A DNA stretch of 32,000 bases from Mycolicibacterium smegmatis (GTDB lineage Bacteria; Actinomycetota; Actinomycetes; Mycobacteriales; Mycobacteriaceae): the NCBI RefSeq assembly GCF_001457595.1, contig NZ_LN831039.1, positions 1,440,001 through 1,472,000 on the forward strand. Direction: 5' to 3'. This document shows positions 1 through 32,000 of this stretch, piece after piece. The notes beneath the pieces are model-generated. The model saw only the letters and a list, made by a program, of their open reading frames with translations, was not told the origin of the DNA and ran no database searches. Both the position numbers and the translations under genes were made by a program. Each line of letters opens with the position of its first letter. Positions within the stretch are counted from its first letter, which is position 1.

Positions 1-1207
1 TGAACGATTCGCGCAGCTGTGCGGCGGCCGCGTCGAGGTCGACCCCGGCCGCACCGAGCAGCGTCGGCACCAGATCGACATGCGACGTCGGCGCATCGAC
101 GGTGCGGGCCTCGGTCGCCTCGGAGCCGATGCGGGCGATGACGAACGGCACGCGGGTGGCCTCGTCGTACAGGTTGAACCACTTCTGGTGCAGCCCGCCG
201 TGCGCGCCCAGCAGCTCACCGTGATCGGAAGTGCGCACCAGCACCGCATTTTCGGAACCGCCCTCGGTGACGGCGCGGCGCACCCGGTCGATCGGTCCGT
301 CCACCTCGGCGTGCAGCCGGTAGTACAGATCGCGGTACTCCTGCGCCTTGCGGCGGTAGGTGCGCTCGACGGCCATCGCCGGGCCGTACCCGGTGTAGTA
401 CGCCTCGCGGAACGCGATCTGTGCGGCCGGTTTGTCGCGCAGATCCTCCTCGGCGGTCGGTGCCGGGGGAATGTGCGGGGGATCGAGCTCCGAGGGACCG
501 AACGGCATGCGCCGCGACCACGCCGGGAACAGCACGATGTCGTGCGGGTTGACGAAGCTCGCCACCAACAGGAACGGCCGCAGCGCGTCGGGATCGCCCG
601 CGCGCCGGCGCGCGTACCGGTCCTCCAACCACGCCACCACACGGTCGGCGACGATCGGGTCGCGCCGGAAACCGCTGTTGGACATGGCCGCTCCGTGCGG
701 CTCGGGCCCCACCCAGCCGGAGAATCCGAACGGCGCCAGCGGATCGGCCTCCAGGTAGGCCTGCACGGCGGCCTGGTCGATCACGCCGTCGTCGTCATTG
801 GTGGCCAGCGGCTCCCCGGTGGCGGGATCTTCGAGGTCGGCGTGCGAGATGTGCCATTTGCCGTCGTAGTGGGTGTCGTATCCGGCGGCGCGGAACCAGT
901 TGCCCAGCGTGGGCACCTCACCGCGGCGCAGCCAGCGCAGCCGGGAATCGTCGTAGCGCTTGCCCAGCCCGTCGGTCTGGGTGACACCGTGCAGATCGGG
1001 GTACTGGCCGGTGAACATGGTCGGCCGGCTCGGCACACACGCCAGCGACCCGGTGTAGTGGCGGGTGAAGTTGACGCCGTGCTCGTCGAACCAGCGCCGT
1101 CCGGTGAGCGTGCGCTGGCGCCAGGCGAGCACCGAAGACGACTCGTACGGCGGGATCGCGCGTTCCTCGTCGGTCATCACGATGACGATGTCGGGACGGT
1201 CGGTCAT
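1..1207 (-). CDS. Sulfatase (Cys-type, formylglycine-dependent); C-terminus lies beyond the left window edge
   Basis: Minus-strand ORF absent from the track because its stop lies outside the window. Hand translation from ATG (1207-1205) gives MTDRPDIVIVMTDEERAIPPYE.... It contains the sulfatase signature LACVPSRPTMFTGQYP (C-x-P-x-R) and TSDHGELLGAHGG. A 4-bp ATGA overlap joins it to the upstream SRPBCC gene. Confidence 0.8.
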   Translation of the reverse strand, partial: MTDRPDIVIVMTDEERAIPPYESSSVLAWRQRTLTGRRWFDEHGVNFTRHYTGSLACVPSRPTMFTGQYPDLHGVTQTDGLGKRYDDSRLRWLRRGEVPTLGNWFRAAGYDTHYDGKWHISHADLEDPATGEPLATNDDDGVIDQAAVQAYLEADPLAPFGFSGWVGPEPHGAAMSNSGFRRDPIVADRVVAWLEDRYARRRAGDPDALRPFLLVASFVNPHDIVLFPAWSRRMPFGPSELDPPHIPPAPTAEEDLRDKPAAQIAFREAYYTGYGPAMAVERTYRRKAQEYRDLYYRLHAEVDGPIDRVRRAVTEGGSENAVLVRTSDHGELLGAHGGLHQKWFNLYDEATRVPFVIARIGSEATEARTVDAPTSHVDLVPTLLGAAGVDLDAAAAQLRESF

Positions 1208-1641
1208 GTTCTAGCTCCCATCGTGCGGGCGAGCCCGTCGAGCATGGCGTCGGATTGTTTGGCCAGCACCCGCGCGGTGACAGCCGAGGTGACCAGGGAG
1301 GCGAACCCGGCCGGGTCGACGGTGCTGGTCACGGTCACCTCGGTGCCCGCGCCGGCCGGGCGCAGCGTCCACCGGTTGGTCAGCCGGCCCATCCACGACG
1401 GCAGACCCTCGATCGCGTAGGCCAGCGTCGAGGGCTCCCGGAACTCGGTGATGCGCTCCACCAGCACCGTGCGGCCCACCTGGACGCGGCGCGTGGTGCC
1501 CAGCACCTCGGGGTGCGCATTGAGCACGCAGGAATGATCGATCTTGCCGGCCCACCTGCTCAACGCACCGAAATCGGCCAGGACATCCCAGATCGCCTGC
1601 TGCGGTGCGGGTATCACCCGGCTGCGGCTTGCCTGTCCCAT
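1204..1641 (-). CDS. SRPBCC (START/polyketide cyclase-dehydrase-like) family protein
   Basis: The last 145 aa of track ORF 1204..2067 (MGQASRSRVIPAPQQAIWDVLADFGALSRWAG...TNRWTLRPAGAGTEVTVT...) look SRPBCC-like. The upstream part of that ORF is Arg/Pro/Ser-rich and antisense to the helicase gene, so I placed the start at the in-frame ATG 1641. Confidence 0.7.
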   Translation of the reverse strand: MGQASRSRVIPAPQQAIWDVLADFGALSRWAGKIDHSCVLNAHPEVLGTTRRVQVGRTVLVERITEFREPSTLAYAIEGLPSWMGRLTNRWTLRPAGAGTEVTVTSTVDPAGFASLVTSAVTARVLAKQSDAMLDGLARTMGART

Positions 1642-1807
1642 AGGGCCATGAAACACGATGTGCCGACGTTCCGAGGCGAACTCAGGCCAACACGTCGCGA
1701 ATGGCGTCGTCGAGGGACTCGCCGGATTGAAAACACCTGCCGAAAGACGCCGGAATTGTCGCCGGTGTCGGTTAGCCTCGCCACGAATACCGCGAGGGGG
1801 AGCCAGT

Positions 1808-3457
1808 GTGATCGATTCGCCCAACGAGCCGCCGCGGCTGGCCAACGCCGCCGAACGCCGCACCTGGGAAGCGCTCGTCGACCAGGCGCAACCCGACGAC
1901 CTCGTGGTGCCCGGCCAGCGGGTCACCGACCACCTCAAGGACCACGAGGTCGACTTCGTCGTCGGCCTCGAAGGTGCGGGCATCGTGTGCCTGGAGGTCA
2001 AGGGCGGCGAGGTGTGGCACGACGGCGACGGCTGGCGGCAGACGCGCGGCGGTCGGCAGTGCGCCATCGAACCGGTACGCCAGGCCCGCGAAGCCTGTTA
2101 TGCACTACGGGATTTCGTCGAAAAAGATCCCCGCTGGACGCAGGGCCGGTTGCGGTGGGATCACGTCGTGGTGCTGCCCAACACCGAACTGCCCGCGGAC
2201 TTCGGGCTGCCCGAATGTCCCCGCTGGAAGGTCATCGACCGCAACGACCTGCCGAACCTGGTCGACCTGCTGCGCGAGGTGCTGCTCAAACAGGAACTCG
2301 ACCGGCCGCTGCTGACCGGCGACGGCGTCGAGCAACTGCGGGTCGCCCTGAGCGGCAGAGGATTACCGCAACGCGACGTCGTCGCACGCGCACTGGCCAA
2401 CGAGGACGCCGCCGACACCCTCACCGAACAGCAGGCCGTCATCCTCAACGCCGCGCGCCTGCTCAACCGCATCGAGGTGCGCGGCGGCGCGGGCAGCGGC
2501 AAGACGTTCCTGGCGATGGAGCAGGCCCGCCGCCTCGCTCAGGACGGGCAGCGGGTCGCGCTGGTCTGCTACTCGCACGGGCTGGCGTCATACCTGGAGC
2601 GGGTCACCGCGACCTGGCCGCGCCGCCAGCAGCCCGCCTACGTCGGCGAGTTCCACGCCCTCGGCGTCCAGTGGGGCGCCCCGGAAGGTCCCGACGAGGC
2701 CCTGCGCACCGAGCAGACCGTCCAGTTCTGGGAACACGACCTGCCCAGCCAGATGACCGAACTGGCAGCACAACTCGAACCGGGACACCGGTTCGACGCG
2801 GTCGTCGTCGACGAGGCGCAGGATTTCGCCGACGCGTGGTGGGACCCGCTGCTCGGCGCGCTGCGAGACCCGGTGGAGAGCGGGCTGTACGTGTTCAGCG
2901 ACGAGGGTCAGCGCGTGTTCAACCGGTACGGGTCCCCGCCGGTGCCGCTGGTGCCGCTGATCCTCGACCACAACGTGCGCAACACCCGGCAGATCGCCAA
3001 CGCGTTCCAGCCGCTGGTCGATCACCCGATGCGGTTCCTGGGCGGCGACGGCCCACAGGTCACGTTCGTCGCGTGCGACCGCGACGATGCGCTCGGCGTC
3101 GGCGACGATCAGGTGGACTCGCTGCTCGATGCCGGCTGGCGCCCCGAGGACATCGCGCTTCTGACCACCGGCAGCCGCCACCCCGAACAGGTCGAACGCC
3201 AACGCGACGGCAACACGGCCTACTGGGACACGTTCTGGGACACCGATCAGGTGTTCTACGGCCACGTCCTGGGCTTCAAGGGCCTGGAACGGCGCTGTGT
3301 GGTGCTGGTGATCAACGAACAGAACAAGTTCGACCGCTCCCGCGAACGCCTCTATGTCGGATTGTCCCGTGCGCGTGACCAACTCGTGGTGTGCGGCGAC
3401 CCGGAGTTCATCTGCGACGTCGGCGGGGCCGATCTGGCGCGGCGGCTGGGGATCTGA
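1808..3457 (+). CDS. NERD (PD-(D/E)xK nuclease-related) domain fused to an SF1/UvrD-like P-loop helicase
   Basis: Track ORF 1658..3457. The N-terminus has DHEVDFVVGLEGAGIVCLEVKGG (a D...E-x-K nuclease-like motif). Helicase motifs are Walker A GGAGSGKT, Walker B VVVDEAQD, and the C-terminal GFKGLERRCVVLV / YVGLSRARDQLVV typical of UvrD_C-like ends. I chose GTG 1808 as start because GAGGGGGA lies about 8 nt upstream; the start remains uncertain. Confidence 0.8.
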   Translation: MIDSPNEPPRLANAAERRTWEALVDQAQPDDLVVPGQRVTDHLKDHEVDFVVGLEGAGIVCLEVKGGEVWHDGDGWRQTRGGRQCAIEPVRQAREACYALRDFVEKDPRWTQGRLRWDHVVVLPNTELPADFGLPECPRWKVIDRNDLPNLVDLLREVLLKQELDRPLLTGDGVEQLRVALSGRGLPQRDVVARALANEDAADTLTEQQAVILNAARLLNRIEVRGGAGSGKTFLAMEQARRLAQDGQRVALVCYSHGLASYLERVTATWPRRQQPAYVGEFHALGVQWGAPEGPDEALRTEQTVQFWEHDLPSQMTELAAQLEPGHRFDAVVVDEAQDFADAWWDPLLGALRDPVESGLYVFSDEGQRVFNRYGSPPVPLVPLILDHNVRNTRQIANAFQPLVDHPMRFLGGDGPQVTFVACDRDDALGVGDDQVDSLLDAGWRPEDIALLTTGSRHPEQVERQRDGNTAYWDTFWDTDQVFYGHVLGFKGLERRCVVLVINEQNKFDRSRERLYVGLSRARDQLVVCGDPEFICDVGGADLARRLGI

Positions 3458-3467
3458 CCGCCCGACG

Positions 3468-4271
3468 TCAGGGATTCCGGTGTGTCGGGGTGTAGACCAC
3501 GAGCTGAAGCTCGGGTTGATCCGACGGACGCAGCTGGTGGTGCTCATAGGTCACCACGCCGAACTCGGGATGGTGGAACACCCGCTCGCGTGACTCGAAG
3601 CCACGGATGTCGTGGCGCTCCCACCCCGCCCGGAACTCGTCACTGGCCTCCGACAACCGCTCGATCAACCCGAGCAGCGTGGGATTGCCCAGGCGCGGGC
3701 CGATTTCGGCGCGGAACTCCGCGAGGAAACGTTGGCTGGTCACCGGCCAGTCGTCGAGCAGATCTCGCACGAACGGGTCGGTGAACACCGCCCACAGGAG
3801 GTTGCGCTCGGCGGGCGGCGTGGTCGCGACGTTGGGGTACAGGCGTTGGTAGGCCGCGTTCCACCCGGCGATGCCCCACTCCGGCGTCAGCGCGTAGGCG
3901 GGGTTGTCGCCGATCGCATCGAGCAGGCGCTGCACATGCCCGGGGACGTCGGTGACGTCGTCCGCGGGAGCCGCCGACACCGGCGCGAACCCGGCCAGCG
4001 TCAGCACATAGCGATGCTGCGCCGCGCTGAGGCGCAGGGTGCGGCTGACCGCGTCGAGCACCTGCCGCGACGGGTTGATGTCGCGGCCCTGCTCGAGCCA
4101 CGTGTACCACGTGACGCTGACCCCCGACAGGTACGAGACCTCCTCACGGCGCAGCCCCACCGTGCGGTTACGGCCCGCGGGCGGCAGGCCGAAGTCGGCA
4201 CGGTTCAGACGCTCACGGCTCGCACGCAGGAACGCGCCGAGTTCGGCACGGTGCTCCTCCTGGGTCGCCAT
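3468..4271 (-). CDS. MmyB-like XRE-family HTH transcriptional regulator
   Basis: The N-terminus LGAFLRASRERLNRADFGLPPAGRNRTVGLRREEVSYLSGVSVTWYTWLEQGR is the hallmark of MmyB-type regulators. It is followed by a ligand-binding-like C-terminal domain. The gene is divergent from ilvD. Confidence 0.85.
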   Translation of the reverse strand: MATQEEHRAELGAFLRASRERLNRADFGLPPAGRNRTVGLRREEVSYLSGVSVTWYTWLEQGRDINPSRQVLDAVSRTLRLSAAQHRYVLTLAGFAPVSAAPADDVTDVPGHVQRLLDAIGDNPAYALTPEWGIAGWNAAYQRLYPNVATTPPAERNLLWAVFTDPFVRDLLDDWPVTSQRFLAEFRAEIGPRLGNPTLLGLIERLSEASDEFRAGWERHDIRGFESRERVFHHPEFGVVTYEHHQLRPSDQPELQLVVYTPTHRNP

Positions 4272-4330
4272 GCCCCGAGACTAGTGCTCTCACTACTAGT
4301 GGTGAGGCCGTCTTCCGCCGCGACGCGCTG

Positions 4331-4349
4331 ATGCGGACAGTGTCCGCAT
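4331..4349. promoter_or_regulatory. 19-bp palindrome ATGCGGACA-G-TGTCCGCAT overlapping the ilvD start codon
   Basis: Read directly: the 9-bp arms are perfectly complementary. It sits in the 76-bp divergent intergenic region between the MmyB-like regulator and ilvD, and no obvious SD precedes the ATG. It could be an operator or a start-codon-occluding hairpin. Confidence 0.3.
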
Positions 4350-6216
4350 GGCATCTTCTTCCATTCCCCTGCGGTCCCGGACGGTGACGCACGGACGCAA
4401 CATGGCAGGTGCCCGGGCGTTGCTGCGCGCCGCCGGGGTGGCCCGCGAAGACTTCGGCAAGCCCATCGTCGCGGTCGCCAACAGCTTCACCGAGTTCGTG
4501 CCGGGCCACACGCATCTGCAGCCGGTCGGCCGGATCGTGTCGGACGCCATCCGCGCGGCAGGCGGCATCCCGCGCGAGTTCAACACCATCGCCGTCGACG
4601 ACGGCATCGCGATGGGCCACTCGGGCATGCTCTACTCGCTGCCCTCGCGCGACCTGATCGCCGACTCGGTCGAATACATGGTCCAGGCCCACAAAGCCGA
4701 TGCGCTGGTGTGCATCTCGAACTGCGACAAGATCACACCAGGCATGCTGATGGCCGCGCTGCGACTCAACGTGCCGACGGTGTTCGTGTCCGGTGGCCCC
4801 ATGGAGGGCGGCCGCGCCACGCTGGTCGACGGCCGGGTGCGCACCGGGCTGCATCTCATCGACTCGATGAGCGGGGCCGCCGACCCCACCACCAGCGACG
4901 AGGACCTGGCGCGCATCGAGGAGGCCGCGTGCCCGACGTGCGGCTCGTGTTCGGGCATGTTCACCGCCAACTCGATGAACTGCCTGGTCGAGGCCCTCGG
5001 CCTGGCACTGCCGGGCAACGGTTCCCTGCTGGCCACCCACACCGCGCGAAAGGCGCTGTACCAGAACGCAGGCCGCACCGTCATGGAGCTCGCCGAACGG
5101 TACTACGACCAGGGCGACGTCTCGGTCCTGCCACGAGCGATCGCGTCGCGCGCGGCGTTCGAGAACGCGATGGCGATGGACATCGCGATGGGCGGCTCGA
5201 CCAACACCGTGCTGCACCTGCTGGCCGCCGCACACGAGGCCGATCTGGACTTCGCCATCACCGAGATCGATGAGATCTCGCGACGCATACCGTGCCTGTG
5301 CAAGGTCGCGCCCAACGGCTCCTATCTGATGGAGGACGTCCACCGCGCCGGCGGCATCCCCGCGATCCTCGGCGAACTGCACCGCGCCGGGTTGCTGGCC
5401 AAGGATGTCCACGCCATCCACGCCGCCACGCTCGACGACTGGCTCGACGCCTGGGACATCCGCGCCGCCGACCCCTCCGATGCGGCCGTCGACCTGTTCC
5501 ACGCCGCGCCGGGCGGGCGCCGCAGCGCGACCGCGTTCTCGCAGTCCGAACGGTGGGAGAGCCTGGACCTCGACGCCGCGGCCGGCTGTATCCGCGATGT
5601 CGACCACGCCTATTCGCCCGATGGCGGACTGGCGATTTTGACCGGCAACCTGGCGCCCGACGGCGCGGTGGTCAAGACCGCGGGCGTCGACGAGACCCTG
5701 CTGATCTTCACCGGCCCCGCCGTGGTGGTCGAGTCCCAAGAGGAGGCGGTCGACGCCATTCTCGGTGACCGGATCACGGCAGGCGACGTCCTGGTGGTGC
5801 GCTATGAAGGCCCGCGCGGCGGGCCGGGTATGCAGGAGATGCTCTACCCGACGTCGTTCCTGAAGGGACGCGGGCTCGGGAAGTCCTGCGCACTCATCAC
5901 CGACGGGCGTTTCTCGGGCGGCAGCTCCGGACTGTCGATCGGGCACGTGTCGCCCGAGGCCGCGGCCGGTGGGCCGATCGCGTTGATTCGTGACGGTGAC
6001 CGGGTCACGATCGACATCCCCTCCCGGACAGTCACTCTCGACGTCGACGGCGACGAGCTCGCGCGGCGGCGCGACGAACTGCTGGCCTCCGGAGGCTACC
6101 GGCCCCGTGACCGGGTGCGTCCGGTGTCGGCCGCGCTTCGTGCCTATGCACTGCTGGCCACCTCAGCCGATCGCGGCGCCGTCCGCGACGTCGACAACGT
6201 GGTGAGCACCCGCTGA
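4348..6216 (+). CDS. ilvD: Dihydroxy-acid dehydratase
   Basis: 622 aa. [75 protein letters not shown] and SGGPMEGG closely track the long-form IlvD as in E. coli. Confidence 0.9.
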
Positions 6217-6218
6217 AC

Positions 6219-8900
6219 TCACGCACGCCCTTGCTGCAGCGCCCGCCAGATCCGCGCGGGCGTCATCGGCAGCTCGCGCGGACGAACCCCGACAGCCCGC
6301 GCAATCGCATTGGCGAGCGCCGGGGCGACGGGGTTGTACGGTGATTCGCTCATCGACTTGGCGCCGAGCGGACCGAGCTCGTCGTACGTGTCCGCGAAAT
6401 ACACCTTGGTCTGCGGGATATCGGCGAGCTGGGGGATGTGGTAGTTGCGCAAGGTCTGGGTGAGCACCCTGCCGTCGGCGCCGACCCGCATCTCCTCGTA
6501 CAGCGCCGAACCGATCGCCTGTGCCACACCGCCTTCCACCTGACCGCGGCACTGCTCGGGGTTGAGCACCACACCGGCGTCGGCCGCCTGCACCGACTGC
6601 AGGATCCGCACCTCGCCGGTCTCGGGGTTGACCGCCACCCGGAAACCCTGCACGTTGAACGCCACCGAGCGGGGCGTGCCGTCGTGATGCCCGGTCGCCG
6701 ACAACGGCAACGCCAGCTCGGTGAACGGCACGAACCGGTCGCGGCACTGCACACCATGCGGACCCACGACGCACGACACCGCGTCCACACCGGTCAGCTC
6801 GGCCGCGGCGCGTTCGATCGCGGCGCGCAGCGCGACGCACGCCTGATGCACCGCACGCCCGGCCACGACGATGCCCGCCGATCCGAAGGCGCCGGTGTCG
6901 TAACCCGATGCATCGGTATCGGACTGGCGGATGCTCACCCGGTCGACGGTGGTGTTCATCAGCGTCGCGACCAGTTGTGAGTGCACGGTGGTGGTGCCGT
7001 TGCCGAATTCGGCTGTCCCCACCGACAACTCGTAACGTCCGTCATCAAGCAGTGTCACGGTGGCGTCGGCGAAATGGCCCCGCGGTGGGAGCGTCGCGAT
7101 CATCGCGACCGCCATGCCCTCACCGACCTGCCAGCCCTGGGGCGCGACGGCACCGTTACCCGCGGCGAGCGCATTCTGTGTCAGGTCGAGGCACTGGTCC
7201 AGCCCGTAGCTGCCGAACAACAGGTCCTCGGGTTCGTGCGCATCGATCAGCCGGTCACCGGGGCGGACCACGTTTCGCCGTCGCAGCTCGAACGGATCGA
7301 TGCTCAGGCGTTGCGCGAGCTCGTCGAGGGCCGACTCGATCGCGAAGATCACCTGCCCCAGGCCGTAACCCCGGAACGCGCCCGACGGCAGATTGTTGGT
7401 GTACACCGACTGCGCGTCGATCCGTTTGTTCGCACACCGGTACACCGCAACCGATTCGGCGCAACCGTGGAACATCACACCGGGGCTGTGATTGCCGTAC
7501 GCGCCGGCATCGGTGAGGACGTCGACGGCCAGCGCCGTCAACGTGCCGTCCTCGTCGGCCGCCACCGTGACATCGACCCGGAACGGGTGTCGGCACGGCG
7601 CCATGGTGAACTCGTCGGACCGGCTGAACTCATAGCGCACCGGACGGCTCAGCCGCAGCACCGCCAACGCGACCAAATCCTCGACCAGCATTTCCTGCTT
7701 GGCGCCGAAACCACCGCCCACACGCGTGGCAAACACCCGCACCACGTCGCGGTCCAACCGGAAGATGCGGCACAGCTCGTCACGTACCAGGAACGGCACC
7801 TGGGTGCTGGTGCGGATGGTCAGCCGCCCGTCCTCGTCGACCCACCCCGTGCAGCCGTGGGTTTCCAGGTGCACGTGCTGCACCCGCTGCGTGCGATACC
7901 TCCCGCGGACCACGGTGTGCGCGGCGGCCACGGCCTGCTCCACATCACCGATGCCGCCGTGCAGTTCGGCGACGACGTTGCGCGACGGGTCGGCGATGCG
8001 GGCGTCGGGACCCTTGTCGGCATGCAGCAGCGGCGCGCCGGGGGAGCGCGCCTCGTCCGGATCGAACACTGCCGGCAACTGCTCGTACTCCACGGCGATT
8101 GCCCGGCAGGCCTTTTCCGCGGCGGCGACGCTGTCGGCGACCACCGCGGCGACCCGCTGGCCGACGAACCGCACGGTGCTGTCCAGCACGTAGGTGTCGT
8201 CCGGGTCGTCCTCGCGGATCTCGTGGCGTGCGGTGGAGAACGCAACGCGCGGCGCGTCGAGGTAGGTCAGCACCAGGTGCACGCCGGGTACGGCCTCGGC
8301 GGCGCTGGTGTCGATCGCGACGATGCGCGCGTGTGCCACCGGACTACCCAGCACCGCCAGGTGCAGCAGGCCTTCTGGTGTGTGGTCCATGGTGTACTGC
8401 TCGGTGCCGGTCGCGACCCGCACGGCGGCCGGTGCGCCAACTGAAGCGGTTGTGCCGCCGGATTTCTCGACGTTGCTGACGCCGTCGAGCGCATCGGTGA
8501 TGGACCGGTAGCCGGTGCAGCGGCACAGGTTGCCCTTGAGGTGCTCGGCCAGGTTGGCGCGCTGTTCTTCGGTGAACGTCGACGCGGTGGTGATCATGCC
8601 GGCCGTGCAGAAGCCGCACTGGAATCCCGCCGCTTCGACGAACCGGCGCTGCATCGGATGCAGATCTTCGGATGTGCCGAGGCCCGCAACGGTTTTCACG
8701 TCGCGACCGTCAGCGCGGAACGCCGGATATACACAGGAATGGACAGCAACGTCGTCGATCAGCACCGAGCATGCGCCGCAGTCCCCGGCGTCGCACCCCT
8801 TCTTGACCTCGAAGTGGCCGTGGTCGCGCAGGAAGGTGCGCAGACACTGCCCGGGCTGTGGGGCACCGGAGACGGGTTTGCCGTTGACGCGGACGCTCAT
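6219..8900 (-). CDS. Xanthine dehydrogenase-family Mo hydroxylase, fused [2Fe-2S] and molybdopterin-binding subunit
   Basis: 893 aa. The N-terminus carries two 2Fe-2S motifs (GCDAGDCGACSV; QCGFCTAGMI...CRCTGY). The remainder is an aldehyde oxidase/xanthine dehydrogenase a/b-hammerhead plus Moco domain. Its position in the urate-catabolism cluster suggests xanthine or hypoxanthine as substrate (inference). Confidence 0.85.
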   Translation of the reverse strand: MSVRVNGKPVSGAPQPGQCLRTFLRDHGHFEVKKGCDAGDCGACSVLIDDVAVHSCVYPAFRADGRDVKTVAGLGTSEDLHPMQRRFVEAAGFQCGFCTAGMITTASTFTEEQRANLAEHLKGNLCRCTGYRSITDALDGVSNVEKSGGTTASVGAPAAVRVATGTEQYTMDHTPEGLLHLAVLGSPVAHARIVAIDTSAAEAVPGVHLVLTYLDAPRVAFSTARHEIREDDPDDTYVLDSTVRFVGQRVAAVVADSVAAAEKACRAIAVEYEQLPAVFDPDEARSPGAPLLHADKGPDARIADPSRNVVAELHGGIGDVEQAVAAAHTVVRGRYRTQRVQHVHLETHGCTGWVDEDGRLTIRTSTQVPFLVRDELCRIFRLDRDVVRVFATRVGGGFGAKQEMLVEDLVALAVLRLSRPVRYEFSRSDEFTMAPCRHPFRVDVTVAADEDGTLTALAVDVLTDAGAYGNHSPGVMFHGCAESVAVYRCANKRIDAQSVYTNNLPSGAFRGYGLGQVIFAIESALDELAQRLSIDPFELRRRNVVRPGDRLIDAHEPEDLLFGSYGLDQCLDLTQNALAAGNGAVAPQGWQVGEGMAVAMIATLPPRGHFADATVTLLDDGRYELSVGTAEFGNGTTTVHSQLVATLMNTTVDRVSIRQSDTDASGYDTGAFGSAGIVVAGRAVHQACVALRAAIERAAAELTGVDAVSCVVGPHGVQCRDRFVPFTELALPLSATGHHDGTPRSVAFNVQGFRVAVNPETGEVRILQSVQAADAGVVLNPEQCRGQVEGGVAQAIGSALYEEMRVGADGRVLTQTLRNYHIPQLADIPQTKVYFADTYDELGPLGAKSMSESPYNPVAPALANAIARAVGVRPRELPMTPARIWRALQQGRA

Positions 8901-9730
8901 GTCAGCTCCGAACGGACCTGCTCGGCCAACACGAGCGTCATCGCCCGGCGCCAGTCCGGATCACCGTGCGGATCATCCGACCACGCGTCCGGCGGAATCG
9001 ACGCGTGCGCATCCTGGAGTTGATCCCGGCTGGGAACCCCGGGAAACGTGAACACGAACGGACGCACGGTCGCCGCGGTCACCGAGAGGACGAACCGTCC
9101 GCCGTCGGACTCGGTGTCGCGGCGGCCGATCACCACGATGCCGGAGCGCCCCAACGGCGACGGGGCGAGTTTGCGGTAGGACGTGCGGGCGCGCAGTGCG
9201 GCGGCGGGAAGATGCACCGAGCGCAGAACGTCCGTGGCGGCCAGGATGTTGGTGCCCGCCCCGGTGACCAGAGCGGCCACCGGCAGGCGGAAATCGTTGC
9301 CGTCGGAGCGCCACACCGTGGCCTCGCCGTCGAGCGCCGTGCACAACGAAATCATCGCTCCGGCCGGAAACGACAGACAGATGTTGCCGCCGACCGTGGC
9401 GCAGTGCCAGATCTTGAACGACGCCAACAACGCTCCGCAACATTGATGTAACAATGGCGCGGCTGTCCATTCGGTCCGGTGTTCCTGCAGATCGGCTGAC
9501 AGGCGGGCCACGTCGGCCAGCGTGCACGTCGCGGCGAGCTCGATCCCGCTGTCGCTCAACGTGACCGGCGGCCACCCCAATCCGGTGAGGTCCACGAGCC
9601 TGCGCAACTGCGGCTGCGGCTCGGAAAACAGCCAGGTCCCACCGGCCAACACCGCGTCGCCGGTCCCCAGTGGCCACAACTCGTCACGACGGGTCGGCCG
9701 GTCCACCACCTCGACGGTGTTGAGGTCCAT
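8897..9730 (-). CDS. FAD-binding subunit of the Mo hydroxylase (CoxM/XdhB-like)
   Basis: Track ORF 8897..9781. LAGGTWLF and the overall FAD_binding_5-like pattern fit. A 4-bp ATGA overlap joins it to the downstream FeS-Moco gene. I prefer ATG 9730 (MDLNTVEVVDRP) as start; GTG 9781 is the alternative. Confidence 0.75.
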   Translation of the reverse strand: MDLNTVEVVDRPTRRDELWPLGTGDAVLAGGTWLFSEPQPQLRRLVDLTGLGWPPVTLSDSGIELAATCTLADVARLSADLQEHRTEWTAAPLLHQCCGALLASFKIWHCATVGGNICLSFPAGAMISLCTALDGEATVWRSDGNDFRLPVAALVTGAGTNILAATDVLRSVHLPAAALRARTSYRKLAPSPLGRSGIVVIGRRDTESDGGRFVLSVTAATVRPFVFTFPGVPSRDQLQDAHASIPPDAWSDDPHGDPDWRRAMTLVLAEQVRSELT

Positions 9731-9826
9731 TCCCGCGACCGTAACCAAAGTGACCGCGCCGTGCAGCCTGAATCCCGGCACACCGCTCGGCGTGCGAACC
9801 GCCGCGATCTGTTCGATTCTTAGTCG

Positions 9827-11731
9827 GTGGTCGCACCGCTAACGCTGCAGTCCAAGAAACGTGTGCATCCGGTCGACGAGGTACCTCCCGTCGGCAAGCT
9901 CGCCACGTACGGGTTCCAACATGTGGTGGCGTTCTATGCCGGTGCGGTGCTGGTGCCGATCCTGATCGCCAGCGCCATCGACCTGCCCACGCAGGACCTG
10001 GTCAAGCTGATCACCGCCGACCTGTTCACGTGCGGTATCGCCTCGATCATCCAGGCCGTCGGGTTCTGGAAAGTCGGTGTGAGACTGCCGTTGCTGCAGG
10101 GCGTGACTTTCACCGGGGTGTCACCGATCATCGCGATCGGCCTCGCGCACGGCGGTGGTGCCTCCAGCCTGCTCTACGTGTACGGCGCGGTGATCGTCGC
10201 GGGCATCTTCACGTTCCTGATCGCTCCGGTGTTCATCAAGTTGCTGCGGTTCTTCCCGCCCGTGGTCACCGGAACGCTGATCACGATCATCGGGCTCTGC
10301 CTGGTGCCCGTCGGCGCGCACGACGCGGTGACCAATCCACACACCGGCGAGGTCGATCCCACCAACCTGCGGTGGTTCCTCTACGCCCTGGGCACCATCG
10401 CCGTCATCGTCGCGATCCAGCGGATCTTCAGTGGATTCCTGGCCACCATTGCGGTGCTGCTCGGGCTGGTGATCGGCTGCGCGGTGGCATACGCCTTGGG
10501 CGACATGAACTTCGACGACGTCGCACAGGCGAACATGTTCGGCTTCACCCAGCCGTTCCTGTTCGGCATGCCCAAGTTCGACTTCGTCGCGTGCCTGACG
10601 ATGATCATCGTGCTGATGATCACCGCGGTCGAGTCCACGGGAAGCACGTATGCGACCGGTGAGATCGTCGGCAAGCGCGTCAAGGCCTCCGACATCGGCA
10701 ACGTGCTGCGCGCCGACGGCCTGGCCACCAGCATCGGCGGCGTCTTCAACTCGTTCCCCTACACCGCGTTCTCGGAGAACGTCGGCCTGGTCCGGCTGAC
10801 CGGGGTGAAGAGCCGCTGGGTGGTGGCCGCCGCCGGCGTGATCATGATCCTGCTGGGGTTCCTGCCCAAGGTCGCCGCCGTGGTGTCCTCGATACCCCAG
10901 CCCGTGCTGGGTGGCGCCGCGCTCACGCTGTTCGCGACGGTGGCCGTCGTCGGCATCCAGACGCTGGGCAAGGTGGACTTCACCGACCACCGCAACCTCA
11001 TCATCGTCACCACCAGCCTCGCCGCGGCGCTGTGGGTGACGTCGTATCCCGATGTGGCGCAAGCGCTCCCGGCCGGTATCGATCTGCTGTTCGGCAGCGG
11101 CATCAGCATCGGCGCGATCTCCGCGATCCTGCTCAACGTGGTGTTCTTCCACCTCGGCGGTCGCGGTGCGCGCGTGGCGGGCAGCGGCACCATCACCCTC
11201 GACGAGGTCAACGCCATGACCGAGCAGCGTTTCAAAGAGGTGTTCGGGCGTGTGGTGCAGAACGTGCCGTGGGTGCTGGAGCGGGTGTACACCAGCCGGC
11301 CGTTCACCGATACGAACGCGCTGCGACAGGCGTTCCAGGACGCCCTGCTAGCCGGTTCGGCCGATCAACAATTGGAGCTGGTGCGGGCATTCCCGGATCT
11401 GGGCGCCGAGGACGAGACAGGGCATGCGCTGGCCGTCGACCACGTCGCGCTGTCCAACCTCGACGAGGACGACCACAACGACGTCGTGCAACTGGCCACC
11501 GCGTACCGCGAACACTTCGGATTCCCGCTCATCATCTGCGCGCGCGAGACCCAGCATTTCGACCGGATCCTGCAGAACGGCTGGTCGCGGATCGACAACT
11601 CGCCGGCCGCGGAGAAGTCGTTCGCGCTGATCGAGATCGCCAAGATCGTCAAATACCGGTTCGACGACCTGGTGGCCGACGCCAACCCGATTGCGGCAGC
11701 ACGCTTCGGTCGCCTCACCGAACTCCGGTGA
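9827..11731 (+). CDS. NCS2 nucleobase (xanthine/urate) permease fused to a C-terminal divergent OHCU-decarboxylase-like domain
   Basis: 634 aa. Roughly the first 460 aa are a multi-TM NCS2 permease (HPVDEVPP..KL..YGFQHVVAFYAGAVLVP; FSENVGLV). The last roughly 165 aa align with the OHCU decarboxylase fold (...AFPDLGAED...YREHFGFPLIICARE...IEIAKIVKYRFDDL). Confidence 0.85.
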   Translation: MVAPLTLQSKKRVHPVDEVPPVGKLATYGFQHVVAFYAGAVLVPILIASAIDLPTQDLVKLITADLFTCGIASIIQAVGFWKVGVRLPLLQGVTFTGVSPIIAIGLAHGGGASSLLYVYGAVIVAGIFTFLIAPVFIKLLRFFPPVVTGTLITIIGLCLVPVGAHDAVTNPHTGEVDPTNLRWFLYALGTIAVIVAIQRIFSGFLATIAVLLGLVIGCAVAYALGDMNFDDVAQANMFGFTQPFLFGMPKFDFVACLTMIIVLMITAVESTGSTYATGEIVGKRVKASDIGNVLRADGLATSIGGVFNSFPYTAFSENVGLVRLTGVKSRWVVAAAGVIMILLGFLPKVAAVVSSIPQPVLGGAALTLFATVAVVGIQTLGKVDFTDHRNLIIVTTSLAAALWVTSYPDVAQALPAGIDLLFGSGISIGAISAILLNVVFFHLGGRGARVAGSGTITLDEVNAMTEQRFKEVFGRVVQNVPWVLERVYTSRPFTDTNALRQAFQDALLAGSADQQLELVRAFPDLGAEDETGHALAVDHVALSNLDEDDHNDVVQLATAYREHFGFPLIICARETQHFDRILQNGWSRIDNSPAAEKSFALIEIAKIVKYRFDDLVADANPIAAARFGRLTELR

Positions 11732-11732
11732 C

Positions 11733-12239
11733 ATGACCGGCCGCACACTCACCATCGCCGATTTCAATGAGCTCAGCGACCGCCAGCGGATGCACGTGCT
11801 GTTCGACGTGTGCACGTCCACGATCTGGGCCCGGCGGGTACTGGCCGGGGGACCGTTCCCCGACGTGGACGCGCTGCTGGACCGCGCCGACCGGGTGCTC
11901 GCCGAACTGCCCGACGCCGAGATCGACGAAGCGCTCGACGGGCACCCGCGCATCGGCGGCCGCGTCGACAACCCGTCCTCGGCGCGCGAACAGGCGGGCG
12001 TGGCTGACGCCGACGCGGCCGTTCGCGCCGAGCTGGCCGAGAAGAACCGTGTCTACGAGGACACGTTCGGGTACGTCTACCTGGTGTGTGCCAGCGGCCG
12101 CTCCGCCGAGGAACTTCTCGCGATCCTGACCGAGCGCCTGGAGAATGACCCGGAAACCGAACGCCGAGTCATGCGCAACGAGCTGGCGAAGATCAACCGG
12201 CTGCGGCTGCAACGCCTGTTCGCTGAGGGGGAGACATGA
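11733..12239 (+). CDS. uraD: 2-oxo-4-hydroxy-4-carboxy-5-ureidoimidazoline (OHCU) decarboxylase
   Basis: In-frame ATG 11733 lies 2 nt after the permease stop. The motifs GHPRIGG, SSAREQAGV, FGYVYLVCASGRS and the C-terminal INRLRL are canonical for OHCU decarboxylase. Confidence 0.85.
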   Translation: MTGRTLTIADFNELSDRQRMHVLFDVCTSTIWARRVLAGGPFPDVDALLDRADRVLAELPDAEIDEALDGHPRIGGRVDNPSSAREQAGVADADAAVRAELAEKNRVYEDTFGYVYLVCASGRSAEELLAILTERLENDPETERRVMRNELAKINRLRLQRLFAEGET

Positions 12240-12553
12240 CACATATCAGCACCCACGTGCTCGACACCGTCACCGGGCGTCCGGCCGAGGGAGTTCCCGT
12301 CACGTTCAGCGACGCCGAGGGCACCGTGCTGGCACAGGGCACCACCGACAGCGACGGCCGCATCCCCGACCTGTACACCGGACCGGCGTCGGGAATCCAC
12401 CGGTTACGTTTCGACACCGCAACGTATTTCGCTGCACAGCAGGTGAGTAGCCTGTACCCGGAGGTCGTGGTCGCGCTGGACATCACCGGCGCCAAGTACC
12501 ACGTGCCGCTGCTCCTGGCGCCCTTCGCCTATTCGACGTACCGAGGAAGCTGA
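12236..12553 (+). CDS. uraH: 5-hydroxyisourate hydrolase (transthyretin-like)
   Basis: 105 aa. It has STHVLD at the N-terminus and the diagnostic C-terminal YRGS. An ATGA overlap joins it to uraD. Confidence 0.9.
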   Translation: MTHISTHVLDTVTGRPAEGVPVTFSDAEGTVLAQGTTDSDGRIPDLYTGPASGIHRLRFDTATYFAAQQVSSLYPEVVVALDITGAKYHVPLLLAPFAYSTYRGS

Positions 12554-12554
12554 T

Positions 12555-13454
12555 ATGTCCGACATCATCCTGGGCAAGAACCAGTACGGGAAGGCCGAGA
12601 ACCGCGTCGTGCGGATCTACCGCGACAGCCCGCGGCACGAGATCCGCGACCTCAACGTCTCAACCTGCCTGCGCGGCGATTTCAGCGGCGCGCACCTCAC
12701 GGGCGATCAGTCGCAGGTGCTGCCCACCGACAGCCAGAAGCAGACCGCGTACGCCTACGCCAAACAACCCGGCATCACGACCATCGAGGAGTACGGGCTG
12801 GCGCTCGCCCGCCACTTCGTCGATGACGTCGAACCCGTCGCTGCGGCGCGCATCGAGATCGACGAATATGCCTGGGAGCGTGTGGTTGTCGACGGTACCG
12901 AACACGACCACACCTGGATCCGCAAAGGTCAGGAGACCCGCACCGCGGCCGTGACGGTCGACGCGGACGGCGCCTGGATCGTCGGCGGCCTGAAAGACCT
13001 GGTGATCCTGAAGTCCACCGGATCGGAGTTCGCCGGATTCCTCACCGACGAGTACACGGTCCTCGAACCCACCCACGACCGCGTGATGGCGACCTCGCTG
13101 ATCGCGCAGTGGCGGTTCACCACCACCGACGCCGACTGGGACGCCATCTACACCGGGGTCAAGGCGCATTTGGTCGAACAGTTCGCGGTGCTGCAGTCGA
13201 AGGCATTGCAGCAGACGCTGTTCCACATGGGCAAGGCCGTGCTGGAGAGCTACCCGATGATCGCCGAGGTGCGCCTGTCCGCACCCAACAAGCACCACTT
13301 CGCCTACGACCTGTCGCGGTTCGGGCTGGAGAACAACAACGAGGTGTTCCACGCCGACGACCGCCCGTACGGCCTGATCCAGGCCACCGTCACCCGCGAC
13401 GACGCGCCGCCGCCCGGACCGGCATGGGATCTGCAGCAGGGCTGGCTCGCGTGA
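12555..13454 (+). CDS. uox: Urate oxidase (cofactor-independent uricase)
   Basis: 299 aa. LGKNQYGKAENRVVRI, HEIRDLNVS..LRGDF, LKSTGSEFAGF, SLPNKHH-like APNKHHF and DRPYGLIQATV match actinobacterial uricases such as the Arthrobacter type. Confidence 0.9.
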   Translation: MSDIILGKNQYGKAENRVVRIYRDSPRHEIRDLNVSTCLRGDFSGAHLTGDQSQVLPTDSQKQTAYAYAKQPGITTIEEYGLALARHFVDDVEPVAAARIEIDEYAWERVVVDGTEHDHTWIRKGQETRTAAVTVDADGAWIVGGLKDLVILKSTGSEFAGFLTDEYTVLEPTHDRVMATSLIAQWRFTTTDADWDAIYTGVKAHLVEQFAVLQSKALQQTLFHMGKAVLESYPMIAEVRLSAPNKHHFAYDLSRFGLENNNEVFHADDRPYGLIQATVTRDDAPPPGPAWDLQQGWLA

Positions 13455-13470
13455 CGCGCTGGGGGACACC

Positions 13471-14829
13471 GTGGCGAGGCTGGTGATCGACGGCGCCGCG
13501 ATCGCCACCGTCGACGCAGCGCACACCGAACACAACCGCGGGTACATCGTCGTCGACGACAACATCATCACCGCGGTCGGCGCGGGCCCGGCGCCCGAGG
13601 TGCCCGGCGCCAAGACCATCGATGCGCGGGGGTGCCTGGCCACACCGGGCCTGGTGAACACCCACCACCACCTGTATCAGTGGATCACCCGTGGCCACGC
13701 GCAGGACGGCACGCTCTTCGAATGGCTGACCACGCTGTACCCCCTGTGGAGCCACCTGGACGCCGACCTGGAGTACGTCGCCGCCAGTGCGGCACTCGCG
13801 GCGCTCGCACTGTCCGGGTGCACCACGACCACCGACCACCACTACGTGTTCCCCCGCGGCGGCGGTGATGTGCTCGGAGCGGAAATCGCTGCCGCACAAC
13901 GCATAGGGCTGCGCTTTCACCCCACCCGCGGCTCGATGGACCTGGGCGCCTCGGCAGGCGGACTGCCGCCCGACAACGTGGTCGAGGACATCGACGCCAT
14001 CCTCGCGGCAGGTCAGGACGCCGTGAGCGCGCATCACGACCCCTCGTTCGGGTCGATGTGCAGAATCGCGCTGGCCCCGTGCTCGCCGTTCTCGGTGAGC
14101 GGCGAGTTGATGCGGGAGTCCGCGGCTCTGGCCCGCGAGCTCGGCGTGCGGCTGCACACCCACATCGCCGAAACCACCGACGAAGAGCAGTTCTGCCTCG
14201 AGCGCTTCGGCGCACGTCCCGTCGACTACGTCGAATCGCTGGGCTGGCTGGGCGACGACGTCTGGTTTGCGCACGGTGTGCACCTCTCGGCGTCTGACAT
14301 CGCCAAGCTCGCGCAGACCGGCACGGGGGTGGCGCACTGCCCGAGCTCCAACGCGCGCCTGGGTGCGGGCACCGCACCGATCCCCGAACTGTTGGCCGCG
14401 GGCGTGCCCGTGGGCCTGGGTGTCGACGGCGTGGCCTCCAACGAGCACGGCGGCCTGGGCGGCGAGCTGAGGCAGGCGCTGCTGATGGCGCGCAACCGCT
14501 TGGAGCCGACGGCGATCACTGCGCGACAAGTACTGCAAGCGGGCACAATCGGCGGTGCCCGGTGCCTCGGCCGTGACCGCGAACTGGGCTCGCTCGAACC
14601 CGGCAAGCTGGCCGACATCGCGCTGTGGCGGGTGGACGGCCTGGGCCACGCCGACATCGACGACCCCGTGTGCGCGCTGGTGTTCGGGCCGCCCGCGCCG
14701 CTGCGGTTGCTGCTGGTCAACGGCGTCCCCGTGGTCGCCGACGATGAGTTGCGCACGGCCGATACGGCGACGTTGGCGGGTGATGCCCGCGACGCGGCCC
14801 GCACACTGCGAGCGCGGGCCGGAACATGA
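13471..14829 (+). CDS. Amidohydrolase, 8-oxoguanine deaminase-like
   Basis: 452 aa with a GTG start. PGLVNTHHHLYQ is the metal-binding HxH motif, and HIAET and FAHGVH motifs are present. The family assignment is from memory of this subgroup of cytosine/guanine-deaminase-like amidohydrolases. Confidence 0.75.
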   Translation: MARLVIDGAAIATVDAAHTEHNRGYIVVDDNIITAVGAGPAPEVPGAKTIDARGCLATPGLVNTHHHLYQWITRGHAQDGTLFEWLTTLYPLWSHLDADLEYVAASAALAALALSGCTTTTDHHYVFPRGGGDVLGAEIAAAQRIGLRFHPTRGSMDLGASAGGLPPDNVVEDIDAILAAGQDAVSAHHDPSFGSMCRIALAPCSPFSVSGELMRESAALARELGVRLHTHIAETTDEEQFCLERFGARPVDYVESLGWLGDDVWFAHGVHLSASDIAKLAQTGTGVAHCPSSNARLGAGTAPIPELLAAGVPVGLGVDGVASNEHGGLGGELRQALLMARNRLEPTAITARQVLQAGTIGGARCLGRDRELGSLEPGKLADIALWRVDGLGHADIDDPVCALVFGPPAPLRLLLVNGVPVVADDELRTADTATLAGDARDAARTLRARAGT

Positions 14830-16160
14830 CGACCTACCGCGGGCACCTGATCCACATCGGCGGTGCGCCGCGACTTGCCGACGCCGCGCAGTGCCTGGTG
14901 AACGAACCCGACGGCGCCATCGTGGTCGACGACACCGGGCGGATCACCTACAGCGGTCCGTTCGACGCGCGGCCCGACGGCGGTGCGGTGGTTGATCTGC
15001 GGCCTGCGTTCCTGCTGCCGGGATTCGTCGACACGCACATCCATTTCCCGCAGACCTACTGCACCGACTCCTACGGCGGCGGCCAGTTGCTGGACTGGTT
15101 GTCGCGCTGCATCTTTCCCGCCGAGGCGAAGCTCGCCGATCCTGCGTACGCGCAGCGGGTCGCGCAGGACTTCTGCCGTCGCCGGATCAGCGTCGGGACG
15201 ACCACCGCGCTGGTGTTCGGGTCGGCGTTCTCACACGCGCAGGACGCATTGTTCCGTGAGTCGATCCGGACCGGGCTGCGGACCATCTCGGGGCGGGGGA
15301 TTCAGACCGTGGGCCCGCCGTCGGCCGAGCCGTTGCTCACCGACGAGGCGACGGCCATCTCGTTGGTGGCCGAGGAAATCGTCCGATGGCACGCCGCCGA
15401 CACCGGTGATCCGGCGACGGCGCTGGTGCACGCCGCGGTGGTGCCGCGGTTCGCGCTGTCGGTGACCACCCAGACCCTGCATGCGCTCGGCGAACTCTAC
15501 GACTCGGTCCGCGACCGCGGCGTGTACTTCCACACCCACCTCAACGAGAACATCGACGAGGTCGCCGCGGTTCGCGAAACCTACGGTGTGCAAAGCTACC
15601 TGGACACCTACGACGCGATCGGCAAGACCCTGCTGGGGCCACGCAGTGTGCTGGCACATGCTGTGCACTGCACACGCGATGAACTGGCGCGGATGGCCGA
15701 CACCGGCACGTCGATCGCGCATTGCCCCACCTCGCAGCTGTTCCTCGGCAGCGGCGTCATGCCGTGGCGGGCGACGGTGGGAAGCGGGGTGAATGTCGCC
15801 CTCGGAACTGATGTGAGCGCGGGCGACGAGTGGCTGATACCGCGCGTGCTCAACGACTGCTTCAAGGTGCACATGTCCGAACCGGGCGATCAGGCCGTGG
15901 CGCTGCATCCGGCCGAGCTGCTGTTCACCGCGACGCTCGCCGGCGCGCGGGCCCTTGCGCTGGAGGACCGCATCGGTAACCTCGACGCCGGCAAGGAGGC
16001 CGACTTCGTGGTGGTCGACCCGCACCGCCAGGAACTGCTGGCCGAATCCCTTTCCCAGATCGACGAATACGACCGTGACGCACAGTTGTTCACGCTGCTG
16101 ATGGGCATGCGGGAACAGGCTGTGGTCCAGGTCTACGTGAAAGGCCGCAAGCTCAACTGA
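14826..16160 (+). CDS. guaD: Guanine deaminase
   Basis: 444 aa. PGFVDTHIHFPQ, HLNEN, LAHAVH and LGTDV motifs are present, and the length is typical. An ATGA overlap joins it to the upstream amidohydrolase. Confidence 0.85.
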   Translation: MTTYRGHLIHIGGAPRLADAAQCLVNEPDGAIVVDDTGRITYSGPFDARPDGGAVVDLRPAFLLPGFVDTHIHFPQTYCTDSYGGGQLLDWLSRCIFPAEAKLADPAYAQRVAQDFCRRRISVGTTTALVFGSAFSHAQDALFRESIRTGLRTISGRGIQTVGPPSAEPLLTDEATAISLVAEEIVRWHAADTGDPATALVHAAVVPRFALSVTTQTLHALGELYDSVRDRGVYFHTHLNENIDEVAAVRETYGVQSYLDTYDAIGKTLLGPRSVLAHAVHCTRDELARMADTGTSIAHCPTSQLFLGSGVMPWRATVGSGVNVALGTDVSAGDEWLIPRVLNDCFKVHMSEPGDQAVALHPAELLFTATLAGARALALEDRIGNLDAGKEADFVVVDPHRQELLAESLSQIDEYDRDAQLFTLLMGMREQAVVQVYVKGRKLN

Positions 16161-16304
16161 CCTACTGCTGCGGTTGCGGGCATGCGCGAGCGGGCTTATG
16201 TTGCGAATACCCGAGTTCAACGTGATACGACGTCCCCAGCAGGGCGGGATACGGACACCTCCGGGCCGTACGACTGTGAAGTCACCACGCCAAAGGAGTT
16301 CGCC

Positions 16305-17363
16305 ATGAGCAGTTTTCGGGTGCCGGCCATCGACATCAGCCCCTACGTGACGCATGGGTCCGCGTCGTCAAGGGCCACGGTCGCCGCTGATATGGACCAC
16401 GCGTGCAGCACCGTGGGTTTCGTCCAGATTCACGGCCACGGCATCGATCCCGGAGTGATCGCCGGTCTCACCGACGCCGCCGATGCGTTCTTCGGACTGC
16501 CGCTCGCCGAAAAGAACAGGTGGCGTCGTCCGGCGTCGGAGAACCGCGGGTACAGTCCGCCGAAATCCGAATCGTTGCGGCTGAGCCTGGACGCGGCGTC
16601 GACCAACAACATGAACGACTTCTTCGAGGCGTTCAACGTGGGCCGCTCGCTGGATGATTACCCGAACGTCCCCGACGACGTGCGGCATCACTACGCCACG
16701 AACACCTGGCCGGACGTCGACGGATTCGACAGCGCGGTGTGGGCGTACTTCGGTGAAGCCGAACGGGTCGCGACGACCATGACCACGATCTTCGCCGACG
16801 CGCTGCACCTCCCCGTCGACTACTTCACGAGCCGCACCGGTCACTCGGTCAACACGTTGCGGATCAACAACTATGCGCTACCCGAGGACACCCGAGTTCC
16901 CACCGACGGTGAGTTGATCGGCATGGGTGAGCACACCGATTACGGCATCGTCACCGTGCTGTGGGCCGATCAGGCTCCAGGTTTGCAGATCCTCGGCAGC
17001 GACGGCGCCTGGCACGACGTCAGACCGGACGACGGCGCGTTGCTGATCAACCTCGGCGATCTCACCGCGCGGCTCACCAACGAACGCTGGTTGTCCACGC
17101 TGCACCGGGTGCGGCCGCCGGTGGTCGACGGACGAGTGCAACGGCGTCGCTCCGCGGCGTTCTTTTTCGACGCGAACGCCGACGCCGTCATCGCGCCCCA
17201 CCCGTCGTTCGTCGACGCGTCGCGTCCTGCGCTGTACGAACCGGTCACGGTCGACGAGCATCTGCGCGCCAAACTGGCGGGTTCGCGCATCGGGATTCCC
17301 AACACCGCAGCCGAACGCGAATCGGCCCGGTTGCACGCCTCGAGCTCGTCGGGCGCGCAGTAA
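16305..17363 (+). CDS. 2-oxoglutarate/Fe(II)-dependent oxygenase (IPNS/ACC-oxidase-like)
   Basis: In-frame ATG 16305 is preceded by AAGGAG (16293-16298). The protein starts MSSFRVPAIDISPY... The facial triad is HTDYG...H (LSTLHRV), followed by RRSAAFF (R-x-S). Confidence 0.8.
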   Translation: MSSFRVPAIDISPYVTHGSASSRATVAADMDHACSTVGFVQIHGHGIDPGVIAGLTDAADAFFGLPLAEKNRWRRPASENRGYSPPKSESLRLSLDAASTNNMNDFFEAFNVGRSLDDYPNVPDDVRHHYATNTWPDVDGFDSAVWAYFGEAERVATTMTTIFADALHLPVDYFTSRTGHSVNTLRINNYALPEDTRVPTDGELIGMGEHTDYGIVTVLWADQAPGLQILGSDGAWHDVRPDDGALLINLGDLTARLTNERWLSTLHRVRPPVVDGRVQRRRSAAFFFDANADAVIAPHPSFVDASRPALYEPVTVDEHLRAKLAGSRIGIPNTAAERESARLHASSSSGAQ

Positions 17364-17493
17364 GGGTGCGCCGGGGAGATATTTGAACCCGGCAAATTAG
17401 CCGAATCCACCGTTCGTACGACTGTGCGGCGAGTACGGTGCGCTATACCGTTGCGTTTGCAACGCCGGCTTTCAGACGTACCTGGAGGGGTGT

Positions 17494-17886
17494 ATGTCGA
17501 AGGGCTTCCGCCTGCAGTATCCCTGCGGATCCGGTGTACTGCTGTTGGTGGGCCTGGGCATAGGAGTTGCCCGCGTTCGGGAGAGCAGTTCGACCAAGCC
17601 GAGGAAGTTCGATCGACGCGCCGTCGGGCAGGTTGTCACTGCCGCGCGCCGGATCGTCGGCTCCTACGCAGAATTGCCGACCCAGTACGTCGATGCCCAC
17701 GGTCACGCGTACTCGACGAACCTTCCCGCGTCGCAAGCATGTTCGATTCCCGTGGCGCCCCGATGTGAACATGCCCTGCTGCCGCGCGTCGTCGAGGATG
17801 GCGCGTCGGCCGGCCGGCTGGTCCTGAAATCGACGTGGAACGTCGAACCGGCGCGGGATCGTGCCGTGGTGGAGCAGTCCGCGTAG
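17494..17886 (+). CDS. Hypothetical 130-aa protein with a hydrophobic N-terminal segment (signal or anchor)
   Basis: The ATG is preceded by GGAGGGG. Third-codon-position G/C is high when counted by hand, consistent with coding. The N-terminus is MSKGFRLQYPCGSGVLLLVGLGIGVAR. I recognise no family. Confidence 0.45.
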   Translation: MSKGFRLQYPCGSGVLLLVGLGIGVARVRESSSTKPRKFDRRAVGQVVTAARRIVGSYAELPTQYVDAHGHAYSTNLPASQACSIPVAPRCEHALLPRVVEDGASAGRLVLKSTWNVEPARDRAVVEQSA

Positions 17887-17999
17887 ATCGCGCACATCTG
17901 GCGCCCTGAGCAGGGCGAACACCAACTTGTCGGTGCCCTCTGTCAATCTGTTCGGCTCGCAACCGTGCGGGCGACGAACGACAGATTGGGGGAACTGCC

Positions 18000-18335
18000 A
18001 TGACCGCCTGCTCGGCGCGAATGCCTTTGAACGGACATCGGCCCAACAGCCACATCGAGGCCCTGACGGCGTCGGTGTGCCCGGAGCCCACGCGACCCGC
18101 ACGCCCTGCGCGCGTGGAGCTTTCGGCCCGCGAACAGGAGATCCTGATCGCGTGGCTGAAATCCGACAGCAAGACCGAGGTCGGAAAGGCGCTGCACCTC
18201 GCACCCGGCACGGTGCGCACGTACCTGCAGCGCATCCGCGACAAGTACGAGCGCGCCGGGCGTCCCGCCCGCACCAAGGCCGCGCTCGTGGCGCGGGCGA
18301 TCCAGGACGGCTACGTCGATGTGGCGGACCTGTGA
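18000..18335 (+). CDS. Small LuxR/GerE-type HTH transcriptional regulator
   Basis: 111 aa. LSAREQEILIAWLKSDSKTEVGKALHLAPGTVRTYLQRIRDKY is a GerE-type HTH, and there is no receiver or ligand domain. The start is uncertain (ATG 18000 or the downstream GTG at VELSAREQ). Confidence 0.75.
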   Translation: MTACSARMPLNGHRPNSHIEALTASVCPEPTRPARPARVELSAREQEILIAWLKSDSKTEVGKALHLAPGTVRTYLQRIRDKYERAGRPARTKAALVARAIQDGYVDVADL

Positions 18336-18577
18336 TGCGGGTGCACATTCTCCGGGCCGACGACTGGACGGCCGGTGTGATCACACTGCTGGCGCCCGCG
18401 TAACCATGCCGGCCGTGGCGTCACCCGGTTGGGGGCGCCCGGCTGCCGGAGGCTTTCCACATCCACACGGTGGACCCGTTGCCGCGTGTCGGTCCTCATC
18501 AGCCGCTACGCAACTCCGCCCGCGTTGATTGCCGAGACCTCGTGCAAGAGAGCGGGTTTCGATCATAGGTGGATTTT

Positions 18578-18745
18578 ATGTTCGCACAGCATCCCGAATG
18601 TCCGGCGTGTGGCGGCCGGCAGACCACGAAGCTGGTGTACGGCATGCCGGTCGACACCGACTCGTGGGATCCGTGGCTGTACCCGGCCGGATGCTGCGTC
18701 ATGCCCCAGCAATGGCGCTGTGAGGTCTGTGATCACGAATGGTGA
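18578..18745 (+). CDS. Untracked 55-aa zinc-ribbon protein
   Basis: Hand translation: MFAQHPECPACGGRQTTKLVYGMPVDTDSWDPWLYPAGCCVMPQQWRCEVCDHEW. It has CxxC...CxxC pairs, AGGTGG about 5 nt upstream of the ATG, and high GC3. It falls below the ORF-track length cutoff. Confidence 0.55.
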   Translation: MFAQHPECPACGGRQTTKLVYGMPVDTDSWDPWLYPAGCCVMPQQWRCEVCDHEW

Positions 18746-18750
18746 TGCCC

Positions 18751-18858
18751 CGCGGTCTGGGGAGGTGGGGTATTCATGAAAAGTGCGATATCACCGGTGA
18801 TATCGCACTTCTTACGCAAGCACATAACGCTCACAGGTGCTGAAGTGACGGTTGTGAC
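18751..18858. repeat. Repeat module copy 1 (about 108 bp) containing a 30-bp perfect palindrome at 18781-18810
   Basis: It begins CGCGGTCTGGGGAGGTGGGGTATTCATGAAAAGTGCGATATCACCGGTGATATCGCACTTC. A 23-nt variable segment follows, and it ends CAGGTGCTGAAGTGACGGTTGTGAC. A 34-nt run (18778-18811) is identical to 21737-21770. The module starts 6 nt after the zinc-ribbon ORF stop. Confidence 0.85.
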
Positions 18859-18900
18859 GACCACTCCGACTTGTCACCACGTCTGAGTAGCGTCCGCGAC

Positions 18901-20020
18901 ATGAGTGACAAACGGAGAGCGCGCCGGGCGAAACAGGCCCGCCGCGATGCGCGACGAGCGAAGAAGCGGGATGCGGGGACGGTTCTCACGTCGGAACTGA
19001 TCGACATCATTCGCGGCACTTTGGCAGGTCATCCTGTCGAGCTGCTCTGCGTGGCCAGTCGCCTGGCGGAGGCCTACGAAGGTGACTCGCTCAGCGCGGA
19101 CACGAGTGTCGGCGAGATGTTCAACATGATGCTCACGGCGCGGGACAGGGAGACGTTGTCGCTGCTCGCAGTGCTCGCCGAGCTTCTCGTCGACAAACCC
19201 GAGATCCAGCGTCGATGTCGACAGGTGGTGGAGGAGCGAGGTCGCGGCTTGCCGCGATGGATCGCCGCACTCCCACAGATCGAGGTGCACCGGGCCGTGC
19301 GGGGCACGCACTTACTTGGTGACTTCGAGGAGATCCTGCTCGGTGCCCGTATCGACGGGACCCACGACTTGGCGGTCTCGGTCCACATCGATCACAACGC
19401 GTTGTCGAGCGTCATCGATGGGTCTGCTGTGCCTCTGTCGATCGACGAGGTGCTTGCCAAGGTAACCAAATCTGCCCGAGAGACGGAGATCTCCGAGATG
19501 AGCCTGGCAGATGCGCGAGCGTGGATCGAACGCGGGCTGGCCAGAAAAACGTGGGTTCGACAGGGGGAGAACGGGATACTCGACCGCCCCTTGCTTCGCT
19601 GGCTGGTGCAGCGGCTGCCGGACGGCGGCAAGTGCACAAGACCACACCTCGGTTCGATCAGTGTCGGGGAATTGTGTGACCAATTCTATTCCACAGAACC
19701 ATCTGCACCCTTCGGCAGCACTGAGCACCGTCTGCTGCTGTCGGAGGTCCTCCTTTGCAGCGTCGATCCGTTGCCGGTGGAGTCCCAGTCGCGTCGAACA
19801 GGTTCTGAGAGACGACAACACCTACGACGAATATCCGCTTGAAGTCGCGTTGGATCTCCCCGATCTGTTGCGTGTGTACATTCCGTTCGCACACGCGCAG
19901 CGCGGCATTCGCGACGAACTCACGTCACGAACCATCGCGACGCTTGATGGATTCGAACCCGAATACATAGATGAGGTGTTGCGACGAGCCGAGTGGTGGG
20001 ATGTCGATGACGCGGTCTAG
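18901..20020 (+). pseudogene. Protein of unknown function (about 373 aa) with a +1 frameshift near 19774
   Basis: Track ORF 18871..19842 is plausible up to ...LLCSVDPL. Track ORF 19511..20020 then continues with a plausible sequence (RWSPSRVEQVLRDDNTYDEYPLEVALDLPDLLRVYIPFAHAQRG...). The total length of 1120 nt is 3n+1, and the frames join at the CC at 19774-19775. The N-terminus is highly basic (MSDKRRARRAKQARRDARRAKKRD). The region looks more AT-rich than its neighbours. Confidence 0.6.
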
Positions 20021-21715
20021 CCCAGATTTTTCGCGGATTATCTCTGGTGAGGGCGTGTAGATAAGCGAAAGTGCCTGTCCTGCAAGGGATAATTGGACTT
20101 CTCTAGGGTTCAACCATCCTGACGGGAAGGCACTTCGCAGGTGAAGAGTATCGCGGCCGCATCGCGGGTGAAAGTGTCAGCCGACGGCCACGGGGTCGTG
20201 TCGCACGCCGGGATGGGCCTACTGCGGGAACTGGCCGACCGGACCGGCCTATCAGCGCAGGTCACCGGCGCTTTGGCCGACACCTACCGCGGGCCGTGGA
20301 CCTACGCACCCGGCGAGGTGTTCGCCGATCTGGCCGCGGCGGTCGCCGACGGCGCGGACTGCATTGACGGGGTCGGCCAACTGTGCGGCGACCGTGAGCA
20401 CGCGTTCGGCGCGAAAGCCTCCACGACCACGATGTGGCGGCTGGTCGATGAGCGCATCGACGCCGCACACCTGCCTGCGGTGCGCGCGGCCCGCGCCAGC
20501 GCGCGGGCGGCGGCCTGGGCCGCCGGTGCGGCCCCCGAACCGGGTGGCTGGCTGCACATCGACATCGACGCCACCGTGGTGATCGATCACTCCGACAACA
20601 AACACGGCGCGACGCCGACCTGGAAGAAAACGTTCGGACACCATCCGCTGCTGGCGTTCCTGGACCGCCCCGAGATCGCCGGCGGGGAAGCCCTGGCCGG
20701 GCTGCTGCGCAGCGGCAACGCGGGCTCCAACACCGCCAGCGACCACATCATCGTCCTGGCCCAGGCGCTGGCAGCGCTGCCCGCGCCGTGGCGGCCCGAC
20801 TCGAGTCGTGGCGGTGATCCCGACCGGCCCCAGGTGCTGGTGCGTTGCGACACCGCCGGAGCCACCCACCGATTCGCCGACGCCTGCCGCGAGCAGGGAG
20901 TCGGATTCTCCTTCGGCTACCCCGTCGACGCCCGCGTCCAGGACGCCGCCGACACCCTCAACCTTGCCGAGGGCTGGTACCCGGCCATCGACACCGACGG
21001 CGGCATCCGTGACGGCGCCTGGGTCGCCGAGGCCACCACCTTGGTCAACCTCAACAGCTGGCCGCCGGGCACCCGGCTGATCCTGCGCAAGGAGAGACCG
21101 CATCCCGGCGCCCAGCTGCGGTTCACCGACACCGACGGAATGCGCGTCACCGCGTTCATCACCGACACACCCACCGGTGTCGTGGCCGGCCAAGTCGCCG
21201 GCCTGGAGTTGCGGCACCGCCAGCACGCCCGCGTCGAGGACCGCATCCGCGAACTCAAGAACACCGGCCTACGCAACCTGCCGTGTCACGGCTTCTGGGC
21301 CAACGCCGCCTGGCTCGAGATCGTCCTGGCCGCCACCGACCTGGTCACCTGGGCACGGCTCATCGGATTCACCAGTGATCCGACGCTGGCCCGCGCCGAG
21401 ATCGCCACGTTCCGCTACCGCGTGCTGCACGTCGCAGCCCGCATCACCCGCGGCGCCCGCCAACTCCGGCTGCGCATCGACGCCACCTGGCGCTGGGCAT
21501 CGGCGATCGCCACCGCCTGGCAACACCTGCGCACCGCCTTCGGATAACAGCCGGCCTCCCGACCGATCGATCACGAAAGACCTACCGGCCATGGGAAAGC
21601 CCGCCCCACCCGGCGACACGGGACCACCCCAGCATGCCTTGTGACCGCAGACGTCACCCGACCAACCATCACGCCCTACAAATCCACCGCCATCACCATC
21701 GACGAAAAATCCGGG
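20021..21715 (+). mobile_element. IS1380-family insertion sequence (about 1.7 kb) flanked by a 4-bp CTAG target duplication
   Basis: The terminal inverted repeats are CCCAGATTTTTCG (20021-20033) and, as the reverse complement of 21703-21715, CCCGGATTTTTCG; 12 of 13 positions match. CTAG is present at 20017-20020 and 21716-21719. The element holds a single transposase ORF. Confidence 0.85.
20141..21547 (+). CDS. IS1380-family DDE transposase
   Basis: 468 aa with a GTG start. The N-terminus VSADGHGVVSHAGMGLLRELADRTGLS is typical of actinobacterial IS1380-family transposases, as are HIDIDATVV, the length and the C-terminal region. Family assignment is by recollection. Confidence 0.85.
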   Translation: MKSIAAASRVKVSADGHGVVSHAGMGLLRELADRTGLSAQVTGALADTYRGPWTYAPGEVFADLAAAVADGADCIDGVGQLCGDREHAFGAKASTTTMWRLVDERIDAAHLPAVRAARASARAAAWAAGAAPEPGGWLHIDIDATVVIDHSDNKHGATPTWKKTFGHHPLLAFLDRPEIAGGEALAGLLRSGNAGSNTASDHIIVLAQALAALPAPWRPDSSRGGDPDRPQVLVRCDTAGATHRFADACREQGVGFSFGYPVDARVQDAADTLNLAEGWYPAIDTDGGIRDGAWVAEATTLVNLNSWPPGTRLILRKERPHPGAQLRFTDTDGMRVTAFITDTPTGVVAGQVAGLELRHRQHARVEDRIRELKNTGLRNLPCHGFWANAAWLEIVLAATDLVTWARLIGFTSDPTLARAEIATFRYRVLHVAARITRGARQLRLRIDATWRWASAIATAWQHLRTAFG

Positions 21716-21719
21716 CTAG

Positions 21720-21818
21720 AGAAGTGGGGTACTCACGAAAAGTGCGATATCACCGGTGATATCGCACTTCGAACTCATACACACCAATCCCGCCAGGTGC
21801 GGAAGTGACGGATGTGAC
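21720..21818. repeat. Repeat module copy 2, with the 30-bp palindrome at 21740-21769; its first about 10 bp lie at 20011-20020 on the other side of the IS
   Basis: After removing the IS and one CTAG it reads CGCGGTCTAGAGAAGTGGGGTACTCACGAAAAGTGCGATATCACCGGTGATATCGCACTTC, then 24 variable nt, then CAGGTGCGGAAGTGACGGATGTGAC. There are about 5 mismatches in the first 61 nt and 2 in the last 25 compared with copy 1. Confidence 0.85.
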
Positions 21819-21838
21819 CAGCGGTCGCCGACGGACGG

Positions 21839-22672
21839 TTACCGCGCCACCAACCGATCCAGCGCCGACTGGCTGACGTCATCGGCCGCGCGGCCGATCA
21901 TCAACCGCTGATCAGTTTCCTGCATCGGCATGAACACCTCGAAATGCATGGCGATCTCGCCGGCCTGAGGATGCCGGATCACCTTCTGACCGCGTCCGCC
22001 TCCACTGACGTCCTGGGCCGCCCATAAACGAGCGAACTCGTTGTGCGCACTGGTCAATTCGCCGATGAGATCGGTCAACATCCGATCCTCCGGATGCGCG
22101 GCCCACGCGCCACGAAGATTGGCGATCGCGTCCCGCACGACGCGGTCCCGATCCACATAGAACGCGCTGACTTCTGGATGCATCAAACACACCCACATCG
22201 CGTTGCGTTGTACCGGGGGAAGCTCACCGAAATCGGTGAGCAGTCGCGCCATCTCCGGGTTCCAGGCCAGGATGTCGAACCGGTGATTCATCAGCATCGC
22301 GGGCAGTGGTGACAGGTCGCTCACCATCCGGGCGAGCGGTGGCGCCGCCGTCGTCGCCGGCTTGTCGGCCCCGCGCGGCCGCTGCCGGGCCAGGTCGTAC
22401 AGATAGGCCCGCTCGGCCGGGCTGAGCCGCAGCGCGCCGGCGAGGGCCTCGACCACCTCCGCCGAGGGCCGCAGGCCACGGCCTTGCTCCAATCGCACGA
22501 TGTAGTCGGTGCTGACCCCGGCGATCTCGGCGACCTCCTCGCGGCGCAGGCCCGGGGTACGCCGGATCGCTCGACGCATGGGCAGGCCGAGGTCCTGCGG
22601 GTTCAGGCGTTCGCGTCGGCTCCGCAGGAATGCGGCCAGTTCGTGCGTCGCATCCACGACAGAGGTCACCAT
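21839..22672 (-). CDS. MmyB-like XRE-family HTH transcriptional regulator
   Basis: 277 aa. LAAFLRSRRERLNPQDLGLPMRRAIRRTPGLRREEVAEIAGVSTDYIVRLEQGR is the MmyB-type N-terminus. The gene is divergent from an aldo/keto reductase, a common pairing for this family. Confidence 0.85.
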   Translation of the reverse strand: MVTSVVDATHELAAFLRSRRERLNPQDLGLPMRRAIRRTPGLRREEVAEIAGVSTDYIVRLEQGRGLRPSAEVVEALAGALRLSPAERAYLYDLARQRPRGADKPATTAAPPLARMVSDLSPLPAMLMNHRFDILAWNPEMARLLTDFGELPPVQRNAMWVCLMHPEVSAFYVDRDRVVRDAIANLRGAWAAHPEDRMLTDLIGELTSAHNEFARLWAAQDVSGGGRGQKVIRHPQAGEIAMHFEVFMPMQETDQRLMIGRAADDVSQSALDRLVAR

Positions 22673-22787
22673 GAACCCTGCAACCGCTTCGGTAGGACTC
22701 CTGTTCCCAGGATGTCTCTTCCCTTACCCCCGGCGCGCGCGAAGGCCAGCCTGAGGGGGACGACACATCACGAGCACAGGAGGACAC

Positions 22788-23831
22788 ATGGCGCTCACAC
22801 TCGACACCTACCGGATGCTGGGACGCTCCGGATTACGGGTCTCACCGCTGGCCCTGGGTTCCGCGACCTTCGGTACCGATTGGGGCTGGGGCGCCGAACG
22901 CGACGACGCCCGCAAACTGCTCGACCTCTACGTCGAGCGCGGCGGCAACTTCATCGACACCGCCAACACCTACACCGACGGCAGCTCCGAACGGCTGCTC
23001 GGCGAGTTCACGCAGGGTAACCGCGAAAGCCTTGTGCTGGCCACCAAATACACCACGCAACGTCGACCGGGCGACCCGAACTCCGCAGGCGCCTCGCGCA
23101 AGAGCCTGGTCGCGTCGGTCGACGCGAGCCTGCGGCAACTGCGCACCGATTACCTCGACCTGCTCTTCCTGCACGTGTGGGATTTCGCGACACCCGTAGA
23201 GGAGATCCTGCGGGGTATGGACGACCTGGTGCGGCAGGGCAAGATCCTCTACGTCGGTATCTCCAACGCCCCGGCCTGGCAGGTGTCACGGATGCAGGCG
23301 ATCGCCGACCTGCGCGGCTGGTCACCGCTGGTCGCGCTGCAGATCGAGTACAACCTCATCGAACGCACCGGGGAACGCGACCTGATACCGATGGCACGTG
23401 AGATGGGGCTGGGGGTGACGCCGTACTCGCCGCTGGGCGGTGGCGTGCTCACCGGAAAGTACCGCCGCGACGACCTCACGGCGAGCCACCTCGCGTCCGA
23501 AGGCAGCACCCGGGGAAGCTTCAACGCCGCCCTGGGCACCGTCACCGAACGCAACATTTCCATTGCCGACGTGCTGAAAGACGTTGCGGCGGAACTGGGC
23601 TGCACGTCCGCTCAGGCCGGCCTGGCCTGGATGCTGCAGAACCCGGACATCACGGCGCCGGTCATCGGCGCCCGCACACCCGCCCAACTGGAGGAAAACC
23701 TCGGCGCGCTCGACATCGACCTGGCCGAAGACCACCTCGCGCGCCTCGACGAGGCCAGCGCGATCGACCTCGGCTATCCCCATCAGATGCTCGCCAGTGA
23801 CCACATCCGGAATGTGACAGGGGGATCGTGA
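22788..23831 (+). CDS. Aldo/keto reductase
   Basis: 347 aa. LGRSGLRVSPLALGSATFG, GGNFIDTANTYTDGSSE and ILYVGISNAPAW match the AKR family. AGGAGGA lies upstream of the ATG. Confidence 0.9.
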   Translation: MALTLDTYRMLGRSGLRVSPLALGSATFGTDWGWGAERDDARKLLDLYVERGGNFIDTANTYTDGSSERLLGEFTQGNRESLVLATKYTTQRRPGDPNSAGASRKSLVASVDASLRQLRTDYLDLLFLHVWDFATPVEEILRGMDDLVRQGKILYVGISNAPAWQVSRMQAIADLRGWSPLVALQIEYNLIERTGERDLIPMAREMGLGVTPYSPLGGGVLTGKYRRDDLTASHLASEGSTRGSFNAALGTVTERNISIADVLKDVAAELGCTSAQAGLAWMLQNPDITAPVIGARTPAQLEENLGALDIDLAEDHLARLDEASAIDLGYPHQMLASDHIRNVTGGS

Positions 23832-23840
23832 GGTTGCGCG

Positions 23841-24449
23841 TCAACTCTTCCGGTAACGCACCGCGTCGTTCACCAGGGTCACCAACGCCTTGCGCCGCAC
23901 CTCGGGGCCCTCGCCGGCCACAGTGGTGCCGAGCATGAGATCGATGGCGGCAGGGACCGCAAGCCACCACGCGGCCATCGATCGGGCCACGTAGAGCAGA
24001 TATGCCGGTGCGACGTCGTCGCGGAGCGTCTTGTCGGCTTGCGCCAGGGCAACGACGCGGCGGTCACCGGCGTAATGCTCGGCCCGCTCGTCGCGCGCCG
24101 CAGGTGGGTTGCCGTCCAACGGATTACGGTCGAGACCCTCCCACAGCAGCAACCGCAGATAGTGCGGGTACTCGCGGTGGTAGTCGTAGATGCGCCCGGA
24201 GAACTCACCGAGATCATGTGCCAGTTCTGGCGTGAGCGGGACGGCGGCGGCGAGCTTGATCATCTCCTGTTCGAGCACGGCGCTGAACAGGTTCTGCTTG
24301 CTCCCGAAGTACTGATAGATGCGTTCCTTGTTGACGCCGGCCCGCGAAGCGACGCGGTCGACGCGGGCGCCCAGCGGACCGTGCTCGCTGAACTCGTGCA
24401 CGGCGGCGTCCAGCAGCTTCTGCTTGGTGCGCGCGGTGTCCCAGGCCAT
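23841..24449 (-). CDS. TetR-family transcriptional regulator
   Basis: 202 aa. [47 protein letters not shown] is a canonical TetR_N HTH. Confidence 0.9.
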
Positions 24450-24461
24450 GCGCGCAGTCTA

Positions 24462-24491
24462 ACAGTTCCCAACTGGTCAGTTGGGAACTGT
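24462..24491. promoter_or_regulatory. Candidate TetR operator: ACAGTTCCCAACT-GGTC-AGTTGGGAACTGT
   Basis: Perfect 13-bp arms with a 4-bp spacer, lying 13 nt upstream of the tetR start and downstream of the ALDH stop. The same core recurs upstream of the first gene of the operon. Confidence 0.5.
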
Positions 24492-24512
24492 GAGAGCTGC
24501 GCACCGCCTGAA

Positions 24513-26037
24513 TCAGAAGAAGCCCTTCGCAGCGGTCGCGTAACTGGTCAGGACACACTTGGTCTGCTGGTAGTGCTCGAGCATCATCTTGTGGTTCTCG
24601 CGACCGATGCCGGACTGCTTGTACCCGCCGAACGCCGCGTGCGCCGGGGTAGTTGTGATAGTCGTTGACGAAGATCCGGCCGGCCTGGATGTCCCGGCTC
24701 GCGCGATAGGCGACCGTGCCGTTTCTGGTCCACACCCCACCCGCCAGGCCGTACAGCGAGTCGTTGGCGATCTTGATGGCGTCGGCATATTGGTCGAACG
24801 ACGTCGCACACACCACCGGACCGAAGATCTCCTCCTGGAACACCCGCATCGAGTTCGACCCCTCGATGATGGTGGGCTCGATGTAGTACCCGCCCGCGAT
24901 GTCGGCCTCCATGGTGGCGGCGTGCCCGCCCTTACGGATCACGGCCCCTTCGTTTTTGGCGATCTCGAAGTACTGCAGGATCTTCTCGAACTGCGTGCGT
25001 GACGCCTGGGCCCCGATCATCGTGGCGGTGTCCAGCGGGTTGCCCTGGACGATCTTGCCGACCCGCGCCACCGCCCGTTGGAGGAACTCGTCGTAGATGT
25101 CGGCCTGGATCAAAGCACGCGACGGACAGGTGCAGGTTTCGCCCTGGTTGAGGGCGAACATGGTGAAGCCCTCCAGCGTGCGGTCGTAGAAGTCGTCGTT
25201 CGCGTCGGCGACGTCGGCGAAGAAGATGTTGGGGCTCTTGCCGCCCAACTCCAGCGTCACGGGAATCAGGTTCTGCGAGGCGTATTGCATGATCGCGCGG
25301 CCGGTGCTGGTCTCACCGGTGAACGACACCTTGGCGATGCGGGGACTACCGGCGAGCGGCTTGCCGGCTTCGAGGCCGAATCCCGTGACCACATTGATCA
25401 CACCCGCGGGCACCACGTCGGCGATCAGTTCGAGCAGCACGTGGATCGAGGCCGGTGTCTGCTCGGCGGGTTTGAGGACGACGGTGTTGCCGGCCGCAAG
25501 TGCCGGTGCGAGCTTCCACATCGCCAGCAGCAGAGGGAAATTCCACGGGATGATCAATCCCACCACCCCGAACGGTTCGTGGAAGTGGTAGGCGACCGTG
25601 TCGTCATCGATCTGGGAGAGGCCGCCTTCCTGCGCGCGGATCGCCCCGGCGAAGTAGCGCAGGTGGTCGATGGCCAGGGGGAGGTCGGCCGCGAGGGTCT
25701 CACGCACGGGCTTGCCGTTGTCCCAGGATTCGGCAACGGCGAGTTTCTCCAGGTTGGCTTCCATCCGGTCGGCGATCTTCAGCAGCACCCCGGCCCGTTC
25801 GGACGGTGAGGTGCGGCCCCATGTGGTGGCGGCCGCTTCGGCGGCGTCGAGTGCGCGTTCGATGTCGTCGGCCGTGCCTCGTGCGGCCTCGGTGAACACG
25901 ACACCGTTGACCGGGGATTCGTTCTCGAAGTACTCGCCTTTGGCCGGCGCGACGAACTCTCCTCCGATGAAGTGCTCGTAGCGGTCGGCGAAGGTCACGA
26001 CACTTCCGGTGGTGCCGGGTGCGGAGTAGCGGGTCAT
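24513..26037 (-). pseudogene. NAD(P)-dependent aldehyde dehydrogenase, +1 frameshift in the G-run 24646-24649
   Basis: MTRYSAPGT...FTGETSTGR...[11 protein letters not shown]...EEIFGPV... reads through to ...VNDYHNYP in one frame. The canonical C-terminus [36 protein letters not shown] follows in another frame (track ORF 24513..24809). The 1525-nt length is 3n+1. The coding strand reads TACCCCGGCG where TACCCGGCG would restore the frame. Confidence 0.8.
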
Positions 26038-26045
26038 GGGATCGC

Positions 26046-26349
26046 TCACCGCCGACCGGTCTGGATGAAGTTGGTGGCGCCTCCCGTGGCGAACTCGGCG
26101 ACATCCGCGGCGGTCGCCTGGCCCTGGGGGCTCGACATGCCGGCGCGCAGATCGTCGAGGCTGTCGAAAGTCACTTCCGCGGCGAGGTAATAAGGGGCGG
26201 CGGTGTCGTCGACGCTCGCGACGTGACCGTAGGTGATGTCCACGACGCCTGGGATCGTCTCGGCCAGCGGCATGTGGAACGGACGCGAAGTAATCGTCGA
26301 AGGATGCGGGATCGTTGGGGTGGCCGTACAAGACGACGAGTTTGACCAT
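26046..26349 (-). pseudogene. EthD-family protein, +1 frameshift near 26275-26280
   Basis: [24 protein letters not shown] is in one frame, with GAGGAAA upstream. [19 protein letters not shown]...[38 protein letters not shown] follows in another. The 304-nt length is 3n+1. The coding strand reads GTTCCACATG where GTTCACATG would restore the frame. Confidence 0.7.
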
Positions 26350-26382
26350 TGTTTCCTCTGAATGTGATTGCATGCGAGTGGA

Positions 26383-28086
26383 TTACGAGGGAATGACGGG
26401 AAGCAGCAGTGTCGAAGGGGTCGACCCGCCGGTATGGATGGTGGTGCGACCGGCGTAGATGCTCGCCGGCCGGTCTTCGGGGTGGGTGTGCAGCCACGGG
26501 CCGGAGCCGCGGGAGACCCACGCCTCGTTGCCGTCCTTGGGCTCTTCACGCTCGAAGTCGTGGCCGCTGATCTGCAGCGCGATCCGGTATCCGGCAGGAA
26601 GCACGATGCACGTGGGCCAGATCTCGATGTCGAGCTGGTAGATGGTGCCGGGATCGAGCGGCTGGAGCTCGTCGTGACTGTGGTACGGCCGGTAGGGAAG
26701 GCTGCGGGCGACGTCGAGCTTGCGGTGGCTGGCACGCAGCCAGCCCTGGGCCAGCGGGGTGTGCGGGTCGATGGTGCCCTGGAACTCGACCTCCCGGCCG
26801 TCGGGAGCGAATGCCTGCAACGTCACGAACAGGTCCGCATCGATGGTCGACGACGACACGAACAGCCGCGCCGAAAGTGGTCCGGTCAGTTCGGTTTCGG
26901 CGGTGAGCGGGCAGGTGAGGAAGGTCAGCGGTTCGCCCGCGGCATCGAAGGTCACGCTGTGCTCGGTGTCGACCGGGTCGAAGGACAACGCCATGTCGGC
27001 GGCGTCGAGGTGCACCTCGGTCCACTGCGTGTTCTCCAGCGGCCAGGCCGAATGGGTGCGGACCTCGACCTTGTCGGTGAACGGCCGACGGATGTGCAGC
27101 AGAACCGGCGGTCGCGCGTCCCAGCCGTTGTCCTCTCCCTTGAGGAAATGGTCGAGAAACTCCTTCTGCAGCGCCATGCCCTGCGGCAGGTAGAACCATT
27201 CCTCGTGGCGCCCGGGGTGCGCTTCGAGCCACTTCTGCGCCGACGCGGCCTGGGTGAACGCCTCGAAGTTGCCGCGTGGATGCAGGCCGAACCCGGCCCA
27301 GTTCGCGGCGCTGAGGAACGGCACCGTGACCTTCGACCAGTCCGGGGACCGGTCCCGGTAGAACTCGTCGTCGAGTGGCCGTTTCAAGATCTCCGGCAGT
27401 GGATCGTTACGGTTCAGTGCGAGTTCCTCTTCACTCAAATCCTCAGGGCCGGTAGCCCGTTCGCCCTGCCAGCGGTCCATCCTGCCGTCGGGGTTGCCGT
27501 GCTGCACGGACACGACCTGCCGGGGGTACCAGGCCTCGAGGAAGCCATTGCTGACGATTCCGCCATGCCGGGCCCAGTCCCGGTAGAAGTCACCGGCGCC
27601 TTCCCACGGAATCATCGCGGCCAGTGACGGCGGCTGTTGGGCGGCCACCAACCACTGGTTGATCGCGTAGTAGGAGATGCCGTTGAGACCCACCTTGCCG
27701 GTGCTCCACGGCTGCCGCGCGGCCCACTCGATGGCGTCGTGATGATCGCGGACCTCGCGGGGCGAGAGCATGTCGAGAACGCCGGGGGAGCGGCCTGCGC
27801 CGCGAGAATCCACACGCACCACGGCGTACCCCCACGGCACCCAGATCTCCGGATCCACGGTTTCCCACGCCATGTACGACCTGCTGGAGCCGGGCAGGAT
27901 GTCGGGGTAGGTGGTGATCAACTAATTCCATTGCGGTGCATAACCATCGGAATACTCGACACCTTTTCCGTACGGGCCGAGGGTCATCACCACCGGCGCC
28001 GGCTCGCCGTCGTCGGGGCGGAACACGTCCGCCCGCAGAATCAGTCCGTCGTCGCACGGGACGGCGACGTCACGTTCGATGATCAC
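26383..28086 (-). pseudogene. CocE/NonD-family (S15 X-Pro dipeptidyl-peptidase-like) hydrolase with an in-frame amber codon at 27922-27924
   Basis: Track ORFs 27922..28170 and 26383..27921 are contiguous and in the same frame: ...GKGVEYSDGYAPQWN-TAG-LITTYPDILPGSS...VRVDSRGAGRSPG...GLNGISYYA. The likely start is GTG 28086, preceded by AGGAGGA. Confidence 0.8.
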
Positions 28087-28138
28087 GTTGTGTCCTCCTG
28101 ACGGTGAGCGGTGAGCGGCGGCGGAAAGCTCCCGCGGC

Positions 28139-28166
28139 CACTTTCCAACTGATGAGTTGGAGTGTG
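28139..28166. promoter_or_regulatory. Operator-like palindrome CACTTTCCAACT-GATG-AGTTGGAGTGTG upstream of the CocE/NonD gene
   Basis: 10 of 12 arm positions are complementary, with the same TTCCAACT-N4-AGTTGG core and 4-bp spacer as the tetR-proximal palindrome. It lies 53-80 nt upstream of GTG 28086. A further half-site AGTTGGAAA is at 28196-28204. Confidence 0.45.
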
Positions 28167-28320
28167 TCATGGCTCACGCCAGAAAGCAACCAGTGAGTTG
28201 GAAATAGGAGGGTCGACGGACGGCACATGTCGACGGAGGACCGCGCGACCCTAGCCTCGGATCAGCGTGCTGGCAGGGATTTCGACCGGCTCAGTCAGGT
28301 CGTGGATGCAAAAAGAAGCT

Positions 28321-28348
28321 CTCTTTCCAACTTCAAGGTTGGAAAGAG
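28321..28348 (-). terminator. Probable intrinsic terminator of the cox-like operon (11-bp stem, 6-nt loop, T-rich tail)
   Basis: The minus strand reads CTCTTTCCAAC-cttgaa-GTTGGAAAGAG followed by AGCTTCTTTTTG, starting 37 nt after the CoxG-like stop. The arms also fit the TTCCAAC/GTTGGAA operator-like motif. Confidence 0.55.
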
Positions 28349-28384
28349 GGTGATCAGTGGCGATAAGATCGTCCGCTGAGCCTC

Positions 28385-29035
28385 TCAGCGGCGTCGCGGA
28401 AACGCTCGCGATACGAGCCAGCCCTCGACCATGCCCGCCAGGAAGACACCGGCGAAGGCGATGCCTTTCTTCGCGCCTGGCGGAATCATCGACAACAGGT
28501 CGAGGGTCGGATCGGGGGCGGCTGGGCCGTGCAGGGAATGCGACCGTGTGCCCGCGACGGGTGCCGGCCCGACGGCGTCGCCGGATGCCGGATCTGTCTG
28601 CAGCAGCATCGCCACATTGTGTGCGAACTGTTCCATGAGCTTGTTCGACACCGCGACGATCGCGCCTTTGCCGAACGCGACGATCTTGCCGCTCAACACG
28701 AGATCGGTGTCGACCTGCAACTCGGACCCGCCGCCGGATTCGACCACCGCAAGTTCGACGTGTGCCTGCGCATCGCCGCCTCCGTGCGAGTCGACTCCTC
28801 TGCCGTCCAACACAATCCGACGACGCTCTTCGTCGGTTTTCACGAATTGCAACCTGCCGTCGTATGCCGCGGAGATCGGCCCGACCTTGACCTTGATGTT
28901 GCCGAGATAGGCGTCGTCACTCCGACCGGTCAACGCGGCGCCTGGCACACAGACCGCGATCCGTTCGACGTCCTGGATGAGCGTGAACACCTCGTCGGGT
29001 GCAGCGGGAATGGCCACGGTGTTGCGTAGTTTCAC
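28385..29035 (-). CDS. CoxG-like SRPBCC protein with a C-terminal hydrophobic anchor
   Basis: A GTG start at 29035 makes a GTGA overlap with the CoxS-like stop. The protein reads (M)KLRNTVAIPAAPDEVFTLIQDVERIAVCVPGA...KVKVGPISAAYDG.... The C-terminal IAFAGVFLAGMVEGWLV looks membrane-anchoring. Confidence 0.8.
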   Translation of the reverse strand: MKLRNTVAIPAAPDEVFTLIQDVERIAVCVPGAALTGRSDDAYLGNIKVKVGPISAAYDGRLQFVKTDEERRRIVLDGRGVDSHGGGDAQAHVELAVVESGGGSELQVDTDLVLSGKIVAFGKGAIVAVSNKLMEQFAHNVAMLLQTDPASGDAVGPAPVAGTRSHSLHGPAAPDPTLDLLSMIPPGAKKGIAFAGVFLAGMVEGWLVSRAFPRRR

Positions 29036-29586
29036 TTCGATCGCCGATCTTGTTGAAGGGTCGGTTCGCCATCGACTTCGGCATCGACTTCGGCACCGGA
29101 CTGACACTTGGCCCGCCGGTTCGCGGCACACGAAGCGATGCTGTCCACGATGCTCTGGTAACCCGTACACCGGCAGAGGTTCGACGCCACGACCTCGCGG
29201 ATCTCCTCACGTGTGGGGTCGGGAACCTCGTCGAGAAACCCTTGCGCGAGCATGAGGAATCCCGGGGTGCAGAACCCGCACTGCAAGCCGTGGTTCTCGG
29301 TGAAAGCCTGCTGCAGGTCACCCAGGCTGCCGTCGTCGTTCGCCAGGGACTCCACGGTGCGGATCTGCTTGCCCTCGGCCTGCACGGCGAACATCAGACA
29401 CGCTCTGGTGGGCGCCCCGTCGACCAGCACCGTGCATGCGCCGCACACGCCATGCTCGCAGCCGACATGCGTGCCGGTCAGACCGATGTCGTGGCGCAGG
29501 GCGTCGACCAGCGTGCGGCGGGGTTCGATGATCAACTCGTGTTCGGTGCCGTTGACGTTCAACTCGATCAGTATGCGGTCAGTCAT
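29032..29586 (-). CDS. [2Fe-2S]-binding small subunit of a Mo hydroxylase (CoxS-like)
   Basis: MTDRILIELNVNGTEHE...GCEHGVCGACTVLVDG...QCGFCTPGFLM...CRCTGYQSIV. It carries an unusual roughly 30-aa C-terminal extension with an AEVDAEVD repeat. Confidence 0.9.
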   Translation of the reverse strand: MTDRILIELNVNGTEHELIIEPRRTLVDALRHDIGLTGTHVGCEHGVCGACTVLVDGAPTRACLMFAVQAEGKQIRTVESLANDDGSLGDLQQAFTENHGLQCGFCTPGFLMLAQGFLDEVPDPTREEIREVVASNLCRCTGYQSIVDSIASCAANRRAKCQSGAEVDAEVDGEPTLQQDRRSK

Positions 29587-31981
29587 CGTCGGCCTTCTCG
29601 TCGTGGTGAACACGGGAGAGGGCCGCGGCGACAGCGTGGATGGGGATCGGTGTGTCGTCGAGTTCGACTCCCGTATGGCGCAGGGCATCGTTGACGGCGT
29701 TGAGGATTGCCGCGGGCGCGCCGATGGTGCCACCCTCGCCGGCGCCTTTGGCGCCGGATTCGGTGAACAGACACGGTGTTTCCAGATGCGCGATCCCGAT
29801 GTCGGGGATCTCGCAGGCGGTCGGCACGCGATAGTCGATGAAACTGGCCACCAGTGGTTGGCCGGTCGAGTCGTAGGTGACCTCCTCGAAGAGCGCGCCG
29901 GCGATGCCCTGCGCGATCCCACCGCGGGCCTGTCCCTCGACAACGGTCGGGTTGATCGCCACTCCGCAATCCTCCACACAGAAGTACCGCAGAATCTTCA
30001 CATCGCCGGTGCCCTCGAACACTTCGACCACCGCGCCGTGAGTGGCATTCGAGAACGTGCCGTCATTGTCGACGTCGAAACTCGCCGACGCGCGCAGCCC
30101 CGGTTCCAGACCCTTGGGCAGCAGATGTGCCTTCGCGTAGGCGATGTCGGCCAGCTGTCGGTAGGACAGCGACACCGACGGATCGTCGACGCGGCGCACC
30201 CGCCCCTTGTCGAGCTGCACGTTGTCGATGTGCGTGTCGAGGAGATGCGCCGCGATGTCGCGGAGTTTGTCGCCGAGCTTGACCGCGGCGAGCGCGACCG
30301 CGCTTCCACCGATGGTGATCGAGCGGCTGGCGAAACTCCCGTACCCGTACAGGATTCGGTCCGTGTCGCCCTGGTGGATCTTGACCTGCTCGATGTCGAG
30401 GCCGAGTCGGTCGGCGACGATCTGGGCCATGGTCGTCTCGTGGCTCTGCCCGTGGCTGAGGGTCCCCGTGGTCACCACGACGGTCCCGTCCATGTCCATC
30501 GTGATGTCCGATACGTCGAACCCGGGCACGACGTCCATCTTGCGCGCCGCGAACGCCGCCGAACCGTAGCCCGTGCGCTCGTTGAAGCATGAGAAACCAA
30601 TTCCGATGTGCCGACCGGCTTCTCGGTCACGCAGATCGAACCAACCCTCGCGGCGCAACGTTTCCTCGCACAGGTTCAGCGATTCGAGGTAGGACCCGGG
30701 ATCGTAGGTGATGTTGTTGACCCCGGTATAGGGGAACACCGTGATGAGGTTCCGGCGTCTGATCTCCACCGGGTCGATGTTCAGCTCGCGGGCTGCGCGC
30801 TCCATCAATCGCTCGACGACCATCACGTACTGGGGCCTGCTGACTCCCCGGTACGGCGCCGACGGTGCCTTGTTGGATGCGATGGCGCGGCCACGTACGC
30901 GATAGTCGGGCAGCTTGTAGACCCCGGGAAGCTCGGAAGAGGCCATCAGCGGCTCGATGGCGGCGGTGAACGGGTAGCACGAGTAGGCGCCCATATCGCA
31001 GACCACATCGGCGTCGATGGCGAGCAGGCGGCCGGTTTCGTCGAAGGCCGCCCGAACGTCGTAGCGCTGCTCACGGGCCAGGAACGACGCCGTCAGCGCT
31101 TCTCGCCGATCCTCGGTCCACTTGACGGGCCTGCGCAGGCGCAGCGCCGCGGCGGCCACCGCGATCTCCTCGCGGCCCACCACGCACTTGATCCCGAACC
31201 CACCGCCCATATCGGGCACGATCACCCTGACCTTGCGTTCGTCGAGACCCAGCGATCTGGCGGTGACGGTCCGAACCAGGTGGGGGACTTGGCTGCAGGT
31301 GTAGAGAACCAACTGCTCGTCGCGGTCGTCCCAGTACGCCAGCGCGCCGCGGGTCTCCATCGGAAGTGCGTTCTGCCGGCCGGTCTTGCTGTGCACGCTC
31401 ACCACGACCGCTGCCGAGGCGAAGGCCTCATCGGTGCCTGCGCTGTCGAACAGGGACACGTCGACGAGGGTGTTGTGGGCGGCCTGCTCGTGCACGAGCG
31501 GCGCCCCGGTCGCGAGTGCCTCGTCGATCGTGGTCACGGCGACGCCCGGTTCGTAACGGACGGTCACGGCTTCCAGGGCATCCTCGGCGAGATACTGGTC
31601 GGTGGCCACGACGATCGCCAGCGGCTCTCCCACGAAGCGCACCGTGTCCGAGGCGAGGATCGGCATCTCGGTCGGCACGAACTCCGTCAACGGCCGGTCA
31701 AGGGTGGCGACCATGTTCCCCAGTGCGAGGTCGTCGGCGTCCCACGCGGCCCGCACCCCCTTGATCGACTGCGCCGCACCGAGGTCGATCGAGAGGATCT
31801 TGCCCGCGGCGATCGTGGAGCGGACGAACTGCGCGTGCACCATTCCGGGCAGGGAGATGTCGTCGACGAAGCGACCGGTGCCCGTCAACAGGCGCGGGTC
31901 TTCCCGGCGGCGGACCGAGGTTCCGACCCAGGAACCGCCACGGGCGAGCAGATGATCACTTGTACCGGCGTGAATTGTCAT
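29579..31981 (-). CDS. Molybdopterin-binding large subunit of a xanthine dehydrogenase/CoxL-family hydroxylase
   Basis: 800 aa. VGTSVRRREDPRLLTGTGRFVDD is the typical N-terminus. The active-site-loop region reads APYRGVSRPQ and has no Cys. An 8-bp overlap joins it to the CoxS-like start. Confidence 0.9.
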   Translation of the reverse strand: MTIHAGTSDHLLARGGSWVGTSVRRREDPRLLTGTGRFVDDISLPGMVHAQFVRSTIAAGKILSIDLGAAQSIKGVRAAWDADDLALGNMVATLDRPLTEFVPTEMPILASDTVRFVGEPLAIVVATDQYLAEDALEAVTVRYEPGVAVTTIDEALATGAPLVHEQAAHNTLVDVSLFDSAGTDEAFASAAVVVSVHSKTGRQNALPMETRGALAYWDDRDEQLVLYTCSQVPHLVRTVTARSLGLDERKVRVIVPDMGGGFGIKCVVGREEIAVAAAALRLRRPVKWTEDRREALTASFLAREQRYDVRAAFDETGRLLAIDADVVCDMGAYSCYPFTAAIEPLMASSELPGVYKLPDYRVRGRAIASNKAPSAPYRGVSRPQYVMVVERLMERAARELNIDPVEIRRRNLITVFPYTGVNNITYDPGSYLESLNLCEETLRREGWFDLRDREAGRHIGIGFSCFNERTGYGSAAFAARKMDVVPGFDVSDITMDMDGTVVVTTGTLSHGQSHETTMAQIVADRLGLDIEQVKIHQGDTDRILYGYGSFASRSITIGGSAVALAAVKLGDKLRDIAAHLLDTHIDNVQLDKGRVRRVDDPSVSLSYRQLADIAYAKAHLLPKGLEPGLRASASFDVDNDGTFSNATHGAVVEVFEGTGDVKILRYFCVEDCGVAINPTVVEGQARGGIAQGIAGALFEEVTYDSTGQPLVASFIDYRVPTACEIPDIGIAHLETPCLFTESGAKGAGEGGTIGAPAAILNAVNDALRHTGVELDDTPIPIHAVAAALSRVHHDEKADDD

Positions 31982-32000
31982 CAGGCCGCCACGCTTTCGG

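Follow-up and report, generated by a model that had tools for sequence, protein, structure and literature searches.

Background

Among the described elements of mycobacterial gene ends, the TRIT ('Tuberculosis Rho-independent terminator') motif occurs in 147 copies in Mycobacterium tuberculosis, and the paper that described it postulated that some factor recognises the stem in its double-stranded form (Gardner et al. 2011, PMC3152330). TRIT hairpins are restricted to Mycobacterium, palindromic and bidirectional, located at gene termini near stop codons, and conserved in sequence as well as in structure. The REP and REPIN elements of proteobacteria are likewise extragenic palindromes behind genes; their RNA stem-loops stabilise or end transcripts, the elements are also bound by DNA proteins, they number from tens to hundreds, the whole unit being conserved, and REP have an associated RAYT transposase. 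The hairpin-only ('I-shaped') or bidirectional terminators of actinobacteria are stable hairpins after stop codons, found with convergent genes and flanked by A- or T-runs; ordinary terminators have neither a 22-nt apex that is invariant across loci and species nor a repeat block at a fixed offset. Activity in the absence of a U-tract is disputed for the mycobacterial RNA polymerase, which requires a U-tract in vitro (PMC3993855), and predicted hairpin terminators of M. tuberculosis overlap few of the mapped 3' ends (bioRxiv 10.1101/2022.06.01.494293).

Here we describe a duplicated palindromic module of Mycolicibacterium smegmatis (contig NZ_LN831039.1, positions 1,440,001 to 1,472,000; this whole stretch of 32,000 nt is referred to below as the window). 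The best reading, which we hold tentatively and at slightly less than even confidence, is that the module consists of a REP/TRIT-like RNA stem-loop, serving as a terminator or as a 3'-end protector, and of a putative binding block, the whole having been duplicated long ago.

A palindromic module present twice

The window contains a 30-bp perfect palindrome, AAGTGCGATATCACCGGTGATATCGCACTT, with the halves AAGTGCGATATCACC|GGTGATATCGCACTT, at positions 18781-18810 and again at 21740-21769. A preliminary description of this DNA had reported both occurrences, and they are not a matter of chance: the 22-nt centre of the palindrome is found twice in the window against 0.00 expected in 100 shuffles. 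The palindrome is part of a 34-nt core (18778-18811 and 21737-21770; apex GCGATATCACC|GGTGATATCGC) that is identical in the two copies. The conserved flanks noticed earlier are borne out by alignment: with an insertion sequence (IS; see below) removed, the copies align over 109 nt at 82.6% identity, from CGCGGTCT onward, and the alignment of the upstream with the downstream flank of the bracketed gene reaches z = 41 against shuffles. Both copies possess a G-rich 5' flank and, as the same description had it, a second, 25-nt block beyond a non-conserved spacer; this distal block, CAGGTGCnGAAGTGACGGnTGTGAC, lies at 18834-18858 and 21794-21818, and the spacer that separates it from the palindrome is about half conserved between the copies, having diverged by about 50%. 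The GTGAC direct repeats seen in the block stand out as well, with two occurrences of GTGAC-N4-GTGAC in the window against 0.23 expected. Copy 1 occupies 18751-18858 on the + strand, in the order CGCGGTCTGG, G-rich box, stem-loop, spacer and GTGAC block, and a weaker likeness to copy 2 goes on to about 18870.

Copy 2 is cut by a complete 1,695-bp insertion sequence of the IS1380 family (20021-21715, + strand), identified by its transposase families, terminal repeats and target duplication. The 468-aa transposase ORF (20141-21547) matches NCBIfam NF033539 (357.9 bits) and Pfam DDE_Tnp_1_4, the terminal inverted repeats are located at 20016-20038 and 21698-21720 (CCCAGATTTTTCG / CGAAAAATCCGGG), and the target duplication is the 4-bp CTAG at 20017-20020 and 21716-21719. 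Accordingly, the 5' flank initially ascribed to copy 2, tccgggctag, is largely the end of the IS. The true 5' start is CGCGGTCTAG (20011-20020, + strand), that is, the last codons of the bracketed gene (..D-D-A-V-stop) with the TAG stop, and the remainder of copy 2 lies at 21720-21818 (+ strand), comprising the G-rich box, core, spacer and block. When the IS is excised in silico, ...GATGACGCGGTCTAG joins AGAAGTGGGGTACTCACGAAAAGTGCG... and the junction aligns with copy 1; since the same IS-free sequence is found in public assemblies (L013-L015, L021), the interruption can be considered established. Among the alleles seen, the IS is present in the window strain only. The true layout of the locus is, then, a zinc-ribbon ORF, module 1, a gene of about 370 codons (18901-20020), module 2 and a convergent MmyB-type regulator. 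It follows that the two modules of the window enclose this gene plus the IS rather than a single gene, as had been thought, and that the proposed start of each copy within a few nucleotides of a stop codon holds for copy 1 and, in the IS-free alleles, for copy 2, but not for copy 2 in the window, where the stop is 1.7 kb away. In Rfam, the leader of the IS (20042-20138, - strand) resembles Ms_IGR-7 below the threshold (32.9 bits, the gathering score being 45), which suggests that this M. smegmatis 'sRNA' family may be an IS leader.

Copy 1 contains the same ten bases as the 3' end of the bracketed gene, with TAG changed to TGG, and therefore goes back to a segmental duplication that took in the 3' end of the gene and the region downstream. 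The modules are most likely an old local duplication, paralogous and about 83% identical. Searches by tblastn and blastn for the remains of another copy of the gene ahead of copy 1 gave nothing. A micro-ORF within the module was considered and rejected: the ATG at 18776, which opens a 36-codon frame in copy 1, is ACG in copy 2, and the spacer has single-base indels that put copies and strains out of frame with one another.

A low-copy hairpin family behind stop codons

An exact scan for the 22-nt apex, GCGATATCACCGGTGATATCGC, in one genome per species (a species-representative scan that did not return M. smegmatis itself) yielded 11 loci. Ten of these belong to Mycobacterium/Mycolicibacterium or to an Actinomycetota MAG and lie in unrelated gene contexts; the eleventh, from a Phycisphaerae MAG, is without extended arms. 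Each genome has one or two exact matches. A profile of the M. smegmatis modules recovered two more copies with a diverged apex, in L086 (GCGGTATCACTGGTGATATCGC) and, more decayed, in L085. Degenerate copies with up to 5 substitutions are absent from about 365 kb of mycobacterial DNA, and M. tuberculosis has no exact match. Collections of phages, plasmids and viral sequences gave no match either, and an origin of the hairpin from any of these was discarded. Given these counts, the family is a low-copy one and, as far as the scanned sequences tell, specific to Mycobacteriaceae. The apex thus recurs at about nine further unrelated mycobacterial loci, in keeping with the earlier notion of a small repeated intergenic element, and its position is uniform, with the stem beginning about 4-75 nt past a stop codon at every locus and 24-32 nt past the stops in M. 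smegmatis. Five of the loci are convergent and the others tandem, and none is divergent.

Outside the apex, the G+C content of which is only about 55%, the arms differ from locus to locus while remaining complementary for 4-19 further pairs. In the alignment of 12 copies, 84.9% of the cells are paired as compared to 74% in shuffles, and the co-variation score is 0.334 as compared to 0.140 (in both cases, 0 of 500 shuffles reached the observed value). Pair 24/47, next to the apex, is CG in four copies, UA in four, AU in two, and GC and UG in one each; the orthologues L006 and L010 are two double compensating substitutions apart. The core is predicted to fold as RNA on either strand, at -18.5 kcal/mol on the + strand (z = -5.3) and -22.1 kcal/mol on the - strand (z = -5.9). 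An attempt to derive the strand of action from wobble pairs was abandoned, the informative positions being too few and neither strand clearly favoured. The G-rich 5' box was likewise dismissed as a shared arm, its likeness to L002, L006 and L010 being weak (z <= 3.3) and the box itself polymorphic.

The stem-loop is apparently a member of an undescribed low-copy hairpin family. Searches of the literature for the hairpin sequence found nothing relevant, and no known RNA family was accepted, the Rfam matches being limited to the weak Ms_IGR-7 hit inside the IS and to a noise-level MIR4387 hit (E = 0.86) over the copy-2 palindrome. The module hairpin shares with TRIT the restriction to Mycobacterium, the palindromic, bidirectional character, the location at gene termini near stops and the conservation of both sequence and structure. 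However, 147 copies of TRIT in M. tuberculosis compare with no exact apex match there and one or two apices per genome elsewhere, and no phased-repeat block has been reported for TRIT, whereas the module has one. The absence of an exact M. tuberculosis match and the low copy number argue that the hairpin is at most a relative of TRIT, the comparison being made with the published description of TRIT (Rfam 15 holds no TRIT model). With REP and REPIN, the module has in common the extragenic palindrome behind a gene, but its one or two exact copies per genome are far from tens to hundreds, and the apex alone, not the whole unit, is conserved; no RAYT transposase was seen in the stretches inspected.

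The scatter of the apex over about 10 non-orthologous loci, sporadic among species, could also reflect a non-autonomous mobile hairpin, MITE- or REPIN-like, with many intergenic landings, two of them in this locus. The spacer between the FMO gene and gpsA is suggestive in this respect, since it measures 157 nt with the element, a ~93-nt inverted repeat (L006/L010), and 58 nt without it (L087), which resembles a filled/empty pair, and L004 consists of an imperfect inverted repeat of ~140 bp that has the distal block at each end. However, no target-site duplication accompanies the FMO-gpsA element in this comparison, and the comparison is confounded by the loss of a WXG100 gene, which is present in the orthologous L085/L086 and gone from L006/L010, where the stem remains, so that part of the length difference stems from gene loss. 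Furthermore, the copies share the apex and sometimes the block but never whole arms, degenerate copies are missing from the 365 kb searched, and the gene-end bases in copy 1, 10 nt in all, indicate that this copy arose by segmental duplication, not by transposition. We regard mobility as rather improbable.

Several observations on individual loci may be recorded here. In L085 and L086 (378-445 in both), the ribosome-binding site (GGAGG) of the WXG100 gene that follows is part of the 3' arm of the stem, and the stem could, by this overlap, mask translation initiation too. In L002 (2046-2118, - strand), a tRNA gene is located 60 nt from the palindrome, the order being phosphoglucomutase gene, block, stem, tRNA. 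The window itself contains two other palindromes: a near-perfect one of 38 bp, TCTAACAGTTCCCAACTGGTCAGTTGGGAACTGTGAGA (24458-24495), directly upstream of a TetR-family gene (23841-24449, - strand), which is likely a TetR operator, and one of 28 bp with 12 pairs, CTCTTTCCAACTTCAAGGTTGGAAAGAG (28321-28348).

A phased block at a fixed distance from the stem

The distal block follows the pattern GGTGC-N4-GTGACG-N2-TGTGAC and begins 28-29 nt from the apex. In copy 1 (18834-18858, + strand), it reads CAGGTGCTGAAGTGACGGTTGTGAC and includes three repeats of the GTG(C/A)C type spaced 8-9 bp apart. The same block at the same offset is found in L002, from Mycobacterium sp. TY814 (z = 9.6), and in L004 it flanks the stem on both sides, with z = 4.9 on the stronger side and a block-like alignment on the other; the intergenic regions of L002 and L004 share nothing else with the window. 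The block is a separate conserved component, which accompanies the stem at a constant distance of 28 nt, and is most likely a factor-binding site.

One way to accommodate these features is a composite site that acts at the DNA level, at which a dimeric protein would bind the palindrome of 22-30 bp and either this protein or a different one would occupy the phased GTGAC repeats 28 bp away, the two together forming a roadblock, an insulator or a regulatory complex. The perfectly symmetric centre, which has no obligatory loop, and the invariance of the apex across species would be expected of such a site, as would the palindrome-block distance, fixed in three species, and the strain-invariance of the block, which holds for copy 2 as well although there is no promoter behind it. 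A GTGAC-like pair, GCGAC-ATGA-GTGAC, is present at the start codon of the bracketed gene as well, and the half-site is similar to the published MtrA motif (PMC4285127, PMC6265350). Yet operators are rare between convergent gene ends, and co-variation in up to 19 further stem pairs, beyond any plausible protein footprint, is unexpected for a duplex. The MtrA parallel is itself incomplete. The mycobacterial MtrA motif, GTCACA or G-T-n-A-C, does resemble the half-site of the block (PMC4285127, PMC6265350, PMC13189361), and the MtrA box, made of direct repeats (GTCACAgcg / cG(T/A)nA(C/T)c), shares with it the GTCAC(A) half-site in direct repetition in a mycobacterium. But the period of the MtrA motif in ChIP-seq is 11 bp (PMC6265350) as against 9 bp here, and the location at a gene 3' end is atypical for MtrA, so an MtrA box was rejected in spite of the half-sites. 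Nor is the LuxR-type neighbour of the M. smegmatis locus found near the other hairpin copies, which makes a dedicated operator for this adjacent protein unlikely. A DNA-level site as such is, in our estimate, unlikely though a good deal less so than the recombination sites discussed below.

The orientation of the block invites a further possibility, namely, sibling small RNAs or 3'-UTR-derived RNAs transcribed from the - strand, with the block as a seed at the 5' end, then a variable linker, and finally the stem-loop and a U-run as terminator. The convergent gene for the MmyB-like regulator (21839-22672, - strand) has its stop about 20 nt from the copy-2 block, and along the sense strand of this gene the stop is succeeded by the block, the spacer, the stem-loop and UUUUC. 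L002 and L004 resemble copy 2 in that the block, read in the direction in which the stem comes after it, directly follows a gene's stop; the conserved-variable-conserved layout also fits such RNAs, and in both M. smegmatis copies the - strand stem runs into UUUUC, a part of which is paired in the stem. On the other hand, there is no conserved -10-like element upstream of the block, the flanks past the block are unrelated between the copies, Rfam offers no match, and copy 1 has no - strand gene feeding in. The - strand RNAs appear improbable to us.

The bracketed gene and its neighbours

The gene between the modules (18901-20020, + strand) encodes a Mycobacterium-specific protein of ~370 aa with no assigned function. 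Its family includes 115 matches, the named members of which are all from Mycobacterium/Mycolicibacterium (alignment A2), and has no Pfam domain. The AlphaFold model of the protein is confident (pLDDT 84.9), but neither its fold (best E = 0.39) nor the sequence has a significant match in the PDB, and PADLOC and NCBIfam give none either; with no fold or family to assign it to, the protein is not a recognisable recombinase or transposase. Its N-terminus is strongly basic (MSDKRRARRAKQARRDARRAKKR), and members of the family are often found beside toxin-antitoxin genes or IS elements (L017, L018, L026-L030). Two of these loci, L026 (3379-3418) and L028 (3383-3422), as well as L064 (969-1012), have orthologous 40-bp perfect hairpins, CGATTTGGAGCCGTCAAG-loop-CTTGACGGCTCCAAATCG, that differ in the 4-nt loop only, which is TTTC in one and the reverse complement, GAAA, in another, as if flipped.

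The start region of the gene (18872-18903, + strand; TGTCAC..GAGTAGCGTCCGCGAC-ATG) is conserved family-wide in the pattern TGTCAC-N9-GAGTAGCGT-N7-ATG. A -10-like TAGCGT (18888-18893) is situated 7 nt ahead of the ATG at 18901, a spacing that would imply a leaderless mRNA. The start codon itself is embedded in GCGAC-ATGA-GTGAC (18896-18909), one mismatch away from the GTGAC-N4-GTGAC of the distal block; this sequence is conserved in the family, occupying the same place in L016, L034 and L084. The small zinc-ribbon ORF (18569-18745, + strand; stop TGA at 18743-18745) lies ahead of copy 1. Its homologues precede the same ~370-aa family in four other loci, and genes for the two proteins are paired in a conserved manner in a number of mycobacteria (L041, L044-L046).

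The flanking repeats are not a general trait of the gene family, a possibility that was tried and dropped: at 38 other loci of the family none was detected (z < 4, as compared to 41 here), and because the flanks at these loci are unrelated, the bracketing repeat must be specific to the M. smegmatis lineage. In M. goodii, the gene is found in the same synteny without the palindromes. The credible homology upstream of the M. goodii gene is limited to a part of the block and the promoter, in which ..GGTTGTGAC..CTTGTCgCCAC..TGAGTAGCGTCCGCGACATG is kept; the zinc-ribbon side was probably lost by deletion. M. goodii was not accepted as an 'empty site', the flanks aligned by eye being not significant (z = 1.2).

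These data bear on the earlier comparison with a recombination site, and on a reading of the modules as att, attC or dif-like sites around a mobile single-gene cassette. The gene is indeed bracketed by direct repeats, its family occurs in many unrelated contexts, and a palindrome with arm-like repeats is loosely reminiscent of att. However, none of the nine distinct M. smegmatis alleles shows an excision between the modules or a deletion that ends at them, the gene being lost by other routes, and the 38 other family loci have no flanking repeats. No integron integrase or other integrase is called among the genes within +/-6 kb of the syntenic L012, inspection of the module ends reveals no attC R''/R' cores (RYYYAAC...GTTRRRY) and no XerD-arm motif, and the bracketed protein has no known fold, let alone a recombinase-like one. 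A Xer/dif site is laid out as 11-6-11, and its XerD arm is conserved (TTATGTTAAAT-like); the inner arms of the module, ..GATATC ACCGGT GATATC.., depart from this. Recombination is the reading that the evidence most clearly fails to support, and we consider it very improbable.

Constraint among strains

Both modules are kept in all M. smegmatis strains seen while the gene between them decays. Three proteins encoded in the window have identical M. smegmatis entries, none of them from mc2155. Several metagenome and Logan contigs carry an intact gene (372 aa, P0001); in the window it is frameshifted by an additional C near 19774, as a comparison with three other alleles shows, and hit by the IS; and in mc2155-type genomes (CP102342, CP009495) ~1 kb has been deleted inside the gene, leaving the palindromes 238 bp apart. 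The cargo variation that had been anticipated is therefore real, although the modules are never its end points.

Throughout the nine distinct module alleles, the palindrome and the 25-nt block are invariant save for one T>C in one allele, whereas the G-rich flank and the spacer are polymorphic. The module is thus more than a lone terminator hairpin, as the preliminary description had maintained, both the palindrome and the block being constrained. The two positions that tell the copy-1 block from the copy-2 block are fixed in all strains, a pattern of sequence variation that argues for purifying selection rather than ongoing gene conversion. A functionless leftover of a neutral duplication could be envisaged, since the flanking repeat is lineage-specific and the gene in between is decaying; but then the blocks would hardly be conserved while the spacer diverged by about half, strain polymorphism would hardly avoid the palindrome and the block, and the same apex and block would not turn up in other species. 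This explanation is very improbable.

A separate observation concerns L012, which is about 99.9% identical to the window through the gene's stop codon and, from module 2 on, shows 20 differences in about 180 nt (L012 7120-7300, corresponding to window 21720-21900); the abrupt change in identity points to a possible recombination breakpoint in the module or close to it. Elsewhere in the window, a 719-aa ORF (24214-26373) runs over the TetR gene and apparently results from a fusion, by frameshifts, of EthD and aldehyde dehydrogenase, and there are two further single-base gaps relative to mc2155 in the 6 kb aligned downstream of copy 2. The window either contains several pseudogenes or suffers from single-base indel errors in the assembly.

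A possible role of the stem-loop at transcript ends

Taken together, the position behind stop codons, the enrichment between convergent genes, the A-runs and T-runs on either side of the apex, and the selection for pairing beyond a protein footprint are best accommodated by a transcribed stem-loop. According to this preferred reading, the stem-loops would be transcribed and would stop, pause or shield transcripts arriving from either side, so that the family members would be bidirectional terminators or 3'-end-protecting hairpins, a counterpart in mycobacteria of REP or TRIT. The LuxR/zinc-ribbon transcript would end at copy 1, and copy 2 would close the transcripts of the ~370-aa gene on the + strand and of the MmyB regulator on the - strand, where the U-run follows the stem; the distal block would be bound by a factor.

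As in intrinsic terminators, a stable stem-loop is found just past a stop codon, and the likeness to the hairpin-only and bidirectional terminators extends to the convergent genes and the flanking A- and T-runs. However, the U-tract of about 7-9 nt that is expected 3' of the stem is not there, since the + strand reads CUUCUUAC or CUUCGAAC and the - strand only UUUUC, and a scan for consensus terminators did not call the site on either strand. REP and TRIT are, moreover, present in far higher copy numbers, and a fully palindromic centre with perfect arms would suit recognition at the DNA level equally well. Above all, a plain terminator leaves the invariant 22-nt apex and the phased block at its fixed offset unexplained, features that set the module apart from ordinary terminators and suggest a factor that reads their sequence. 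A bolder proposal, which we put forward as unlikely but worth stating, is that the apex stem-loop and the 9-bp-phased block at the 28-nt offset make up a new composite cis-element of Mycobacteriaceae that would be read by a dedicated factor, possibly as a hairpin, and would either propagate among intergenic sites or serve as a boundary mark of transcripts or of the chromosome.

Implications

How transcripts end in mycobacteria is an open question, given that canonical terminators are scarce; TRIT-like conserved hairpins have been proposed as terminators, and Term-seq and in-vitro work have not confirmed this proposal. M. smegmatis mc2155 offers a compact test object, with two selected copies of the stem-loop located 238 bp apart around a dead gene, each of them having an apex that does not vary and a separable side block. 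If the apex and the block prove to be a factor-binding unit, they would represent a new class of cis-elements; if not, the locus would be an ordinary duplicated terminator region.
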